Positions 1 through 64,000 of a stretch of DNA of 64,000 nucleotides are shown here, one piece after another. Source of the DNA: an uncultured Synergistaceae bacterium. Lineage in GTDB: Bacteria > Synergistota > Synergistia > Synergistales > Dethiosulfovibrionaceae. Below the pieces are notes generated by a model. That model was not told the DNA's origin and did not search any database. It worked only from the letters and a program-made list of their open reading frames with translations. Location of the stretch: assembly GCA_964604125.1 (NCBI GenBank), contig CAZRXR010000003.1, positions 2,593 through 66,592 on the forward strand, given 5' to 3'. The position numbers were made by a program, and so were the translations under genes. Numbering within the stretch: the first letter of the stretch is position 1; each line of letters begins with the position of its first letter.

Positions 1-510
1 GAGCGTCTTCAGCTCGCGCGCCTCGAACTCCGGCTTCAGCGTGAGGTAGGGATCGTCCCAGAGCGAAAAGCAGCCGAGGCGGATCATGCCGTCGCGCTGA
101 ATGTTCACATATTTGAGGGCGTAATCGTTACATTTGGCGCGCAGTTCGAGCGCCGGGGTCGTGTCTTTGTCGAGGCGCTCGTCCTTGAGGACTTTAAGCT
201 CGATGGGAAGCCCGTGTGTATCCCAGCCGGGAACGTAAGGCACGTAGTAGCCGCGCATGGATTTGTACTTGACGATGAAATCCTTCAGCGACTTGTTGAG
301 CGCGTGTCCGATATGGATGGCGCCGTTGGCGTAAGGAGGGCCGTCGTGGAACATGAAAGACTGCCCGCCCTTGTTTTTCTCAAGCATCTTGCGGTAAATT
401 TCGTTGTTCTCCCAGAACTTGACTGTCTCGGGCTCTTTTTTGGACAGGCCCGCCCTCATCGGGAACGACGTCTGGGGAAGATGGAGCGTCGATTTGTAAT
501 CGACCGGCAT
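1..510 (-). CDS. ileS: Isoleucyl-tRNA synthetase, N-terminal 170 codons (runs off window; not in ORF track)
   Basis: Manual translation MPVDYKSTLHLPQTSFPMRAGLSKKEPE...FHDGPPYANGAIHIGHALNK...PGWDTHGLPIE: HIGH motif and type-1 IleRS N-terminus; SD GAGGTG upstream. Confidence 0.96.
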   Translation of the reverse strand, partial: MPVDYKSTLHLPQTSFPMRAGLSKKEPETVKFWENNEIYRKMLEKNKGGQSFMFHDGPPYANGAIHIGHALNKSLKDFIVKYKSMRGYYVPYVPGWDTHGLPIELKVLKDERLDKDTTPALELRAKCNDYALKYVNIQRDGMIRLGCFSLWDDPYLTLKPEFEARELKTL

Positions 511-569
511 ACGGCGTCACCTCTCTGACAAATTTTGCCTTCGCTTGGGCAAGCGAACGTATCAAACCG

Positions 570-618
570 CGAAATAACAAACAGGGAGGCAAGAGCATAC
601 GCGCTCACCTCCCTGTTT
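570..618 (-). terminator. Attenuator terminator in the ileS leader
   Basis: Minus strand AAACAGGGAGG (618-608) pairs with CCTCCCTGTTT (589-579), inner GAGC/GCTC stem, followed by U-rich GTTATTT. Confidence 0.8.
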
Positions 619-633
619 TCAGCGCACGTCAAA

Positions 634-723
634 CTAGACCGTCGTCAGAGGGAGAGACCACGATGCGTCAGCCGCCGCTATAATAATGATTGTGCCGCCG
701 GAAAAAACGCGCGCCGCCCGCAT
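634..723 (-). CDS. Putative ileS leader (attenuator) peptide MRAARVFSGGTIIIIAAADASWSLPLTTV
   Basis: ATG at 723 with SD-like GGGGGTG; ATC ATT ATT ATA at 690-679; TAG at 636-634; lies between promoter and terminator. Confidence 0.8.
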   Translation of the reverse strand: MRAARVFSGGTIIIIAAADASWSLPLTTV

Positions 724-775
724 GTGTCCGCACCCCCTGTCCGAATGTGTTGTCGTGAACAAAAACCTAAGGCCG

Positions 776-804
776 ATTTTAACAGTATCGCGGCGTTCCG
801 TCAA
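776..804 (-). promoter_or_regulatory. sigma70-type promoter for leader plus ileS
   Basis: TTGACG (804-799), 17 nt, TAAAAT (781-776) with TGn extension. Confidence 0.75.
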
Positions 805-858
805 TCTTTTTGCCGATGAAAGATCGGTGAAAATACTTTTCGGCCCGGACGGTTCCGT

Positions 859-1245
859 TTAAGGGCGCTTCCGCTCCGGCACGTCGCGCGTGGCGACGAC
901 GCGGCACGGGACGCCCGCCGGTTTGTCGGCGACGAGATCGCCGATCCGCACGGGAGCGCGAAGAACAATGTTTCTCAAGCTTTCTCTGACGGCCCGGATC
1001 CGCGAAAGGGGGATGGCGTCGAGCGTGCGCACGCTGGCCACGGGCAGAGTGCCTCCGATAACGGCGACGTTCGTCGAAATTGTCCGCAGGGGATTTTCGA
1101 CTTCCTGCCGTGCCCACGACGCGCCGCGCGGGCACAGGTTGCCCGTGACGGAAAGAAAACGCGGCGTGCCGCCGCCGCCCGTTTCGACGCGCAGGGCGCA
1201 GCCGTTGGGACAGACGACGCAGGTGTACTCGCGGATTTCGCTCAT
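859..1245 (-). CDS. DUF1667-type small Cys-rich (CxxCPxGC...CPRG) protein, third subunit of flavoprotein module
   Basis: YTCVVCPNGC, GNLCPRG motifs; 4-nt overlap with upstream oxidoreductase. Confidence 0.8.
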   Translation of the reverse strand: MSEIREYTCVVCPNGCALRVETGGGGTPRFLSVTGNLCPRGASWARQEVENPLRTISTNVAVIGGTLPVASVRTLDAIPLSRIRAVRESLRNIVLRAPVRIGDLVADKPAGVPCRVVATRDVPERKRP

Positions 1246-2483
1246 TGTACCGACACCTCCAGTACGGAACAGTCGCGCAGGTCAGAGGCGCGCGCGGTCA
1301 GATGCTCCATGACGGCCGGATGGATCCTGACGCGCTTTTGGCGCGCGATTTCGCGGTTGTCAGCCGAGACGACGAGGTATCTGTCCCGACCGGGCGCGGC
1401 CGGGCGGAACGCGATCGAGATGTCTTTCCCGCCGCTGACTCGCGAGGGCACTGTGTAGCGCACCCCCGCCCCCGGGCGGACTTGGATTCGGCAGCGGGGG
1501 GCTTCGCGGCCGAGCGCCCATTCGGCGGCGCGACGCCCCGCTTCCGCGGCTTCCGTCGATACCCAGTCTACGAGATCGTGAACGTGGAGAGCGTTGCCGC
1601 AGGAGAAAATTCCCGGCGCGCCGGTCATGAAACTCTCATCGACGAACGCTCCGCCCGTGACCGGGTTGATCTCGATCCCGGCCATGCGCGTCAGCTCGTT
1701 TTCGGGGATCAGCCCCACCGACAGAAGCAGCGTGTCGCACTCGAAAATCCGCTCTGTGCCGGGGATGGGGCGGCGTCGTTCATCGACCCGCGAGACTTGG
1801 ACGGCCTCCAGCCGATCCGTGCCGATAATATCGGTGACGGTGGCGCCGAGATAAAGCGGGATGCCGTAGTCGCCGAGGCACTGCTGAATGTTGCGCGGCA
1901 GCCCGCTCGAGTACGGCAAAAGCTCAAAGACGGCTTTGACCTCGGCTCCTTCGAGCGTCATGCGCCGCGCCATGATGAGGCCGATGTCGCCCGATCCGAG
2001 GATACACACCTTCCTGCCAGGCATGAGGTTGCTCATGTTGACGAAATTCTGAGCGGCGCCGGCGGTATACACGCCCGAAGGGCGCGTGCCCGGGATCGAG
2101 AGCGCGCCGCGCGGGCGTTCGCGGCAGCCCATGGCCAGCACGACGGCGCCGGCTTTGAGGCGGAGCATTTCGCCGCGGCGGCTGACGAGGATCTCGCGCC
2201 GACCCGACAGGCGCAGAACCATCGACTCTGTCAGCGCCTCGAGGCCAAGTTCGTTGAAACGGTCGATGTCCCGCTTGGCGTATTCGGGGCCGCTCAGGGC
2301 CTCTCCGAAACGATGCAGTCCGAACCCGTCGTGAATACATTGGTTGAGGATACCGCCAAGCAATTTGTCGCGCTCGACGAGCACCACGTCGCGGCAGCCG
2401 GCTTCTCGAGCCGCGATCGCGGCGGCCAGCCCGGCCGGCCCGCCGCCGACGACGGCGACTTGGCAGGTTCTTTCGCGGATCAT
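1242..2483 (-). CDS. FAD/NAD(P)-dependent pyridine nucleotide-disulfide oxidoreductase
   Basis: GGGPAGLAAA FAD motif, GCRER, GSGDIGL, GIFSCGNALHVHDLVD. Confidence 0.85.
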   Translation of the reverse strand: MIRERTCQVAVVGGGPAGLAAAIAAREAGCRDVVLVERDKLLGGILNQCIHDGFGLHRFGEALSGPEYAKRDIDRFNELGLEALTESMVLRLSGRREILVSRRGEMLRLKAGAVVLAMGCRERPRGALSIPGTRPSGVYTAGAAQNFVNMSNLMPGRKVCILGSGDIGLIMARRMTLEGAEVKAVFELLPYSSGLPRNIQQCLGDYGIPLYLGATVTDIIGTDRLEAVQVSRVDERRRPIPGTERIFECDTLLLSVGLIPENELTRMAGIEINPVTGGAFVDESFMTGAPGIFSCGNALHVHDLVDWVSTEAAEAGRRAAEWALGREAPRCRIQVRPGAGVRYTVPSRVSGGKDISIAFRPAAPGRDRYLVVSADNREIARQKRVRIHPAVMEHLTARASDLRDCSVLEVSVQ

Positions 2484-3964
2484 CCCCGGTCACCTCCGCT
2501 CAAAACACAGCCGTCGAACATGCGGGATCCGGCGCTGTGATCGACAAAATCCACCCACTTCCAGCCGAACTCCTCGTAGAGCAGCCGCGCGATGCGCGGA
2601 ACGCAGAAACCGCCCTGACAGCGCCCCATCGACACGCGGGAGCGGTATTTCAGGCTCGCGAACGTTCGGGCCCCCAACGGGTTGTTCAGCGCGTCGAGCA
2701 CTTCGCGTCTGCTCACGGACTCGCAGCGGCAGATCATCTCCCCGTAGTCGGGGTCTTCGGCGATCAGTTCGGCCCGCTCCTCGGGGCCGAGTTCGCTCAA
2801 CGGGGCCGCGCCGCCGGAGCGCACGCCGTTAAAGCCTGGATTGGGCGCGAGGGCGACATGCTTCGCGACCATGTCGCGCGCCATCTCCGCGATGGCCGGC
2901 GAACTTGTCAGTCCCGGGCTTTCGATGCCTAAAATGTTGATGAAGCCGGGAACGTCCGCGCGATCCTCTATGACAAAGTCGGCGTTGCCGCCGACCCGGG
3001 GAGGCGTCTGTTTGGCGCGGAGTCCCGAAAAACTGCGGATGTAGTCGGACACGCGGATTTCGGGCAGCAGTTTCGCCCCCTCCTCTCTGAGCGAGGCCAT
3101 CGTGAGCGCCGTGTTCCCCGTCCAGCGGGGCGAATCCTGATAGTCGGCGCTCGGCCCGATGAGAATGTTCCCGTCAACCGTGGGCGTCAGGTGAATGCCG
3201 AGACCGGGGTTTTTTGGGTTGGGCGTGGGGTAGATCAGCGTGCGCAGCATGCCGTCGAGGCGCTTGTCGAGCACGTAATACTCTCCCCGGCACGGGTAGA
3301 TGCGATACTCGCGTATGCCGGCCATCTCGCAGACCTCCGCGGCGAACAGCCCCGCCGCGTTGACGAGAACCTTGGCGGCCAGAGTTTCGCCGCGGGCGTT
3401 TTTGACGCGGAAGCCGCGTTTTTCCGGCAAGACCTCGACACCGGCGACGGGCCAGTTCAGCAGGATCTCGGCGCCGTTGGCCTTCGCGTTTTCGGCGAGC
3501 GCGATCGTCAGCCCGTAGGGCGAGATGATCGCCGTACTGGGCGACCACAGAGCGGCGACGCCCCGCACGTCCGGCTGTATCATGCGCATCCGATCGGGGC
3601 CGACGATCTCGAGCCCCGGCGCGCCGTTGGCCTTGCCCTGCCCGTAAACGCGCTCCAGCCCGGGTATGTCGTCTTTGTCGAGGGCGACAGTCAGCTTGCC
3701 GAGACGCTTGATTTTCACCTTCAGGTCGCGGCACAGATCGTCCATCAGCGCGTTGCCGCGCACGGCGAGACGGGCGCGCAGCGTCCCCGGCTTGTAGTTG
3801 ATGCCCGAGTGCAGCACGCCGCTGTTGCGGCAGCTCGTGCCGAGGGAGACATCCATCTCGCGCTCGACCAGGCAGACGCTCGCCCGGAATTTTGAAAGTT
3901 CCCGGGCGATCGCGCAGCCGACCACGCCGCCGCCGACGATCACAACGTCGTAGGAAGTTCTCAT
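2480..3964 (-). CDS. FAD-dependent oxidoreductase (GlpA/LhgO-like) with C-terminal BFD-like [2Fe-2S] domain
   Basis: GGGVVG, TSCRNSGVLHSG, SPGLTSSPAIA, ICRCE...MGRCQGGFC. Confidence 0.85.
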   Translation of the reverse strand: MRTSYDVVIVGGGVVGCAIARELSKFRASVCLVEREMDVSLGTSCRNSGVLHSGINYKPGTLRARLAVRGNALMDDLCRDLKVKIKRLGKLTVALDKDDIPGLERVYGQGKANGAPGLEIVGPDRMRMIQPDVRGVAALWSPSTAIISPYGLTIALAENAKANGAEILLNWPVAGVEVLPEKRGFRVKNARGETLAAKVLVNAAGLFAAEVCEMAGIREYRIYPCRGEYYVLDKRLDGMLRTLIYPTPNPKNPGLGIHLTPTVDGNILIGPSADYQDSPRWTGNTALTMASLREEGAKLLPEIRVSDYIRSFSGLRAKQTPPRVGGNADFVIEDRADVPGFINILGIESPGLTSSPAIAEMARDMVAKHVALAPNPGFNGVRSGGAAPLSELGPEERAELIAEDPDYGEMICRCESVSRREVLDALNNPLGARTFASLKYRSRVSMGRCQGGFCVPRIARLLYEEFGWKWVDFVDHSAGSRMFDGCVLSGGDRG

Positions 3965-4065
3965 TCAAGACCTCCGTGTCATAAGGCTTGTTGGTACACA
4001 CGCTTCCACCCGGTCTGAAGGCCGCTTCCGCCGTTCCGCGGGGAACGTTCGGAAGCGGCGCGGCG

Positions 4066-4113
4066 AAAGCAAAGACAAAGCGCCGCCGTTTCGGCAGACC
4101 GAAACGGCGGCGC
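4066..4113 (-). terminator. Rho-independent terminator after glpX
   Basis: 15-bp perfect stem GCGCCGCCGTTTCGG/CCGAAACGGCGGCGC followed by TTTGTCTTT on minus strand. Confidence 0.75.
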
Positions 4114-4136
4114 TCGGTTCTTCTGCTCTGCGCGGA

Positions 4137-5141
4137 TCAGGCCTTGTAGTGGATACCTGAAATCTGGTCGAGCTTATGAAGACTGTGCACGGCGTCGATG
4201 TAACGGACGGTGCCGCTCTTGGAGCGCATCACGAGCGAACTCGTGTAGATGTGCGCGCCTTCGTAACGGACGCCCTTGAGGAAGTCGCCGTCGGTGACGC
4301 CCGTCGCGGCGAAGAAGACGTCGTCGCTGCTGACGAGATCGTCGATCGTCAGAACTTTGTCGAAGTCCATGCCGGCCTCGATGCCCTTCTTGTACTGCTC
4401 CACGTCCTTGGCCCACAGCTTGCCCTGCATATCGCCGCCCGCCGACTTGATGGCGCAGGCGGTGATGACGGCTTCGGGCGTGCCGCCGATCCCCATCAGC
4501 ATGTCGGCGCCGCGCTCGTACTTGCTGGTAAGCAGCGCGCCGGCGATGTCGCCGTCCATGATCATCTTGATGCGGGCGCCGGCGGCGCGGATCTCGGAGA
4601 TGAGCTTTTCGTGGCGCGGGCGGTCAAGGACGACGACCAGCACATCGCCGACTTTCTTGTGGCGGGCGTCGGCGACGCGCTTGATGTTCTCCTCGACGGA
4701 GGCGTTGATGTCAACGACACCCTTGCAGTCGGGGCCGACGACAAGTTTGTTCATGTAGAACACGGTCTTGGGGTTGAACATGGTGCCTCGGGGAGCCACG
4801 GCCACGACGCTGATCGCGCCGCTGGCGCCGTAAGCCGTCAGCCGCGTGCCGTCGATAGGATCCACGGCGATATCGACGCTGACGCCGCCGGTGCCGAGAT
4901 GCTCGCCGTTGTAGAGCATGGGCGCTTCGTCCTTCTCGCCCTCGCCGATGACGACGACACCGTCCATGTCCACCGTGTTGAGCATGTAACGCATCGCGTT
5001 GACGGCGGCGCCGTCGGCGGCGTTTTTGTCCCCGCGGCCCATCAGACGGCCGGCGGCCATGGCGGCGGCTTCCGTGCCTCTGCAGAACTCAAGCGCCATG
5101 TTGCGATCGGGCAGAAGAACGTTGTTGAAGAGACTTTCCAT
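4137..5141 (-). CDS. glpX: Class II fructose-1,6-bisphosphatase
   Basis: Start at MESLFNN (SD GGGAGG); VVIGEGEKDEAPML, DPIDGT, DGDIAG, GGTPE motifs. Confidence 0.93.
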   Translation of the reverse strand: MESLFNNVLLPDRNMALEFCRGTEAAAMAAGRLMGRGDKNAADGAAVNAMRYMLNTVDMDGVVVIGEGEKDEAPMLYNGEHLGTGGVSVDIAVDPIDGTRLTAYGASGAISVVAVAPRGTMFNPKTVFYMNKLVVGPDCKGVVDINASVEENIKRVADARHKKVGDVLVVVLDRPRHEKLISEIRAAGARIKMIMDGDIAGALLTSKYERGADMLMGIGGTPEAVITACAIKSAGGDMQGKLWAKDVEQYKKGIEAGMDFDKVLTIDDLVSSDDVFFAATGVTDGDFLKGVRYEGAHIYTSSLVMRSKSGTVRYIDAVHSLHKLDQISGIHYKA

Positions 5142-5185
5142 GTTTAAACGACCTCCCTTTGATTTATTGGAACAATAAATAGTAC

Positions 5186-6475
5186 TTAAAACCGCGAAAA
5201 AATTTCGTCCACGAACCTGAAATAATAATCGTTTGTGAAAAGCCGCGTCAGTTCCTCTCCGCCGATCCTGCCGCGAACGAGTTCGTCCTCGCAGAGCAGG
5301 TCGAGGAAGCGCCCTTCGCCGGCCCACGTTTTCATCGCGTTGCGCTGCACGGCGAGATACGCGTCTTCACGTTTCATGCCGAACTTTTCGACGAGTTCGA
5401 GCAGTACTCTTTGACTATATACGAGACCTCCCGTAATTTCAAGATTTTCTTTTAATTTGTCCACGGAAACGTCGAGACCCCGCACCACGCGGTCAAGTGT
5501 GCGGATCATGTAGTGGCAGAGATGGAACCCGTCGGGCCAGATGACGCGCTCCGTGCACGAATGGCTGATGTCGCGCTCGTGCCAGAGCGCGACGTTCTCC
5601 AGCGCCACGATGGTGAACGAACGCAGCATACGCGCCATGCCGCAGATTTTTTCGCACTGGATGGGGTTTCTCTTGTGAGGCATAGCCGAGGAGCCTTTTT
5701 GCTTTTTGCCGAACGGTTCTAGCGCCTCGCGCACCTCCGTGCGCTGCAGATGGCGTATCTCGGTGGCGATACGCTCCATTGTCCCGCCCAGACTGGCGAG
5801 CGCGAACATGACGACGGCGTGGCGGTCGCGCTGGATGATCTGTGTGGAGACGGGGTCGGGCTTCAGGCCGAGTTCCTCGCAGACGGACGCCTCGATGCTC
5901 GGGGGGCAGTGGGCGTAAGTCCCCACGGCGCCCGAGATCTTTCCGCAGGAGATTTCCTCCAGGGCCAGTTCGAGGCGTTTGCGGTCGCGCGCAAGCTCGG
6001 AATACCAGTTCAGTATCTTCAGCCCGAACGTGATCGGCTCGGCGTGGACGCCGTGGCTGCGGCCGACCGCGGGCGTGTACTTGTACTTCCGCGCCTGCTC
6101 CATCACATCGCCCATAAACGTGTCCAGTTCGCGCAGGATGACCCGCAGCGACTCTCTGATGCGCAGCGCGCTGGCCGTGTCTTCCACGTCGCTGCTTGTC
6201 AAGCCGAGGTGGATGTAGCGCCCCTCCGGCCCCACGTGATCGGCCATGTTTGTGTCGAAGGCGATCATGTCGTGCTTGACTTCGGCCTCGATCCTGAGAA
6301 TCTCGTCCGGGTCGAAACCGCTGCGCTCGTCGATCGCTTTCATCGCCTCGGGAGGGATGACGCCCGCTTTCGCCCAGGCGTGGCAGACGGCCAACTCGAC
6401 AGTTTCCCAGCTGCGGTACTGGTTTTCAAGCGACCAGATTTCCTTCATCTCTTTGGTTTCATAACGCTCAATCAT
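5186..6475 (-). CDS. purB: Adenylosuccinate lyase
   Basis: GLTSSDV, GRSHGVHAEP, GSSAMPHKRNP signature. Confidence 0.96.
   Translation of the reverse strand: MIERYETKEMKEIWSLENQYRSWETVELAVCHAWAKAGVIPPEAMKAIDERSGFDPDEILRIEAEVKHDMIAFDTNMADHVGPEGRYIHLGLTSSDVEDTASALRIRESLRVILRELDTFMGDVMEQARKYKYTPAVGRSHGVHAEPITFGLKILNWYSELARDRKRLELALEEISCGKISGAVGTYAHCPPSIEASVCEELGLKPDPVSTQIIQRDRHAVVMFALASLGGTMERIATEIRHLQRTEVREALEPFGKKQKGSSAMPHKRNPIQCEKICGMARMLRSFTIVALENVALWHERDISHSCTERVIWPDGFHLCHYMIRTLDRVVRGLDVSVDKLKENLEITGGLVYSQRVLLELVEKFGMKREDAYLAVQRNAMKTWAGEGRFLDLLCEDELVRGRIGGEELTRLFTNDYYFRFVDEIFSRF
5414..5442 (-). promoter_or_regulatory. Putative internal sigma70 promoter within purB, pointing to glpX
   Basis: TTGAAA (5442-5437), 17 nt, TATAGT (5419-5414) inside a local AT-rich codon patch. 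Confidence 0.5.
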
Positions 6476-6491
6476 TGTCCGCGAGCCTCCG

Positions 6492-7418
6492 TCATGGATT
6501 TTGGTTTCCCGTGAAAAGCGCCTCGACGTAATCTTCCGCCGAGAAGAGCCTTAAATCTTCCGCCCGCTCGCCGAGGCCGAGGTAGCGGATGGGGAGTTTC
6601 AGCTTGTCGGCCACGGAGAGGACGATGCCCCCCTTGGCAGTGTTGTCGTACTTTGCCATGACGACGCCCGTCAGGTTGACGACCTCGTTGAAAAGTTCGG
6701 CCTGGCGGTAGGCGTTCTGGCCGATGACGGAATCGAGCACGATGATGCTCTCGATGTGGTCGCGCCCTACTTCGCGCTCGGTGACGCGGTAGATCTTGCC
6801 GAGTTCCTCCATCAGGTTGCGCTTCGACTGAAGGCGGCCGGCCGTGTCAACGATCAGGACGTCGGCGCGCGACGCCTTGGCGGCGGCGATGGCGTCGTAC
6901 ACCACGGCGGCCGAGTCGCCGCCCTGTCTCTGCGCGACGACACGTATGCCGGCGCGCTCCGCCCACACGCGCAGCTGCTCGGCGGCGGCGGCGCGGAACG
7001 TGTCGGCCGCGGCGAGTATGACGTTTTTGCCGGCCTTTTTAAAAAGCCACGCCAGCTTGCCCGCCGTCGTCGTCTTCCCGCTGCCGTTCACCCCGACCAG
7101 AAGGATGACGGACAGACCGTTTTCGCCGCACATCAAGGGCTTCCCCATGCCCGGCACGCCGTTGAGCCGTCCCGCGAGCAGAACGCGGAAATGTTCCAGA
7201 AGCGCCGGGCCGTCGCACCGCTCGCGGCGGCGGTAGTCTTTCATCTCGTCAAGCAGCGCCTCGGTCGTCTCGACGCCGACGTCGCCCGCGATCAGCAGTT
7301 CTTCGAGATCGATCCAGAAAGCGTCGTCGATCGTTCCCCCGAAAAGCCGGGCGATGCCGTCGCTCCATTTGCGCCGCACGCCTTCGAGCTTTTCTTTGAG
7401 CTTATCGAAAAATGACAT
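6492..7418 (-). CDS. ftsY: Signal recognition particle receptor (short NG-type)
   Basis: [31 protein letters not shown]. Confidence 0.95.
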
Positions 7419-7420
7419 GC

Positions 7421-8638
7421 TCACCGCTCCCGCGCCTCGTTCCCGACCGAACCGGCGGTCTCTCCCGGCCCTGTTTGTCCGGCCGGACGCGCGCGGAACG
7501 CGCGGCGCCGGTCGTGTATCTCCGCGGCGCCGCCGAAGTCGGTTTCGGCGGGGCGAAAACGGCTGTCGGGCCGGTTTTTCACGGCGCGCGGCCTCTGGGG
7601 ACGCTGAAGATTGCGCCGCCGCGGGTCGGTTTCGGGTGAGAAGTCACGCGCGGCGGGCGGAACGTCGCCCGGCCCTTCCTTCGGCGCGGGAACGCACCCG
7701 CCGCACGCCGCGCCGAAGGGGCACGCGGCTTGTTCCTCATCCTCCGTCGCGGCGTCGTCCGGGTCGTCGCTCCACGTGCCGCCCGAGAGGATGGTCTCCT
7801 TGAACTTTGAGTACTTGGCGACGGGGACGCTCACATTTCCTCCCGGTCCGTGCATCAGACAGCACCCCGTGGCGAGATCCACCCCCGTCAGTTCCCACGT
7901 TCCCTGTTCCGTCTTGATCTTCGAGGCGTGCGACGGCAGTTTTTTCCACAGCTCCCTGTAGTTTTCCTGCTCAAAGCTCATGCAGCACATCAGACGCCCG
8001 CACAGGCCGGAGATTTTCGTGGGGTTCAGCGCCAGATTCTGCTCTTTGACCATCTTGATGCCGATGGGCATGAAACGCTGGAGCCAGTAGCTGCAGCAGC
8101 AGACGCGCCCGCACGCGCCGAGGCCCTTGACGACCTTCGACTCGTCGCGGACGCCGATCTGGCGAAGTTCGATGCGCGTGCGGAACTCGCGCGCGAGGTC
8201 GCGCACGTAGGCGCGGAAGTCTACGCGCTGCTCCGAGGTGAAGTATAAAAACAGCTTTTTCCTGTCGAACATGTACTCGACGTCGACCAGCTTGATGTTC
8301 AGGTCGTGATGGCTCAGGATCTGCCGCGCGGTCACGAGGGCGTTTTCCTCGTCGTACCTGTTTTCGTCCTCGCGTTCGGTGTCCGGCGGCGCGATCCTGT
8401 TCAGAAAGGTCACGTTCTGCAATCCCGTGTCGCCGTTCGGCTGCCCTTCCTGCCTGTTGTCGATGGAGCGGTACAGCCCCTCCTGGCGCTCGGTTATCTC
8501 GCCGGCCACGACGGCGATCTCCACGCCGCGCGAGCTTTCGATGAGAATCCGATCGCCCTTCTCCAACCCCGCTTCTTCACCGGCGCTCACGAGGCCGAGG
8601 TAGCGGGGCTTGCCGAAAATCGTCAAATACATCTTCAA
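7421..8638 (-). CDS. ricT: PSP1-domain protein RicT/YaaT with long C-terminal tail
   Basis: RVDFRAYVRDLA...RIELRQIGVRD, CGRVCCC, LNPTKISGLCGRLMCC; follows tmk-holB as in Bacillus. Confidence 0.85.
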   Translation of the reverse strand: MKMYLTIFGKPRYLGLVSAGEEAGLEKGDRILIESSRGVEIAVVAGEITERQEGLYRSIDNRQEGQPNGDTGLQNVTFLNRIAPPDTEREDENRYDEENALVTARQILSHHDLNIKLVDVEYMFDRKKLFLYFTSEQRVDFRAYVRDLAREFRTRIELRQIGVRDESKVVKGLGACGRVCCCSYWLQRFMPIGIKMVKEQNLALNPTKISGLCGRLMCCMSFEQENYRELWKKLPSHASKIKTEQGTWELTGVDLATGCCLMHGPGGNVSVPVAKYSKFKETILSGGTWSDDPDDAATEDEEQAACPFGAACGGCVPAPKEGPGDVPPAARDFSPETDPRRRNLQRPQRPRAVKNRPDSRFRPAETDFGGAAEIHDRRRAFRARPAGQTGPGETAGSVGNEARER

Positions 8639-9377
8639 AAGGATACTCTCCCCTCATGTGCAAAAAAAGCAGATCCGCCCACATCGGCGCGGACAGATGC
8701 GTCGTCATCGCGGTCTCGGCAAGCTGCTGAAGCTGCGCCGCCAGGTCGAACCTTCCGTTCCCGGCGTACCAGGCGGCATAGCCGAGGGCAAGAGCGTACC
8801 AGCTTTGCGCGTCGTTTTTCTCGTTGCCGCGCAACCATCTCAGCCAGCCGGAGCGATCGCCGGGCGGCTCTATCCGGACGACGCTTTCTTCCGCGTTTAA
8901 CGACAGCGTCCACAGGCGGCTCCGCAAAGTGGGAAGAATGTCCGCCTTGTTCATCACGTACAGGATATGTCCTCGCGGCGGAGGCTCCTCGGTGATTTTC
9001 AGCAGACTGTTGACGGCCGGGAGGCTCATTTTTTCGGCGGCGTAGAACACCAGCAGCCGACGCGGCGAGACGACGGGCGACAACGAGAGATCGGAACTTT
9101 TCCGCCGGCACTCGTCTACGCCGGCGGGGGCGTCCGGCTCTCCCGCGACGAGCAGGTCGGGATGGGCGTCCTCCGCCCACGCCCGGCAGGCGGGGCATGT
9201 TCCGCACGCCGCGCCGTGCTCGCACAGGATGACGCGCGCGCACTTTTGTACGAACTCGCGCTGCCAGACGGAGCGAACTTCCGCGCCGATAGCGGCGGGC
9301 ACGGCGCCCGACGCGACGGCGGAAGAAAACTCCAGCCAGTGCCGGTTTTGCGGCAGCAGCCGCGACAGGGCGGTCAT
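8577..9377 (-). CDS. holB: DNA polymerase III delta-prime subunit
   Basis: C...ACGTCPAC zinc module, HPDL, NSLLKITEEPP, LPTLRSR; position after tmk. Confidence 0.85.
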   Translation of the reverse strand: MTALSRLLPQNRHWLEFSSAVASGAVPAAIGAEVRSVWQREFVQKCARVILCEHGAACGTCPACRAWAEDAHPDLLVAGEPDAPAGVDECRRKSSDLSLSPVVSPRRLLVFYAAEKMSLPAVNSLLKITEEPPPRGHILYVMNKADILPTLRSRLWTLSLNAEESVVRIEPPGDRSGWLRWLRGNEKNDAQSWYALALGYAAWYAGNGRFDLAAQLQQLAETAMTTHLSAPMWADLLFLHMRGEYPFEDVFDDFRQAPLPRPRERR

Positions 9378-9979
9378 AGCGCTCCCCGATCCCGCAGCAG
9401 GCGTTCAAGTTCGCGCGCGAGTTCGTCCCGCGGGCGCGCCGCGTCGAGCCTGACGATGCGCTTCGGATACTCGCGCGCCAGTTCCCCGTAGCCGCGCGCG
9501 ACGCGGGAGTGGAAAGCGGACATCTCGCTCTCTATCCTGTCGCGCCCGCCGCGTTCCGCCACCCGGCGAAGCGCCGTTTCAACAGGCAGGTCGAGCCAAA
9601 GCGTGAGATCGGGCAGAGGGAAGGCGCACCAGCGAATCAGCGTCTCCAGCCGGTCGCGGTCGACGCCTCTGCCCCAGCACTGATAGGCCCGCGTCGAGTC
9701 GCAGTATCTCTCGCACACGACGACGGCGCCCCGCTTCAGCGCGGGGAGCACCGTCTGCGATACGTGCTCGCATCGGTCGGCGAGAAAAAGCAGCGGTTCG
9801 GTGAGCCGGTTTTTCAGCCCTCCGCCGAGGAGAATCCCGCGCAGAGTTCCGCCCTCGCTCCAGTCCCCGGGTTCGCGCGTCCAGACGACTTCGCGCCCGG
9901 AGCGGGCGAGAAGGGCGGCGGCGTTTCGCGCCAGCGTCGTCTTCCCCGAGCCGTCTATGCCTTCTACGGTGATGAACAT
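9374..9979 (-). CDS. tmk: Thymidylate kinase
   Basis: FITVEGIDGSGKTT, TREPG, LFLADR, CERY. Confidence 0.95.
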   Translation of the reverse strand: MFITVEGIDGSGKTTLARNAAALLARSGREVVWTREPGDWSEGGTLRGILLGGGLKNRLTEPLLFLADRCEHVSQTVLPALKRGAVVVCERYCDSTRAYQCWGRGVDRDRLETLIRWCAFPLPDLTLWLDLPVETALRRVAERGGRDRIESEMSAFHSRVARGYGELAREYPKRIVRLDAARPRDELARELERLLRDRGAL

Positions 9980-10092
9980 GGTCTTTCCCCGTCCGTTAAA
10001 AAAGTGAAAATGGGACTGGTCACGCCGGTCTTTTAAAGTTATACTGTATCAGCGTTTTATCAAACGAACTCGTCTGTGAAAGGAGCCGTTTC

Positions 10093-11493
10093 ATGCGGAA
10101 GGAACGACACTGCAAAAGCTGGGACGCATACGGGACGTCGGGCGAACTTCCGGCGCTCACGTCGGAGCTGCTCGCGTATTTAAGCCGCAACAAGACCGAG
10201 CGCGAGATCGTGCGCGACACGGTCGCCGCCCTCAAAGCCGGAGGCGCGAAGCCGGTCGAAAGCCGCGAAAGCGTCCGTCCGGGGGACGTCGTCTACATGA
10301 ACTGGAAAAACAGGGCCGTCGCCGCCGCGCGCGTCGGCGCGGAGCCGGTCGCCCGCGGCGTCAACGCCGTCGTCTCTCACGGCGACGCGCCGAGGATCGA
10401 CGTGAAGGAGCGCCCGCTCTACGACGCCGCGAATCTCGCGTTTTTTGACTGTCACTACTACGGCGGCATCAAAAAATATCACTGGGTCAACGTGCCGCTG
10501 GCGCTCCACGGCGAGATCCACGACGGAAAGGGCGGCGCCTCGCACATCGCCGTCGGCGAGGAACCGGACGATCCCGTCTTCACGATCCCCGACCTGGCCG
10601 TTCACATCGACTCCGGCATGACGAAGCGCACGGCGAAAGAAGCCGTCGAAGGCGAAAAACTCGACGCGATCGTCGGCTCCGCGTTCGCGCGCGAGGACGA
10701 ACCCGAGCTTAACGAACATATTAGCACAAATTCGCTGAAAAAACTTATTCAAACTCGGTGGAATTTTGACGAAAAGACACTTTCCTCGGCCGACCTCACG
10801 TTCGTCCCGGCCGGCCCGGCCCGCGAACTGGGCTTCGACCGATCGCTCATAGCCGCCTACGCGCTTGACGACCACATCTGCACGGCGGCCTCGTGGATCG
10901 CGTTTACGCGGATGGATCGTGTTCCAGGCAGGACGGCCGTGTTCATGTCCGCCGACAAAGAGGAGATCGGCAGCGACGGCGTTTCGGGCGCCGACGGCGC
11001 TTTCTTTGAAACTTTCTTGCTCGAGCTTCTGCGCGCGCAGGGCGAGCGCACCGACGGGCTGACGCTGCGCAGGGCGCTCGCCGCTTCGGCGGCGATCAGC
11101 GCCGACGTCACGGCGGGGCTGAATCCTCTTTACGAATCGGCGTATGTGCGCGACCAGCAGCCGCGCTGCGGAAACGGCGTCGTCATCATGAAGTCGTCCG
11201 GCTCGGGAGGAAAATACGACGCCAGCGAGGCGCGCGGTGAGATGATGTCGGCCGTCATCGAACTTCTCGACGCCGCGCGCGTCCCGTGGCAGGTGGGCTC
11301 GTTCGGGCAGATCGACAAGGCGGGGGGCGGCACGCTGGCGAAGTACATCGCGCGGCTCGGCATCGACATCATTGACATCGGCCCCGTGCTTTTGTCGATG
11401 CACTCGCCCTTTGAAATCGCCAGCAAAGTGGATTTCGCCGCGCTGAAAGACTGTTTCAGGGTCTTTTTCAACGAAATGAAATCGGTTCGCTAG
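10093..11493 (+). CDS. M18 family aminopeptidase (ApeA-like)
   Basis: SHGDAPRID, HYYGGIKKYHW, LDD, DKEEIGS, SADVT, SMHSPFE. Confidence 0.88.
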   Translation: MRKERHCKSWDAYGTSGELPALTSELLAYLSRNKTEREIVRDTVAALKAGGAKPVESRESVRPGDVVYMNWKNRAVAAARVGAEPVARGVNAVVSHGDAPRIDVKERPLYDAANLAFFDCHYYGGIKKYHWVNVPLALHGEIHDGKGGASHIAVGEEPDDPVFTIPDLAVHIDSGMTKRTAKEAVEGEKLDAIVGSAFAREDEPELNEHISTNSLKKLIQTRWNFDEKTLSSADLTFVPAGPARELGFDRSLIAAYALDDHICTAASWIAFTRMDRVPGRTAVFMSADKEEIGSDGVSGADGAFFETFLLELLRAQGERTDGLTLRRALAASAAISADVTAGLNPLYESAYVRDQQPRCGNGVVIMKSSGSGGKYDASEARGEMMSAVIELLDAARVPWQVGSFGQIDKAGGGTLAKYIARLGIDIIDIGPVLLSMHSPFEIASKVDFAALKDCFRVFFNEMKSVR

Positions 11494-11526
11494 GTCTCCG
11501 CACAAGAAACCGCAGGGGGTGTTTGT

Positions 11527-12744
11527 ATGAATTCCCAGATCGCAGAACTCGAAAAGAAGTACCGGGACTCGTATATGTCCTGTTACCGCCACATCCACGC
11601 CCATCCCGAGCCCAGCTACCGCGAGGAGAAAACGGCCGCGTTCGTCTATGAAAAACTCTCGGCGCTCCCTCTCGACGAAATCCGGCGCAACGTCGGCGGT
11701 CACGGCATCGTGGCCCTTCTCAAAGGCTCCCGCCCAGGCCCGTGCGTCGCGCTCCGGGCCGACATGGACGCGCTCAACATCACGGAAAACACGGGCTGCC
11801 CGTTCGCCTCCGAGAATCCCGGCGTGATGCACGCCTGCGGGCATGACGCGCACACCGCGATGCTCCTCGGCGCCGTCGGCGTTCTGTGCGAGATGAAAGA
11901 GCGGATATGCGGAACGCTGAAGTTCATCTTCCAGCCCTCGGAAGAAATGACGCCGACGGGGGGCGCGCCGGGCATGATCCGCGACGGCGCGCTCGAAAAC
12001 CCGAAGGTTGACGCGATCATCGCGCTCCACGTCTGGCCGACGCTCCCGACGGGCAAGATCGGCCTTCAGGCGGGCGCCTTTTCGGCCGCTTCGGATCACC
12101 TCCGCGCCGTCGTCAAGGGCGCGCCCAGCCACGGCGCGATGCCCGACAAGGGCATAGACGCGATAGTCGCCGCTTCCGCCGTCGTCATGGCGCTCCAGCC
12201 CATAATTTCGCGGAACATTCGCCCGCGCAACGCGGCCGTCATCACCGTCGGAACGATCCGGGGCGGCTCCCGCTACAACATCGTGCCCGACAGGGTCGAT
12301 CTCGACGGCACTGTCCGCTGTTTCGACGCGGACGACCATGAAAAACTGCCGAAGTGGATCGAGCGCGCCATCTTAAACACGGCTGCCGCCTACGGGTGTA
12401 CGGCCGAGATCGATTACCAGGTGGGGTACCCGCCGACGATGAACAACCCGAGGCTGGCCGAGATCGGCCGCGAGGTGATTCGCGGCGTGCTCGGCGACGA
12501 CGGGCTGACGCCGCCCCTCGACGTGGCTCCCATCGGCGAGGATTTCGCGTTCTACACGCTCAAGGTGCCCGCCGCCATGGCATGGCTCGGGTGCCGGCCC
12601 GAAGGTACGGCCCCCGGGGATATGCCCGCTCTCCACAACGATAGGTTCATCCCCGACCCCGCCTGTTTCCCCCACGGCGTCCGATACCTTGTTTCGATGG
12701 CTCTGACGCTGCTGAAATCCCATCCCGAGGAGATAAAAAAATGA
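11527..12744 (+). CDS. M20D amidohydrolase
   Basis: HAHPEPS, LRADMDAL, MHACGHDAH, FQPSEE, GEDF, LHN. Confidence 0.9.
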   Translation: MNSQIAELEKKYRDSYMSCYRHIHAHPEPSYREEKTAAFVYEKLSALPLDEIRRNVGGHGIVALLKGSRPGPCVALRADMDALNITENTGCPFASENPGVMHACGHDAHTAMLLGAVGVLCEMKERICGTLKFIFQPSEEMTPTGGAPGMIRDGALENPKVDAIIALHVWPTLPTGKIGLQAGAFSAASDHLRAVVKGAPSHGAMPDKGIDAIVAASAVVMALQPIISRNIRPRNAAVITVGTIRGGSRYNIVPDRVDLDGTVRCFDADDHEKLPKWIERAILNTAAAYGCTAEIDYQVGYPPTMNNPRLAEIGREVIRGVLGDDGLTPPLDVAPIGEDFAFYTLKVPAAMAWLGCRPEGTAPGDMPALHNDRFIPDPACFPHGVRYLVSMALTLLKSHPEEIKK

Positions 12745-14024
12745 TCGAAACTCTCGGCAAAGATCGTCTGGAACGCATGATCCGCCGCCGCCGCGACTTC
12801 CACCGCTTTCCCGAAAGCGGCTGGCACGAGTTCCGCGCCACATCTCTGATCGCGCGGGCGATGAGCGATCTCGGCTTTGAGGTGCGCCTGGCCGACGAAT
12901 TTTTAAAGCCCGAATACATCATGGGCAGAACGGTAGACGTGGCCGAGGAAAAAGCCCGCGCGCTCAGGCAGGGCGCCGACCCCGTCTGGCTTGACAGGAT
13001 AAAAGCCTTCACGGGACTCGCCGCGGAACTGAAAACGGGGCGCGAAGGGCCGGTCGTCGCTTTAAGGTTCGACATCGACTGCGTCGATACCACCGAGACG
13101 GACGACCCCGCGCACCCGCCCGCGACGATGAACTTCCGCTCGGAAAACCCGGGCTGGATGCACGCCTGCGGCCACGACGGGCACATGTCGCTGGGGCTGG
13201 CGGTCGCCGAATACGTCGCCGGGCACAGGGACTCTCTGCGCGGCGCGATCCGCTTTCTCTTTCAGCCCGCCGAGGAGGGTGTGCGCGGCGGGTACGCCAT
13301 GACGCGGGCGGGGCTTTTGGACGACGTGGATCGTTTCATCGCCGTTCATCTGGGACTTGGTATTCCGACGGGAACCGTATACGGGGGTACGCGCGGATTC
13401 CTCTGCACGACGAAGTTCGACGTGCGTTTCATCGGAAAGGGCGCCCACGCGGGCGGAGAACCAAACCTCGGCAGGAACGCCCTGCTCGCCGCCGCTTCGG
13501 CCGCCTTGAACCTTCACGCGATCGCGCCGCACCGCGACGGCCCGAGCCGGATCAACGTCGGCGTCCTCCGCGCGGGAGAGGGCCGGAACGTCGTCCCGCC
13601 CAACGCGGAGATGAAAGTTGAAACGCGCGGCGCCACCGAGGCGATCCTCGGCTACGTTTACGATCGCGCCGTTTCCGTCGTCAACGGGGCCGCCGCCATG
13701 TACGGGTGCGAAGTCGAGATCGCCAAGCGCGGCGAGTCGAACACGACAACCAGCGACGCCGAACTCAGCGAGCTGATCCGCGATGTCGCGCGCGACTGCC
13801 CGGGCGTCGAACACGCCGAGCTGAATCATCCGATGTCGGGCAGCGACGACGCCTGCTGGATGATGAAGCGTGTTCAGGAACGCGGCGGCAAGGCGACGTA
13901 CATCGGCCTCGGCGCGACGACGCGGGCCGGACACCACAACAGCTGTTTCGACTTCGACGAAAGGTGCCTGCCCATCGGGTATTACGTGATCTGCGGCGCG
14001 CTCGAGCGCCTTTCCGGCCGGTAG
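12741..14024 (+). CDS. M20 amidohydrolase, AbgA-like
   Basis: RRDFHRFPESGWHEF, RFDID, MHACGHDGH, FQPAEEGVRG, GSDD, GHH. Confidence 0.85.
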   Translation: MIETLGKDRLERMIRRRRDFHRFPESGWHEFRATSLIARAMSDLGFEVRLADEFLKPEYIMGRTVDVAEEKARALRQGADPVWLDRIKAFTGLAAELKTGREGPVVALRFDIDCVDTTETDDPAHPPATMNFRSENPGWMHACGHDGHMSLGLAVAEYVAGHRDSLRGAIRFLFQPAEEGVRGGYAMTRAGLLDDVDRFIAVHLGLGIPTGTVYGGTRGFLCTTKFDVRFIGKGAHAGGEPNLGRNALLAAASAALNLHAIAPHRDGPSRINVGVLRAGEGRNVVPPNAEMKVETRGATEAILGYVYDRAVSVVNGAAAMYGCEVEIAKRGESNTTTSDAELSELIRDVARDCPGVEHAELNHPMSGSDDACWMMKRVQERGGKATYIGLGATTRAGHHNSCFDFDERCLPIGYYVICGALERLSGR

Positions 14025-14058
14025 GATCGGCTCGCGCCCCGATTTTTGCGTGACATTT

Positions 14059-14093
14059 AAAAAGCCGCCCCCGGCGTTCGGGGGCGGCTTTTT
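14059..14093 (+). terminator. Rho-independent terminator
   Basis: AAAAGCCGCCCCCG/CGGGGGCGGCTTTT stem with T tail. Confidence 0.8.
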
Positions 14094-14378
14094 CGCGCGG
14101 CTCGCGGCGGCCGGGACGGGGGGCGCCTCGCGTACCGCCTTTTTGAGCCGGGCGCGGCACGTCTCCCCGCGAGACTGAAAATTTTCGACGAAAGCGGGGC
14201 GGAAAGCGCCCGCCGTGAACGCGCGACAAGCGCTTCCGGCGGCGCCCGGCGCGTTTCGCTCGCGCCGCCGCTTTGAAACGCCCTCGGCCGGGCCGTCCGG
14301 CCGCCTCGTCCGCGCGAGGTTTCCGCCCGCGAAAACGGTGAAACTGTGAAATGGAGAGTGTATACTTTGAGGTGAAAG

Positions 14379-14387
14379 TGCTATAAT
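14379..14387 (+). promoter_or_regulatory. Extended -10 promoter for ychJ operon
   Basis: TGCTATAAT; three GTGAAA copies just upstream. Confidence 0.5.
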
Positions 14388-14450
14388 CGTAGATGTTTCG
14401 CTTGATGCGCCAAGTTTGGTCAGTTCTGTCTCATCGAAAGGAGTTATCCC

Positions 14451-14942
14451 ATGCCACTTTCCCCCTCCGAATCCAATCAGGAGCTCGTGCTCGCGTGCAT
14501 GCCTATCCTCAAAGGCGAGCGCCGCGCCGCGACGGCCGTCGAGCTTATGAAGGCGCGCTACCTCGCCTACACGGTCGGCGACGTCGATTTTATCATCAAC
14601 AGCCACGACCCCGGGACGCGCGAAAACGTCAGCAAAGAGGCGACGGAGGAATGGTCGCGTTCGGCGCGCTGGCTGGGGCTGGACATCCGCGGCTGCGCCG
14701 GCGGCGGCGTAAACGACACGGAAGGCATCGTCGAGTTTGTCGCCAGTTTCGAGCTGGGCGGCAGGACGATCGCCCACCACGAGAAGTCCCTTTTCAGGAA
14801 GATCAACGGCGCGTGGTTTTTCGTCGATGGCCAGGTGATCCCCGAAACCTACGTCAGACCCGCGCCGAAGGTCGGGCGCAACGACCCCTGTCCCTGCGGC
14901 AGCGGCAAAAAGTACAAGTTCTGCTGCGGCAGGAACCGCTGA
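14451..14942 (+). CDS. YchJ family protein with C-terminal SEC-C motif
   Basis: [43 protein letters not shown]. Confidence 0.9.
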
Positions 14943-14950
14943 AGCCGCGA

Positions 14951-16468
14951 ATGCCTTTCAAGATCGGGTTCGACAACGAACGGTACCTCGGCGAGCAGAC
15001 CGCCGCGATCATGGAGCGCGTCCGGCGCAGCGGCGAGAAACTCTACCTTGAATTCGGCGGAAAACTGATCTTCGACCAACACGCGGCCCGCTGTCTCCCC
15101 GGCTTCGATCCCAACGTGAAGACGCGGCTTCTGCGGATGTTCCGCGATCGGGCGGAGGTGATAATCTGCCTCTACGCGGGCGACGTGGAGCGGAAGAAAA
15201 TACGGGCCGACTTCGGCACAACCTACGATTCCGAGGTTTTGCGCCTGCTGGACGAGTTTTCTTCGATGGGTCTGAAAGTTTCGGGCGTCGTCATCACGCG
15301 CTTTGAAGGACAGCCGGCGGTTCAGAATTTCCGCCGCCGTCTCGAAAACAGGGGCGTGCCCGTTTTTACGCACCGCGCCACGAAAGGGTACCCCGCCGAC
15401 GTTGACACGATCGTCAGCGAGGACGGGTACGGCCGCAACGACTATATCCCCACGTCGAAGCCCGTCGTCGTCGTCACGGCCCCCGGGCCGGGAAGCGGCA
15501 AGCTCGCCACCTGTCTGTCGCAGATCTATCACGACTTCCGCCGCGGTGTCCGCGCCGGTTACGCGAAGTACGAGAGTTTTCCCGTGTGGAACCTGCCGCT
15601 CTCCCACCCGCTCAACCGCGCCTACGAGGCGGCGACGGCCGATCTCGGCGATGTCAACCTGATTGACCATTTCCATCTCGAAGCCTACGACGAGAGAACC
15701 GTCAACTACAACCGCGACCTTGAAGCGTTCCCGATCCTCAGACGCATTCTCGAGCGCATCACCGGCTCCGACGCCGGGTACAGATCCCCCACCGACATGG
15801 GGGTCAACCGCATCGCCCTCGGCATCGTGGACGACGCCGTCGTTCGCGAGGCGTCGTGTCAGGAGGTCATCCGCCGCTATTTCAGGGTTTCGTGCGAGGC
15901 CGCTCTCGGACAGTGCGACGCGATCTGCGCCCAGAGGGTCGCGCTGATCATGAAGGAACTCGACCTCGTTCCCGAGCGCCGGCGCGTCGTCGTGCCCGCG
16001 CGCGAGGCCGTCAGCGAAGGGAGGGCGCGCGGCAAAGGCGACGGGGGCGTTTTCACCGGCGCCGCCATCGAGCTGCCGGACGGGACGATCGTCACGGGGA
16101 AGAACTCGCCGCTCCTCCATTCGGCGGCGAGCGTTGTGCTCAACGCCGCCAAAGTCCTCGCCGACATTCCCGACGCGATCGACCTTCTGCCGGCCAATAT
16201 CCTGCGCTCGCTCGCGCGCTTTAAAAAAGAAATCGTCGGCGAAAACAGGCTCGCGCTCACGCTGGAGGAGACACTGCTCGCTCTCAGCATCAGCGCCGCC
16301 TCGAATCCGGCCGCGGCCGCCGCGGTCGATCGCCTCATCGGCCTGCGCGGCTGCGAGTGTCACATGTCCCACATCGCCGCCCCCGGCGACGAGGGCGGTT
16401 TCAGAAAGCTCGGCGTCAACCTGACCTGCGATCCGTCTTTTTCCGGCAAAAGCCTTTTCGACGCCTGA
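14951..16468 (+). CDS. DUF1846 (UPF0371) family protein with P-loop
   Basis: True start MPFKIGFDNERY; KLYLEFGGKL, APGPGSGKLATCLS, SPTDMGVN. Confidence 0.85.
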   Translation: MPFKIGFDNERYLGEQTAAIMERVRRSGEKLYLEFGGKLIFDQHAARCLPGFDPNVKTRLLRMFRDRAEVIICLYAGDVERKKIRADFGTTYDSEVLRLLDEFSSMGLKVSGVVITRFEGQPAVQNFRRRLENRGVPVFTHRATKGYPADVDTIVSEDGYGRNDYIPTSKPVVVVTAPGPGSGKLATCLSQIYHDFRRGVRAGYAKYESFPVWNLPLSHPLNRAYEAATADLGDVNLIDHFHLEAYDERTVNYNRDLEAFPILRRILERITGSDAGYRSPTDMGVNRIALGIVDDAVVREASCQEVIRRYFRVSCEAALGQCDAICAQRVALIMKELDLVPERRRVVVPAREAVSEGRARGKGDGGVFTGAAIELPDGTIVTGKNSPLLHSAASVVLNAAKVLADIPDAIDLLPANILRSLARFKKEIVGENRLALTLEETLLALSISAASNPAAAAAVDRLIGLRGCECHMSHIAAPGDEGGFRKLGVNLTCDPSFSGKSLFDA

Positions 16469-16508
16469 TCCGCGATGGCTGTCGAGCGTGCCGAAGGAGT
16501 GAAAATAG

Positions 16509-17039
16509 GTGTGTAAAAGCGCGAAATGCCTGTTTTGCGCGTTATGCGCGGCGCTCGTCTTTTCGTCCGCCGCCGGCGGAGCGGAAACGGACGCCCGCGC
16601 GCCTTCTTCTTCCGCGTACGCGCCCCGCGCGGGAGACGCGCGTTCCCGCGTGTATGATTTCGAGGGCGTCGGCCGCAGGGACGGCGTTCTGGAGACGGGC
16701 TTTGAGCGCAAGACGCCCGAAACGCCCGATCTGGACGAGAAAGACGGCGACGGGATCGTGCTGTCACGGGGGATGCGGAAATTCGCCGAGGGCGCCGGCA
16801 AGGCCATCAAGAACATCAACGAGGCGGCGCTCAGCGTCGTAAGCAAGCCACTGGGACTTCTGGGGCTGGAGGCGGAAAGCGCCAAACTGCGGCCGGTTGA
16901 CGGCGGCGTCGGGTTGGGCGTGTCGATCAAACTGGACAAAAAGAAAAAGGACGCCGCGAAAAAGTCCGGCGAAGACGGCGACGACAGCCGCGAACTTTAC
17001 GACCTGCTCAGGCCCGACGACAGCCGGGGCCGTATGTGA
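16509..17039 (+). CDS. Hypothetical secreted protein
   Basis: GTG start with SD; signal-peptide-like N-terminus; genome-typical codon usage. Confidence 0.7.
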   Translation: MCKSAKCLFCALCAALVFSSAAGGAETDARAPSSSAYAPRAGDARSRVYDFEGVGRRDGVLETGFERKTPETPDLDEKDGDGIVLSRGMRKFAEGAGKAIKNINEAALSVVSKPLGLLGLEAESAKLRPVDGGVGLGVSIKLDKKKKDAAKKSGEDGDDSRELYDLLRPDDSRGRM

Positions 17040-17215
17040 ACGTGACAGGCTTTCCGACTGCCGCGCTGTTTTCCGTCTGCCTGTGCGCTTTGGCGAGTCT
17101 GTGCGCTTTGGCGAGTTTCCTCAGAGCGCTTGTTTTCGCGCGGTCGGGCCGATGGGGAAAGTCGGTTCTCTGGTTCGTGGCCGGGAGCGCGCTCCTCGCG
17201 GCGGCTTTTGTCTGA
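17036..17215 (+). CDS. Small two-helix membrane protein A (59 aa; not in ORF track)
   Basis: GTGA overlap with upstream stop; MNVTGFPTAALFSVCLCALASLCALASFLRALVFARSGRWGKSVLWFVAGSALLAAAFV. Confidence 0.65.
   Translation: MNVTGFPTAALFSVCLCALASLCALASFLRALVFARSGRWGKSVLWFVAGSALLAAAFV
17081..17116 (+). repeat. In-frame 18-bp tandem duplication (LCALAS x2)
   Basis: CTGTGCGCTTTGGCGAGT twice. Confidence 0.9.
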
Positions 17216-17295
17216 TCCCGCGCCCGCTTTCCGGGAACGTCCCGCGCCACGGAAAAAATTCGAAAGACATACTGAAACAAGGAGCCGTGATAACG

Positions 17296-17466
17296 ATGTC
17301 CGCCTCACAAATAGCGCCGTATGTGCTTTACGCCTGCGGTTTCGCGTTCTTCGGCCTCGGCGTCGCGTTCAAGCGCGCCGGGCGTCCCGGGAAAGCCTGC
17401 TTTGACTTTATCTGCGGGGCCTCTCTGCTGATCGTGGCCCACTACGTCGCTTCGGAACTTCATTGA
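17296..17466 (+). CDS. Small two-helix membrane protein B (56 aa)
   Basis: SD AAGGAG; MSASQIAPYVLYACGFAFFGLGVAFKRAGRPGKACFDFICGASLLIVAHYVASELH. Confidence 0.7.
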   Translation: MSASQIAPYVLYACGFAFFGLGVAFKRAGRPGKACFDFICGASLLIVAHYVASELH

Positions 17467-17473
17467 ACTCCGG

Positions 17474-17506
17474 GAGCGCGTCCGCAAGCCGGGCGCGCTC
17501 TTTTTT
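17474..17506 (+). terminator. Rho-independent terminator
   Basis: GAGCGCGTCCG/CGGGCGCGCTC stem plus T6. Confidence 0.75.
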
Positions 17507-17620
17507 GTTTAAAGGCGCGTATTTTTCCCTTGTGCTTTGAGAAAATTTGCTGTAGTATTCATTTTTTGAAAGAGCGTCGGTAAAAAAACATATTCAGTTC
17601 GTGCTGTAAGGAGACTCCGT

Positions 17621-19498
17621 ATGTATTCAGTTGACAAAATCAGGAATCTGGCGATCGTGGCTCACATCGATCACGGCAAGACGACGCTGATTGACTCGAT
17701 CTTCCGCGGCGCGCACACCTTCCGCGAGAACGCGCAGGTCGTCGAGCGCGTCATGGACAGCGGCGAACTCGAGCGCGAGCGCGGCATCACGATCACTTCC
17801 AAGCACTGCACCGTCGAATGGAAAGGGTATCTGATCAACATCATCGACACGCCGGGGCACGCCGACTTTTCGGGCGAGGTCGAGCGTGTGCTTTCGATGG
17901 TAGACAGCGTGCTTCTGCTCGTCGATGCCAACGAGGGGCCTATGCCGCAGACGCGCTATGTCCTGTCGCGGGCGCTGGCGATGGGGCTGCGGCCGATCGT
18001 GATCATCAACAAGGTGGACAGGCCGTCGGCCACGCCCTACGTGGCCTTGGAGAAGACGTTCGATCTGTTCATCGAGCTGGGAGCGACGGACGAGCAGGCG
18101 GACTTCCCCGTCCTCTACGGTTCGGGTCTGGCGGGATGGCTAGTCGCCGATCTCGACAGGGATCCGCGCGAGGGAATGGACGCGCTGTTCAAGACGATTA
18201 TCGACCGCGTCCCGCCCCCTCCCTCCAACTCCGACAAGCCGTTTTTGATGCAGGTCAGCACGCTGGCATGGAACGACTACGTGGGCCAGATAGGCTGCGG
18301 GCGCGTCGTGTCCGGCAGGCTCCGCGCGAACGATTATTTTATCCACAGTTCGACGCGCTGGAAAGACGAGAACAAGCGGGAAGACGGCTGGGAAACCGTT
18401 TCCGCGAACCGCGAAAAGGCGGCGCACCTGTGGGTCACGCGCGGGCTTGACCGCGTGGAAGTCGGCGAGGTGTTCGCCGGCGACATCGCCTGGCTTTCCG
18501 GCCCCAAGACGATTCGGATCGGCGACACGATGGCCTCGGAGGAACTTGGCGGCGAGACGCTGCCCCCGCTCGACATCGAGGAGCCGACGGTCTCCATGTT
18601 CTTCCTGGTCAACAACAGCCCGTTCGCGGGCCGCGACGGTACGCCGCTGACGCTGCGCCAGCTGAAATCGCGCCTCGATCGCGAGTGCCAGACGAACGTC
18701 GCGCTGCGCGTCGAGGACCTCGGCCGCCCCGACGGGCTGAAGGTCTCGGGCCGCGGCGAACTGCAGATGGCCATCCTCATCGAGCAGATGATCCGCGAAG
18801 GCTCCGAGCTGTGCGTCTCGCGCCCCGAAGTCATCACGAAGACCGACGAATCCGGCCACCTTCTCGAGCCGATGGAACAGCTGATCGTCGATGTTCCCGA
18901 GGCGTATCAGGGCGTCGTCATCGAAAAGCTGGCCGCCCGCAAGGCCGAGATGTCCGGCATGAACAACCTCTCCGCGGGCGTCGTGAGGATGGAGTTTGAC
19001 ATTCCCACGCGCGGCCTGCTGGGCTACCGCAACACGTTCCTGACCGACACGCGCGGGCTGGGCATCATGTCCTCGCGTTTTCGCGGGTACGACCTGTGGC
19101 GCGGCGAGGTGGTCAGCCGCAACCGCGGCTCGATGGTCAGCATGGACACGGGCGCCGCGACGAGCTACCAGCTGGAGAACCTTCAGGAGCGCGGCACGCT
19201 TTTCATCAGCCCGGGTACGGAAGTGTACGCTGGGCAGGTGGTCGGCGAACATTCGCGTCCCAACGACATTCCCTGCAACCCCACGAAGAAAAAGGCCATG
19301 ACGAACTACCGCTCCTCCACCAAGGAACTGGCGACGCACCTCGACGTGCCGCGCCCCGTCATTCTCGACAGGGCGATCGAGTGGATCGCCGACGACGAGC
19401 TTGTCGAGGCGACGCCCAAAGAGATCCGCATCCGCAAGGCCATCCTCGACATGACGGAGCGCAAAAAGGCCGAAAAACAGCTGAAGATGGAAAGCTGA
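17621..19498 (+). CDS. typA: Translational GTPase TypA/BipA
   Basis: [40 protein letters not shown]. Confidence 0.96.
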
Positions 19499-19524
19499 TC
19501 CCCCAAACGAAGGAGTCTTCCCCC

Positions 19525-20517
19525 ATGAGCAAAATCTCCGTATTCGGCGCGGGCACGTGGGGCACCGCGCTCTCCCAGAGCCTCGCGCGCAACGGTCACG
19601 ACGTGCTCGTCTGGTGCTTTGAGAAGGATCTGGCCCCCGCCATCAACGCGCGGCACTACAATCCCGTCTACCTTCCCGAGTTCGAGTTGTCGCCTCGTGT
19701 CGCGGCGACGGAGTCGATCGAGGAGGCGGCGCGGTATGCCGATTACTGGCTGTTCGTCACTCCCACACAGTTTGTCAGGGCCACGCTGCGCCGACTGATC
19801 CCGCTACACACGCCCCGCGTGCGGATCGCCAACGCGGCGAAGGGAGTCGAGATCAGTTCTCTCAAACTCGTCAGTCAAATCGTCGAAGAAGCGTTACCGG
19901 GCGCGTCGTATACGGCCCTTTCGGGGCCAAGCCACGCGGAAGAAGTCATACGGAACCTGCCGCTCGCGATCGTGAGCGCGTCGCGAGACGAAGATTCCGC
20001 CCGGCTGTGGCAGGAACTCCTCAACCGCGAGGCCTTCCGCGTCTACACAAGCTCCGACGTGGTCGGCGTTGAAACGGGCGGCGCCGTGAAAAACGTCGTC
20101 GCGATCGCCGCCGGCATGCTGCGCAGCATGGAGATGGGCGACAACGCGACGGCGGCGATGGTCACGCGCGGGCTTTCCGAGATCGTCAGGCTCGGCATCG
20201 CCCTGGGCGGGCGGCCGCTGACGTTCTCCGGCCTGGCGGGGGTCGGCGATCTGATGGTCACAGCCTACAGCCGCCATTCGCGCAATTTCCGTCTGGGGGA
20301 GATGCTCGGACGCGGCAGGACGCTCGACGAGGCCGCAAAGGCGCTCGGGCAGGTGGCCGAAGGCATCTACACCGTCAAGGCGGTCAAAGAACTGTCGGAA
20401 AAGCTTTCCGTCGATATGCCGATCTCGAACGCCGTGTACCAGATCCTCTACGGCGGCTGGTCGGTGAACGACGCCGCGAGGGCCCTACTCTCGCGCGCTC
20501 CGAAACCCGAGCAGTGA
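19525..20517 (+). CDS. gpsA: NAD(P)H-dependent glycerol-3-phosphate dehydrogenase
   Basis: Start MSKISVFGAGTWG; AKG, SGPSHA, GGAVKNV, GVGDL, SRN. Confidence 0.94.
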   Translation: MSKISVFGAGTWGTALSQSLARNGHDVLVWCFEKDLAPAINARHYNPVYLPEFELSPRVAATESIEEAARYADYWLFVTPTQFVRATLRRLIPLHTPRVRIANAAKGVEISSLKLVSQIVEEALPGASYTALSGPSHAEEVIRNLPLAIVSASRDEDSARLWQELLNREAFRVYTSSDVVGVETGGAVKNVVAIAAGMLRSMEMGDNATAAMVTRGLSEIVRLGIALGGRPLTFSGLAGVGDLMVTAYSRHSRNFRLGEMLGRGRTLDEAAKALGQVAEGIYTVKAVKELSEKLSVDMPISNAVYQILYGGWSVNDAARALLSRAPKPEQ

Positions 20518-20557
20518 GACGGCGCAAGTTTGTCGTGACTAAACAATAAAATAACAC

Positions 20558-20586
20558 TTGCGTAATCGCGCCACTTATAGTAAACT
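20558..20586 (+). promoter_or_regulatory. sigma70-type promoter for ferredoxin
   Basis: TTGCGT, 17 nt, TAAACT. Confidence 0.55.
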
Positions 20587-20621
20587 TCATTCGTAGCACA
20601 AATATCGAGGAGGTGTTTTTC

Positions 20622-20792
20622 ATGGCGGCTAAGGTAAATGCGGACGTGTGCGTGGGCTGCGGCGCCTGCGAGGGCGCGTGCCCCGTCAGCGCCATTTCGA
20701 TCGCGGACGGCAAGTCGGTCGTGGACGAGGGCGCGTGCGTCGAGTGCGGAACCTGTGTCAGCGCCTGCCCTGTCGAGGCGATTTCCATCTAA
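20622..20792 (+). CDS. 2x[4Fe-4S] ferredoxin (56 aa; not in ORF track)
   Basis: SD GAGGAGG; MAAKVNADVCVGCGACEGACPVSAISIADGKSVVDEGACVECGTCVSACPVEAISI, two CxxCxxCxxxCP motifs. Confidence 0.95.
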   Translation: MAAKVNADVCVGCGACEGACPVSAISIADGKSVVDEGACVECGTCVSACPVEAISI

Positions 20793-20801
20793 GCTCCGCA
20801 A

Positions 20802-20835
20802 AAAGCCGCTCTCCGGGGGGAGAGCGGCTTTATTA
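20802..20835. terminator. Bidirectional terminator
   Basis: AAAGCCGCTCTCC/GGAGAGCGGCTTT stem between convergent genes. Confidence 0.75.
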
Positions 20836-20930
20836 TTCTATTCTGACTTCACAGCGCGAAGAAAGCGCCGGACAGCGGGAGTGCCGCCGTTCGGCGCTTT
20901 CTTCGCGTTTCGGGAACTCTTTCGTTTGGA

Positions 20931-22685
20931 TTATTCGCCGCGCCCGGCCCGCAGGGCCGCGAGCGTAAGCCCGGCGCAGGCGTCGGGGTACTCGTTGAGA
21001 GCGCCGCCGTATGCGCCGACGACGCCGCGTGCGCGCGACAGCCAGCGCGGTTCGCCCGTCAGAGCGGACAGCGTGACGAGGTTGTTCGCCATCACCGCCG
21101 TCGCCGAGGGCAGGAAGTCGTCTCCGGCGTCAACGGCGGGCAGAAGCCGGTGCGAGGCCGCGCACGCGAGGTTCCACGCGCCTTCGCGGCCGAAATCATC
21201 GTCGCAGCGGCACGCCCACGCCCGCGCGCGATCGAGGCGGCCGTCGCCGCCGCCCGCCCTGTAAAGCTCGATGTACGCCCACGTCAGGGCGCTCACGTCC
21301 TCAAGCGTCGCGTCCGGCGCGCATGTGGAGCCGCGTACCGAGTGGGCCAGCCCACCGTCTTTCACGAACGTCCGCTCTATCAGCGCGACGAGGCGTTCCG
21401 CCGTCTCAAGCCGCTCTCCGCGCCCTGTCAGCCGCGCGGCGCGCGCGGCGAGGGCCGCCAGCCAGGCGTTGTCTCTCGCGAGGGCGCGGTCGTCAAGCGC
21501 GGGCCGTCCACGCTTTTGGCGGGCCGCTTCAAGCTTCGCGGCGGTTTCCGCGGGCGGAAAACCGCTTCCGAAGGGATCGGCGCGGAGAAGTTTTTTCCCC
21601 GTCGGTGTGCCCGTGACGGGATCGATGTAATCTTCGCCGTCCGCCGCGCCGAAAAACTCCTCGGTGTCCGAAGGGCCGAGCGCGGCTTCCAGTTCGCCGC
21701 GAGACCACAGGTAGAAGTTCCAGAGCGCCCGCGAGTCGCGCGCGTCGTCTCCGGCGCAAATCAGCCCGTCGTCGCGGGCGAAGGCCGACAGGAGATAATC
21801 CGCCGCGCTGTCGAAAGCCGCGAGCAGCGCCGCGTCCCCGGTCAGCCGCCAGCCCTCCAGCAGCGACGCCAACAACGCGGCGTTGCGCGCCGTGTGTATC
21901 CCGAGGATCGGCGCGCGCCAGGCCGCGTCCAGACAGTAGTCGTGGAAACCGCCCGAGATCGCGTCGCGGAGGGAGCCGCCGACGAGGGCGCGCAGCGTGA
22001 GGAGCATGTGTTCAAAAAGCTCGCGTCCGTCGGCGCTTTGGCAGAGTTTCTCGGCGAGGAGAAGTTTCGCCGCCCGCGGGAACTTCGGCGCGGCGCCCCA
22101 TCCGCCGCGCAGCGTGTCGGCGTCGGTTTTCAGGCGCGAGACGGCGCGCGAGGGTAGCCCGGGGACAAGCGGGGCCGCGAAGGGCGAGACGGCCTCGCCC
22201 AGCCGGACGGCGTAGATTGCCGCCGCTTCGTCGAGCTGGGTTTTCTTCATCAGCCAAAGCCACTTGATCCGCCGCAGCACGTCCAAAAAGCCGGGGTTCG
22301 CGGGATCGTCGCTGTGAAGGGGCATGTACGACGCGGCGAAGATCGGCTCGCGCCGGGGCGTCAAAAACAAGAACAACGGCCACCCGGCGTGGCCCAGCGT
22401 CATCCGCGCCATCGCCCGCGCGGCCAGCGTCACGTTCGGCGTCTCGTCGGCGTCGCAGAGGACAGGGACGTAATCGCCGTTCAAAAGCGACGCCACCTCC
22501 GGGTGGGAAAAGAGGGACTTCATCTCGTAAGACCAGCGGCTCGCGGCGTTGGCGACGCACACGCACAGCGGGAGCCCGCGCTCGGCCGCGCGATTCGCGG
22601 CGTCCGCGCCCCACTCGTTCCACGCGACGGGGCCGTCGGCCCTCTCCCCGGTATATCCGCCGCGCGAGTCAGCGCGTTTTTTCAT
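20931..22685 (-). CDS. YyaL/SSP411-like thioredoxin-domain (DUF255) protein
   Basis: PVAWNEWG, GWPLFLFLTP, GGWGAAPKFP, GGFHDYC, DDFLPSA. Confidence 0.8.
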   Translation of the reverse strand: MKKRADSRGGYTGERADGPVAWNEWGADAANRAAERGLPLCVCVANAASRWSYEMKSLFSHPEVASLLNGDYVPVLCDADETPNVTLAARAMARMTLGHAGWPLFLFLTPRREPIFAASYMPLHSDDPANPGFLDVLRRIKWLWLMKKTQLDEAAAIYAVRLGEAVSPFAAPLVPGLPSRAVSRLKTDADTLRGGWGAAPKFPRAAKLLLAEKLCQSADGRELFEHMLLTLRALVGGSLRDAISGGFHDYCLDAAWRAPILGIHTARNAALLASLLEGWRLTGDAALLAAFDSAADYLLSAFARDDGLICAGDDARDSRALWNFYLWSRGELEAALGPSDTEEFFGAADGEDYIDPVTGTPTGKKLLRADPFGSGFPPAETAAKLEAARQKRGRPALDDRALARDNAWLAALAARAARLTGRGERLETAERLVALIERTFVKDGGLAHSVRGSTCAPDATLEDVSALTWAYIELYRAGGGDGRLDRARAWACRCDDDFGREGAWNLACAASHRLLPAVDAGDDFLPSATAVMANNLVTLSALTGEPRWLSRARGVVGAYGGALNEYPDACAGLTLAALRAGRGE

Positions 22686-23319
22686 TCAGAACCTCCCAAA
22701 GAGCCGGCAGCTCTGCCAGACTTGATATGACGCGCGACGCGCCGCTCCGTCTCAGACAGGCCGCGCCGTGGTTGCCCGTGGTCACGCCGACGCCCGCGAC
22801 GCCCGCGTTGACGGCCGTTTTCATGTCGATGTCCGTGTCGCCGACGTACAGCCCTTGCCGCGCGGGTACGCCCATCCGCGACAGCGCCTCCAGAACGATG
22901 TCGGGGGCCGGTTTCGGCCGCAGCGATCCGATGCCGACGATCACGGGGAAATAGTCGTACAGGCCGGCGGCCCGGACGATGCCCTCGGGCGTCAGGCGGT
23001 TTGTCGCGATGCCCAGTTTCGCTCCCGCCGAAATCAGCCTTTTCAGCGCGGGAACAGCGCTTTCAAAGGGGCGCACGCCCGCGTAGTCGCTGGATTCAAA
23101 GAGCCGCCTGTACCGCGGCAGCCACGCCGTCTCGACGGGGCCGTCGCCCCAAAAATGGCGCATCGCGTCGGCGAGCGCCCAGCCGATCGTCTTTCGCACC
23201 TCGTCCAGTTCCAGCCGTCGCAGCCCGTTTTCGCGGGCGACTGCGTTGAGATTTTCGCAGATGCCTCTGGCGCTGTCCACGAGCGTCAGGTCGAAATCGA
23301 AAACGATTCCGCGTATCAT
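22669..23319 (-). CDS. HAD-superfamily hydrolase (phosphoglycolate phosphatase-like)
   Basis: DFDLTLVDS, ATN, KPAPD, VGDTDID. Confidence 0.88.
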   Translation of the reverse strand: MIRGIVFDFDLTLVDSARGICENLNAVARENGLRRLELDEVRKTIGWALADAMRHFWGDGPVETAWLPRYRRLFESSDYAGVRPFESAVPALKRLISAGAKLGIATNRLTPEGIVRAAGLYDYFPVIVGIGSLRPKPAPDIVLEALSRMGVPARQGLYVGDTDIDMKTAVNAGVAGVGVTTGNHGAACLRRSGASRVISSLAELPALWEVLNEKTR

Positions 23320-23480
23320 CGGCCCCTCGCCTCCCTTCGACGTTATCCGCGCCGCGAAACGATGATATTGTAGCGTCTTTCGCCCGCGTTGTGAATTCCC
23401 CTTTTCGCCGCCCGCGTTTCTTTCGCCGCCCTTTATAACGTTAAGAATTGGCTTAAAATACGGCGTTTAAAATTAAGTCC

Positions 23481-23510
23481 TTGACATGAGATACGGAAAA
23501 CACGTATACT
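23481..23510 (+). promoter_or_regulatory. sigma70-type promoter for TAXI-TRAP operon
   Basis: TTGACA, 18 nt, TATACT. Confidence 0.7.
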
Positions 23511-23608
23511 TCTAAAGTGGTCGGTTTCGTTCCCCGCGCTGTGTCCGGCGGGAAGCGCCCCGGAAACGCCGCCACGCGCAAAAAAATTTTTTTAGGAGGT
23601 ATGTAGGA

Positions 23609-24610
23609 ATGAAGAAGTTTCTGGCGCTCTGTGTTGTAGTCTCCACGGTTCTCGCTGGAACTGCGCTGGCCGACACGCCGTCGCAGCTCAAGTTTACGGC
23701 GGGCCCTCCCGGCGGCAACTGGGCCGCTCTGGGCGGCATGTTCGCCGACCTCTGGACGAAGGAAGTCATGCCCACGACTTCCGTCACGGGCGGCGCCGTG
23801 AGCAACATTATCAACGCCAACGTCCGCAAGTGCGACCTCGGTTTCTCCAACACCACGATGGTCGCCGTGGCGCAGAAGGGCACCGACCTTCCCACGTTCA
23901 GGAAGGAAATCAAGAACGCCAAGATGATGGCCAACCTCTACACGCAGTACACGTATTTCATCGCGCGCAAGGACTACGCCGATAAATACGGCATCAAGAC
24001 TGTTGACGATCTCGTCAACAAGAAGCTGGCCTGCCGCTTCGGCACGCTGAAGACCGGCTCCGGCTCCGAGTTCGTCGTCAACAAGGTCTTCTCCGCCGGT
24101 TTCGGCATCGACTACCGCGCCGCGATCAAGGAGTGGGGCGGCACGGTTGAGTACGCCTCCTACGCCGGCGGCGCCGATCTGATCGCCGACAACCACCTCG
24201 ACGTGTTCGCGTTCTCCGTCGGCAAGGTCGCCGCGATCGTCATGCAGATCGAGAGCACGACCGACGTCGTGCTCCTCGGCATGGAGCAGGCCACGCTCGA
24301 CAAGATCGCCGACGCCATCGGCTCGGTCACGTTCACGATCGATCCCGGCATCTACAAGGCCGTCCCCGAGGGCGCCGAGCCGGTGAAGGTCGTCGGAGAC
24401 TACACCTGCGTCGTCGTGCGCGGCGACCTTGACGACAAGGTCGTGTACGACATCTGCAAGTCGATGTACGACAACGTCGAAACGCTGGCCAAGGGCGTCA
24501 AGGACATCGCCGAGCTCGACCCGGCCGTCGCCTGCCCCCCCAACATCGACTGCCACCCCGGCGCCGTCAAGTTCTTCAACGAAGTCCTCGCCGCCAAAGC
24601 GGCCAAGTAG
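23609..24610 (+). CDS. TAXI-family TRAP solute-binding protein
   Basis: Signal peptide, AGPPGGNW, TGGAVSN, GSGS, HPGA. Confidence 0.9.
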   Translation: MKKFLALCVVVSTVLAGTALADTPSQLKFTAGPPGGNWAALGGMFADLWTKEVMPTTSVTGGAVSNIINANVRKCDLGFSNTTMVAVAQKGTDLPTFRKEIKNAKMMANLYTQYTYFIARKDYADKYGIKTVDDLVNKKLACRFGTLKTGSGSEFVVNKVFSAGFGIDYRAAIKEWGGTVEYASYAGGADLIADNHLDVFAFSVGKVAAIVMQIESTTDVVLLGMEQATLDKIADAIGSVTFTIDPGIYKAVPEGAEPVKVVGDYTCVVVRGDLDDKVVYDICKSMYDNVETLAKGVKDIAELDPAVACPPNIDCHPGAVKFFNEVLAAKAAK

Positions 24611-24638
24611 TTCTTTTTCCGCACCGTCAAAGTTCGTG

Positions 24639-24672
24639 TGAGAAGGCAGGATTCAAACAGCCTGCCTTCTCA
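24639..24672 (+). other. Intercistronic RNA hairpin between binding-protein and permease genes
   Basis: TGAGAAGGCAGG/CCTGCCTTCTCA 12-bp stem with no T tail. Confidence 0.6.
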
Positions 24673-24734
24673 TCGTTAAAGACAGTGACGCTCTTTGGAA
24701 CCGCACACGACTGTATTCGAAAGGCTGGTCACGT

Positions 24735-26657
24735 ATGAAAAAAAGAAAACTCGACGGAGTTCTCTCGAAAGCCCTGTGGGTCTACGTGCTGCTGATGGGA
24801 GTATTCCACCTCTACACGGCCGTTTTCGGCGCGTTTGAGGCCTATCTGCAGCGCGCCATCCACCTGACGTGGGTTTTGCCGATGTGCTTCGTCATGTACC
24901 CGATGTACGACCGCAGGGACGGCAAGCCTCAAACGTCCGTCGCGTGGTACGACTGGATCCTGGCCGTCGTCTCGACGATCCCCGGTTTATACATCGTCGT
25001 CAATTACGAGGAGATCGTCAACCGCATGGCGGGCGTGGACGAGGTGACGATGGTGCAGCTGATCCTCGGGACGATCATCATCCTCGCGCTCATCGAGGCG
25101 ACCCGGCGCGTCGTCGGTATGCCCATCAACATCGTGGCGCTGGCGTTCATGGGGTACTGCACCTACTACCTGATGACGGACATCGCCACGCAGAACGGCA
25201 TGGCGTCCATCGGCGGGAACTTCTGGTTCTGCTTCAAGGAGTCCTACAAACTGCTCGTGGAGGAGATGTACCTGCTCGACGAGGGCATCTACTCGTCGTC
25301 GCTCGGCGTCTCGGCGACGATCGTCATGATCTTCCTGATCTTCGGCGGCTTCCTCGAGAACAGCGGCGTCGGCGATTATTTCATGGAGTTCGCCCAGGCG
25401 TTCACCGGCACGCAGGCCGGCGGCCCCGCTAAAATAGCGGTCGTCAGCTCGTGCCTGTTCGGCTCCATTTCCGGCTCCGCCGTCGCGAACGTGTACGCCA
25501 CGGGAACGTTCACGATCCCGATGATGAAACGGATCGGCTACAAGCCCTACATGGCCGCCGCCATCGTCGCGGTCGCCAGCGCGGGCGGCCAGATCATGCC
25601 CCCCGTCATGGGCGCGGGCGCGTTCGTCATGGCGTCGTTCCTGAACGTCCCGTTCACCGCCGTCATCATCGCCGCCATGCTGCCCGCCCTGCTCTACTAC
25701 GGCGCCGTGCTCGTGATGATCCACCTGACGGCCAAGCGCGACGGGATGAAGGGTCTGTCCGAGGACGAACTTCCCAAGAAATCCGATGTCTTCAAGCGTA
25801 TCTACATGATGTCGCCCATCGTCCTGCTCGTCGTCCTGCTGCTCTACGGTCTGACGGCTCAGATGGCGGCGGCCTACGGCATCGTGCTCGCATGGCTCGT
25901 CTCCCTTCCCAACCCCAAGCGCCGTATGGGGCCGCTTGGCATCCTCAAGGCCATCCACGACGGTTCGGAAGGCGTCCCCGTCGTGGCCACCGCCTGCGGC
26001 GCCTCCGGGTTCGTGCTCGGCGCCGTCGCCCTTTCGGGCATCGGCCCGAAGATCGTCAGCGCCGTGCTCTCCATCTCCGGCGGCAACCCGCTGATCACGC
26101 TGCTGCTCATCGCTATCGTGTGCTTAATCCTCGGCATGGGCCTGCCCACGACGAGCGCGTATATTCTCGCCGCCTCGCTGAGCGTTCCGGCGCTCGGTCA
26201 GCTGAACTTTTCCCCGATGTCGGCGCACATGTTCGTGTTCTACTACGCGATTATCTCGAACATCACGCCTCCCGTCGCTCTGGCCGCGTATTCCGCCGCC
26301 TCGCTGGCCGAGGACTCGCCCAACAAGACCGGCTGGGTCGCCTGCAGCCTCGGTTTCCTCGCGTTCGTAGTTCCGTTCGCGTTCTGCTTCGACACGGGGC
26401 TGCTGCTTGAACTCGACTGGCTGCACAACATCATCTCCATCATCAGCGGCGTCGCGCTGGTGCTGGGCGTCGGGTTCAGCTTCACCGGGTACTGCGGCGG
26501 CAGGATCCCGCTGTGGATCAGAGTTATCTTCCTCGCCGCCGGGCTTGCGTCGATGTGGAAGAGTCCCTTCGTCTCTCTGAGCGGCACCGCCGTCATCGTG
26601 GCCTTCTACTTCATCTGCCAGAAGACCTACGGCGGCAAGAAGCCCGTCGCCGCGTGA
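24735..26657 (+). CDS. TRAP transporter fused 4TM/12TM permease
   Basis: GGPAK, SGSAVANV, GGQIMPPVMGA, GMGLPT, TPPVALAA. Confidence 0.92.
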   Translation: MKKRKLDGVLSKALWVYVLLMGVFHLYTAVFGAFEAYLQRAIHLTWVLPMCFVMYPMYDRRDGKPQTSVAWYDWILAVVSTIPGLYIVVNYEEIVNRMAGVDEVTMVQLILGTIIILALIEATRRVVGMPINIVALAFMGYCTYYLMTDIATQNGMASIGGNFWFCFKESYKLLVEEMYLLDEGIYSSSLGVSATIVMIFLIFGGFLENSGVGDYFMEFAQAFTGTQAGGPAKIAVVSSCLFGSISGSAVANVYATGTFTIPMMKRIGYKPYMAAAIVAVASAGGQIMPPVMGAGAFVMASFLNVPFTAVIIAAMLPALLYYGAVLVMIHLTAKRDGMKGLSEDELPKKSDVFKRIYMMSPIVLLVVLLLYGLTAQMAAAYGIVLAWLVSLPNPKRRMGPLGILKAIHDGSEGVPVVATACGASGFVLGAVALSGIGPKIVSAVLSISGGNPLITLLLIAIVCLILGMGLPTTSAYILAASLSVPALGQLNFSPMSAHMFVFYYAIISNITPPVALAAYSAASLAEDSPNKTGWVACSLGFLAFVVPFAFCFDTGLLLELDWLHNIISIISGVALVLGVGFSFTGYCGGRIPLWIRVIFLAAGLASMWKSPFVSLSGTAVIVAFYFICQKTYGGKKPVAA

Positions 26658-26685
26658 CGTTTTTCGGCATTAGGGCGCACACAAC

Positions 26686-26718
26686 AAAAAACCCCGCTCG
26701 TTTCGAGCGGGGTTTTTT
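26686..26718. terminator. Bidirectional terminator
   Basis: AAAAAACCCCGCTCG/CGAGCGGGGTTTTTT. Confidence 0.85.
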
Positions 26719-26777
26719 GCGCGCGTATTTTTCCGAACTGTCCGTCCCTGTCCGCCGGGAACCGCGCGCGAGTCGCG

Positions 26778-28106
26778 TCAGGCTTTCGCGCCGCCGCGGC
26801 TCGTTCTCCAGAACAGACGAAGCGGCACGCCGTCGTAATCGCCCGCCTCGCGGATTTTTCTCGACAGGTGGTTCTCGAAACTCTTCGTGACGATCGAGGC
26901 GTCGTTCACAAAAAAGACGAACGTCGGCGGCACGGACGCGCTCTGCGTACAGTAGTAGATGCGGAGCCGCCGCCCCGTCCCGTCCGTCGGGAGCCGTTCA
27001 AACGCCAGCATGTCCCTGATGATCCTGTTCAGCGCCGTCGTGCTGAAGCGCGACGCCCGGCGCCCGCGCACAAGGCTGACTGTCTCCAGCAGCCGCCGCA
27101 GCCCGCGTCCCGACACGGCGGACGTGAACAGCACGGGGGCGCGCGCGGCAAATCGCAGTTCCTCGCGCAGCTTTGCCATCGTCTCGTCGCCGATCTCCGG
27201 CGTGTTCGGCAGCAGATCCCACTTGTTCACGACAAGCACGATCCCTTTGCCGCGCGCCAGTATCTCGTTCACGAGGCGCTGATCCTGCTCGGTGGCGACC
27301 TCGCGCGCGTCCATCACGAACACGGCCACGTCGCACCGGTCAACGCTGTCCATCGCGCGAACGGTCGAGTAAAACTCGATGTCGTCGCGTATCCTGCTCT
27401 TGCGGCGCAGCCCGGCGGTATCGACGATGCGGAACCGCTCGCCCTTGGAGACGATCACGGAATCGATGGAGTCGCGCGTCGTGCCCGGCACGTCGCTGAC
27501 GAGCGAACGTTCGCTGCCCGTGAGCGCGTTGAGAATGCTGGATTTGCCGACGTTCGGACGCCCCACGAGCGCCACGTTGATCGTCCCCTCGCCGGGGTCT
27601 GGATCGCCCGGCGCGTCTTTCAGCGCCGCGCATACCGCGTCGAGCAGCGTGTCGATGTCGCGACCGTGCAGCGCGCTCACGCCGACGACCGTGTCGAAAC
27701 CGAGGCTGTAGGCCTCGGCGACATCGTCCTCGTGCGTGAAGTCGTCGATTTTATTGACGGCGAGGACGACTTTTGAAGAAAACGATCTCAGCACATTCGC
27801 GACGTCCTCGTCCATCCACGTGACGCCCTGCCGTCCGTCCACGACGAAGACGACGGCGTCGCTCTCTCCGATGGCCTGAAAGATCTGGTTTTTCATCCCC
27901 TCCATGATGGGGTCTCTGTCTTTCAGGAGCAGTCCGCCGGTATCGACGACGTAAAAACTTTTTTCCTTCCACTCTACGCGCCCGTACAGACGGTCGCGCG
28001 TGACGCCGGGCATGTCGTCCACGATCGCTCTCCTCTCGCCGATGATGCGGTTGAACAGAGAAGATTTGCCGACGTTGGGACGCCCGACGATAGATACGAT
28101 TGCCAT
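26778..28106 (-). CDS. der: Ribosome biogenesis GTPase Der/EngA
   Basis: Two GRPNVGKSS G-domains, DTGG, DTAG, C-terminal KH-like domain. Confidence 0.96.
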   Translation of the reverse strand: MAIVSIVGRPNVGKSSLFNRIIGERRAIVDDMPGVTRDRLYGRVEWKEKSFYVVDTGGLLLKDRDPIMEGMKNQIFQAIGESDAVVFVVDGRQGVTWMDEDVANVLRSFSSKVVLAVNKIDDFTHEDDVAEAYSLGFDTVVGVSALHGRDIDTLLDAVCAALKDAPGDPDPGEGTINVALVGRPNVGKSSILNALTGSERSLVSDVPGTTRDSIDSVIVSKGERFRIVDTAGLRRKSRIRDDIEFYSTVRAMDSVDRCDVAVFVMDAREVATEQDQRLVNEILARGKGIVLVVNKWDLLPNTPEIGDETMAKLREELRFAARAPVLFTSAVSGRGLRRLLETVSLVRGRRASRFSTTALNRIIRDMLAFERLPTDGTGRRLRIYYCTQSASVPPTFVFFVNDASIVTKSFENHLSRKIREAGDYDGVPLRLFWRTSRGGAKA

Positions 28107-28139
28107 AGAGATCGCCCCTTCGGGATGAGCGTATAAAAT

Positions 28140-29936
28140 TCAGTCGGGCCACACTTCGAGGCTCGGGAATCCCAGCCTCGCCCGGTTGATGACGAAGTAT
28201 TTCTCCAGAAAGCGCCTGAGCGCGGGCATGCGGGGCGTCATCACGGTCGCTTTGAGGCTCGCGGCCCGCTCGCGCGCCACGAAAAACCCGGCCCGCTCAA
28301 GATCGCTTATCAGGGAGACGCCCGACGCCCGGACTCGCAGCTCGACCAGATGGGAATAGGGCGGGAAACCGAGCTCGCGCCTGTCGGCCAGCTCCCGGCG
28401 CCAGAAGTACCCCCAGCCCTCGGACAGCCCCCGGATCCAGTGCGGCGAGTCGCTGCGGACTTGGAGAACGACTTCCCGCTCCGCGCCGCCCCGCCAGAGC
28501 GACTCGAGCAGCATCGAATAGGCCGCGCACCGCGAGGCGTAATGCGGCTGGCGCGCTTCCGCGTCGGCGTCGAGCCAGACGATCATGCCGGGAGAAATTT
28601 CGTCGAGCAGGCTGAGTGCCCCGCGCGAGCCTAAAAGCAGCCCGCCGCCCGCTTTTAAAAGGGCCGTCCGTTTCTTCGCCTCCGCCGCGTTCGCGGGGTT
28701 CCCGGCGTGCCAGAGGACGACGGGCCTGTCTCCGAGAAGGCTGCGCGCCATCGGCGCGAGCGACTCCAGCCCCGCCGAGGCGCCCTGCAAAAGCATTCCG
28801 CCGCACGAGGGGCATACGGCGGGCGCGGCGGCGCGCGCTCCGCACACGGGACAGCGGAGCGCGCCGTTTTCAAGCGCCAGCGCCGCGCCGCAGCGCGGGC
28901 AGGGGAAAACGCGGCCGCAGTCGGCGCAGTGGAGTTCGCTGCCGAGCCCGCGCCGATCCAACAGCCAAAACACGACGCGCCCTTCGCCCGTCAGTCGCGT
29001 CGTGAGATCGATAACGCTGTCCGCGACGGGCAGAGGGAACTCCACGCCTTTGAAGTTCAGCCGCGACGCCTTCCTGATGTCGATCAGGCGAACCGCGGCG
29101 CGCGTTTGACGGGGCATCTTCGGCTCGTCGGGGGCAAAGCCCGAGTACACACGGGACGAGGGCATGCGCCCTCCGAGGACGAGATCCGCGCCCGACTCCC
29201 GCGCGCGCGCGGCCGCGAAGCTGCGCAGCGAAAAGACGGGATAAGCCTTCGCGCGCCACGCCGGTTCCGCCTCCTCGTCGAGGATCACCGTCCCGCGCCC
29301 GTCAAGCGGCGCGACCGACGCCCCGGGGCCGCCGACGACGACCGGCGAAACGGCGGCCGAGACCTTTTTCCACATTTTGACGGCGTTTTCCGTACCCGAT
29401 GCCGGCCACAGAAAAAGGCGCTCTTTGGGCACCACCCCGACGAGCGACCTGTAAAAGCGTTTCGCGCACTCCCGCTCGGGAAAGAGCACGAGCGCGCCGC
29501 CCTCTTTCCCGGCGGCCAGTTCGCGGTAGGTTTGCAGACGTTGCTCGTCGTCGTATCGGTAGATGAACCGCGTGCCGCTTTCGCGCGCGGCGTCGCAGAA
29601 AGGATACGCCGGGAACTCCCGTTCGCGCCAGAAACCCGACGGCAGCAGCGCGCGCAGCACCGCTCCCGCCGAGCACAGAAAGGCGTTCGCCGTGACGCGG
29701 GCCGCGCGGGCGTATGAGCCGGGCAGGACGGGCGAGGCGTCCAGCACGGCCTCGATGTCGCGCACGACGATGTCCGCGGACAGCACAGAACCGCTTTCCT
29801 CGCCCAGGCAAAGCCCGACGCGGCGCCCCGCGCCCATCGGAACGAGTACCCTGCGTCCGGCCTGGACGGGGCACGGAGAACTGTACGTCAGGTCGTGCCA
29901 CCACTGTCCCGGGATCAGGACTTTGATCAGAGGCAT
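28140..29936 (-). CDS. priA: Primosomal protein N-prime-like protein with degenerate helicase motifs
   Basis: 3'BD-like LTY/GRRVLVPMG, DEE, four CxxC zinc motifs; follows gmk-rpoZ. Confidence 0.82.
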   Translation of the reverse strand: MPLIKVLIPGQWWHDLTYSSPCPVQAGRRVLVPMGAGRRVGLCLGEESGSVLSADIVVRDIEAVLDASPVLPGSYARAARVTANAFLCSAGAVLRALLPSGFWREREFPAYPFCDAARESGTRFIYRYDDEQRLQTYRELAAGKEGGALVLFPERECAKRFYRSLVGVVPKERLFLWPASGTENAVKMWKKVSAAVSPVVVGGPGASVAPLDGRGTVILDEEAEPAWRAKAYPVFSLRSFAAARARESGADLVLGGRMPSSRVYSGFAPDEPKMPRQTRAAVRLIDIRKASRLNFKGVEFPLPVADSVIDLTTRLTGEGRVVFWLLDRRGLGSELHCADCGRVFPCPRCGAALALENGALRCPVCGARAAAPAVCPSCGGMLLQGASAGLESLAPMARSLLGDRPVVLWHAGNPANAAEAKKRTALLKAGGGLLLGSRGALSLLDEISPGMIVWLDADAEARQPHYASRCAAYSMLLESLWRGGAEREVVLQVRSDSPHWIRGLSEGWGYFWRRELADRRELGFPPYSHLVELRVRASGVSLISDLERAGFFVARERAASLKATVMTPRMPALRRFLEKYFVINRARLGFPSLEVWPD

Positions 29937-29954
29937 CGGCGGTCACGCGCGAGC

Positions 29955-30302
29955 TCACGCACCGCCCGTATCGGACGTTCGCTCCTCGGTTTCCTCCCCG
30001 GCGGCGGGCGCGGGGGCGGGGGAACTCTCGTCGCGGGGGGAATTTGCCCCGCGTTCTTCCTCGATGGCGCCGGTTATCGTCGCGGCGCGCAGTTCGACGT
30101 GGACGTTGCCCCGCTCCATGTCCTCCAGCGCCAGCGAAATCGCCTTTTCCTCGGGTTCGGGCGCGCCCTCGTTTTCGCTGCCCACGCGGCGGCTCTTCAT
30201 CTCGCTGATCTGACGCGCCCTTTGCGATATGACGGACGTGAGCAGGTATTTATTGTGTACGTTGATGTTGTCCATGATCTTGCTGACATCGTAAAATTTC
30301 AT
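29955..30302 (-). CDS. rpoZ: RNA polymerase omega subunit
   Basis: NKYLLTSVISQRARQI, KAISLALED; acidic tail. Confidence 0.88.
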   Translation of the reverse strand: MKFYDVSKIMDNINVHNKYLLTSVISQRARQISEMKSRRVGSENEGAPEPEEKAISLALEDMERGNVHVELRAATITGAIEEERGANSPRDESSPAPAPAAGEETEERTSDTGGA

Positions 30303-30895
30303 TGTCCGGCTCCTTTTTCGGTTGTGTGCCCGCGGCCGCGAACAAAGCTCTCAACGCGGGCGACGGCTCGCGGCAGATCGTCGTTGACGACCGTGAGATC
30401 GTAGTTCGGCGCCTCGCGGAGTTCGCGTTCGGCGTTCGCGAGCCTCAGCCGCACCTCGTTCTCGTCTTCGGTGCCGCGGGAGCGGAGGCGGCGCTCCAGT
30501 TCCCCGAGCGACGGCGGCGCGACAAAGACGGTGACGGCTTCGGGCATGAGTTCTTTTACCCGCGCGGCGCCCTGCACGTCGATTTCGAGCACGACATCCC
30601 GACCGCTTTCAAGCGCGGCCAGAACGTCGGCTTTGAGAGTGCCGTAACGGTGCCCGTGGACGTCGGCGCATTCCAGAAAATCGCCTGCGGCGGCGTGTTT
30701 CGCGAACGTTTCCTCGTCGATGAAGCGGTACTCGACGCCGTCGCGCTCTCCCCCTCGAGGCTTGCGCGTCGTGCACGACACGGAGTAGGCCATGCCGGGC
30801 ACGCGCTCGAGCAGACGTGAAACGATCGTTCCCTTGCCCGCGCCGCTCGGGCCGGAAAAGACGAACAGCGTGCCCTTCCTATTCTTCGCCGTCAT
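30299..30895 (-). CDS. gmk: Guanylate kinase
   Basis: [34 protein letters not shown]. Confidence 0.96.
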
Positions 30896-31151
30896 CGTCG
30901 CTGTCCCCTTCCGATATGCGGTTGACGATCGTCTCCGGCTGGATCGCCGACAGCAGGACGTGATTGCTGTCCGTCACGATGATCGCTCTGGTCTTGCGCC
31001 CCTTCGTCGCGTCGATGAGGCGCGCCGCGGCGCGCGCCTCCTCCTTGAGACGTTTGACGGGCGACGACGACGGCTGAATGATCGCCACGATGCGCTCCGC
31101 GACGATCATGTTGCCGAAACCCACGTGAACAAGCGTTCTGGCCATGGTCAT
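30879..31151 (-). CDS. remA: RemA/DUF370 family protein
   Basis: [27 protein letters not shown]; yloC-remA-gmk context. Confidence 0.9.
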
Positions 31152-32029
31152 TCGACGTTCTGAACCTGCTCGCGGATGCGCTCAAGCAGCGTCTTGCCCT
31201 CGACGACCATCCACCTCAGTTCGGTGCTGGCGGACTTCGAACCCATCGTGTTGATCTCGCGGTTCATCTCCTGAAGCAGGAAATCGAGTTTGCGGCCGAC
31301 CGCGCCGCCGCTTTTCAGCATCGCGCGGAACTGGGAGACGTGGCTGCGCGAGCGCGTCAGTTCTTCGGAGATGTCCCACTTGTCCGCCAATATGACGAGT
31401 TCCTGCGCGAGGCGCGCCGGATCGGCCTCAAAGCCGAGCTGCGCGATGTTCTTCGTGATTTTGTCGCGGTAGTCGTCAAAGACTTTGCGCGATATTTCCT
31501 CCCACGCGGAACTGACGCGCGACAGGAGAACCTCGTATCCGTCGAGGTTGCCCGCGATGTCCTTTTCAAGCGCCGCCCCTTCGGCCGCGCGCGCCGCGAG
31601 CAGTTCGTCGGCGGCGGCGCGCAGCAGATCCAACAGCGCGTCTTGGATGTCCCGCCGGGAATTTTCAAGCGTCGGAGAACTTTCCGTGACGCCGGGCAGA
31701 GCGAGGACGCTCGTGACGGACGGCACAGGCCCGCCGAGTTTGCCCTGCAGTTCCCGGATCTCGCGGTAATAGTCGCCGATCACGTTCGCGTTGAGGCGGT
31801 CGCGCGCCAGCGCGGCGGCCCACTTGACCTCGATCCGGGCGTTCACCTTGCCGCGCTGGAGCCTTCCGCGAAGCTCATTCTGTATCAGCGGCTCAAAACC
31901 AGACAACTCGCGGTCGGCGCGGACGTTCAGTTCCAGATAGCGGGAGTTCACGCTCGAAATTTCGATTGACATCGCGCCCCACGGACACGATTTTCTGACT
32001 CTGGCAAAGCCTGTCATGCTGTAAAGCAT
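31148..32029 (-). CDS. YicC/YloC family endoribonuclease
   Basis: [52 protein letters not shown]. Confidence 0.93.
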
Positions 32030-32033
32030 CGGT

Positions 32034-33179
32034 TTATCTCCTTTCCCCGAGGCGCGGAGACGCGAAAGAGCCGGCCAATACGTCGCGCAGCCGCGCCATG
32101 CCTTCTCCCGTGAGAGCGCTTATGGCGCACGTCGGGACGCCCTCGCCGAGAAACCGCTCTCTGACGCGCGCCACGCGCGACGGTTCCGCCCTGTCGATCT
32201 TGTTGAGCACAACCGTCCTCGGCAGTTCGGCGGCGCCAATGGAGGCGAGCGTGTCCCGCACGACATCGTATGTCGCGGCGATGTCGGGATCGTTGACATC
32301 GAGTACGATCAGCAGCAAGTCGGCGCGCGCGGCCTCCTCCAGCGTCGCGCTGAACGCGGCGATCAGTTGCGGCGGCAGTTCGCGAATAAAGCCGACCGTG
32401 TCGGCCAGCAGGATTTTTCGCCCATCGGGAGCGCGCACAGAGCGGACAGCCGTGTCCAGCGTCGCGAAGAGCCTGTCGGCGGCGAGGAGGCTGTCGTCCC
32501 CGCTGAGACGCCGAAGCAGCGTCGTCTTGCCGCTGTTGGTATAGCCGACCAGCGCCGCCGTCGGGATGCCGTTTCTCCGGCGCTGTTTTCTCTGGGCTTC
32601 GCGGCGTTTGCGCATCTGCGAAAGGCGCCTGTCGATGTCCTCGATGCGGAGCCGCAGTTTGCGGCGGTGGCGCTCGTATTCGGTTTCCCCCGGGCCTCGC
32701 GTGCCGATGCCCGCTCCCGCGTTCGACATCTGTTTGCCAAGCCCCCGCAGGTGCGGCAGCTCGTAGCGGCAGCGCGCCAGTTCAACCTGCAGTTTTGCCT
32801 CGGCCGTCACGGCCCTCGACTCGAATATCTTCGTGATGACGAGGGCGCGATCCCACACCTCGCAGTCCGTCGCCGCCCGCAGGTTCGCCAGCTGGACAGG
32901 CGAGAGCATATCCTCGCAGACGATCAGATCCGCCCGCGAGGCCATGGCAAGCGTCTTCAGCTCCTCGGCTTTGCCCCGTCCGACGAGAAACGCCGGATCG
33001 GGGCGCTCTTTTCTCTGCATGGAGACGGCGACGACTTCGATGTTCAGATTCGCGAGAAGCAGGCGGAGTTCTTCGAGCAAAAGATCGAGGTCGCTCCGTC
33101 CGCTGTTGCGCAGGCCGGTCACGAGCGCTTTACGGCGTTCTTTGAGAGGGTCTTTAAAGTCGGGCGGCAGCGACGTCAG
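32034..33179 (-). CDS. hflX: GTPase HflX (start probably upstream of ORF-track GTG at 33122)
   Basis: EAKLQVELA, GIGTRGPGET, VGYTNSGKTT, LFATLD, DTVGFI; frame stays open to CTG 33179. Confidence 0.92.
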   Translation of the reverse strand: MTSLPPDFKDPLKERRKALVTGLRNSGRSDLDLLLEELRLLLANLNIEVVAVSMQRKERPDPAFLVGRGKAEELKTLAMASRADLIVCEDMLSPVQLANLRAATDCEVWDRALVITKIFESRAVTAEAKLQVELARCRYELPHLRGLGKQMSNAGAGIGTRGPGETEYERHRRKLRLRIEDIDRRLSQMRKRREAQRKQRRRNGIPTAALVGYTNSGKTTLLRRLSGDDSLLAADRLFATLDTAVRSVRAPDGRKILLADTVGFIRELPPQLIAAFSATLEEAARADLLLIVLDVNDPDIAATYDVVRDTLASIGAAELPRTVVLNKIDRAEPSRVARVRERFLGEGVPTCAISALTGEGMARLRDVLAGSFASPRLGERR

Positions 33180-33814
33180 CCAATGATCTCCGTTTCGAGC
33201 CGCCGCAGTTCCTCCTGAAGTTCTGTCCGTATTCTTTCACGCTCCTCTTTCAGACTTCCGCGCGATTCCTTGGGCAAAGGCGCGATCGGGTCGCCGAAAC
33301 GCGCTATGATCGGGTGGCGTTTGATCTTTTTCGCGCCGACGGGCATCGATTCGTAGGTTCCGGCGATGTAGAGCGGGACGATAGGCGCGTCCGCGCCCGT
33401 CGCCAGCACCGCGACGCCGCCTTCGAGAGGCTTCAGCCGCCCGTCGAGCGAGCGGGCGCCCTCGGGAAAGATCATCAGGTTCTGGCCTTCCCTGAGCAGC
33501 CCGAGAAACTTTTTGAGGGCCGCGGCCGCGGCCGCTCCGCTCTCCCTGCTGACGGGGATCACGCCGAGGGTGTTCATGAGCCACGTGAAAACCGGATGTA
33601 TCTCGAACAGTTCCTCCTTGCCGAGGGGGCGAAGACGGCCCGGGAAGACGCAGCCCGCCACGACGGGGTCGAGGTTGCTCGTGTGGTTCGCGGCGAGGAT
33701 AACGGGAGAGCGATCGGGAATTTTTTCGAGGCCTTCGACGCGGATGCCGTTGTAGAGTTTCAGCGCGGCGTAACAGATGTGTTTCGCCAGCCAGTAGAGG
33801 ATCGTTCTAAGCAT
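33176..33814 (-). CDS. plsC: 1-acyl-sn-glycerol-3-phosphate acyltransferase
   Basis: NHTSNLD (HxxxxD), FPEGARS. Confidence 0.9.
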   Translation of the reverse strand: MLRTILYWLAKHICYAALKLYNGIRVEGLEKIPDRSPVILAANHTSNLDPVVAGCVFPGRLRPLGKEELFEIHPVFTWLMNTLGVIPVSRESGAAAAAALKKFLGLLREGQNLMIFPEGARSLDGRLKPLEGGVAVLATGADAPIVPLYIAGTYESMPVGAKKIKRHPIIARFGDPIAPLPKESRGSLKEERERIRTELQEELRRLETEIIG

Positions 33815-34475
33815 GGACAGCCTCCCTCGCGATTTGGATGATCCTTTCGACGACCTGATCGACGCTCAGATCCGACGAGTCGAGCAAAACGGCGTCGGGC
33901 GCCTGTTTCAAGGGCGAAATCGGACGTTTCGCGTCGGCTTCGTCGCGCCGCTCGATCTCCAGCAGGAGTTTTCGGTATTCGACGGCGAGCCCGCGCGACT
34001 TCATCTCGTCGTAACGCCGGCGCGCCCTCACAGACGGCCGGGCCGTAAGAAAAATCTTGACCGGCGCGTAGGGAAAAACGACCGTGCCCATGTCCCTGCC
34101 GTCGGCGACGAGCGCGCCCTTGAGCGCCTGCTCTCTCTGCAGGCTGAGGAGCTTTTCGCGCACCGAAGGGAGCGCCGAATAGAGCGAGGCGACGCGATCG
34201 ACGTTCGGCGTCCTGATGGAGTTTGAAACGTCCGTGCCGTTGAGCAGAACCCGCGCGCCGAGGACATCGACGTTCACGTCGAAAAGCGCCTTCGACAGGC
34301 GGGCGTTCTCCTCCGGGGGGATCGAAAGCCCGTCCAGATAGAACGCGAGCGCCCGGTAGAGCGCCCCGGTGTCGAGATAGCCGATGCCCAGTCTGGCGGC
34401 GACCGTTCTGGCAACGGTACTCTTGCCCGCGCCCGCCGGGCCGTCTATAGCGATAACTCCCGTCCAGTTTTCCAT
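33807..34475 (-). CDS. cmk: Cytidylate kinase
   Basis: Start MENWTGVIAIDGPAGAGKST; DTGALYR, DGRDMGTVVFP. Confidence 0.95.
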   Translation of the reverse strand: MENWTGVIAIDGPAGAGKSTVARTVAARLGIGYLDTGALYRALAFYLDGLSIPPEENARLSKALFDVNVDVLGARVLLNGTDVSNSIRTPNVDRVASLYSALPSVREKLLSLQREQALKGALVADGRDMGTVVFPYAPVKIFLTARPSVRARRRYDEMKSRGLAVEYRKLLLEIERRDEADAKRPISPLKQAPDAVLLDSSDLSVDQVVERIIQIAREAVHA

Positions 34476-34501
34476 GTCGGCCTCCCGCTCAAAATCGGCC
34501 C

Positions 34502-35218
34502 CTACACGATCCCGCCGTGAATGATCATGCGCCGAAGCTGTTCCGCCGTGTATTCCCTCGCGTACCCGCATTTCAGTCGCCGCAACTCCATGCGTCCGAT
34601 CCGGCGGCGGAACAGCGCCCGCACGGCGCGTCCCGCGCTTTCGGCGATGACGCGGATCTCCCGCTTGACGCCCTCGTTCAGGACGAAACGGAGCCACCGC
34701 CCTTCCGGCGCGCGTCTCAGAACGCCGACGAGGACGGGACGCAGCGTTTTCCCCTCCAAAACCGTCCCCGCGCGCAATCTCGACAGCTCCCCGGGCGTCG
34801 GCGGACGATCCAGCAGAACCTCGTATTCTTTCGTGATTCGCGCCCGAGGATGGATCATCTCCTGAGAAAAGTCCCCGTCGTTTGTGAGCATCAGCAGACC
34901 CTCGCTCTGCAGGTCGAGCCGCCCTACGGGAAAAAGCCGGAAGCGGTGGTATTCGGGCGGCAAAAGGTCGAGGACGACGGGATAGTTCCTGTCGCAAACG
35001 GCGCAGATATAACCGCGCGGCTTGTGCAGAACCATGTATATTTTTCTTTCCGGGCGGATTTCGGCGCCGTCGAGGGTCACGGTCTCACCGTCCGCGACAT
35101 CGTAGCCGGGCTGAGTGATCCGGCGACCGCCGCAGACGACGCGCCCTGCGAAGATGTACTCCTCCACCTTGCGCCGCGAGCCTGCGCCGCACAGCGCCAG
35201 ATATTTATTCAGCCTCAT
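34502..35218 (-). CDS. rluB: rRNA pseudouridine synthase (RluB/RsuA family)
   Basis: S4 domain RLNKYLA, HKPRG, VGRLD, EGVKREIR. Confidence 0.85.
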   Translation of the reverse strand: MRLNKYLALCGAGSRRKVEEYIFAGRVVCGGRRITQPGYDVADGETVTLDGAEIRPERKIYMVLHKPRGYICAVCDRNYPVVLDLLPPEYHRFRLFPVGRLDLQSEGLLMLTNDGDFSQEMIHPRARITKEYEVLLDRPPTPGELSRLRAGTVLEGKTLRPVLVGVLRRAPEGRWLRFVLNEGVKREIRVIAESAGRAVRALFRRRIGRMELRRLKCGYAREYTAEQLRRMIIHGGIV

Positions 35219-35846
35219 CGGAGACCACGCTCTCCTCCGCCGCGTCCCCGGGCGCGGTCGGGGGATCGGGGATCGGCCGCGCGGGCGCGCCCGCGCGGCG
35301 CTTCAGGTCTTCTATCTCGGCGACCGTCGGCAGATCGGAGATGCTGCCCAACCCGAATATCTGCAGGAAACGCGGGCTGGTTCTGTACAGCAGCGGGGAG
35401 CCGACGCTCTTGCGCCGACCGGCGATGCGCACCAGCCCGTGCCCGAGCAGAGTGTCGATCACCCTGTCGCACCTCACGCCGCGAATGGCCTCCACCTCGG
35501 TTCGCGTCACCGGCTGACTGTAGGCGATGACCGCGAGAGTCTCCAGCGAGGCGCGCGTCAGACGGACATGTTCGCTCTCATCGGCGGCCCGGAACTTTTC
35601 CAGCGTCTCGCTCATGTCGGCCGCGGTGGTCATGACCCACTTGCCGCCGAGTTCGGCGACCTCCAGACCGTGAGACGCGCCGTACCTGTTTCGCATTTCC
35701 TCCAGAACTTTTCGCACGGCGAACGATGTCTGTCCCGTCGCGAGGGAGATCTCCTGCGCCGTCGCGCCGTCGGGGGCGATGAACAAAACGGCCTCGATCT
35801 GACGGCGCAGAGCCTTATTCAGATCCTCTTGCCGTGATTGTGACAT
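35205..35846 (-). CDS. scpB: SMC-ScpAB complex subunit B
   Basis: IEAVLF, LETLAVIAYSQPVTR, LYRT. Confidence 0.93.
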   Translation of the reverse strand: MSQSRQEDLNKALRRQIEAVLFIAPDGATAQEISLATGQTSFAVRKVLEEMRNRYGASHGLEVAELGGKWVMTTAADMSETLEKFRAADESEHVRLTRASLETLAVIAYSQPVTRTEVEAIRGVRCDRVIDTLLGHGLVRIAGRRKSVGSPLLYRTSPRFLQIFGLGSISDLPTVAEIEDLKRRAGAPARPIPDPPTAPGDAAEESVVSDEAE

Positions 35847-36564
35847 CGTCGAACAACTCCTTTTGGTACAGCGAAACCATGTCGCGGCGCGACAGTTCCA
35901 GCAACGCCAGAAGTGTCACGACGAGCGGGCTTCTGCCGGGTTCTTCTTTGAGGAGCGAGCGCAGCGAAAGCGACTCGACGGCGGCAAGGCGTTCCATCAC
36001 GCGATCCATCCTGCTTTCGACCTGGGCTTCGTCGGGAATCTCGGCGGGAAGGGCGTCGTCCTGCCACGAGTCGTCCTCCGCGGGGAGTTCTTCAGCGCGC
36101 CGCCGTCGGCTGTTCAGCAGTTCGAGCCACATCACGGAAAGAGAGTACAGGTCGCCCAAGTCATAGAACGGCTCGCGATCCGGAGCGCGGCGGAAACGGC
36201 GCTTGTCCGCTTTTTCCTTCAGGGACGCCAGACGCTCCGCCGCCGTCCTGTACGGACGGTAGCGCTCCACGAGATCGACGACGTCGGCGCCGGGATCGAC
36301 GGCCAGATCGTCCTCGATCGTCACGTCGGGCCGATCGTATCGCGGCAGCAGAGAGAACGCCTTTTGCCGCACAAGGCGCGCGGCCTGCGAGATGAACTCG
36401 GCGGTTTGGGAGATCGGAAGCCCGGCGTTTTTCGCCAGGTACGACGTGTAAATGGCCACGACCTCGGCGACGCTGACGCTCGAAGCGTCGATCTCCTCGA
36501 GGTCGATCATGTGGCAGAGAAGATCGAGCGGCCCCGAAAAACCTTCGATTTCCAGTTCAAACAT
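35815..36564 (-). CDS. scpA: SMC-ScpAB complex subunit A
   Basis: FSGPLDLLCHMI, LLALLEL. Confidence 0.9.
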   Translation of the reverse strand: MFELEIEGFSGPLDLLCHMIDLEEIDASSVSVAEVVAIYTSYLAKNAGLPISQTAEFISQAARLVRQKAFSLLPRYDRPDVTIEDDLAVDPGADVVDLVERYRPYRTAAERLASLKEKADKRRFRRAPDREPFYDLGDLYSLSVMWLELLNSRRRRAEELPAEDDSWQDDALPAEIPDEAQVESRMDRVMERLAAVESLSLRSLLKEEPGRSPLVVTLLALLELSRRDMVSLYQKELFDDVTITARGSE

Positions 36565-37369
36565 TTTCCGCTGTGGAGCGCCAGTACCCGACCGAGGACG
36601 AAAGGGTTTTCCTTTCGATGAACAGCGCGGGGAGGCCGGTTTTCAGCCGTACGTCCGCGGCAAACGCCCGGAGCGGCGGCTCCTCCATCTCGCCGTGGTC
36701 GCAGAGCATCAGGCGGAGACCGGCGTCGCGCGCTTCGAGGCACTCATGATAGCGCATGTCGGAAGTGATGTAAAGCTGTGCGCCGCGCGAGAGCGCCAGC
36801 GGCCACAACTCGCCGCCCGCGCCGCCGCAGAGCGCCGCCCGGCTGACGCGCGCCCGGTCGCCGAGATAGCGGTAGCCGCTCAGGCCCCACGCGCGCGCGA
36901 TGCTGTCGCACAGATCGTACACGTCCGTCGCGGCGACATCGCCGACAGCGCCCATACCGAAACCGCGCCCGCCCGTCGGCGGGATCAGCGGCTCGGCGTC
37001 CAGCAGCGGAGCGCTTCGCGCGAGGAACTGGTTCACTCCGCCGGTGCAGCAGTCGAGATTAGTGTGGCAGGAGATCACCTGCGCGCCAAGCGAGAACGCC
37101 GCCTGGGCGACACGCGCGTCAACGTTGTCGCAGACGAGGTCTTCGGCGGCGCGGAACAGCAGCGGGTGGTGCGTGATCAGCAGATCGGCGCCCATCGCGG
37201 CGGCGCGGCGCACGGCCTCGGCGCTCGGGTCGAGCGACATGGCGGCGGCCCGCACGGCGGCGTCGGGGCTTCCCAGCCTGAGACCGCAGTGATCCCAGCT
37301 TTCGGCCAGTTCAAAGGGCGCGATTCCGTCAAGCGCGTCCAGCACGTCGCGAACCGTCAGCCGCCTCAT
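36557..37369 (-). CDS. Nif3-like dinuclear metal center protein
   Basis: WDHCGL, ITHHPLLF, HTNLD, TSDMRYH, HGEME. Confidence 0.92.
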   Translation of the reverse strand: MRRLTVRDVLDALDGIAPFELAESWDHCGLRLGSPDAAVRAAAMSLDPSAEAVRRAAAMGADLLITHHPLLFRAAEDLVCDNVDARVAQAAFSLGAQVISCHTNLDCCTGGVNQFLARSAPLLDAEPLIPPTGGRGFGMGAVGDVAATDVYDLCDSIARAWGLSGYRYLGDRARVSRAALCGGAGGELWPLALSRGAQLYITSDMRYHECLEARDAGLRLMLCDHGEMEEPPLRAFAADVRLKTGLPALFIERKTLSSSVGYWRSTAENV

Positions 37370-37739
37370 GCGATCCCTCCGTTCGCTCTCAAAATTCCGC
37401 CGCGGGCGTTTCGTCGCCGGCCGTCCTTTCGCGGCGCGAAAAGATACTTTGCTATTATACCATGTTCCGTCGCCGTCCAGAGAAGAATAACGGCTTTTTA
37501 TCCATATTTTCGGCGGCCGGCGGCGCTCTTTTTCGACAGGGCGGCCGGCGTTTTACAGCGAAAAATATTGTAGAAATCGACAATGCGAAAGCCGAGAAAA
37601 AAGCTATAAAATATCACGTGCTTGCTATCACGGCGTTGCGGCGTCGCCGTATTTATTTTATAATTCTCTCTGCTCGCCTTGCGCGCGGCTCACTCGCCGA
37701 TACCGAAGGGCTAAAATACTGATAAAGGACGGAACTGTC

Positions 37740-40700
37740 ATGAAAATTGTTGACACGTCGATGCGCCATCCTGTCGCGGTCATCATCGGAACCATAGGGT
37801 TTGTCATCTTCGGCCTGTACGCGATGACCCAGATTGGGATCGAGCGGATGCCCAATGTCGATATCCCCGTCGTCATGGTGCGCACCGAACTGGAGGGAGC
37901 CAGCCCGGCCATCATCGACAACGACGTGACCGACGTGCTCGAAACGCGGATCAACACCATCGAGGGGATCAAAAACATCTCCTCGAGCAGCTATGAAGGA
38001 CGCTCGGTCATTAACGTGGAATTCGAGCTTGAACGCGACATCGACAACGCGGCGGCCGACGTGCGCGGCAAAGCCAGCATGGCGCAGAGCAAACTTCCCG
38101 ACGAGGCGGAGAGCCCGCAGATCGACAAGTTCAATCTGGACGACCGCCCTGTGATGTTCATCGCCGTCGATAACCCAGGCGGCGTGGACAAGAAAACCCT
38201 TTCGCGCTTCGTAGACAAGGTCGTGGTCGAGCGCCTGCAGACCGTGCGCGGCGTCGGCGGCGCCGAGACGAGCGGCTTCCAGGAGCGCCAGATCCGCGTG
38301 TGGGTCGATCCGAACAAGCTGGAGTCGCGAAACCTGACCGCTCTTGAAGTGAAGAACGCCATCGCAAACCAGCACGTGGAGCTTCCCGCCGGGCGTATTG
38401 AGACGGGGCAGCTGGAGTACGGCATCAGACTGAACGGCGAATACACGAGCGTCGAGGAGCTTGAAAACCTGCCCGTCAAGAACGTGAAAGGCGCCGTCGT
38501 CCGCCTTCGCGACATCGCGCGCGTCGAGGACGGGTTTGAGGACACGCGCAACGTGGCTATCTACAACGCTCAGGACTCGATGCTGGTGGCTATCCGCAAG
38601 CAGCGCGGGGCCAACGAGGTGGAACTCTCGCGCGGGGTCGTCCGGCGCCTTGAAGAACTGAACCGTTCGGCGCCCGCTGGCGTCCGTCTCAGGGTCGTGC
38701 AGGACAATTCCGTCTACATCATCAATTCGATGAACGGCGTGAGGGACGACATCGTCTTCGGCATCCTGCTGACGGCCCTGATCATGTTTCTGTTCCTGCG
38801 CACATTCAGGGCCACGATCGTCACGGTCATCACGATGCCCGTTTGCCTTCTGGGCAGTCTCATCGTCCTCTGGGGCATGGGCCAGACGATCAACAACATG
38901 AGCGCGATGGGGCTTTCGCTGGCGGTCGGCATGGTGGTTGACGCGACGACGGTCGTCATCGAGAACGTGGAGCGCCACCGCCAGATGGGCAAGACGGCCA
39001 TGCGCGCCGCGCTTGACGGCACGGGCGAGGTCGGCGCGTCCGTCATCGCGGGCGCGGCGACGACGATCGCCGTTTTCCTCCCCGTCGCGCTGATGCCCGG
39101 CATGATCGGGCGCTTCTTCAGCTCGTTCGGCACGACAGTCACCGTGACAATCGCCATCTCTCTGCTGCTTTCCGTGACGCTGACGCCGTTCCTGTGCGCC
39201 CACATGCTCGGGCGCTACAGAAGACCCGCGCGCTGGCAGATCATGATGGAAAAGCCCTTGATCTGGCTGGAGTCGGTCTACCGCGTCGCGCTACGGTACG
39301 CCGTCGCCCACCGTTTTACGACGCTGGCTGTCGCCGTCGTCACGTTCGTCGGGGGGCTGCTCCTCGCTGGGCGTCTGGGGAGCGAGTTCTTCCCCAACGA
39401 GGATCAGGGCCGTTTCAACATCACGATCGAGATGGCGGCCGACTCCTCCATCGAGAACACGCTCGCTTTCATGAAAGAGATCTCCGCCGAGGTGCAAAAG
39501 GATCCCCGCGTGGATTACGTATTCGGAAACGCGGGCGGCGGCGCGGCGGCGGCCGTCTACAAAGGCACGCTCCGCGTCCACCTTGTCGATAGAAAGCTGC
39601 GCCCCAACTCGAGCGTGATCATGCGCGAATGGCGCGAAAAACTTTCGGCCTACAAGGACGTTGACATCAAACTCGGCAACTGGGGCGGCAGCGACCTCAC
39701 ACTGGTCATACAGGGCCCGACGACCGAAGAACTGGCCGTGCTCGGCGACGAGATCAAGGCGGAACTCCAGCGCGAAAACCGGGGTCTTGTCGATGTCATC
39801 ACCGACCTTCAGATGAACAAGCCTAGGATCAACCTGCAGCTTAACCGCGCCCTAGCCGACGACCTCGGCGTCAACGTGCGCACGCTCTCCTCCGAGCTCG
39901 AGGCATGGTTTGACGGCGTGGACGCGGCGACGTTCAGCGACGAAGGCTACAGGTACTACATCCGCATCCGCGCCGACGAGCCGGAGCGCAACGTGCCCGA
40001 AAAGGTGCTGAACACGCTCGTGCGCACCTCCGGCAATGAGCTGATCCGCGCCGACGGGCTGGTGCGCACCGTTTTCGACATGGCTCCCAACGTTATCAAG
40101 CGCTACAACCGCCAGCGCTCCATCCAGATAGAGGCGAACACTCAGGGGATCTCCCCCGGCGAGGGAATACAGATCATGGAAGACGTGTTCCACCGTCTCG
40201 CGCCGCAGAACGGGATGTTCTCCATCACGCCGGCCGGCGACTCCGAGCGCATGAACGAAAGCTTCGGCTACATCATCACGGGCATCGTCTTCGCCATCGT
40301 CCTCGTCTACATGGTCATGGCGGTTCAGTTCGAGTCGTTCCTGCACCCGCTCACCGTCATGTTCTCGCTGCCGCTGATGACGAGCGGAACGTTCGGTTTC
40401 CTCTACCTGATGAAACTCCGTCTCAGCGTCATGAGCCTGATGGGCATCATCCTTCTGATCGGCATCGTGGTCAACAACGCCATCATGCTCGTCGATTTCG
40501 CCAACCAGGAGCGCGCCAAAGGGGCGGACAAGGTGACGGCCATCCTCAACGCCGGGCCGCTCCGTCTGCGCGCCATTCTCATGACGACCGTGTCCACGAT
40601 GATCGGCACGCTGCCGATCGCGATGGGGCTGAGCGCCGGCGGCGAAGTGCGCCAGCCGATGTCGGCGGCCGTTATCGGCGGGCTGTTCACGTCCACGCTG

Positions 40701-40832
40701 CTCACGCTGCTCGTCATTCCCGTCGTCTACCTGCTGATGGACGACATGGCCGACTATGTCAGGGCGCGCGTGCACCGCTTCAGGGCGATGCGGCGCGCGC
40801 GCCAGATGAAGACGGCCAGACCCAAAGTCTGA
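37740..40832 (+). CDS. RND efflux transporter permease
   Basis: 1030 aa; MPNVDIP, GMVVDATTVVIEN, QFESFLHP, RLRAILMT. Confidence 0.93.
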   Translation: MKIVDTSMRHPVAVIIGTIGFVIFGLYAMTQIGIERMPNVDIPVVMVRTELEGASPAIIDNDVTDVLETRINTIEGIKNISSSSYEGRSVINVEFELERDIDNAAADVRGKASMAQSKLPDEAESPQIDKFNLDDRPVMFIAVDNPGGVDKKTLSRFVDKVVVERLQTVRGVGGAETSGFQERQIRVWVDPNKLESRNLTALEVKNAIANQHVELPAGRIETGQLEYGIRLNGEYTSVEELENLPVKNVKGAVVRLRDIARVEDGFEDTRNVAIYNAQDSMLVAIRKQRGANEVELSRGVVRRLEELNRSAPAGVRLRVVQDNSVYIINSMNGVRDDIVFGILLTALIMFLFLRTFRATIVTVITMPVCLLGSLIVLWGMGQTINNMSAMGLSLAVGMVVDATTVVIENVERHRQMGKTAMRAALDGTGEVGASVIAGAATTIAVFLPVALMPGMIGRFFSSFGTTVTVTIAISLLLSVTLTPFLCAHMLGRYRRPARWQIMMEKPLIWLESVYRVALRYAVAHRFTTLAVAVVTFVGGLLLAGRLGSEFFPNEDQGRFNITIEMAADSSIENTLAFMKEISAEVQKDPRVDYVFGNAGGGAAAAVYKGTLRVHLVDRKLRPNSSVIMREWREKLSAYKDVDIKLGNWGGSDLTLVIQGPTTEELAVLGDEIKAELQRENRGLVDVITDLQMNKPRINLQLNRALADDLGVNVRTLSSELEAWFDGVDAATFSDEGYRYYIRIRADEPERNVPEKVLNTLVRTSGNELIRADGLVRTVFDMAPNVIKRYNRQRSIQIEANTQGISPGEGIQIMEDVFHRLAPQNGMFSITPAGDSERMNESFGYIITGIVFAIVLVYMVMAVQFESFLHPLTVMFSLPLMTSGTFGFLYLMKLRLSVMSLMGIILLIGIVVNNAIMLVDFANQERAKGADKVTAILNAGPLRLRAILMTTVSTMIGTLPIAMGLSAGGEVRQPMSAAVIGGLFTSTLLTLLVIPVVYLLMDDMADYVRARVHRFRAMRRARQMKTARPKV

Positions 40833-40843
40833 GGAGTTCTCCC

Positions 40844-42130
40844 ATGAAACACCGCTGTTGTTTATATTTCGCGGCCGCGCTGCTTCTCGTTTCCTCCCCG
40901 CTTTCCGCGCGGGAGATGACGATCTCGGAGGCGCTGCGGTACGCGCTTGAGCAAAGCCCGGCGCTCAAATCGGCGCGTCAGGAACTGCGCAAGGCGAAAG
41001 GAGGCGTCGTTCAGGCCGACGGCAACTTCTACCCGAGGATCAGCGTCAGCGGCTCGTACAGCGACAACCGTTACCCCACAGTGAATGCCGGCGACAGGAC
41101 AGACACGCGCGGCGCCGCCGTCGGCGTGACCGAGAACATCTACGCGGGCGGGCGGCACGCCGCCCAGCGCCGTCAGGCGAAAGAACAGCTGAACCAGGCG
41201 GAACTGACGGTCAAAGAGGCCGAAGAAAATCTCGCCGTCAATCTCCACACGCTGTTCTACAGCGTGCTGCTCGCGCGGGAAACGGTCGCGGCGGCCGTTG
41301 ACGCCGTGGAGACATCGCGCAAGCATCTGCAGGAGGTTCAGCAGATGCTTAGTCTGGGACTCGCCAACCAGCTGGAGGTGATCCGCGCCGAGCAGCAGCT
41401 CAGCTCGAACGAGGCGGCCCTCGCCTCCAGCCGGGGCACGCTTGATTCGGCGAACATCAACCTGCTCAACCTGATGGGGCTGCCGCCGCAGTCGGACTAC
41501 TCGCCGTCGGGGACGCTCGAAATCGCCCGCCCCGAGGGCACGGCCGAGGCGTCGGTCGAACTGGCGCGCCGTCAGCGGGCCGACAAGGCTATCCTCGAAA
41601 AGCAGATAGCCATCCAGAAAGAACAGATCACGATCGTCAGCGGCGCCATGAAACCGAGCGTCGATGTGACGGTCAGCGCCGGGTACGACACTCCGTACCA
41701 CAGCCAGGATCGCGGCGAAGACTCGTGGAAAGCCACTCTCAGCATGGAAGTTCCCGTCTACGACGGAGGGCAGACGCGCGGCGAGGTCATCAAGGCGCGC
41801 GCCGTCCAGGAGCAGAACCGCCAGAACCTTCGCCAGAAAGAACTGGACATCCTGTCGGAAGTCGGCCTCGCGTGGGTCGAGATAACCGACAGCGAGGCGC
41901 AGATCGTCGCGCGTCGCAAGGCGCTCTCTCTGGCGAGGGAGACGCTCCGCCTCTCGCAGGTCGGCTACCGCGAAGGCGTCACGCCGCAGCTTGACCTTCT
42001 CGACGCGCAGTCCAACCTGACTTCCGCGCGCAAGGACTACAGCCAATCCCTCTATACTCATCTGATGCGAATCGTCGCACTCAAACGCGCCGAAGGCGCG
42101 CTCATCCCGTGGACGCTGGAAGGTAGATGA
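40844..42130 (+). CDS. TolC-family outer membrane factor
   Basis: Signal peptide, SP-L repeat, P-Y-GG motifs, YREGVTPQLDLLDAQ. Confidence 0.9.
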   Translation: MKHRCCLYFAAALLLVSSPLSAREMTISEALRYALEQSPALKSARQELRKAKGGVVQADGNFYPRISVSGSYSDNRYPTVNAGDRTDTRGAAVGVTENIYAGGRHAAQRRQAKEQLNQAELTVKEAEENLAVNLHTLFYSVLLARETVAAAVDAVETSRKHLQEVQQMLSLGLANQLEVIRAEQQLSSNEAALASSRGTLDSANINLLNLMGLPPQSDYSPSGTLEIARPEGTAEASVELARRQRADKAILEKQIAIQKEQITIVSGAMKPSVDVTVSAGYDTPYHSQDRGEDSWKATLSMEVPVYDGGQTRGEVIKARAVQEQNRQNLRQKELDILSEVGLAWVEITDSEAQIVARRKALSLARETLRLSQVGYREGVTPQLDLLDAQSNLTSARKDYSQSLYTHLMRIVALKRAEGALIPWTLEGR

Positions 42131-43209
42131 CGATGAAAAAAAGCCTTTGGATCCTATGCGCCGTCATGACCGCCGCGTTTTTCCGCACAGCCGCAGCCGC
42201 GGTTCCGCCGAAGTCGGCTTTTGTGCGCGTCGTCACGATGAAAAACGACTCCACGATACGCGACGGTTTCTCGCAGAACACATCGCTCGAAGCGCTCGAG
42301 CGCGTTGTCCTTTATCCCCGCGTCACGGGACGGCTGGAGAAGATGACCGTCGCCAAGGGAGAACTTGTAAAGGCGGGACAGCGGCTCGCCGTCCTCGTCC
42401 ATGACGAGCAGAACGCACAGGTCAACGCCGCCAAAGCGGCCGTCGATCGCACGCGGGCCGAATGGGCGAACGCGCGGATCGAGCTGAAGCGCTATCAGCG
42501 TCTCAAAAAAGAGGGCTTCAGCACGCAGCAGCTGCTCGACAGCAAGGACACGGCGTTCCGCAGCGCGAAAGCCCAGTACGACGCCGCCCGCTCCGACTTG
42601 ACGCGCCTCACGGTCACGCGCGACGAGTACATCATCAACGCCTCCATCGACGGAACCGTCCTCAACGACTACTCACTCGTCCCCGGCGCGATGCTCTCCA
42701 CCACCACCCCGGTCGCCGAGCTCGCCAACCTTAAGACGCTCAAGGCGATATTCCGCGTGCCCGAGACCCGTTTCTACTCCGTTAAACCCGGTATGTCCGT
42801 GCTGCTGACGCTCGACGCCCTCCCGAGGGAACAGTTCCGCGCGCGGATAGCGCGCGTTGACGACTATGTCGATCCGCAGTCGCGCACGGCGGGCGTCGAA
42901 GCGCATATCGAGAACGAAACCACCGGCGACAGGCTCCGCCCCGGCATGTTCGGGCGCGCGTTCATCATCGAAAAGGAAGAACTCGACGCCTACATCGTGC
43001 CTCTCGCCGCGCTGCGCAAGCCGCGCACCTCGGACGAGAACGAGCTGGCCCTCTACGCCGACGGAAAGATCAAGACCGTCAAGGTCAAGACGGGTATCGT
43101 TCAGGGTGTCAGCGTCGAGATCCGCGACGGGCTGAACAACGGCGATCAGGTCGTCGTCTTCGGCGGCAACGCCCTCAAAGACGGCGATCCCGCGCGGCTC
43201 ATGTCGTAA
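42127..43209 (+). CDS. RND membrane fusion (periplasmic adaptor) protein
   Basis: PRVTGRL, VKAGQRLA, ASIDG, LRPGMF, GLNNGDQVV. Confidence 0.92.
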   Translation: MTMKKSLWILCAVMTAAFFRTAAAAVPPKSAFVRVVTMKNDSTIRDGFSQNTSLEALERVVLYPRVTGRLEKMTVAKGELVKAGQRLAVLVHDEQNAQVNAAKAAVDRTRAEWANARIELKRYQRLKKEGFSTQQLLDSKDTAFRSAKAQYDAARSDLTRLTVTRDEYIINASIDGTVLNDYSLVPGAMLSTTTPVAELANLKTLKAIFRVPETRFYSVKPGMSVLLTLDALPREQFRARIARVDDYVDPQSRTAGVEAHIENETTGDRLRPGMFGRAFIIEKEELDAYIVPLAALRKPRTSDENELALYADGKIKTVKVKTGIVQGVSVEIRDGLNNGDQVVVFGGNALKDGDPARLMS

Positions 43210-43223
43210 CCCCGCGTAAAAGT

Positions 43224-43268
43224 AAAAAAACGGCCTCTCCCCGGAATTCGGGGACGAGGCCGTTTTTT
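43224..43268. terminator. Bidirectional terminator
   Basis: AAAAAAACGGCCTC...GAGGCCGTTTTTT between convergent genes. Confidence 0.8.
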
Positions 43269-43281
43269 CGCGCGCTGTTCT

Positions 43282-44595
43282 TTATGTTTCCAGCGCGTAT
43301 GCTCCGTTTTCCTCCCGCCGCGGCGAAAGGGAATAGTACTCTCTCATCGCGGCGCGCATCAGTTCGGGGTCGCGCGCGCCGGCGATCTCGTAACAGCTGT
43401 GCATCGCTAGCTGCGCCAGGCCGATGTCAACGCACGGCACGGAGAAGCGCGGCACGAGGACGCGCCCCAGCGTCGAGCCGCCGGGCAGATCGGCGCGGTT
43501 GCCGTACAGCTGCACGGGGACGCCGGCCCGCTCGCAGACGCGCGCGAAAAGCGCCGATGAAAGGCCGTCGGTCGCGTATCTCCGCGCGGCGCTGAACTTG
43601 ATCACGACGCCGCCGTTCAAGCGCGGACGCTCGTTCTCGTCGTAATATTCGGGGTGCGCCGGGTGCACCGCGTGGGCGTTGTCGGCCGACACCATGAAGC
43701 TGTTCGCGAGCGCGGTGAGACGCTCGCCGACGTTCATTCCCAGCGCCTCGCCGATCCTGTCGAGCGTGTCCTCGAGAAAGGTTGACGCCGCTCCCTGCCA
43801 TGTGCCGCTGCCGACTTCCTCGCTGTCGAAAAGGCAGTACACGGGCATGGAGCCGCTCGCCCGCGCGGAGACAAACCCCTCCAGCAGGCACCACGCGCAT
43901 TCAAGGTCGTCGATTCTGGGCGAGGCGAGGAACTCCCCGCGCGCGCCCACACGCGACGCGCGCGCTCGGGGGTAGAGAAACAGGTCGGTCGATACCAGTT
44001 CTCCGCGTTCGATGCCGGCGCTCTCGCGCAGCAGTCCGTAAAAGTCGTCCCCGCCGCCGCGCCGCGAAAACAGCGGCAGCATGTCCACGTTCGGCTTCAG
44101 TTCCCCGCCTGTGTCGAACTTCGCGGCGAGGTGGATGGGAACGCTGGGGATGACGAGCAGATCTCTGTCAACGTTCACGAGCCGCGAGAAGATTTTCTCC
44201 CCGTCGCGGCAAAACACCCTTCCCGCGACGGACAGCGGCCTGTCGAGCCACGAGCGGGCGATCGCGCCGCCGTACATCTCGACGGCGAGGCGGACGGTCT
44301 CCCCGGCCGAGGGGACTTCGGCTGTCTGCCGAACGCGGTAGCCGGGCGAGTCGCTGTGCGCGGCCGCCAGCATAAAACCGCGCGGGCGCGCCTTGGGCAG
44401 ACGGAACGCGATCACCGACGAATCGCCGCGGACGACGTAGTACGCCCCGCCCGGCTCCGTCTCCCAGACGCCGCTCTCGCGGAGTTCGGCGTAGCCGAGG
44501 CCGTTCAGGCGACGCGCGACGTTGGCGCAGGCGTGGAACATCGTCGGGCTTTTATCGAGAAACTTCATCAGCGAGGCGCAGATGTCGGCGGACAC
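43282..44595 (-). CDS. M18 aspartyl aminopeptidase (ApeB-like)
   Basis: SPTMFHA, AHSDSP, SWLDRPL, IDDL, EEVGS, SADNAHAVHP, LAMHS; GTG 44595 best spaced from SD. Confidence 0.9.
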   Translation of the reverse strand: MSADICASLMKFLDKSPTMFHACANVARRLNGLGYAELRESGVWETEPGGAYYVVRGDSSVIAFRLPKARPRGFMLAAAHSDSPGYRVRQTAEVPSAGETVRLAVEMYGGAIARSWLDRPLSVAGRVFCRDGEKIFSRLVNVDRDLLVIPSVPIHLAAKFDTGGELKPNVDMLPLFSRRGGGDDFYGLLRESAGIERGELVSTDLFLYPRARASRVGARGEFLASPRIDDLECAWCLLEGFVSARASGSMPVYCLFDSEEVGSGTWQGAASTFLEDTLDRIGEALGMNVGERLTALANSFMVSADNAHAVHPAHPEYYDENERPRLNGGVVIKFSAARRYATDGLSSALFARVCERAGVPVQLYGNRADLPGGSTLGRVLVPRFSVPCVDIGLAQLAMHSCYEIAGARDPELMRAAMREYYSLSPRREENGAYALET

Positions 44596-44719
44596 GAAGA
44601 TCACTCCAGTTCAAATATCAAAATGAGCGCGGCGGATCGGGAAATCCGCCGATATTGTATCACGGACTTCCTGCGTTTCACTTTCGCGGCGCGCGCGGGC
44701 AAAAAAATTTTTTGCCCGA

Positions 44720-44774
44720 TTTCACCAATTTTGACTTTTACCCTCTTGACTGACCTTTGTTGACCATATATAAT
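44720..44774 (+). promoter_or_regulatory. clpB sigma70 promoter with two CtsR-like heptad direct repeats
   Basis: TTGACT (44746-51), 17 nt, TATAAT (44769-74); TTTCACC-aat-TTTGACT and ACTGACC-ttt-GTTGACC. Confidence 0.7.
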
Positions 44775-44810
44775 ACCGCTACATCAGACAGATGAAAGGA
44801 GACTTTACCC

Positions 44811-47405
44811 ATGGATCTCAATAAACTCACGCAAAAATCCCAGGAGGCTTTGAGCGAGGCTCAGAACCTGGCGATCGCCCGAGGGCACCAGCAGGTTGAC
44901 GTCGAGCATCTGGCGCTCGCCCTGCTGTCGCAGAAGGACGGGCTGATCCCCTCGATCATGGAGAAGCTGTCCGTCAGCACGCCAGCGCTCGTGGCGAAAC
45001 TCACGGCGCTGCTCGGCCAAAAAGCCCGGATCACCGGCGGGTACGCCAAGGACAAGATCTATATTTCGCAGGATCTGTCCCAGGTTCTGACCGACGCCGA
45101 AAAGCGCGCTCGGGCGCTGAACGACGAATACGTCTCCGTCGAGCATCTCTTTCTGGCCATGCTCGAAAACGCGCGCAGCCCCGCGTCGCGCGCGCTTGCC
45201 GAAGGCGGCGTGGAGGCCGGCGCGTTTCTCAAGGCGCTCGAGTCGGTGCGCGGCGCCTCCCGTGTGCAGAGCGCCAACCCGGAGGAGACCTACGACGCCC
45301 TGAAAAAATACGGCGTGGATCTTGTGGAATGCGCGCGCGGCGGCAAGCTCGACCCCGTCATCGGCCGCGACAGGGAGATCCTGCGCGTGATCCAGCTGCT
45401 CAGCCGCAAGACGAAAAACAACCCCGTTCTCATCGGCGAGCCCGGCGTCGGGAAGACCGCCATCGTCGAGGGACTCGCCCAGCGCATCGTCAAGGGCGAC
45501 GTGCCCGAGGATCTGAAAAACCGCACGATATTCTCGCTCGACATGGGCTCTCTGATCGCCGGGGCCAAGTACCGCGGCGAGTTTGAGGAGCGCCTGAAAG
45601 CCGTCGTCAACGAGATCAAGCGCAGCGAGGGCAGGATCATCCTCTTTATCGACGAGATCCACACCATCGTCGGGGCCGGCAAGACCGAAGGATCGATGGA
45701 CGCCAACAACCTGCTCAAGCCCATGCTCGCGCGCGGCGAACTGCACTGCATCGGCGCGACGACCATCGACGAGTACCGCAAGCACATCGAGAAGGACGCC
45801 GCGCTGGAGAGACGTTTCCAGCCGGTGATGGTCGATCCGCCCTCCCCCGAGGACGCCATCTCCATTTTGCGCGGCCTCAAAGAGCGCTTTCAGGTGTATC
45901 ACGGCGTGCGCATCACCGACGGCGCCATCGTCGCCGCCGTGACGCTCTCCGACCGCTACATCAGCGACAGGTACCTTCCCGACAAGGCCATCGACTTGAT
46001 CGACGAGGCCTGCGCGATGATACGCACCGAGATCAACTCCATGCCCGCCGAGATCGACTCGGTGGCGCGCAAGGTGGTGCGCCTCGAGATCGAGGAGGCC
46101 GCGCTGAAGAAAGAGAAGGACGACGCCAGCGCCGCCAGACTCGCGGAACTGCAGAAGGAACTCTCCGACCTCAAGGACAAGCAGAACGAGCTGATGGCCC
46201 GCTACAACGCGGAAAAGGACAGGCTCGCCGAAGTCCACCAGCTGCGCGAGAGGATCGAGACGGCCAAACGCGACATCGAGACCGCCGAGAGACGCTACGA
46301 CCTCAACAGGGCCGCCGAACTGCGCCACGGTGTGCTGCCGCAGCTGCAAAAGGAACTGAAGGAAAAGGAAAGCGCGCTGCGCGAGCAGAGCGGCGGAAGT
46401 TCGCTGCTGCGCGAGTCGGTCACCGAGAACGAGATTTCGCGCATCGTCAGCGAGTGGACGGGAATCCCCGTCACCAAACTCCTCGAAGGCGAACGCGAGA
46501 AGCTCCTCCACCTCGACGGGCAGCTGCACAAGGATGTCGTGGGACAGGACGAGGCTGTCACGCTCGTCGCCGACGCGATCATGAGGGCGCGCGCGGGAAT
46601 CAAGGATCCCCGGCGCCCCATCGGTTCGTTCATCTTTCTGGGGCCGACGGGCGTCGGCAAGACGGAGCTGGCCAAGGCGCTGTCGCGCACGCTGTTCGAC
46701 TCGGAGGAGAACATGGTGCGGATCGACATGTCCGAGTATATGGAGAAATACTCCGTCTCCCGCCTGCTCGGAGCGCCGCCCGGATACGTGGGTTACGAAG
46801 AAAGCGGCCAGCTGACCGAGGCCGTGCGCCGCAAGCCGTACAGCGTCGTGCTGTTCGACGAGATCGAAAAGGCGCACCCCGACGTGTTCAACGTCATGCT
46901 GCAGATCCTCGACGACGGCCGCGTGACCGACAGCCACGGGCGCACCGTAGACTTTAAAAACACCATCATCATCATGACGAGCAACCTGGGGAGCGACCTT
47001 CTTCTCGACGGCGTGAAAGACGGGAGCGTTCCTCCGAACGTGCGCGACTCCGTGATGAAGCTGATGAAGTCGCGCTTCCGCCCCGAGTTCCTCAACCGCG
47101 TGGACGACGTCGTGCTTTTCTCGCCCCTGAACAGGGAGCAGATCCGCGAGATCGTCGTTCTGCTCCTCGACGACCTGAAAAAACGGCTCGCGGGCAATCA
47201 GATCGCGTTCTCCGCGGACGACGCGGCCCTCGGCTACATCGCGGAGCACGGTTTCGATCCCGTGTACGGCGCGCGCCCGCTCAAGCGCTACATCAGCCAT
47301 AACGTGGAAACGCTCGTCGCGCGCTACATCATCTCGCATTCCGCAGGCGAGGGGACATCTCTTTCCCTCACGGTCGCGGACGGCAAGCTCGCTCTCCGCG
47401 CTTAG
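44811..47405 (+). CDS. clpB: Disaggregase ClpB
   Basis: [16 protein letters not shown], long M-domain coiled coil, no IGF loop seen. Confidence 0.96.
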
Positions 47406-47423
47406 CCCGCCTTCCGGCGACAG

Positions 47424-47462
47424 AAACAGCCGTTCCGGCCCGCGCCGGGACGGCTGTTCTTT
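47424..47462 (+). terminator. Rho-independent terminator after clpB
   Basis: AACAGCCGT.../ACGGCTGTT stem plus CTTT. Confidence 0.65.
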
Positions 47463-47483
47463 ACGCGCGGCCCGGCGCGGGTG

Positions 47484-47512
47484 TGGACACGCGCCGGACG
47501 ATTTACTATAAT
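47484..47512 (+). promoter_or_regulatory. sigma70-type promoter for birA
   Basis: TGGACA, 17 nt, TATAAT. Confidence 0.65.
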
Positions 47513-47548
47513 GCTCCGTGAACGATTTTTTCTATGCGGAGGCACGCC

Positions 47549-48535
47549 ATGTCAACGAAAGAACAGCTTCGCGCCGAGTCGCGAGACGGTACGGTCGGCT
47601 TCGTCCGCAAAGACGCCCACGCGGAACGCCCGGGCGTCGGCCGCGACGCGGAAAGACAGGCCGTTCAAGCGCTCCGGGACAAAGGCTTTGCCGTCGGCGC
47701 CGTCGCGGACAGCGGCCGTTCTCCCGGGAGCGCGGACGCGCCGACGGAAGCCGAACTGCGGCGATTTCTGCCCGGCGGAGGCCCGAAGTGGGACATCCGC
47801 GTCTACCCGTCGATTTCCTCGACCAACACGGTTCTCAAAGAAATGGCCGAGAACGGCGCTCCGGAGGGCACGATTCTGGTCGCGTGCGAGCAGACGGCGG
47901 GGCGCGGGCGCATGGGCAGGACGTTCTACTCCCCCGCCGGGGCCGGCGTCTATCTGAGCCTGCTGCTCCGGCCAGCGTTTTCTCCCCCGGAGTCGCTTTA
48001 CATCACGACGGCGGCCGCCGTCGCCGTCGCCGAGGCGATAGAGACGGTCGCGGGCAGGGAGACGAAGATCAAGTGGGTCAACGACGTGTACATCGACGGC
48101 AGGAAGGTCTGCGGAATCCTCACCGAAGCGTCGTTCGACGCCGAAAGCGGCCGGCTCGCCTATGCCGTGGCGGGCGTCGGGATCAACATGCGCCCTCCCG
48201 GGGAGAACTGCCCCGAAGAACTGAGACCGCTGATGACAAGCGTCTTTGAGAACGGTGGCTACGACGGCGAAAAGCGCGCGCGGATCGTCGCCGAGTTCAT
48301 TTCGCGTTTCTGGAACTTCTACGGGCGTCTCGCTGAAAAGCCCTTCCTGCGCGGGTACCGGCGGCGCTCGCTCCTCAACGGGGAAGCCGTCGATGTGATA
48401 CGCGGCGGCGCGCGCGTCCCCGCGATTGCGCTTGGGATCGACGACGAATGCCGTCTCCGCGTGCGCTACGGGGACGGGCGCGAGGAGTATCTCCAGTCCG
48501 GCGAAGTCTCCGTCAAGCCGCGCGGGAACGGCTGA
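47549..48535 (+). CDS. birA: Biotin-protein ligase with eroded N-terminal wHTH
   Basis: SSTN, EQTAGRGRMGR, KWVNDV, KVCGIL, GVGIN. Confidence 0.92.
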   Translation: MSTKEQLRAESRDGTVGFVRKDAHAERPGVGRDAERQAVQALRDKGFAVGAVADSGRSPGSADAPTEAELRRFLPGGGPKWDIRVYPSISSTNTVLKEMAENGAPEGTILVACEQTAGRGRMGRTFYSPAGAGVYLSLLLRPAFSPPESLYITTAAAVAVAEAIETVAGRETKIKWVNDVYIDGRKVCGILTEASFDAESGRLAYAVAGVGINMRPPGENCPEELRPLMTSVFENGGYDGEKRARIVAEFISRFWNFYGRLAEKPFLRGYRRRSLLNGEAVDVIRGGARVPAIALGIDDECRLRVRYGDGREEYLQSGEVSVKPRGNG

Positions 48536-48678
48536 AAAGACAAAAAACGCGCGCGCTGGGCGTCGGCCGGGCGGTTTCCGCGCCCCGGAAGCGCGAGAAA
48601 CAAAGTTCCTCCGCCGGGCGTCCTCGTTCCGGCGGAGTCTTTCGCGGCCTGCGGCAAACGACGCCGCCTGTATTAAAC

Positions 48679-48728
48679 AAACGGGGCGTTCCTCTCGCGG
48701 ATTACGAGAGGAACGCCCCGTTTTTTTT
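48679..48728. terminator. Long-stem terminator between convergent birA and rsfS
   Basis: AAACGGGGCGTTCCTCTCG/CGAGAGGAACGCCCCGTTT 19-bp stem plus T tail. Confidence 0.8.
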
Positions 48729-48846
48729 CGCGCCGGTTATCCGCCGGGAACTCGAACTCCGCCATGACGGCGGCGGAGGGCCTGAGCCGTTCCGGCGCGG
48801 CTTTCGTTTCGCCGCCGCGCCCCCGCCCGCAGGGCGCGGGAACGGG

Positions 48847-49200
48847 TCATTCACGGCTCCCGTAGCGGGTCGTCTTCGCGTCGCCCCAGATGCGTTCAAC
48901 CTTGTAAAACTCGCGGGCTTTGACGCTGAAGATGTGCGTCACGACGCTTCCGGCGTCGATGAGCGTCCACTGCGCGCTCGTCGCGCCTTCCACCCTGTAC
49001 CGCTCGCGATATGCGTCGAGACAGTCTGTCACGGCGTTGACGAGCGCGTTCATGTGCACGTCGGAGTTGCCCGAGGCGATGACAAAGCTGTCGGCGATCG
49101 GCGTCAGCTCGCCGACATCCATCGAGACGACATCGATCGCCCTCTTGCCGAGCAGGGCGTCTACGAGAGATTTCTGTATTTTCGCGGTTTTCTCGTCCAT
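48847..49200 (-). CDS. rsfS: Ribosome silencing factor
   Basis: ADSFVIASGNS, EG..SAQWTLIDAGSVVTHIF, REFYKVERIW. Confidence 0.93.
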   Translation of the reverse strand: MDEKTAKIQKSLVDALLGKRAIDVVSMDVGELTPIADSFVIASGNSDVHMNALVNAVTDCLDAYRERYRVEGATSAQWTLIDAGSVVTHIFSVKAREFYKVERIWGDAKTTRYGSRE

Positions 49201-49210
49201 GGATGGCTCC

Positions 49211-50494
49211 TTATTTGTCGAGAAGCGACTGGATTCGTCCCATGACGGCCTCGTTGTTCAGCTTGCCGAGGATCAGCGTAACGGGATAGGACAGGGTGTT
49301 CTTTCTGATCAGCTTTTCGGAGATGCCGCACAGCCGCGACAGTTCCAGCGCCATTTGCAGCGTTCCCGCGTCGGAGTACTGCACCAGACAGTAGCGGAAG
49401 TCGGAATGTTTGGCGTTGCCGGTGTACATGACCTCGATGCCGGCCTTCTCGAACAGCGACGTGAACTTTCTGCCCAGCCCGGTTTGTCCCGTCCCGTTCA
49501 AAACCGCGATAGGCGTCTTGAAATGCCGCGCGATCTCTTTGAGATCGTCGCCCGGCTCGCGCGCGGGCGCGGTTTCGGGCGCGGCGTCCCCCGGGGCGGC
49601 CTCTGGGCGCGTCTCGGCGGGAACGTTTTCAAAGTTGGGATCCATCTCCTGCGATGTCTTTTGTAGGTCGGGGACGAAATAACTGACGCCGCCGATATAG
49701 GCCGGGGAGCCGGGCATCGTGAAGAAGCGGACGTTGCCGAGCCGCATGTCTTTCAGCTGGCCCGCAAGCTGGAGCGCCGCCTTGACGGGCATGTCCGTCT
49801 GGATCTCGGAAAGAGCCAGTTCGACGACCTCGGGGACGCGGGGCAGGATCGCCGGCGAGGTCAGCTTGTCGATGAACGCCCGGGCAAACTGCTGCTGTCT
49901 TTTCATGCGGCCGATGTCGCCCATCGCGTCCATGCGGAACCTCACGTACTTGAGGCCGTCCGCGCCGTTCATGTGCTGTTTGCCCGGCTGGAAGTCGATA
50001 TAGAGGTTCTGGACGCGGTCGGTGTATTTCATGCGCTTCGGGACGGCGATATCGACACCGCCTATCGCGTCTACGATCTTGGGGAACGACGTGTAGTTGA
50101 GGATCAGGTAATAGTTCACCGGCACGCCCGTCAGGTTGACGACCGTGTCGCGGAGCAGTTCGATGCCTCCGTAGGCGTAGGCGTGGTTGATCTTTTGCTG
50201 CTGCTTCTGTCCCTTGATCGCCACACGTGTGTCCCTGGGGACGGACATCACGGAGGCCGTTTTGCGGTCGATATCGACGCGCGCCAGAATAATGGTGTCG
50301 GAGCGCCGCACATCCGAAACGTCGTCTACTCCGAGCACGAGGACGTTGAGCGTGCCGTGCCGCTCGTCGAAGTCGATCGTCTTTTTGATTTCATCGGGAG
50401 TCATGCTGACGATCGAATAGACGCGAATGGCCGCGCCCACCGCGAAAGCCGCCAGCGCGAGCAGCGCCGTCAGAAAAATGCCGCCGCGTTTCAT
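49211..50494 (-). CDS. LCP (LytR-CpsA-Psr) family protein with LytR C-terminal domain
   Basis: Start MKRGGIFL plus TM; RSDTI, SVPRDT, KINHAYAYGG, YVRFR, DIGRMKRQQ, VLNGTG. Confidence 0.9.
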   Translation of the reverse strand: MKRGGIFLTALLALAAFAVGAAIRVYSIVSMTPDEIKKTIDFDERHGTLNVLVLGVDDVSDVRRSDTIILARVDIDRKTASVMSVPRDTRVAIKGQKQQQKINHAYAYGGIELLRDTVVNLTGVPVNYYLILNYTSFPKIVDAIGGVDIAVPKRMKYTDRVQNLYIDFQPGKQHMNGADGLKYVRFRMDAMGDIGRMKRQQQFARAFIDKLTSPAILPRVPEVVELALSEIQTDMPVKAALQLAGQLKDMRLGNVRFFTMPGSPAYIGGVSYFVPDLQKTSQEMDPNFENVPAETRPEAAPGDAAPETAPAREPGDDLKEIARHFKTPIAVLNGTGQTGLGRKFTSLFEKAGIEVMYTGNAKHSDFRYCLVQYSDAGTLQMALELSRLCGISEKLIRKNTLSYPVTLILGKLNNEAVMGRIQSLLDK

Positions 50495-50504
50495 GATCTT
50501 TGAA

Positions 50505-51158
50505 TCACGCTCCTTCTTCGTCGCGTTCCTGATACAGTCCGCGCTTGTAGATATATTGCTCCACGGGATGGGGCAAAAGGTACCGCAGATTTTCGCCGCT
50601 GGCGACGCGCTTGCGGATCTCGGTGCTCGAGATGGACAAAAGCGGTATTTCAAGGCGCAGCACTTTGCGGAGAACCTTCTCGCCGAGGTTGTCCAGACCG
50701 CAGCGCTCGTAATCGTACCCCGGGCGGTTCGCCGCGACGATCGTGCACAGGTCGGGGATTTTCTCGTACTCCGCCCACGTGTTCATCGTCATCAGCGCGT
50801 CGATGCCCGTGATGAAGAAAAACTCCACGTTTTCGCCCGCGTACCAGTAGCGCATTTCGCGTAGCGTATCGACGGTGTGGCTTGGATCCTCGCGTTCGAT
50901 CTCGATCCGCGACACGGAGAATCTGGGGTTGTCGAGCGTCGCCAGAAACGTCATCATGTAGCGCTCCTCGGCCGGCGTGACGTTTCGGTAGGATTTCTGG
51001 TAGGAGTTGCCCGTCGGGACGAAGATCACCTCGCCGAGACGCAGACGGCACAGCGCCTCCTGCGCCGCGAGCAGATGCCCGAAATGGATGGGGTCGAACG
51101 TGCCGCCCATGACGCCGACGCGGCGCGAAACCGAACCCGGCTGCGTTGCGGCCCGCAT
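50505..51158 (-). CDS. nadD: Nicotinate-nucleotide adenylyltransferase
   Basis: GGTFDPIHFGHL, FITGIDA, ISSTEIR. Confidence 0.95.
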   Translation of the reverse strand: MRAATQPGSVSRRVGVMGGTFDPIHFGHLLAAQEALCRLRLGEVIFVPTGNSYQKSYRNVTPAEERYMMTFLATLDNPRFSVSRIEIEREDPSHTVDTLREMRYWYAGENVEFFFITGIDALMTMNTWAEYEKIPDLCTIVAANRPGYDYERCGLDNLGEKVLRKVLRLEIPLLSISSTEIRKRVASGENLRYLLPHPVEQYIYKRGLYQERDEEGA

Positions 51159-51159
51159 G

Positions 51160-52470
<1,311 letters not shown>

Positions 52471-52559
52471 TCAACGGCAAGCGCCGCGGTTATTAAAAAG
52501 CGGATCCCTGTCAGCCAAGGATCCGCACTCAATCGGAACGCCAGAGAACGAAAAGGGAT

Positions 52560-52835
52560 TTACCGAACGACTACGACCTTCCGGGCGCCCTTTGTGGTGA
52601 ACTTGACGACGCCGTCCTTCAGGGCAAAAAGCGTGTAATCCTTTCCAAGCCCGACATTCACGCCGGGATGAAATTTCGTGCCGCACTGGCGCACGAGGAT
52701 GTTGCCCGCCTTCACGGCGCAGCCGTCGGTCTTCTTAAGGCCGCGGTACTGAGGGCTGGAGTCGCGACCGTTCGTGCTGTTGCCCTGTCCTTTTTTATGA
52801 GCGAAAAACTGCAGATTCATTTTGCCGAAAAGCAT
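52560..52835 (-). CDS. rpmA: 50S ribosomal protein L27 with N-terminal Prp-cleaved extension
   Basis: [11 protein letters not shown]|[19 protein letters not shown]. Confidence 0.96.
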
Positions 52836-53159
52836 TTATAAAGACACCTCCACAAATTTTACATAGCCGCCATACGCGCGCGATGTCTCGCGCAGCGCCC
52901 GGATGATCGATTCCGCGAGGACATTCTGCGCCCTGTCGGAGCCGGCGGCCCAGCGGATCTCCATGAGCGCCCCGCCCTCGTCCGCGACGGCGAACGGCTT
53001 GATACCCAGCACGTCGGCAAGGCCAATATAGAGCGTCTGCATGAGCGCGCTCACCGCCGCGCAGACGATATCGGAGCCGGCTTCGGCGTAACCGCTGTGC
53101 CCGTAAGCTTTCACGCCGACGGGCAGCGCCCCTTCGCGCGCGACCTCTATGACCGTCAC
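52836..53159 (-). CDS. prp: Ribosomal-processing cysteine protease Prp
   Basis: GHSGY...DIVCAAVS His/Cys dyad; between rplU and rpmA. Confidence 0.93.
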   Translation of the reverse strand: MTVIEVAREGALPVGVKAYGHSGYAEAGSDIVCAAVSALMQTLYIGLADVLGIKPFAVADEGGALMEIRWAAGSDRAQNVLAESIIRALRETSRAYGGYVKFVEVSL

Positions 53160-53470
53160 TCCGCGCCGACGGCGACGATTTTCACGTCCGTGAACGGCTG
53201 ACGGTGCCCGTGGAAACGGCGCTGGTTGGTCTTGTTCTTGTACCGCAGCGAGATGACCTTTCTGGACTTGCCTTGGCCTTCGACGGCGCCTTTGACGGTC
53301 ACGCCCGACACGTAGGGGGCGCCCACTGTCACCGTATCGTCGCCGCCGACGAGAAAGACCTTGTCGAACGTGACTTCGGCGCCCGCCTCGGCGTCGAGTT
53401 TCTCGACGCGGATCACGTCGCCCGGAGCCACGCGGTACTGCTTGCCGCCTGTTTCGATGATTGCGTACAT
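53156..53470 (-). CDS. rplU: 50S ribosomal protein L21
   Basis: True start MYAIIETGGKQY; GHRQPFT. Confidence 0.97.
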   Translation of the reverse strand: MYAIIETGGKQYRVAPGDVIRVEKLDAEAGAEVTFDKVFLVGGDDTVTVGAPYVSGVTVKGAVEGQGKSRKVISLRYKNKTNQRRFHGHRQPFTDVKIVAVGAE

Positions 53471-53477
53471 TCGTTTT

Positions 53478-53536
53478 CCTCCTCTCGCTGACGTCAGGTA
53501 CCTTTCGGGTTTGCGACCCGCGTCATGCGGAATAAC
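53478..53536 (-). ncRNA. Putative L21-leader-like structured 5' UTR
   Basis: CGGGT-CGCAA-ACCCG hairpin, then AAAGGTACC, CTGACGTCAG palindrome and GCGAG next to SD; resemblance to the L21 leader is from memory, not a covariance search. Confidence 0.45.
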
Positions 53537-53542
53537 GGTGCT

Positions 53543-53571
53543 ATTGTAGCGATATTCGCGCGTTTCGTCAA
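53543..53571 (-). promoter_or_regulatory. sigma70-type promoter for rplU operon
   Basis: TTGACG (53571-66), 17 nt, TACAAT (53548-43). Confidence 0.7.
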
Positions 53572-53608
53572 TCCGTTTTTTCCCGGCGGTTCCGCGTCCC
53601 GCGCGGGA

Positions 53609-54045
53609 ATGAGCGCACGGGGCGCCGCGCAGGCGAGGCGCCCGATGCCGAAGCTCGTCTCCCGCCCCGTCGGGAATTTCGAGACCGCCGACGACCGGCG
53701 GCTGAACATGATCCGCTCGACGAAGCCCGCCTTCACGCGGCTGCGCGACGACACGGAACGTCCCGAATGGAAAGAAAAATACGCCACCGTCAAGGTTCGT
53801 CTCGCCGAGCATGAATACCTCACGGCGGAATGTGCCGCGTGGTTCAAAAGCCGCGCCTGCGCCGGGGCGAAGTCCGTCTGCGACCGCGCGGGAGCGCCCG
53901 TCTTCAAGCTCATGAGCGTGAAGGACATCTTTGAGGATCCCCGGTACGCCCCATGGGACTTCCTCACGGCGGAGAAAAACGAGGGCATCCACGTCAAGAC
54001 GCCCGACTTCCCCGTGCCGACGCCCCCCCGGCTAAGTCAGACGGG
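53609..54045 (+). pseudogene. C-terminal fragment of a family III (CaiB/BaiF) CoA-transferase
   Basis: GNFETADD, FTRL...RPEW...YAT..VR, AAWF, AGAP...SVKDIFEDPRY, PDFP; N-terminal catalytic region absent. Confidence 0.6.
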
Positions 54046-54503
54046 GCGGCCAAAGATGGAAAATTCCAATCGTGAAATTGGCCGCTGCCTGCCCGGCTAT
54101 TTCGGAGAACAGGTCACATCTCTCGAGGTCAAGAGGTCGTCCGAGCGTCCAGCCGACGGCAGTCGCGGCGCGCTCCCAGCGCTTTGCCGGAAAAAGCGCT
54201 CGCGTCGCGGCACAAGCGAGCGAAGGCAAAACAGCGTGAAAAGGGGCGATCCTCCCCGGCGCGGAGAGTCGCCCTTTCCACGCTGAAAAAACGCGCCGTT
54301 CCGTCGCGGCGCGCCGGATTTTTTGACGTGTAAAAAAACGTTCGCGCGCCGCGTCTCCTCTTTTGCGGCGCGGCCCGGGCGTCATTTTCCGAAGCGAATA
54401 AAAACGGGGCCGCCCGCGCTGCGCGGACGATCCCGTTTTATCTTCGCGTTATCGACGGAACGCGCGTTTTCGGCGTTTTGCCCTTGCGCCGCCGGTGGCC
54501 GGC

Positions 54504-55028
54504 CTAGTTGGGCATCAGCAGGCCGTAGCCGCCGTCCTCGCGCTTGTAGACGACGTTGATCGCGCCGCTTTCGCCGTTGAGGAACATGTAGAACGAATGT
54601 TCCAGCAGTTCCATCTGCATCGCGGCCTCCTCGGGCGACATCGGGTACAGGTCGAAACGCTTCTCCTTGACGATCTTTCCCGCGGCGGGCGGCTCGTCCT
54701 CGACGGGCGCCTCGTCGAACGTGAAATCGCGGCCTTTCAGGTGCGCCCTGCCGACGAGGAACTCCTTGTGGCGGCGGATGCGGCGCTCCAGATTTTTCAG
54801 TCCGAGATCGAACGCCTTGCGAAGGTCGGCGTCCTTTTCCTCGCCGCGCATGATGACGCCGTCAACCTTGGCGGTGACTTCGACGATGTACGTGCTGCGG
54901 ATCAGTTTGACGGCGATCTGTCCCGCGATCCGCGGGAAGAACTTGTCCATCTTGGATAATTTCTTTTCCATGTACTCTTTCAGAGCGGCGGGAACTTCGA
55001 CGTTCTTGGCCATAAAACGGATCTCCAT
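54504..55028 (-). CDS. hpf: Ribosome hibernation promoting factor (long HPF)
   Basis: Start MEIRFMAKNVEV; ERRIRRHK; C-terminal PMSPEEAAMQMELLEHSFYMF, VVYKREDGGYGL. Confidence 0.93.
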   Translation of the reverse strand: MEIRFMAKNVEVPAALKEYMEKKLSKMDKFFPRIAGQIAVKLIRSTYIVEVTAKVDGVIMRGEEKDADLRKAFDLGLKNLERRIRRHKEFLVGRAHLKGRDFTFDEAPVEDEPPAAGKIVKEKRFDLYPMSPEEAAMQMELLEHSFYMFLNGESGAINVVYKREDGGYGLLMPN

Positions 55029-55221
55029 GCGAAAAGCCTCCTTCCAAAGAGCTTGCTGTTCTTGCAAGACAACTTTATCATAGCACGGCGTTTATTAAAC
55101 ATCAAGTACAGAATAAAAATTATTTAAAAACTTTTTGCCTATGGATTTTTAAGGTGATTTCTGTTACATTCATCACGCGGGGTTTGTTCCATACTTTTCG
55201 CAGTTGTAAAAAGGAGTGGTT

Positions 55222-56424
55222 ATGATGTCATTGACGTTGTCCCAAAAAGCCGCGAACATGAAACCTTCGGCGACGCTCGCGGTGGGCGCCCTTGCCAAGG
55301 AGATGAAGCGCGAGGGGAAGCCCGTCGTCTCCTTCAGCCAGGGAGAGCCGGATTTCACGTCGCCGCAGTCGGTGCTCGACGCCGGCATTGAAGCCATTCG
55401 CAAAGGATATACGCATTACACGGCGAGCAACGGCATCGCCGAACTGCGCGAGGCCGTCTGCGCCTACTACAAAAAACACTTCGGCCTCGAGTATGCGCCA
55501 AACGACGTGGTCGTCGGCTCCGGCGCGAAACCGGTGCTCTACGCCGCTCTGGCCGCGATTCTCGACCCCGGCGACGAGGTGATCCTGCCCGCGCCCGCCT
55601 GGGTCAGCTACGTGGAACAGATCCGCCTCTGCGGCGGCCGCGAAGTCCTCGTCGAGTGCCGCGACACGGGCAACGTGCCCACGATGGAGCGCCTGAAGGC
55701 CGCCGTCTCGCCCAGGACGAAGTGCATTCTCCTCAACAGCCCCAACAACCCCACCGGCGCTGTGTACGGCGCGGAACTGATGAAGGGCATCGCGCGGCTT
55801 GCCCTCGACCACGAACTCATCATCATCAACGACGAGATCTACGAGCGTCTCGTCTACGGCGACGCCAAGTTCACGCAGATCCTCAACGTGTGCCCCGCCG
55901 TCAAGGACAGGACAATCATCATCAACGGCATGAGCAAGGCTTTCGCGATGACGGGCTGGCGCATCGGCTATGCCATCGGGCCGGGCAAGTTCATCAAGGC
56001 CATCGGCAGCATTCAGGGACACCTGACCTCCAACGCCTGCTCCATCGCGCAGTATGCCGCTCTCGGCGGGCTGCGCGGCGCCGACGACAGCGATGTCGAA
56101 AAGATGCGTCTGGCCTTCGCCAAACGCCGCGAGCTTGTCTTCAGCCTTCTCGACGCGATACCGGGCATCTCCTACATCAAGCCGGACGGCGCTTTCTACG
56201 TGATGATCGACCTGAAGAACCTGCTCGGCAAAAAGCATGGCGATGTCGTGCTCGCCGACGACGCCGTCCTCTGCTCCGACCTGCTCAAGACAAAATATCT
56301 GGCCGTCACGCCGGGAAGCGCTTTCCTCGCCGACGGCATGATGCGCATCGCCTACGCGAACTCCGAGGAGGACATCCGCGAGGGGCTGCGCCGTTTCGCC
56401 GAGTACGTCTCCGAAATCGCATAA
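55222..56424 (+). CDS. PLP-dependent class I/II aminotransferase (aspartate aminotransferase-like)
   Basis: GEPDF, NSPNNPTG, DEIY, NGMSKAFAMTGWRIG, GAFY. Confidence 0.9.
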   Translation: MMSLTLSQKAANMKPSATLAVGALAKEMKREGKPVVSFSQGEPDFTSPQSVLDAGIEAIRKGYTHYTASNGIAELREAVCAYYKKHFGLEYAPNDVVVGSGAKPVLYAALAAILDPGDEVILPAPAWVSYVEQIRLCGGREVLVECRDTGNVPTMERLKAAVSPRTKCILLNSPNNPTGAVYGAELMKGIARLALDHELIIINDEIYERLVYGDAKFTQILNVCPAVKDRTIIINGMSKAFAMTGWRIGYAIGPGKFIKAIGSIQGHLTSNACSIAQYAALGGLRGADDSDVEKMRLAFAKRRELVFSLLDAIPGISYIKPDGAFYVMIDLKNLLGKKHGDVVLADDAVLCSDLLKTKYLAVTPGSAFLADGMMRIAYANSEEDIREGLRRFAEYVSEIA

Positions 56425-56481
56425 CCTTTCTTTCGGGCAAAGCCGGACGCGGGGACGTTCGGCTTTGCCTCTTTCGCCGTT

Positions 56482-56511
56482 CCCGGCCGAACCCGCGCGG
56501 GTTCGGCCGGG
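56482..56511. repeat. Perfect 30-bp loopless palindrome
   Basis: CCCGGCCGAACCCGC|GCGGGTTCGGCCGGG. Confidence 0.9.
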
Positions 56512-56612
56512 CCGGGGGACGGAAAACTTTTTCGTCCCGGCGCGAAAAACGTCATACCTTTTGTGCCGCGCGACGCGGCGCTTTATTCATTTTAACGGGA
56601 GGTCTTTGCGCA

Positions 56613-57923
56613 ATGTTCAGGATCAAGGAAGCGGGCAGTTCTGTCCGCACGGAGATCATGGCGGGCTTCACGACGTTCATGACCATGGGCTACATCGTTT
56701 TCGTCAACCCCAGCATTCTCGCGGACGCGGGCATGCCCTTCGACGCCGTGATGGTTTCCACCTGTCTGGCCAGCGCTATCGGCACCGCGCTGATGGCGTT
56801 TCTGGCGAACTACCCCGTCGCTCTTTCGTGCGGCATGGGGCTGAACGCCTTCTTCGCCTACACGGTCGTCCTGACGATGAAGGTGTCCTGGCAGGTGGCG
56901 CTGTCCGCTATCCTGATCGAGGGGTTCATCTTCATCGTTTTGACGCTGACCCGCATACGCGAGTCCGTCGTGAACGGGATTCCCAAGTCGCTCAAGGTGG
57001 GCATCGCGGCCGGCATCGGTTTCTTCATCGCCCTGATCGGTTTCCACGGGGCCGGGATCGTCGTCGCCAACCAAGCCACGCTCGTCGGCCTGGGCGATTT
57101 GACCGCCAAGCCTGTCCTGGTGGCGATTTTCGGCTTTCTCGTCACCGTGGCCCTCGAGTGCTACCACGTCAAAGGCGGTATCCTCTGGGGCATCCTCGCC
57201 GCGACCGCCGTTTCCGTGCCGGCCGGACTGTCGAAGATCCCCGCGTCGTTCGTCTCGCTGCCGCCCTCGATCATGCCCATTTTCATGAAGTTTGACTTCT
57301 CGATGATCGGCTCCGCGGCCTTCTGGGGGGTCGTCTTCACGTTCTTCTTCGTCGATTTCTTCGACACGGTCGGGACGCTCGTCGGCGTGAGCATGAGAGC
57401 CGGGCTCCTCGACGAGAACGGCAACCTTCCGCGCGCCCGTCAGGCCCTTCTGGCCGACGCCATAGCGACCTCCGTCGGCGCCGCGCTCGGCGTCACGACG
57501 GTGACCTCGTTTGTCGAAAGCGCCTCGGGCGTCGAGCAGGGCGGTCGCACCGGGCTCACTTCCCTTACTGTCGCCGTGCTGTTCCTGCTGGCGATGTTCT
57601 TCAGCCCGCTCGTCTCCATGGTTCCGGGCGCGGCCACGGCTCCCGCTCTGATCATCGTCGGCGTGTACATGATGATGAGCCTGCGCGAGCTTGATTTCAG
57701 CGATTTCACCGAGGCTATCCCCGCGGCCGTCGCCGTGTTCGTGATGCCCTACACCTACAGCATCGGCAACGGGATCGAGTTCGGCACGCTGACTTACGTC
57801 GCGACGAAACTCCTCACTGGCAAGGTCAAACAGATCAGCCCCATCCTCTGGCTGCTCGCCGTTCTTTTCCTCATCAAGGAAAGCAGCGCCTGGTGGCTCC
57901 CGCTTTTGAGCGTGGCCCACTAG
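56613..57923 (+). CDS. NCS2/AzgA-type nucleobase permease
   Basis: Start MFRIKEAGSSVRTE (SD GGGAGG); GMGLNAFF, DFFDTVGTL, FVESASGV..GGRTGL. Confidence 0.92.
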   Translation: MFRIKEAGSSVRTEIMAGFTTFMTMGYIVFVNPSILADAGMPFDAVMVSTCLASAIGTALMAFLANYPVALSCGMGLNAFFAYTVVLTMKVSWQVALSAILIEGFIFIVLTLTRIRESVVNGIPKSLKVGIAAGIGFFIALIGFHGAGIVVANQATLVGLGDLTAKPVLVAIFGFLVTVALECYHVKGGILWGILAATAVSVPAGLSKIPASFVSLPPSIMPIFMKFDFSMIGSAAFWGVVFTFFFVDFFDTVGTLVGVSMRAGLLDENGNLPRARQALLADAIATSVGAALGVTTVTSFVESASGVEQGGRTGLTSLTVAVLFLLAMFFSPLVSMVPGAATAPALIIVGVYMMMSLRELDFSDFTEAIPAAVAVFVMPYTYSIGNGIEFGTLTYVATKLLTGKVKQISPILWLLAVLFLIKESSAWWLPLLSVAH

Positions 57924-58040
57924 CTTTTGCCCGCCGAGCGGACACGAAAAAAAAAGGAGCACCCTTCCTAGAGAAAGTTGGATCTGGTGATTTAATAAAA
58001 CGGGTAAATTTTAACTGACAATCTTCATTCGACAGAACGA

Positions 58041-58090
58041 AAAAAAACGGCCATACAAGAGCGTAAATGCTCTCGCGTGGCCGTTTTTTT
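58041..58090. terminator. Bidirectional terminator-like hairpin
   Basis: AAAAAAACGGCCA...TGGCCGTTTTTTT with inner AGAGC/GCTCT stem. Confidence 0.7.
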
Positions 58091-58512
58091 GCCGATATTT
58101 AAGCGACGGCGGACGGAAGATTTCGTTTACATCCTCCCCGAACGATGCTCGCAAGCAGCGACGAGCGTTCGTCGTTGGCTGAAATCTACCAAAAATGTCT
58201 CATCCAATCCTTTTTTCCGCCGCTTACTATATGCCGGTGAAATTACACCGCCAGCGCACCGTTTCAACCCCGCGAACAGTGGTTCTGACGGTGTATCGAT
58301 AGTTCGGTTATGCGGAATGATTAAACAACTAAACATATTATGAATCTCCTAAATGCTCTTACGACATATGAGAATTATTCGCTGTGACGGACTTTACTTA
58401 AATGGCACTCCTTCGGACTAAACAGAAGAAAATGTCAAAAATCGGTAAAGAAAAATACTGTTATTTTTCGCTATTTCTGCTTATAACATCGAAAGATGAA
58501 GGAGTGTTGCGC

Positions 58513-58773
58513 ATGGCACTCACCGTCAACGTTATTTTTAAACCGAACAAGATGTGAAAAAAAGAACGAACCTGCGCCGGGAGATCTCTTTCTGCGAGCG
58601 CGGCCTTTACGATATTCACAAAGAAAGTCGGCGGGGAGCGTCACTTCCCGTCAGATGAGTCGGTCGATCCGTTCTATTCGGAAAACAATATCCGTCATCT
58701 GGAAAGCGTCCTGCGCGATGTGAGGGCGGGCAAGGCTCATTTTGCCGAGCATGATCTGATTGAGACAGACTGA
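58513..58773 (+). pseudogene. RelB/DinJ-family antitoxin interrupted by in-frame TGA
   Basis: MALTVNVIF, TGA at 58555, then SAAFTIFTKKV..ER.FP...VDPFYSENNIRHL...HDLIETD; TEQDVKK is in another frame; TGATG overlap with toxin. Confidence 0.8.
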
Positions 58774-59033
58774 TGAGTCTCTTGTGGGAGGATCGAGCGT
58801 GGAGCGAGTATCTGTGTTGGCAGACGCAGGATAAAAAGACTTTGATACGGATAAACAAACTGAAAAATGATATTAAAAGGAATCCCTGTCAGGGAATCGG
58901 CAAGCCGGAGCGGTTGCGGGACAATCTAAAAGGCTGCTGGAGCCGTCGCATAGACGAAACCAATCGTATTGTTTACTGTGTAGAGGGAAAGATTATTTAT
59001 ATTATCTCCAGCAAGGGACATTATGACACGTAA
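58773..59033 (+). CDS. Txe/YoeB family addiction-module toxin
   Basis: W.DRAWSEY..WQ..DKK, GIGKPE.L, WSRRI, NRIVY, GHY. Confidence 0.92.
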   Translation: MSLLWEDRAWSEYLCWQTQDKKTLIRINKLKNDIKRNPCQGIGKPERLRDNLKGCWSRRIDETNRIVYCVEGKIIYIISSKGHYDT

Positions 59034-59046
59034 ATATACCGATGTT

Positions 59047-59089
59047 GTACGAGCGAGAGGCGCGATTGAATCGCGCTTCTCGCTCGTAC
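59047..59089. repeat. Near-perfect 21+1+21 inverted repeat after toxin gene
   Basis: GTACGAGCGAGAGGCGCGATT-G-AATCGCGCTTCTCGCTCGTAC (one G-T). Confidence 0.85.
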
Positions 59090-59922
59090 GCATAAAAGAC
59101 GCTCATTATCAAATGCTCAAATCCTAACTATAAGGACGCCTCGGAAATCTGTATGTTGTTTCCTGCCTTTGGACTAAGAGAATACGCCCAACTCGATGTC
59201 TAGCATCAGTCTGAGCGTACATCTTCACGTCTCTTTATTCCTGCGATGAAATGAGATAAGATCGTTCTGATTACTTTTAAACTTCACTTGTCGGCAAGGC
59301 CAGTTCAAACTTCGCGACACACCTTAACGTGATAAATCATTTCCCTTACGCCCCCTAAGTAAACTAGAAATCTTGTCGGTATTCTTGTCGTTATTAAGTC
59401 TACCTCGTTCACCCATGATTTGCCGTCCAGCGAGCGATCTCTCGATCCGAATCTCATTTTTTTATCAGCCAAGCTTCGATCGCGCGGCGTTCGTTTTCAG
59501 TTTTTGTTTTATCATGGTAAATTTGAGTCGAGGTTTGCTTGAGTAATACGGGCTTCAAGTCGTCTCGCGCTGTATCGCAAACTTAAAGTAATAAAAGGAT
59601 AGAGAAAACAACCGTAAATTTCATCTTCTTTACCAGCATGAAAGATATCAAGCCGGATAAGAAACTGCGGACACCTCGCTTCCCTTTGGATCTACCCTAC
59701 CCGGGACAGGAAGTGTTTTCGTCCGCTTGCTCACCGTGCAGATGTTTTAAACCTCGATGCTACAGGCTTTACTGTCATATCGTACGATTAGGGTTTCAAA
59801 GACATGAGCCCTACCCACTGATGTGCCACAAATGCGTTCAGAAAAATAACAGCGAACTGAGGAAAGTTCTGTTAAGGCTGAGTTGCTCAGACAAAACAGA
59901 AAGGCATGCGGCGCTATTCGTC

Positions 59923-60720
59923 ATGAATAAGACGAAACAAACCATCCACTATAGGCGATCCCTAATCCGATATGCGAAAAAACACAGCGTCATAAAAGCC
60001 GCATTGCTTTATCATAGTAACCGCCGGTACGTCTACCGTTGGACGAAGCGTTATGGCGCTTTTCTTCAATCCCGCGCGGCTCGCTATCATCAGTTACACT
60101 GCCATCCTAATCAACGCTAACTGAAACTCATCCGAAGTATGCCCTGCGGAAACCCCAACACTAGTTTGGTAGCCTTATAGGTCAATATCCGCCAACGAGG
60201 TCACTCTGAATCTATCTTTCAGGCTGTTCCGTACCCTGCATCGCATGGACTGTATGACAATACCCCCCCCACACAATCCCAAGTACATTACTAAACCTTA
60301 TGAGCGGATATTCTGTTCCGCCTCAGAGGGTACACGTAGACGAAAAACACGTCCCCGTCTTCTGTCTCACGGGAGATGTTCTCGGACGGATAGTTTATCG
60401 ATACACCTTTCTCGAGGAGAGCAGCCATTTTAGCTATTTGGAGGGCTTTAAGGAGTTCAGCATATACTTTTCCGCAGTCTTTCAGCAAACGTGACGTTTC
60501 AGTCTTCACTTATGTAGTTGAGGGCGTTCGCTTCGGACTGAGTTCTTGATTTCACCAACAGGCTGAAGCCTTTCGGCTCGAAAAAGCTCACGCTCTTTGA
60601 GACGTCGCTTGATCTCCACGCTACAGGGCACAAACTCATCCGCTCTTTGACACCCCTCTTAAGAAAATGTCGAACGTAGCTACTAGCTACCGCAAGGACA
60701 ACGCGATGGGTCTTTGTCCA
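59923..60720 (+). mobile_element. Degraded IS481-like (DDE integrase core) transposase
   Basis: Across frames: MNKTKQTIHYRRSLIRYAKK...YVYRW..RY...HPNQ; KYITKPYE; QRVHVDEKHVP; YRYTF.EE.S...YLE.FKE; DFTNRL; HKLIR; VERS; multiple stops and frameshifts. Confidence 0.75.
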
Positions 60721-60773
60721 TTATAAAAAGCGATGGAGGGGAGGATATTCCGCGTAGGCCGTGACGAAAAAAT

Positions 60774-61226
60774 TTACCCGATCAGCCGCGCGAGGTCGTT
60801 CAGGAGGCAGTCGATCCAGTCCAGACGGTGGGCGGAAAAAGCCGCTGTATATTTTAAACCGCCGCCCGTGGCCACGAGGACGGCGCTCTCTCCCTCGCCC
60901 ACGATACCGGAAGCGCGGGCGGCGCGCAGCGCCCCGAGCGGCACGCACGACGCCGGCAGCGCGAAAAGCCCCGCGCGCGCCATAACGCGGTCGCCGTTTG
61001 GCGGGAACGGGTTGTCGATCGCGTGCGCGATCGTCTCCGCGCGTGGAGCGCGGCAAACGCGACCGCCGTTTTGGAACGCCGTCACGATCGGCGAGTTGTT
61101 CTTCGCCTGCGCGCAGAGAAAGCGGGGCATCGCGCGCGTATATCCCGCGCGCAGCAGATCCTCGAAACCGTTGACGATGCCCAGGATGTTCCCGCTGGCG
61201 CTGACGGGCACGACAACCCAGTCGGG
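60774..61226 (-). pseudogene. Threonine-synthase-like (PLP fold II) C-terminal fragment
   Basis: PDWVVVPVSASGNI, AQA..NSPIV, TIAHAI..P.P.NG, VLVATGGGLK; stop codon just upstream, PLP-lysine region absent; host-like high GC. Confidence 0.75.
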
Positions 61227-63557
61227 TTAGTCAAAGGATCGCCCTTTATTTTTTACCGAGCTAAACTCTTGGCTCGCCGATCTTTCGTCTTTTTTCCGCT
61301 TCTTCGCTTCTTCTCTTTTGTCCCTCAGATGCGCCTTAATGAAACCGATTGTCCATCCTCGTGCGTCGATGTCGTTCCAAACGCGCTATGCAACTCTCCC
61401 TCGTAGAAAAATACTTCGCTGTCTTTTTTCAGACTCTCAAACGCTCTATGGTTTCTACCATGCCTTCTTTTGCATTGTAAGTCCTCTTTTTCCCCATCCC
61501 CCCTTCCTCCGACGCTTTCTTCATTCACCTCCCCGCGCTTCGAGCGTCACTTCAGGAATAAACTGTCTAAGACACTGCGCGCACGATCGACCCCATCTTC
61601 CCCACCGCCGCGCGGTAACGGTAAAATCTCTACAGCCGCTTCTCCCAACCCGTACGCTCATCAAAATCTACACATAGTCTCAGATTTTGTCATAAAGGCC
61701 GCTGACAGCGCTTTTCCTCAAACCTGCCTGCCTTGCGTGTCGTCGCTCTTTTCTTCTTTCTCTTAATTCAGCCCATGTCGATCAACGTCCGAACGCTGAA
61801 TTTTTTACGCTCATTTCGTCGCGGCAACCGCAGTAAGTATCAGTGTGTCAGCAACGCAGAGACCGCTCAGCGCTAAAAGAAAGAAATTATAATCTCCCAT
61901 GCGTTAGCCCGTGATACATTCTCGACGACCGTCCGTCTCTTAACAGAGTGAAAAACGCCGTTTTCTCTCACATCGTCAGTTTGCGTTTGCGAGTAAAGTC
62001 CGAATTCGTCCCGTTGTTCAATCTTCACTATCCTTCCTCCTTCCGTCGCTGTCTCAGTGAAGAAAGCCTCCGCACCCTTGCGCAATTTCCGTCAGTTTCC
62101 TTGTCATGCTGGAGTTTTAGCATCAAGCACAGCGGCTCCTCATTCTGCCAGACCCTTGTAATACGTTTTACCGACGTGGCGCGTTTCCTTGATGAGTATC
62201 AGCGGCGTGTGCCGCTTCTCGTCCCAGCACGTCATTCCCAACTTTTCCTCTGCTGCCCATACGCACCAACCGTCGCTCACGCCGCTTCCCCAAAGCGCGC
62301 AGATCACCGTCCTCGCGTCGCAGATACGCAGCGGAGTTCAGATACTCCGCGCGCATTGAGTTATCGCGAATGTTTAATTTCTCGCGCTGTCACGTGCGGT
62401 GCGCGTCTTTTGGAAGAAGTTGCCTCTTTTCTGTCTACACGCTGTGGTAAATCTGAATTTTGTTCACGTTTCCGCTTTCAACCTTGTCCTGCATCAAGAA
62501 GTAGAGAATGATGTCGGCTCGCTTGCGCTATATACCGTGTTTGGCTTTTCTCTGCAAAATAATCACTTGACCCTTAACCGCGTGCGAAAGTACGCTATCG
62601 TAAAGAAACTCCCGACACAATTAGTGCTGACGCCCTCGCAGTGCAGACAGCGCCGCTCGCGCGTATTCTTCGGCTGTATTTGATGGATAGATACTGTCGC
62701 TGTCCAGTTACCTTCCCGAATCCCGCGAAACAATTCGTGCCTGATCCATGAAGTAACAATTTCGTTGAAGGGATTATAGTGAACAATGTCGCTTCTCCAG
62801 CTTAATTTAAAGTAAACGGAATGACTTCGCTACCGTTGCGGAAATCAGTTTCATAATCTTGAACAGAATGTTTTACACGAAAACTCTTAAAGTATATGAC
62901 ATATATTATTATAAAGGATGCTTTTTTTCTGTAGGTATGTTTTTAGTGAGCGTCCGTTACATTCTCATTCAAATCAGACAATATCTATACGAAATTATTC
63001 AAGATTCGCGAATATTTTCCGAGCACTCCGTCGTCGGCGGCGTCAATCTCAAGCCAGCAAAACAAACAGTGATATCGCACACGCTGCAGAAAACCCCCTC
63101 GCCTAAAAACGCACAAAAAAAATCCCGTTCCGCCGAAACGGGTAAAACAGGGGATCATCTGTCAAAAATCTTTCTTCAGATTGCGAATTTTAGTTTGCGG
63201 ATTTTAGTGTCCTCTCGCTCTCTAACAAGCAGACTATAAGTATCCCCAAACTTAACAACGTCAGCGTCACGCTACAGCCAAAGCGGGCAGAAATTGAACA
63301 CGATGTTACATTGCCCCTTCTTAATAGGCAATGCCATTGCCATGTACATATACCACGTAGAAAGTACGTTTCTTTTGCCGTAAGCAGAGATTTTCCGACT
63401 TTTACGTAGGGCACGCTGACACAAAGATAAAGGATTAAGTTTTTATACTCCTTCGGCAAGTCATTGAATTTGCGTTGAGGCCCCAGCTCCGAACTATCAT
63501 CAACTACGTGAACAATTTAGTTTGGCTTTTGTGGCGATTTCCGTTTTACAGTTAACA

Positions 63558-64000
63558 ATGAATTTTACTGATAAAGAAGTGAGGCGTCTTTTAGTGTATT
63601 ATTGTCATTCGGGCTGCTATGACGCGGCAAAAGGTGGTATGACGGGTATCGTTTGACAAAAATGAAATGTACTCCCCCTTGGACGTAGAGAACTATTGTA
63701 ATACTCTCTTAGACGATCCAAATGCGGAATCGGAAGATTACTGGATCAACACCAGCGGCAATGACGTGATCAACGTTTCGTAGCTATAACGGACGACGCG
63801 ACCCGGCGGGAGATTGAAATCCTGGTTGCGTGAGATGTATTCGAAAAGGAGATTCACGGAGACCTCAACTACTCCGAGATTTATTACACCATTGACAATT
63901 TGTGGACTCTACTCTATACGACCGGCTATCTGACACAGCAAGGCAGGACGCTCGAAGGAGCATTGAAGCTCAAAATCCCCAACCTTGAAGTGCGGAACGT
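63558..64000 (+). pseudogene. AAA-ATPase-like / PD-(D/E)XK-associated protein remnant (runs off window)
   Basis: Across frames: FTDKEVRRLL.YY, WYDGYR, YSP.DV.NYC, DYWINTSGND, NLWTLLYTTGYLT, LKIPNLEVRN; frameshifts and a TGA. Confidence 0.8.

Follow-up and report, generated by a model that had tools for sequence, protein, structure and literature searches.

Upstream of ileS, on the minus strand of the 64,000-nucleotide stretch of DNA analysed here (the window), a short open reading frame (ORF) with four consecutive isoleucine codons is followed by a predicted intrinsic terminator, the 5′ arm of which can alternatively pair with a strand lying within the ORF. We consider it probable, at about 80%, that this leader is a classical ribosome-mediated transcription attenuator that sets ileS transcription by the supply of charged tRNA-Ile. 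The reading draws on sequence features, their conservation and co-variation, predicted folding energies and the lack of a match to any known RNA family. The original prediction had placed at ileS a leader peptide with Ile codons whose terminator and antiterminator exclude each other, and this proposal gains strong comparative support from 14 distinct leaders; the positions given there for the promoter, the Shine-Dalgarno (SD) site, the ORF, the Ile codons, segments A, B and C and the ileS ATG are all correct on the minus strand.

The ileS locus and its host

The host is a gut bacterium resembling Pyramidobacter. Its TypA protein is 93% identical to proteins of Pyramidobacter MAGs, a genus that taxonomy places in the Synergistota, and the family is Dethiosulfovibrionaceae. 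The 5′ part of ileS (isoleucine–tRNA ligase) occupies positions 510–1 of the minus strand, with its ATG at 510, and the first 170 codons lie in the window before the gene runs off the window edge. The encoded fragment matches Pfam families PF00133 and PF09334 and is 77–89% identical to the IleS proteins of leader-bearing relatives. The SD site of ileS, GAGAGGUGA (525–517), includes GAGGTGA, which is invariant in the 11 Pyramidobacter-type leaders.

Leader transcription is attributed to a promoter at 804–776, in which a −35 hexamer TTGACG (804–799) is separated by a 17-nt spacer from an extended −10 element, TGT-TAAAAT (784–776), with the TG at 784–783 and the TAAAAT hexamer at 781–776 of the minus strand. 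It matches 10 of 12 positions, in addition to the TG, and is the sole sigma-70-like site in positions 1–1400 of the window, where shuffled sequences lead to an expectation of 0.3; no second promoter-like site was found between leader and ileS in the scan of this region. The pattern TTGAC[GC]-N17-TA[AG]AAT, together with the TG, is kept in all 13 relatives whose contigs extend far enough. Transcription would probably start at about 770–767.

The leader ORF and its isoleucine codons

The leader ORF (723–634) opens with an ATG at 723 and closes with a TAG at 636–634, comprising 29 codons plus the stop and encoding the peptide MRAARVFSGGTIIIIAAADASWSLPLTTV. A gap of 7 nt separates the ATG from its SD site, GGGGGTG (737–731); the SD site is able to pair with segment A and is the candidate for segment 1 of an attenuator. 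An open frame of 18–29 codons is kept in all 14 distinct leaders, each with GGAGG or GGGGG at most 18 nt before the start codon, and the remaining two frames are mostly interrupted by stops. The N-terminal codons are unrelated between leaders and Ile is the sole repeated residue of the peptides.

The proposed ribosome stall site is formed by the codons ATC ATT ATT ATA (690–679). The alignment with relatives that had been suggested as a check shows the Ile run to be conserved, with 3–5 Ile codons in each of the 14 leaders, adjacent to one another in 13. Codon choice is strongly skewed: 45 of the 51 leader Ile codons are ATT or ATA, which make up 16% of the Ile codons in the genes of the window (ATC 249, ATT 34, ATA 13). 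AUA occurs in 12 of the 14 leaders, and in 10 it closes the Ile run. At a genome Ile content of 6%, a run of at least three Ile residues in a 28-residue peptide has a chance of about 0.005. When both strands of the 64 kb were scanned for ORFs of 10–45 codons with an SD site and a triplet of identical residues (I, L, V, T, H, F, W, C, M or Y), seven were obtained, and the ileS leader alone among them has a downstream hairpin with U-tract beyond −12 kcal/mol.

Recurrence of the leader in relatives

The element recurs upstream of ileS in 13 further distinct leaders, which belong to Pyramidobacter-like contigs, Jonquetella anthropi and other Dethiosulfovibrionaceae. These loci were collected with a protein search using the 170-residue IleS fragment (four short contigs), a full-length query (Jonquetella and others) and a metagenome search pattern. 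The pattern consisted of codons for ASWSLPL and left the Ile run unconstrained; it returned 11 true matches, all with an Ile run, and five further matches attributable to chance. An outgroup was assembled from GTDB genome loci by a scan with the IleS N-terminus, in which all listed matches were at most about 60% identical. Among 80 outgroup ileS upstream loci searched with an Ile-run regular expression, the few apparent III matches, in Ruminococcus, proved to be out-of-frame read-through of an upstream divIVA-like gene and were discarded.

The leader always lies directly upstream of ileS, whatever gene precedes it: a glp-like cluster, ribF and a tRNA, a hexapeptide transferase gene, an OTCase gene or an Fe-hydrogenase-like gene. 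This association bears on the possibility that the ORF is an independent gene for a hydrophobic small protein ending in ASWSLPLTTV, with its own terminator and merely located upstream of ileS, the Ile run then being a hydrophobic segment. The C-terminal 12–14 residues are indeed kept in the Pyramidobacter type, and the third position of a codon accounts for several of the variable sites (ctc/ctt, cct/ccc, gcg/gca, gac/gat). However, the element travels with ileS regardless of the upstream gene, the N-terminus is unconstrained, a separate promoter for ileS was not found in positions 1–1400, and the rare Ile codons suit a stall site rather than an expressed protein. Furthermore, the peptide differs in the Jonquetella leader and in leader L105 (..IIIDGVSRSLSW and ..IIIIEQSRSLSW) while the RNA logic is retained, and the block CUCUGACGACG (650–640), which is coding in the window, is kept in Jonquetella-type leaders past the stop codon, so that its conservation is at the nucleotide level. 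A stand-alone small protein is therefore highly improbable, and it was rejected because the peptide is not conserved in Jonquetella although the RNA logic is.

Predicted terminator and antiterminator structures

The predicted intrinsic terminator hairpin (618–579; −27.0 kcal/mol) is built from segment B, AAACAGGGAGG (618–608), as 5′ arm, an apical stem-loop (607–590) and segment C, CCTCCCTGTTT (589–579; also given as CCUCCCUGUUU), as 3′ arm, after which comes GTTATTTC. The U-rich tract UUUGUUAUUUC (581–571) lies partly in the base of the stem and is the proposed site of premature termination. Every one of the 14 leaders has this hairpin, its predicted energy ranging from −22.6 to −33.6 kcal/mol, and compensatory changes affect 4 of 13 consensus pairs. 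U-rich tails are located 3′ of it in all relatives, as exemplified by UUUUUUGUUU in the J. anthropi leader (L104).

The 5′ strand of the antiterminator (segment 2) is GCAUCGUG-G-UCUCUCCCUCUG (666–646), which starts 12 nt past the last Ile codon and includes segment A, TCTCCCT (655–649), inside the leader ORF. Across leaders this strand begins 9–12 nt past the final Ile codon and lies ahead of the stop codon or overlaps with it. Folding without the terminator 3′ arm gives the pairs 666–659:603–595 and 657–647:618–608, with GCAUCGUG (666–659) predicted to pair with CGCGUAUGC (603–595) in the apical part of the terminator. The A:B pairing originally proposed thus holds, but the helix is longer than the 7 bp envisaged, the 666–659:603–595 pairs being added to it. 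In the window the alternative fold reaches −28.0 kcal/mol against −27.0 for the terminator alone, and in Pyramidobacter-type leaders it amounts to −24 to −34 kcal/mol, close to the energy of the terminator. In ribosome-free minimum free energy (MFE) folds all 13 leaders examined form the terminator, and in 12 of them the leader SD is bound to the pyrimidine tract A; in these models SD:A pairing plays the role of the 1:2 helix.

Two further elements accompany these structures. In most relatives the block CUCUGACGACG supplies the 5′ strand of a small hairpin (ACGAC..GUCGU); it might cause RNA polymerase to pause or belong to a hairpin that covers the stop codon. A second hairpin, UUCGCUU-GCCC-AAGCGAA (557–540), is located between the terminator and the ileS SD; hairpins of other sequence (UCCGC/GCGGA, CUGCC/GGCGG, CCGCU/AGCGG) occupy the equivalent position in 12 relatives, and none is found in L104 and L105. 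RNAalifold on the MAFFT alignment gave no consensus for the second hairpin, a result for which the alignment was held responsible.

It is quite unlikely that the Ile-rich ORF regulates ileS by another output, namely Rho-dependent termination or polarity, ileS translation (through SD- or anti-SD-like segments and the second hairpin) or mRNA stability, with the hairpin and U-tract being a structural or processing element. The pairing segments are SD-like (GGGAGG) or anti-SD-like (CCUCCC) and could therefore contact the ileS SD GAGAGGUGA or 16S rRNA. In the window MFE, however, the ileS SD is unpaired with the terminator 3′ arm, which lies 38–85 nt upstream of the ileS start. The role of the second conserved hairpin, just upstream of the ileS SD, is not explained by attenuation, but Jonquetella-type leaders that lack it retain the A/B/C logic. 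The U-tract of the window itself is interrupted (UUUGUUAUUU), whereas hairpin and U-tract look like a canonical intrinsic terminator in most relatives, in particular in the L084 group, L104 and L105. Rumen metatranscriptome contigs of relative L094 span leader, terminator and ileS, which fits attenuation as well as another output; the RNA data for L089 and L094 consist of assembled contigs with flat depth, and assemblies of this kind cannot show 3′ ends or regulation.

Co-variation of the pairing segments

The three pairing segments co-vary in L104 and L105. In J. anthropi segment B changes from CAGGGAGG to AGAGAGCG, and both of its partners are altered along with it, to CGCUCUCU; the upstream strand of this leader is equalled in pairing by 1 of 500 shuffles. 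A swap test gave −23.0 kcal/mol for cognate and −21.1 kcal/mol for non-cognate combinations of 5′ strand and B arm (permutation p about 0.0004, a value inflated by the relatedness of the sequences). The covarying A/B/C stems anticipated for relatives are therefore seen in L104 and L105, but the 7-bp A:B core taken alone is no better than composition-preserving shuffles, 47–143 of 500 equalling it in the Pyramidobacter type. When the apical arm is included, the pairing of 7 of 15 sequences is equalled by at most 19 of 500 shuffles, and that of an eighth sequence, L100, by 42 of 500; L083, the L084 group, L103 and L105 have a weak distal helix or none.

As most relatives are closely related, independent co-variation events are few (about four groups). 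The antiterminator was judged by per-sequence folds, shuffles and the swap test because alignment registers conflict: MAFFT shifts the window by one column in arm B, and L102 and L103 use another register of the distal helix.

Comparison with T-boxes and other RNA families

No T-box match was obtained up to E = 10 in positions 400–1000 of the window, and none reached the gathering score across the whole window, in agreement with the T-box-less ileS originally described. None reached the gathering score at ileS in the 13 leader-bearing relatives or at five leader-less Synergistota loci (Dethiosulfovibrio, Thermovirga and Synergistaceae MAGs). T-boxes were recovered at ileS in 6 of the 20 IleS-nearest GTDB genomes among the matches listed, all of them Firmicutes, so the search itself works. 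The proposal that the leader replaces a T-box in this lineage is not supported: these leader-less Synergistota also have no T-box at ileS and thus show no sign of replacement, and the Firmicutes and Actinobacteria in which T-box control had been framed are not the phylum of the host.

A wider search with 4227 Rfam families gave no match at E ≤ 0.1 at the leader. The weak matches to ar35, mir-1976 and mir-4788 (E 0.16–6.3) cover the hairpin only and are all far under the gathering score, that of ar35 being 20 bits against 45. These searches weigh against the view that the conserved RNA binds a ligand, a tRNA or a protein, be it as a riboswitch, as a degenerate T-box or as a site of IleRS autoregulation, and that the ORF in it is incidental. 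About 45 nt are strongly conserved at the nucleotide level, including UCGUGG and CUGACGACG, which fall outside the attenuation model, and GCAUCGUGGUC contains UGGU, which in a T-box is the bulge motif for tRNAs whose discriminator base is A. However, the L084 group has UGUU in place of UGGU, all 14 leaders keep an SD and a start codon that sets the frame of the Ile run although the codons upstream are unrelated, which an untranslated RNA would not need, and apart from the helices the Ile run is the sole element common to all groups. A binding RNA is accordingly very unlikely, and the T-box reading was rejected as there is neither a model match nor a conserved UGGU.

Proposed mechanism of attenuation

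Given the preference for ribosome-mediated attenuation, we infer how stalling, timing, termination and the response to isoleucine would be connected. Transcription of the leader would start at the conserved promoter, and a ribosome would bind the leader SD and translate the short ORF while RNA polymerase advances. When Ile-tRNA-Ile is scarce, through low isoleucine or low IleRS activity, the ribosome would stall on the AUU/AUA run (690–679). The front edge of a ribosome reaches about 10 nt beyond the A-site codon. A ribosome stalled there would leave the GCAUCGUG-UCUCUCCCUCUG strand (666–646) free to pair with the terminator 5′ arm and apical part (618–595) ahead of synthesis of the 3′ arm; with the antiterminator formed there would be no terminator, and the polymerase would continue into ileS. 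When Ile-tRNA is plentiful, the ribosome would reach the stop codon (636–634) and mask the strand 666–646, allowing B and C to pair and transcription to stop at the U-tract near 578–571. With zero translation the leader SD would pair with the pyrimidine tract and the terminator would form, the default state thus being off.

The blocks UCGUGG and CUCUGACGACG are conserved parts outside the explanation given by the attenuation model. An extension of this model, unlikely in our estimation, takes one of two forms. AUA is decoded solely by the minor, lysidine-modified tRNA-Ile2, and the AUA codon might make ileS report tRNA-Ile2 charging or TilS modification. Alternatively, UCGUGG and CUCUGACGACG, both kept even where they are non-coding, might hold transcription in step with the leader ribosome, either as a programmed RNA polymerase pause or as a site of contact with a protein or the ribosome. 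If true, tRNA-Ile2 reporting or the pause/contact block would be a feature undescribed in classical attenuators.

Discussion

A close parallel to the ileS leader is provided by pheM of Escherichia coli, a short ORF with cognate codons that, through a terminator and an alternative pairing, senses charged tRNA and controls pheST. Both leaders carry a cluster of codons for the amino acid charged by the downstream synthetase and an intrinsic terminator under alternative-pairing control, and charged tRNA is the signal in pheM and the proposed signal here, so that expression of the synthetase gene rises once its own product becomes limiting. In contrast to pheM, the ileS leader concerns Ile rather than Phe and Synergistota rather than Gammaproteobacteria, displays no sequence similarity, appears to use its SD as segment 1 and has an antiterminator that extends into the apical loop of the terminator. 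With ilvL/ilvBN and leuL of E. coli it shares runs of Ile, Val or Leu codons read (here as proposed) by a stalling ribosome, rare synonymous regulatory codons (the regulatory codon of leuL is the rare CUA) and four segments pairing as 1:2, 2:3 and 3:4. In contrast, ilvL and leuL precede biosynthetic operons and several amino acids are sensed, whereas the ileS leader precedes a synthetase gene and carries Ile alone as the candidate signal.

Attenuation of amino-acid and aminoacyl-tRNA operons is reportedly the subject of work by Lopatovskaya et al. (2010). We found no published leader-peptide attenuator at ileS, although one in another phylum might be listed by Lopatovskaya et al. or among the 14 Deinococcus leaders in Table S9 of de Groot et al. 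(2014). The novelty originally supposed is thus narrowed: no description of an ileS leader peptide was found, but leader-peptide attenuation of synthetase genes, and changes between T-box and leader-peptide control, are already published (PMC2965389, PMC8632094, PMC4007540, PMC1262725), and pheST is cited as a leader-peptide example (PMC1262725). Beyond the classical E. coli cases, the uORFC-8-2 motif upstream of cysS in Rhodobacterales is a predicted attenuator (Brewer et al. 2021, PMC8632094), as is a Cys-containing leader at cysS of Deinococcus deserti (de Groot et al. 2014, PMC4007540). Both share with the ileS leader cognate codons in an upstream ORF followed by a terminator at a synthetase gene, and differ from it in amino acid, gene and lineage; moreover, translation of the Deinococcus leaders takes place on leaderless mRNAs, in contrast to the strong SD of the ileS leader.

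T-boxes at ileS act on transcription in Firmicutes and on translation in Actinobacteria (PMC1262725). They share with the present leader the gene, the logic by which uncharged tRNA-Ile raises ileS (proposed here) and a terminator/antiterminator switch in the 5′ leader. In contrast, a T-box binds uncharged tRNA directly through specifier codon and bulge, without translation, while a translated ORF is the proposed sensor in the ileS leader; the two are functional analogues only. Control of one gene family by T-boxes or by leader peptides, depending on the lineage, was documented by Naville and Gautheret 2010 (PMC2965389), who reported His leader peptides at hisS paralogues in bacilli and T-box to leader-peptide switches. 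That study covered Firmicutes and Proteobacteria and gave 0 occurrences for ileS, in contrast to the Synergistota case presented here.

The ileS leader would thus represent a known type of control at a gene and in a phylum that are both new for it, and it opens no new mechanism. If true, attenuation would constitute a second solution for the control of ileS by tRNA-Ile charging, found in one Synergistota clade, and unrelated sensing devices would have converged on one gene and one signal. It would add a clean case to the list of synthetase genes with leader peptides (pheST, cysS and hisS paralogues). To our knowledge, almost nothing is known of RNA-based regulation in Synergistota. For annotation, the so far unannotated ORF of 18–29 codons followed by a terminator at ileS of Pyramidobacter and Jonquetella would be labelled a leader, and neither a hypothetical protein nor an operon end. 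The model further predicts that, in these anaerobes of gut and mouth, ileS would be induced when isoleucine is limiting or when IleRS is inhibited, for instance by mupirocin.

Architecture of the ileS leader

The ileS leader lies on the minus strand of the window, where the feature positions of the original prediction all proved correct. The promoter comprises a −35 TTGACG (804–799) and, after a 17-nt spacer, a −10 TAAAAT (781–776) with TG just before it (784–783), and is the only sigma-70-like site in 1–1400, where 0.3 are expected. Downstream lie the SD GGGGGTG (737–731) and a leader ORF of 29 codons, MRAARVFSGGTIIIIAAADASWSLPLTTV, running from the ATG at 723 to the TAG at 636–634. The ORF includes the Ile codons ATC ATT ATT ATA (690–679) and the pyrimidine tract termed segment A, TCTCCCT (655–649). 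The terminator arms follow as segment B, AAACAGGGAGG (618–608), and segment C, CCTCCCTGTTT (589–579), the latter continued by GTTATTTC, and ileS starts with the ATG at 510. At the 6% Ile content of the window genes, the probability of three or more consecutive Ile in a 28-residue peptide is ~0.005. A scan of both strands of the 64 kb for ORFs of 10–45 codons that have an SD and a triplet of one residue yielded seven, of which the ileS leader alone precedes a hairpin and U-tract more stable than −12 kcal/mol. At the start of the leader ORF (707–723, minus strand), a small GC hairpin with UUUUUU behind it appears terminator-like in a simple scan, and since it is kept in none of the relatives it probably arose by chance. 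The segment at 807–833 scored as a terminator only in the plus-strand direction.

The window has a G+C content of 62%, and its TypA is 93% identical to those of Pyramidobacter MAGs and 89% to those of named isolates, P. porci among them. As TypA points to Pyramidobacter, a genus of the Dethiosulfovibrionaceae (Synergistota), the host of the leader is neither a Firmicute nor an Actinobacterium. The DNA runs containing the window sequence are faeces metagenomes.

Conservation among relatives

Fourteen distinct ileS leaders, the window included, were recovered by three routes. Four short contigs carry IleS fragments with 77–85% identity to the window. A metagenome scan returned 11 true relatives and five chance matches; its pattern, set on the ASWSLPL codons, placed no constraint on the Ile run. 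A full-length IleS search with contig look-ups added more distant loci, whose IleS identity to the query from the rumen relative (L094) is 63% in Jonquetella anthropi (L104), 67% in L102, 66% in L103 and 64% in L105. The promoter TTGAC[GC]-17-TGnTA[AG]AAT is common to every contig extending far enough, as are an SD of GGAGG or GGGGG and a start codon. The ORFs span 18–29 codons and are followed by a stable hairpin with a U-tract and then by ileS. Besides that of the window, the peptides are MRCHEWLHSIIIIAASDASWSLPLTTV (L081), MHPVRNRVESPIIIAAVRASWSLPLTTL (L082), VCSVGLKKSIISIIIAAAGASWSLPLTTV (L083), MYAAECQYKGVIIIIAAADASCSLPLATL (L084), MYAAESQCKGVIIIMAVAGASCSLPLATL (L085), MYAAERQYKGVIIIIAAADASCSLPLTTL (L086), MRSVCSFFAVNIIIAAALASWSLPLTTV (L091), MHALCSLYVLAGIIIAANHASWSLPLTTV (L094), MQAVMLKKSEQGIIIAAAFASWSLPLTTV (L100), MEAYSCFSYWAVIIAAIVISWSLPLATS (L102), MGTCSGVSGRIIISAVLVSWSLPLATS (L103), MRQNRRFGIIIDGVSRSLSW (L104) and VLAICEIIIIEQSRSLSW (L105). 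Their N-terminal residues are unrelated among loci. Each leader contains three to five Ile codons, adjacent in 13 of the 14, the exception being L102 (II-AA-I-V-I). ATT or ATA accounts for 45 of the 51 leader Ile codons and the window genes favour ATC (249, against 34 ATT and 13 ATA), and the regulatory Ile codons are therefore the rare ones. The comparison of related ileS upstream regions that the original prediction proposed finds the Ile-run ORF kept in 14 leaders, and segments A, B and C changing together in L104.

The genes 5′ of the leader vary (a glp-like cluster, ribF plus a tRNA, a hexapeptide transferase, OTCase or an Fe-hydrogenase-like gene), and the leader therefore travels with ileS. 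In the window the upstream neighbour is a three-gene minus-strand cluster (859–3964) with no link to the leader in relatives, encoding a GlpA/type-2 glycerol-3-phosphate oxidase-like FAD enzyme (2480–3964), an NAD(P)/FAD oxidoreductase (1242–2483) and a small Cys-rich protein that matches nothing in NCBIfam (859–1245); glpX-like and purB genes lie beyond. At another leader-bearing locus, L089, a segment 5′ of the leader (6222–6282) has a word depth of ~6400 against ~125 in its flanks (run X4), and is a highly repeated element of the genome or community, since contigs end there in large numbers.

The window sequence itself was found in none of the RNA runs. Metatranscriptome contigs of five runs span the leader and terminator of the rumen relative and continue into ileS, and in two runs they start 24–51 nt 3′ of the predicted start, leaving the promoter uncovered. 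Leader and ileS are co-transcribed in this relative, with read-through; being assembled, such contigs are blind to premature 3′ ends or regulation.

Predicted terminator and antiterminator

Every leader has a terminator hairpin with a predicted energy between −22.6 and −33.6 kcal/mol, with compensatory changes in 4 of 13 consensus pairs. For the antiterminator each RNA was folded starting 12 nt beyond the final Ile codon and stopping before the 3′ arm, and a long imperfect helix is then predicted in the window and most relatives. One portion joins the pyrimidine tract UCUCU(C/U)CC(U/C)CUG to (A)CAGGGAGG(A), and a distal one joins GCAUCGUG to CGCG(A)UGC in the terminator's apical part. The predicted antiterminator, which extends into the apical arm, thus exceeds the 7 bp of the original prediction. 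In leaders of the Pyramidobacter type this fold reaches −24 to −34 kcal/mol, comparable to the terminator. The distal helix is lacking in L083, weaker in the L084 group, and rebuilt with other bases in L102 (UCUCGU:ACGAGA) and L103 (GGUCUCG:CGAGGCC).

Jonquetella offers the decisive sequence comparison for the predicted switch pairing. Its arm B is AGAGAGCG(GGA) rather than CAGGGAGG, and arm C and upstream strand A are both CGCUCUCU; L105 is intermediate, with B ACAGGGAGAGCG, C CGCUCUCCCUGU and A CGCUCCCU. When the upstream strand was shuffled with its composition kept (500 shuffles, 15 sequences), the 7-bp core by itself was not special, because this strand is pyrimidine-rich, except in L104, matched by 1/500. 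With the apical arm, at most 19/500 shuffles were as good in 7 of the 15 sequences, and 42/500 in L100. Swapping upstream strands and B arms gave −23.0 kcal/mol for cognate against −21.1 for non-cognate pairs (permutation p ~0.0004, a value to be read with caution given the relatedness of the sequences). Ribosome-free minimum-energy folds of the whole leader contain the terminator in 13/13 and pair the SD with the pyrimidine tract in 12/13; because of these two pairings, the modelled layout would give the classical four segments, with the SD as 1, A as 2, B as 3 and C as 4.

A toeprint lies ~15–17 nt 3′ of the first P-site base. By this footprint, AUA (681–679) in the A site would put the end of protection near 670–668, and the antiterminator strand starts at 666. 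Once UAG occupies the A site, the ribosome would cover ~654–623, including the 3′ half of segment A and not arm B (618–608). The ORFs of L104 and L105 end directly behind segment A, which would preserve the masking logic with a shorter peptide.

Other conserved blocks

Two blocks, CUCUGACGACG (640–650) and UCGUGG (658–663), both on the minus strand, are conserved at the nucleotide level in all groups and fall outside what the attenuation model explains; one of them may act as a pause signal for RNA polymerase. Leaders of the Pyramidobacter type seem to conserve their C-terminal residues, with third-codon positions accounting for several of the variable sites. In Jonquetella and L105, where the peptide ends earlier, CUCUGACGACG is non-coding and UCGUGG lies on the opposite side of segment A; since CUCUG(A/G)CGACG is kept 3′ of the stop codon there, at least part of the constraint acts on the nucleic acid. 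A second hairpin, UUCGCUU-GCCC-AAGCGAA (540–557, minus strand), separates the terminator from the ileS SD. Hairpins of other sequence occupy this position in 12 relatives (UCCGC/GCGGA, CUGCC/GGCGG, CCGCU/AGCGG, UUCGCC/GGCGAA), with none found in L104 and L105. It could serve mRNA stability or processing, or be a protein site.

T-boxes and leaderless Synergistota

The Rfam search detected no T-box at 400–1000 of the window up to E = 10, bearing out its predicted absence at ileS, and none at gathering score in 13 leader-bearing relatives. No Rfam family reaches gathering score in the 64-kb window, which holds no tRNA, riboswitch or sRNA by this search. The test works, since among 20 outgroup genomes the same search detects T-boxes 5′ of ileS in six, every one a Firmicute. 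T-boxes are also absent at leaderless ileS loci of Dethiosulfovibrio salsuginis (L107), Thermovirga lienii (L108), L106 and Synergistaceae MAGs (L001, L010, L013, L014, L034). The Ile leader is thus an invention specific to one clade within the Dethiosulfovibrionaceae, with no sign of the displacement of a T-box that the original prediction envisaged. In every one of these leaderless loci but L034, ileS comes after a dctM/TRAP permease gene. About 100 nt 5′ of ileS, the short spacer of these seven loci has a −10-like TGTTAGAAT or TATAT and a GC hairpin (e.g. GCCGUCUC..GAGACGGC) with UUUUCC behind it, directly 5′ of the SD, and forms a conserved 5′ element different from the Ile leader.

In Ruminococcus (L002, L003, L006, L009, L015, L041) the SD lies inside a hairpin, GGAGGAUC(C/U)CUC...GAG(G/A)GAUC, in the last ~60 nt before ileS and right after a divIVA-like gene. 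L002, L003 and L006 have no T-box at Rfam gathering score, and this hairpin may be a translational control element.

Relation to known attenuators

The principle predicted for the ileS leader is classical attenuation. Attenuation is established at the synthetase genes pheST (cited in PMC1262725) and predicted at cysS in Rhodobacterales (PMC8632094), at cysS and further synthetase genes of Deinococcus deserti (PMC4007540) and at hisS paralogues of bacilli, in a study that also reports T-box/leader-peptide switches (PMC2965389). The published control of ileS is by T-boxes, translational in Actinobacteria (PMC1262725). A full-text literature search of incomplete coverage found no Ile leader at ileS and no Synergistota attenuator, which agrees with the original view that the arrangement was not known to be described. 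The ileS leader is a real, well-conserved element with a predicted function, and adds to a known kind of attenuator.

What the first reader, a model, noticed from the sequence alone, without database searches (positions are those of the whole stretch)
16509..17506. Unannotated mini-operon: secreted protein plus two paralogous membrane microproteins
Two ORFs under 60 aa (17036-17215 and 17296-17466) each have helix-basic loop-helix topology and share a motif: FARSGRWGKSVLWFVAGSALL versus FKRAGRPGKACFDFICGASLL (F.R.GR.GK....F..G..LL). The first is translationally coupled (GTGA) to a 176-aa signal-peptide protein, the second has an AAGGAG SD, and a terminator closes the unit. Inference: a small hetero-oligomeric membrane module such as an envelope-stress effector, holin-like pair or immunity pair, belonging to no family I recognise.
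Basis: partly seen in the sequence, partly recalled or inferred. Interest (0 to 1): 0.62.

Follow-up and report, generated by a model that had tools for sequence, protein, structure and literature searches.

The report
Synergistales two-helix membrane microprotein, tandem-duplicated
A gut Pyramidobacter genome carries a conserved 56-residue two-helix membrane protein of an undescribed family found only in Synergistales, plus a fast-evolving tandem copy and an unrelated secreted neighbour; the genes are real, but their function is unknown and the find is fairly ordinary.

Summary
The two microproteins are true paralogues (BLASTP E=7e-7, reciprocal genome-scan hits).

- **orfB (17296-17466)** is the ancestral gene. 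It is a ~55-aa helical hairpin (AF2 pLDDT 86) with an invariant Cys in helix 1 and a basic R-x-G-x-P-x-K turn. It is single-copy in 68 of 268 Synergistota genomes (20 of 76 genera) and under strong purifying selection (dN/dS 0.05-0.3). Every orthologue has a strong Shine-Dalgarno site. In a Pyramidobacter relative it is covered by metatranscriptome contigs that also span the orfS 3' end.
- **orfA (17036-17215)** exists only in this genome and one sister species. It is a tandem duplicate born inside Pyramidobacter, it evolves about five times faster (dN/dS 0.41, p=0.009 for <1), and gene predictors did not call it.
- **orfS** belongs to a separate secreted-protein family. It occurs without orfB in three Pyramidobacter species, and orfB occurs without orfS in other genera.

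Pfam, NCBIfam, PHROGs, PADLOC, PDB sequences, Foldseek, phage records and plasmid records gave no match. The JGI label 'TM2 domain' fails its test.

The family is real and undescribed, but the proposed three-part hetero-oligomeric module is not supported. Function remains unknown.

The parts
14451..14942 (+). Context: ychJ-like gene (YchJ_M-like + SEC-C motif), probable first gene of the operon
   Evidence: Pfam E=1.9e-26 and 3.8e-9. The same gene precedes the locus in other Pyramidobacter and in genus g3.
14960..16468 (+). Context: DUF1846 (UPF0371) gene; it ends 40 nt before orfS
   Evidence: Pfam PF08903 E=1.4e-158 and PF20921 E=1.1e-48. In relative L005, RNA contig X6 record 11 bridges the DUF1846-orfS junction.
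16493..16499 (+). Shine-Dalgarno site GAAGGAG of orfS, 9 nt before the GTG start
16509..17039 (+). orfS: 176-aa secreted protein (inferred Sec signal peptide). Conserved core F-x-G-x-G ... TGF ... long helix plus beta-hairpin.
   Evidence: ORF. Seven-orthologue alignment with 27 invariant columns. 17 clusters in the homologue search, with a Pyramidobacter piscolens or Pyramidobacter sp. 'hypothetical protein' name wherever a source gives one. dN/dS 0.15-0.48. AF2 pLDDT 61, with helix 87-117 and strands 121-141 at about 82. No Pfam, NCBIfam, PHROG, PADLOC or Foldseek match.
17036..17215 (+). orfA: 59-aa two-helix membrane paralogue of orfB. Its start overlaps the orfS stop (GTGA).
   Evidence: Present only in G000 and G003. 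The GTGA overlap is kept in G003. dN/dS 0.41, Fisher p=0.009 for <1. One synonymous SNP among three strains. Not called in the public protein collection.
17081..17116 (+). In-frame 18-bp tandem duplication (CTGTGCGCTTTGGCGAGT twice, giving LCALAS twice) that lengthens helix 1 of orfA by six residues
   Evidence: Absent from G003. Present in all three faecal-metagenome strains (no indels).
17255..17295 (+). Conserved 5' leader of orfB, containing AAGGAG at 17279-17284
   Evidence: About 90% identical to G003, while the spacer just after the orfA stop is about 45% identical. Every orthologue has a Shine-Dalgarno site.
17296..17466 (+). orfB: 56-aa helical-hairpin membrane protein, the ancestral member of a Synergistales-restricted family
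   Evidence: dN/dS 0.075 against G003. No SNP in three strains. AF2 pLDDT 86. Metatranscriptome contigs cover the orthologue.
17472..17512 (+). Intrinsic terminator that closes the unit
   Evidence: 13-pair stem, 9 of them G-C, then TTTTTGTTT. Hairpin plus T run is also seen after orfB in other Pyramidobacter. RNA contigs in the relative stop just after orfB.
17566..19498 (+). Context: promoter-like site (17566-17594) and typA/bipA (17621-19498), a separate unit
   Evidence: BipA domains on the equivalent gene of L059.

Best explanation
SHOWN: orfB belongs to a previously undescribed family of 50-59-aa proteins found only in Synergistota (order Synergistales). The model is a helical hairpin. 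Helix 1 carries an invariant Cys and a near-invariant Ala-Pro start. The turn is strongly basic (R-[AS]-G-[RQH]-P-x-[KR]). Both helices are rich in small residues.

INFERRED (positive-inside rule): the turn faces the cytoplasm and both short ends face the periplasm.

SHOWN: orfB has its own strong Shine-Dalgarno site. In a Pyramidobacter relative, RNA contigs join orfS to orfB and DUF1846 to orfS, and a terminator follows orfB.

INFERRED: orfB is the last cistron of a ychJ-DUF1846-orfS-(orfA)-orfB transcript.

SHOWN: orfA is a tandem duplicate of orfB. It arose inside Pyramidobacter before G000 and G003 split. It has diverged about five times faster, yet it keeps an open frame, the hairpin, the RSGRxGK turn and the four-base overlap with the orfS stop.

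SHOWN: orfS is a secreted protein of an independent family. It neighbours orfB only in part of one genus.

INFERRED, weakly: the family acts as a small self-associating inner-membrane subunit, or as an accessory to a housekeeping envelope or membrane complex. It is not a toxin, holin or immunity factor. Where orfA exists it may mix with orfB in the same oligomer.
For: Family membership and distribution:
- The profile finds one copy in 68 of 268 Synergistota genomes, in families f1, f3 and f6 only.
- Only 26 cluster representatives turn up among 1.84 billion proteins. The long ones match through repeated TPR-like stretches.
- Names attached to members are Synergistales or hypothetical.

Selection:
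- orfB dN/dS is 0.05-0.32 over 18 species pairs with measurable dS; Fisher p=9e-11.
- No variant in orfB among three strains, against eight in orfS.

Expression:
- AAGGAG or GGAGG lies 5-11 nt upstream in all 19 loci examined.
- Metatranscriptome contigs X5 record 4 (L005 1245-1721) and X7 record 18 (1455-1679) join the orfS 3' end to the whole of orfB and end just after it. X6 record 11 bridges DUF1846 to orfS.

Fold: AF2 pLDDT 86, helices 3-28 and 31-55. Basic residues cluster in the turn.

orfA as a recent duplicate:
- Found only in G000 and G003.
- The two orfA copies form a 100/100 clade nested inside the Pyramidobacter orfB clade.
- dN/dS 0.41, p=0.009.
- Coding parts are more conserved than the adjacent spacer.

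orfS is separable from orfB:
- G002, G010 and G011 have orfS followed directly by typA.
- In genus g4 the two genes are on different contigs.
- orfB's neighbours differ by genus.

Against a mobile, toxin or defence role: no hits in PHROGs, PADLOC, phage or plasmid records, and the neighbours are housekeeping genes.
Against: There is no direct protein-level evidence for any of the three products, and no RNA data for this genome itself.

The RNA evidence comes from low-depth contigs (3-6x) of mixed-culture metatranscriptomes of a relative. DNA carry-over cannot be excluded.

Membrane insertion and topology are predictions.

The functional part (oligomerising accessory subunit) rests only on size, small-residue helices and the lack of any better clue. 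Gene neighbourhoods give no consistent partner.

orfA has no Shine-Dalgarno site of its own, was not called by gene finders, and an open 59-codon frame is not rare in 63% G+C DNA. Its translation is therefore less sure than that of orfB.
Confidence: 0.62

Rival explanations
1. orfS, orfA and orfB form one dedicated hetero-oligomeric envelope module: a periplasmic protein docked on an A/B membrane pair, for example an envelope-stress effector.
For: The genes are tightly packed. GTGA coupling joins orfS to orfA. In species without orfA, 10-25 nt separate orfS from orfB. orfS and orfB are co-transcribed in a relative. In several other lineages orfB also sits beside a secreted or envelope-related gene: a PpiC/SurA-like PPIase in five genera, secD-secF in one genome, and an S9-like secreted peptidase.
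Against: Three Pyramidobacter species keep orfS without any orfB in the genome. Genus g4 has both genes at unlinked loci. Most carriers of orfB have no orfS nearby. The A/B pair exists in only 2 of 68 carrier genomes. orfS evolves fast (dN/dS 0.2-0.45) and orfB slowly.
Confidence: 0.12
2. Only orfB is functional. orfA is an untranslated, slowly decaying remnant of the duplication whose frame happens to stay open in G+C-rich DNA.
For: orfA has no Shine-Dalgarno site of its own. It is absent from the public protein collection. Its dN/dS is five times that of orfB. It has lost family hallmarks: Ala-Pro at the start, Pro in the turn (now Trp), and Asp in helix 2. It carries an 18-bp slippage duplication.
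Against: dN/dS 0.41 is below 1 (p=0.009). The only length change is in frame. The GTGA start-stop overlap, the Cys and the RSGRxGK turn are kept in both species. The orfA core is about 90% identical at DNA level, while the spacer right behind it is about 45%. The only strain variant is synonymous.
Confidence: 0.2
3. The small proteins are membrane-damaging or membrane-protecting factors: a holin-like pair, a type I toxin, or a bacteriocin-immunity pair.
For: Size and the two-helix hydrophobic shape resemble class II holins and small toxins. The N-terminus gives a weak match to the S. aureus toxin PepA1 (E=0.055). Foldseek top hits include pore-forming toxin hairpins, but at E>1.
Against: No PHROG, PADLOC, phage or plasmid match. 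There is no lysis, bacteriocin or prophage gene nearby. The gene is vertically inherited, single-copy, strongly conserved and sits among housekeeping genes across three families. It has a strong Shine-Dalgarno site and operon position, not the antisense-RNA layout of type I toxins.
Confidence: 0.04
4. The family is a diverged TM2-domain (YozV-like) protein, as JGI names two of its members.
For: JGI names P0006 and P0013 'TM2 domain-containing membrane protein YozV'. One of 15 members hits PF05154 at E=0.045. Both are roughly 50-aa two-helix units.
Against: 14 of 15 members give no TM2 hit even at E<=10. The TM2 model finds nothing in the whole G000 genome, while it matches 9 of 14 control genomes.
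Confidence: 0.03

Closest known systems
TM2 domain proteins (Pfam PF05154, e.g. B. subtilis YozV; COG2314)
   Same: A unit of about 50 aa with two transmembrane helices and a short turn. One database (JGI) gives this name to two family members.
   Different: The HMM does not recognise the family: 1 of 15 members at E=0.045, far below the 27.9-bit cut-off, and nothing in the G000 genome. The family's hallmarks (Cys in helix 1, R-x-G-x-P-x-K turn) were not picked up by the TM2 model.
Small accessory inner-membrane proteins of bacteria (AcrZ, KdpF, CydX, MgtS; own knowledge)
   Same: Under 60 aa, hydrophobic, chromosomal, often the last or an extra cistron of a housekeeping operon, and missed or left unnamed by annotation. 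This is what orfB most plausibly works like (inference).
   Different: Most of those have a single helix and a fixed partner gene next to them. orfB has two helices and no constant neighbour. There is no sequence relation.
Pmp3/YqaE proteolipids (Pfam PF01679)
   Same: Hairpin membrane proteins of about 52-57 aa with two helices, stand-alone genes.
   Different: No Pfam hit even at E<=10 for any of 15 members. Pmp3 is spread across bacteria and eukaryotes, while this family is confined to one order.
Class II holins and type I toxins such as PepA1
   Same: Small hydrophobic peptides, with two helices in class II holins. The match to PepA1 is weak and non-significant (E=0.055).
   Different: There is no phage or lysis context, and no PHROG, phage or plasmid homologue. 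The gene is conserved and vertically inherited under purifying selection.
F-type ATPase c subunit hairpin (own knowledge)
   Same: A helical hairpin with small-residue packing in helix 1 and a cytoplasmic basic turn containing R-x-P.
   Different: It is about 20 aa too short. No ATP-synt_C hit appeared in the Pfam scan. The helix 2 acidic residue is not conserved: Asp in f1 and f3, but Arg, Asn or Ile in f6. It is never found in an atp operon.

Membership tests
TM2 domain (PF05154) | Match to the TM2 profile at or above the curated cut-off (27.9 bits) | tested here: not met
   hmmscan of 15 members gave one hit at E=0.045 and none for orfA or orfB. A six-frame scan of G000 with PF05154 gave no match at E<=10, while 9 of 14 control genomes matched.
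Holin (class II) / phage lysis module | Homology to a phage holin family | tested here: not met
   PHROGs gave no hit below E=0.08 for six proteins. tblastn against 50,697 phage records gave no match.
Holin (class II) / phage lysis module | Location next to an endolysin or other lysis genes, or in a prophage | tested here: not met
   Neighbours are ychJ, DUF1846, typA and gpsA here, and nrdDG, a PPIase, secDF, pyrD-like or panCD elsewhere.
Type I toxin-antitoxin | Small hydrophobic toxin whose translation is held down by an overlapping or adjacent antisense RNA; toxic on overexpression | not tested
   No RNA data for this genome. The layout argues against it: strong Shine-Dalgarno site, last cistron of a sense operon, single conserved copy. 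Antisense transcription and toxicity were not examined. The PepA1 similarity is not significant.
Anti-phage defence or immunity proteins (PADLOC) | Match to a PADLOC model | tested here: not met
   No family at E<=1 for orfS, orfA or orfB.
Pmp3/YqaE (PF01679) | Match to the Pfam profile | tested here: not met
   Not among the 19 families listed at E<=10 for 15 members.
New Synergistales hairpin family (defined here by profile A2) | 50-59 aa; two hydrophobic helices; Cys in helix 1; R-x-G basic turn; significant profile match | tested here: met
   orfB scores E=5.3e-24. orfA scores E=3.3e-13, but orfA is part of that profile, so the independent support is. Invariant C14 and G29 and near-invariant R27 and L11 are shown.
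SprA-related family (PF12118), considered for orfS | Match to PF12118, as shown by the gene upstream of orfB in genus g2 | tested here: not met
   The g2 upstream protein hits PF12118 at E=1.3e-33. orfS and its Pyramidobacter orthologues have no Pfam hit. The only orfS-like match in g2 lies on another contig.

The most novel reading that the evidence does not exclude
orfA and orfB form a hetero-oligomeric inner-membrane platform that docks or senses the secreted orfS protein. More generally, the orfB family would be a Synergistales-specific membrane partner for periplasmic folding and secretion factors. That would explain why it sits beside a SurA-like PPIase in five genera, after secD-secF in one genome, and beside secreted proteins in others. 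It would then be an undescribed component of envelope biogenesis in this atypical diderm phylum.
Probability: 0.1. Interest if true: 0.55.

Novelty: new variant of a known kind. Interest (0 to 1): 0.3.

Why it matters
Synergistota are poorly studied diderm bacteria of the gut and mouth, and almost nothing is known about their small proteins.

This work defines a conserved, order-restricted membrane microprotein family with a profile, a confident hairpin model, selection data and some RNA evidence. It also shows a clean case of tandem duplication with asymmetric divergence, in which the new copy escaped gene calling.

That is useful for annotation and for small-protein catalogues. No function, partner or phenotype follows from the data, and lineage-restricted hydrophobic microprotein families of unknown role are common. 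The finding is solid but modest.

Tried and rejected
- **Family libraries.** Pfam, NCBIfam, PHROGs and PADLOC scans of the three proteins and of 15 family members gave nothing significant. Scattered hits to TPR_2, T4SS_pilin, DUF7533 and TM2 at E=0.005-0.05 are composition or hairpin noise.
- **Solved structures by sequence.** The profile against PDB sequences gave only FANCG/TPR and PepA1 at E>=0.02.
- **Fold search.** Foldseek of both AF2 models against the PDB gave nothing below E=1.5. The hits are generic helical hairpins such as ferritins.
- **orfS model.** Most of it is low-confidence (pLDDT 61), so its fold search carries little weight.
- **Whole-library HMM search.** No relatives outside the family were found. 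The long hits are repeated TPR-like stretches.
- **RNA for this genome.** No RNA run holds it, so RNA from a relative was used instead.
- **A constant neighbour of orfB.** 52 loci were examined and none is universal.
- **orfS as a diverged SprA-related protein.** Rejected.
- **orfA acquired from another lineage.** The tree groups it weakly (93/55) with P0018 and P0010, but the P0010 locus has a single copy in the usual place. The grouping is best read as a long-branch effect.
- **Alternative orfB start at GTG 17287.** It is in frame but only 2 nt after the Shine-Dalgarno site. The ATG at 17296 matches the N-termini of the orthologues.
Full report
**1. The observation**

The window is contig C3 of a 1.8-Mb, 96%-complete genome.

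The + strand carries three ORFs:
- orfS, 16509-17039, 176 aa
- orfA, 17036-17215, 59 aa
- orfB, 17296-17466, 56 aa

- The orfA GTG overlaps the orfS stop as GTGA.
- GAAGGAG precedes orfS, and AAGGAG (17279-17284) precedes orfB.
- A 13-pair G+C-rich hairpin with a T run follows orfB at 17472-17502.
- Upstream lie a ychJ-like gene and DUF1846. Downstream, behind a promoter-like site, lies typA/bipA.

The two quoted motif strings are exact, and the similarity between orfA and orfB is not chance:
- BLASTP gives E=7e-7.
- orfB alone finds both orfA copies in six-frame genome scans.
- orfA alone finds the orfB orthologues of five other species.

**2. orfB is the ancestral, conserved gene**

orfB has open-frame orthologues of 50-59 aa in most Pyramidobacter genomes, in three other genera of the same family, and in two further families of the order. 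A profile of 15 members finds exactly one copy in 68 of 268 genomes of the phylum. That covers 20 of 76 genera, all in families f1, f3 and f6.

An exhaustive HMM search of 1.84 billion cluster representatives returns only 26 proteins. The short ones are obvious family members. The few long ones match through repeated TPR-like stretches. Where a source gives a name it is 'hypothetical protein [Synergistales bacterium]'.

The conserved features are:
- an Ala-Pro near the start
- an invariant Cys in helix 1
- a basic turn R-[AS]-G-[RQH]-P-x-[KR]
- many small residues in both helices

AlphaFold2 on the alignment gives a hairpin with helix 3-28 and helix 31-55, mean pLDDT 86. Nearly all Lys and Arg residues sit in the turn. 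By the positive-inside rule the turn should be cytoplasmic and both ends periplasmic; this is inference.

**3. Evidence that orfB is a real gene**

- Pairwise dN/dS within Pyramidobacter is 0.05-0.32, and 0.075 against the sister species G003 at dS of about 1.2. A Fisher test for dN/dS below 1 gives p=9e-11.
- Three faecal-metagenome strains of this species carry 13 variants in the 1.3-kb stretch and none in orfB.
- All 19 loci examined have AAGGAG or GGAGG 5-11 nt before the start. Pyramidobacter loci also have a hairpin plus T run after the stop.
- No RNA run holds this genome. For relative G004 (locus L005), metatranscriptome contigs X5 record 4 (1245-1721) and X7 record 18 (1455-1679) join the 3' end of orfS to the whole of orfB and end shortly after it. 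X6 record 11 bridges DUF1846 and orfS.

These contigs are low-depth and DNA carry-over cannot be excluded. Their ends nevertheless fit an operon ychJ-DUF1846-orfS-orfB that is closed by the terminator. The 40-nt gap between DUF1846 and orfS in the window fits the same picture. The 'mini-operon' is therefore probably the tail of a longer one.

**4. orfA is a young tandem duplicate**

orfA occurs only in G000 and G003. In a maximum-likelihood tree the two orfA copies form a 100/100 clade on a long branch nested inside the Pyramidobacter orfB clade. The duplication therefore happened within the genus, before the two species split.

A weak grouping of orfA with the metagenomic proteins P0018 and P0010 is most likely a long-branch effect. 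The P0010 locus has the ordinary single-copy layout ychJ-orfS-small-bipA.

orfA has lost several family hallmarks: the Ala-Pro, the Pro of the turn (now Trp), and the Asp of helix 2. It evolves faster, with dN/dS 0.41. That value is still below 1 (p=0.009).

Other signs of constraint on orfA:
- The GTGA overlap with the orfS stop is kept in G003.
- The only length difference is an in-frame 18-bp tandem duplication (17081-17116, LCALAS twice). It is fixed in all three strains.
- The orfA core is about 90% identical at DNA level, while the spacer right after its stop is about 45% identical.

On the other side, orfA is absent from a 15-billion-protein collection with three candidate starts, whereas orfS and orfB are present. 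I read orfA as probably translated by coupling to orfS. The pseudogene alternative keeps about 0.2.

**5. orfS is an independent family**

The Pyramidobacter orthologues are 176-216 aa. They share a hydrophobic N-terminus with AxA-like sites (an inferred Sec signal peptide), an F-x-G-x-G...TGF motif and a conserved core. AF2 models only that core with confidence, as a long helix (87-117) plus a beta-hairpin (121-141).

A profile finds orfS in 10 of 12 Pyramidobacter genomes, in genus g4, and weakly at unrelated loci in other families. Three observations bear directly on the proposed module:
- G002, G010 and G011 have orfS followed directly by typA, with no small gene at the locus or anywhere in the genome.
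- In genus g4 the two genes are on different contigs.
- orfS has no match in Pfam, NCBIfam, PHROGs, PADLOC or Foldseek.

**6. Neighbourhoods of orfB**

| Lineage | Genes next to orfB |
|---|---|
| Pyramidobacter (g1) | orfS upstream, typA downstream |
| g2 | follows a SprA-related protein (PF12118, E=1.3e-33), precedes nrdD-nrdG |
| g3, g4 | precedes nrdD-nrdG |
| f3: g24, g25, g29, g31, g40 | 120-325 nt (or one gene, proS) upstream of a secreted PpiC-type PPIase with a SurA-like N-domain; often divergent from a response regulator and kinase pair |
| f3: g27, g32, g35, g37, g39 | beside a ~650-aa secreted S9-like peptidase or an M20 peptidase; in one genome directly after secD-secF |
| f6 | between an M20 peptidase and pyrD-like, panD, panC |

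No neighbour is universal. Envelope or secreted proteins recur, which is suggestive but does not establish a link.

**7. What it is not**

- TM2 domain, the JGI name for two members: 14 of 15 members give no hit even at E<=10. The TM2 model finds nothing in the genome, although it matches 9 of 14 control genomes.
- Holin, toxin, immunity or defence factor: no match in PHROGs, PADLOC, phage or plasmid records, and no lysis or prophage context. The PepA1 similarity is non-significant.
- Pmp3, or an ATPase c subunit: no profile hit, and the helix 2 acidic residue is not conserved.
- Foldseek returns only generic hairpins.

**8. Most likely mechanism**

Shown: orfB belongs to a conserved, order-restricted two-helix hydrophobic microprotein family with its own ribosome-binding site, and an RNA contig of a relative joins its orthologue to orfS.

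Inferred: it inserts into the inner membrane with the basic turn facing the cytoplasm. The small-residue helix faces and the invariant Cys point to helix-helix packing. That would mean self-association, or docking onto a larger membrane complex in the manner of known small accessory membrane proteins. The vertically inherited, single-copy, housekeeping context points the same way and away from toxins or mobile functions.

Where orfA exists it may co-assemble with orfB. Its lengthened helix 1 and altered turn would then change the properties of the oligomer. This last step is speculation.

I give 0.62 to the whole statement: about 0.85-0.9 for the structural and evolutionary part, and about 0.3 for the functional part.

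**9. Novelty and score**

The family is not in Pfam, NCBIfam or the PDB, and I found no paper on it. As a family it is undescribed. As a kind it is a familiar one: a lineage-restricted small membrane protein of unknown function with a recent paralogue.

The reading as a dedicated three-part hetero-oligomeric module is not supported by the distribution data. Interest is 0.3.

Noticed in passing
window 17081-17116: Perfect in-frame 18-bp tandem duplication inside orfA (LCALAS twice). It is absent from sister species G003 and fixed in three metagenome strains. It lengthens helix 1 by six residues.
   Followed up: yes
L021, L024, L025, L028, L031, L032, L052-L055 (about 120-325 nt after the small gene); L022, L023, L056 (one gene further): In five genera of family f3, the orfB orthologue lies immediately upstream of a secreted PpiC-type peptidyl-prolyl isomerase with a SurA-like N-domain. 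It is often divergent from a response regulator and histidine kinase pair. This is the most persistent neighbour found.
   Followed up: partly
L049 (G172:C123), small gene at 3998-4147 of the oriented locus: Here the orfB orthologue starts 22 nt after secF, giving the order secD-secF-small gene. The sister genome L050 instead has it beside a ~650-aa secreted S9-like peptidase.
   Followed up: no
L008-L011, L013-L016, L034 (genus g2): The gene upstream of orfB in g2 is a SprA-related protein (PF12118, with an HExxH-like 'AHEAAH' motif). It comes in a full 281-288-aa form and a 193-195-aa form that lacks the second half with that motif.
   Followed up: partly
window 17255-17295: The orfB leader is about 90% identical between G000 and G003, while the 35 nt before it are about 45% identical. 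It may hold an internal promoter or a regulatory RNA element besides the Shine-Dalgarno site.
   Followed up: no
profile A2 against large libraries: The hairpin profile cross-matches TPR repeats (TPR_2, FANCG, CDC27, and long multi-repeat proteins). The pattern 'A..F.LG.A..R.G....A' mimics the TPR consensus. This is a trap for automated naming of the family.
   Followed up: yes
window 13062-16939, minus strand: Very long shadow ORFs (572 and 696 aa) run antisense to the ychJ, DUF1846 and orfS genes. They are typical of 63% G+C DNA and are not genes. The same effect produced false 'longest ORF' picks in several relatives' loci.
   Followed up: partly
L029, L036, L051 (genera g3, g2, g4): In the other genera of the family, orfB precedes the anaerobic ribonucleotide reductase genes nrdD-nrdG. 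Genus g3 also keeps ychJ-DUF1846 on the left. The Pyramidobacter arrangement (orfS on the left, typA on the right) therefore looks derived.
   Followed up: partly
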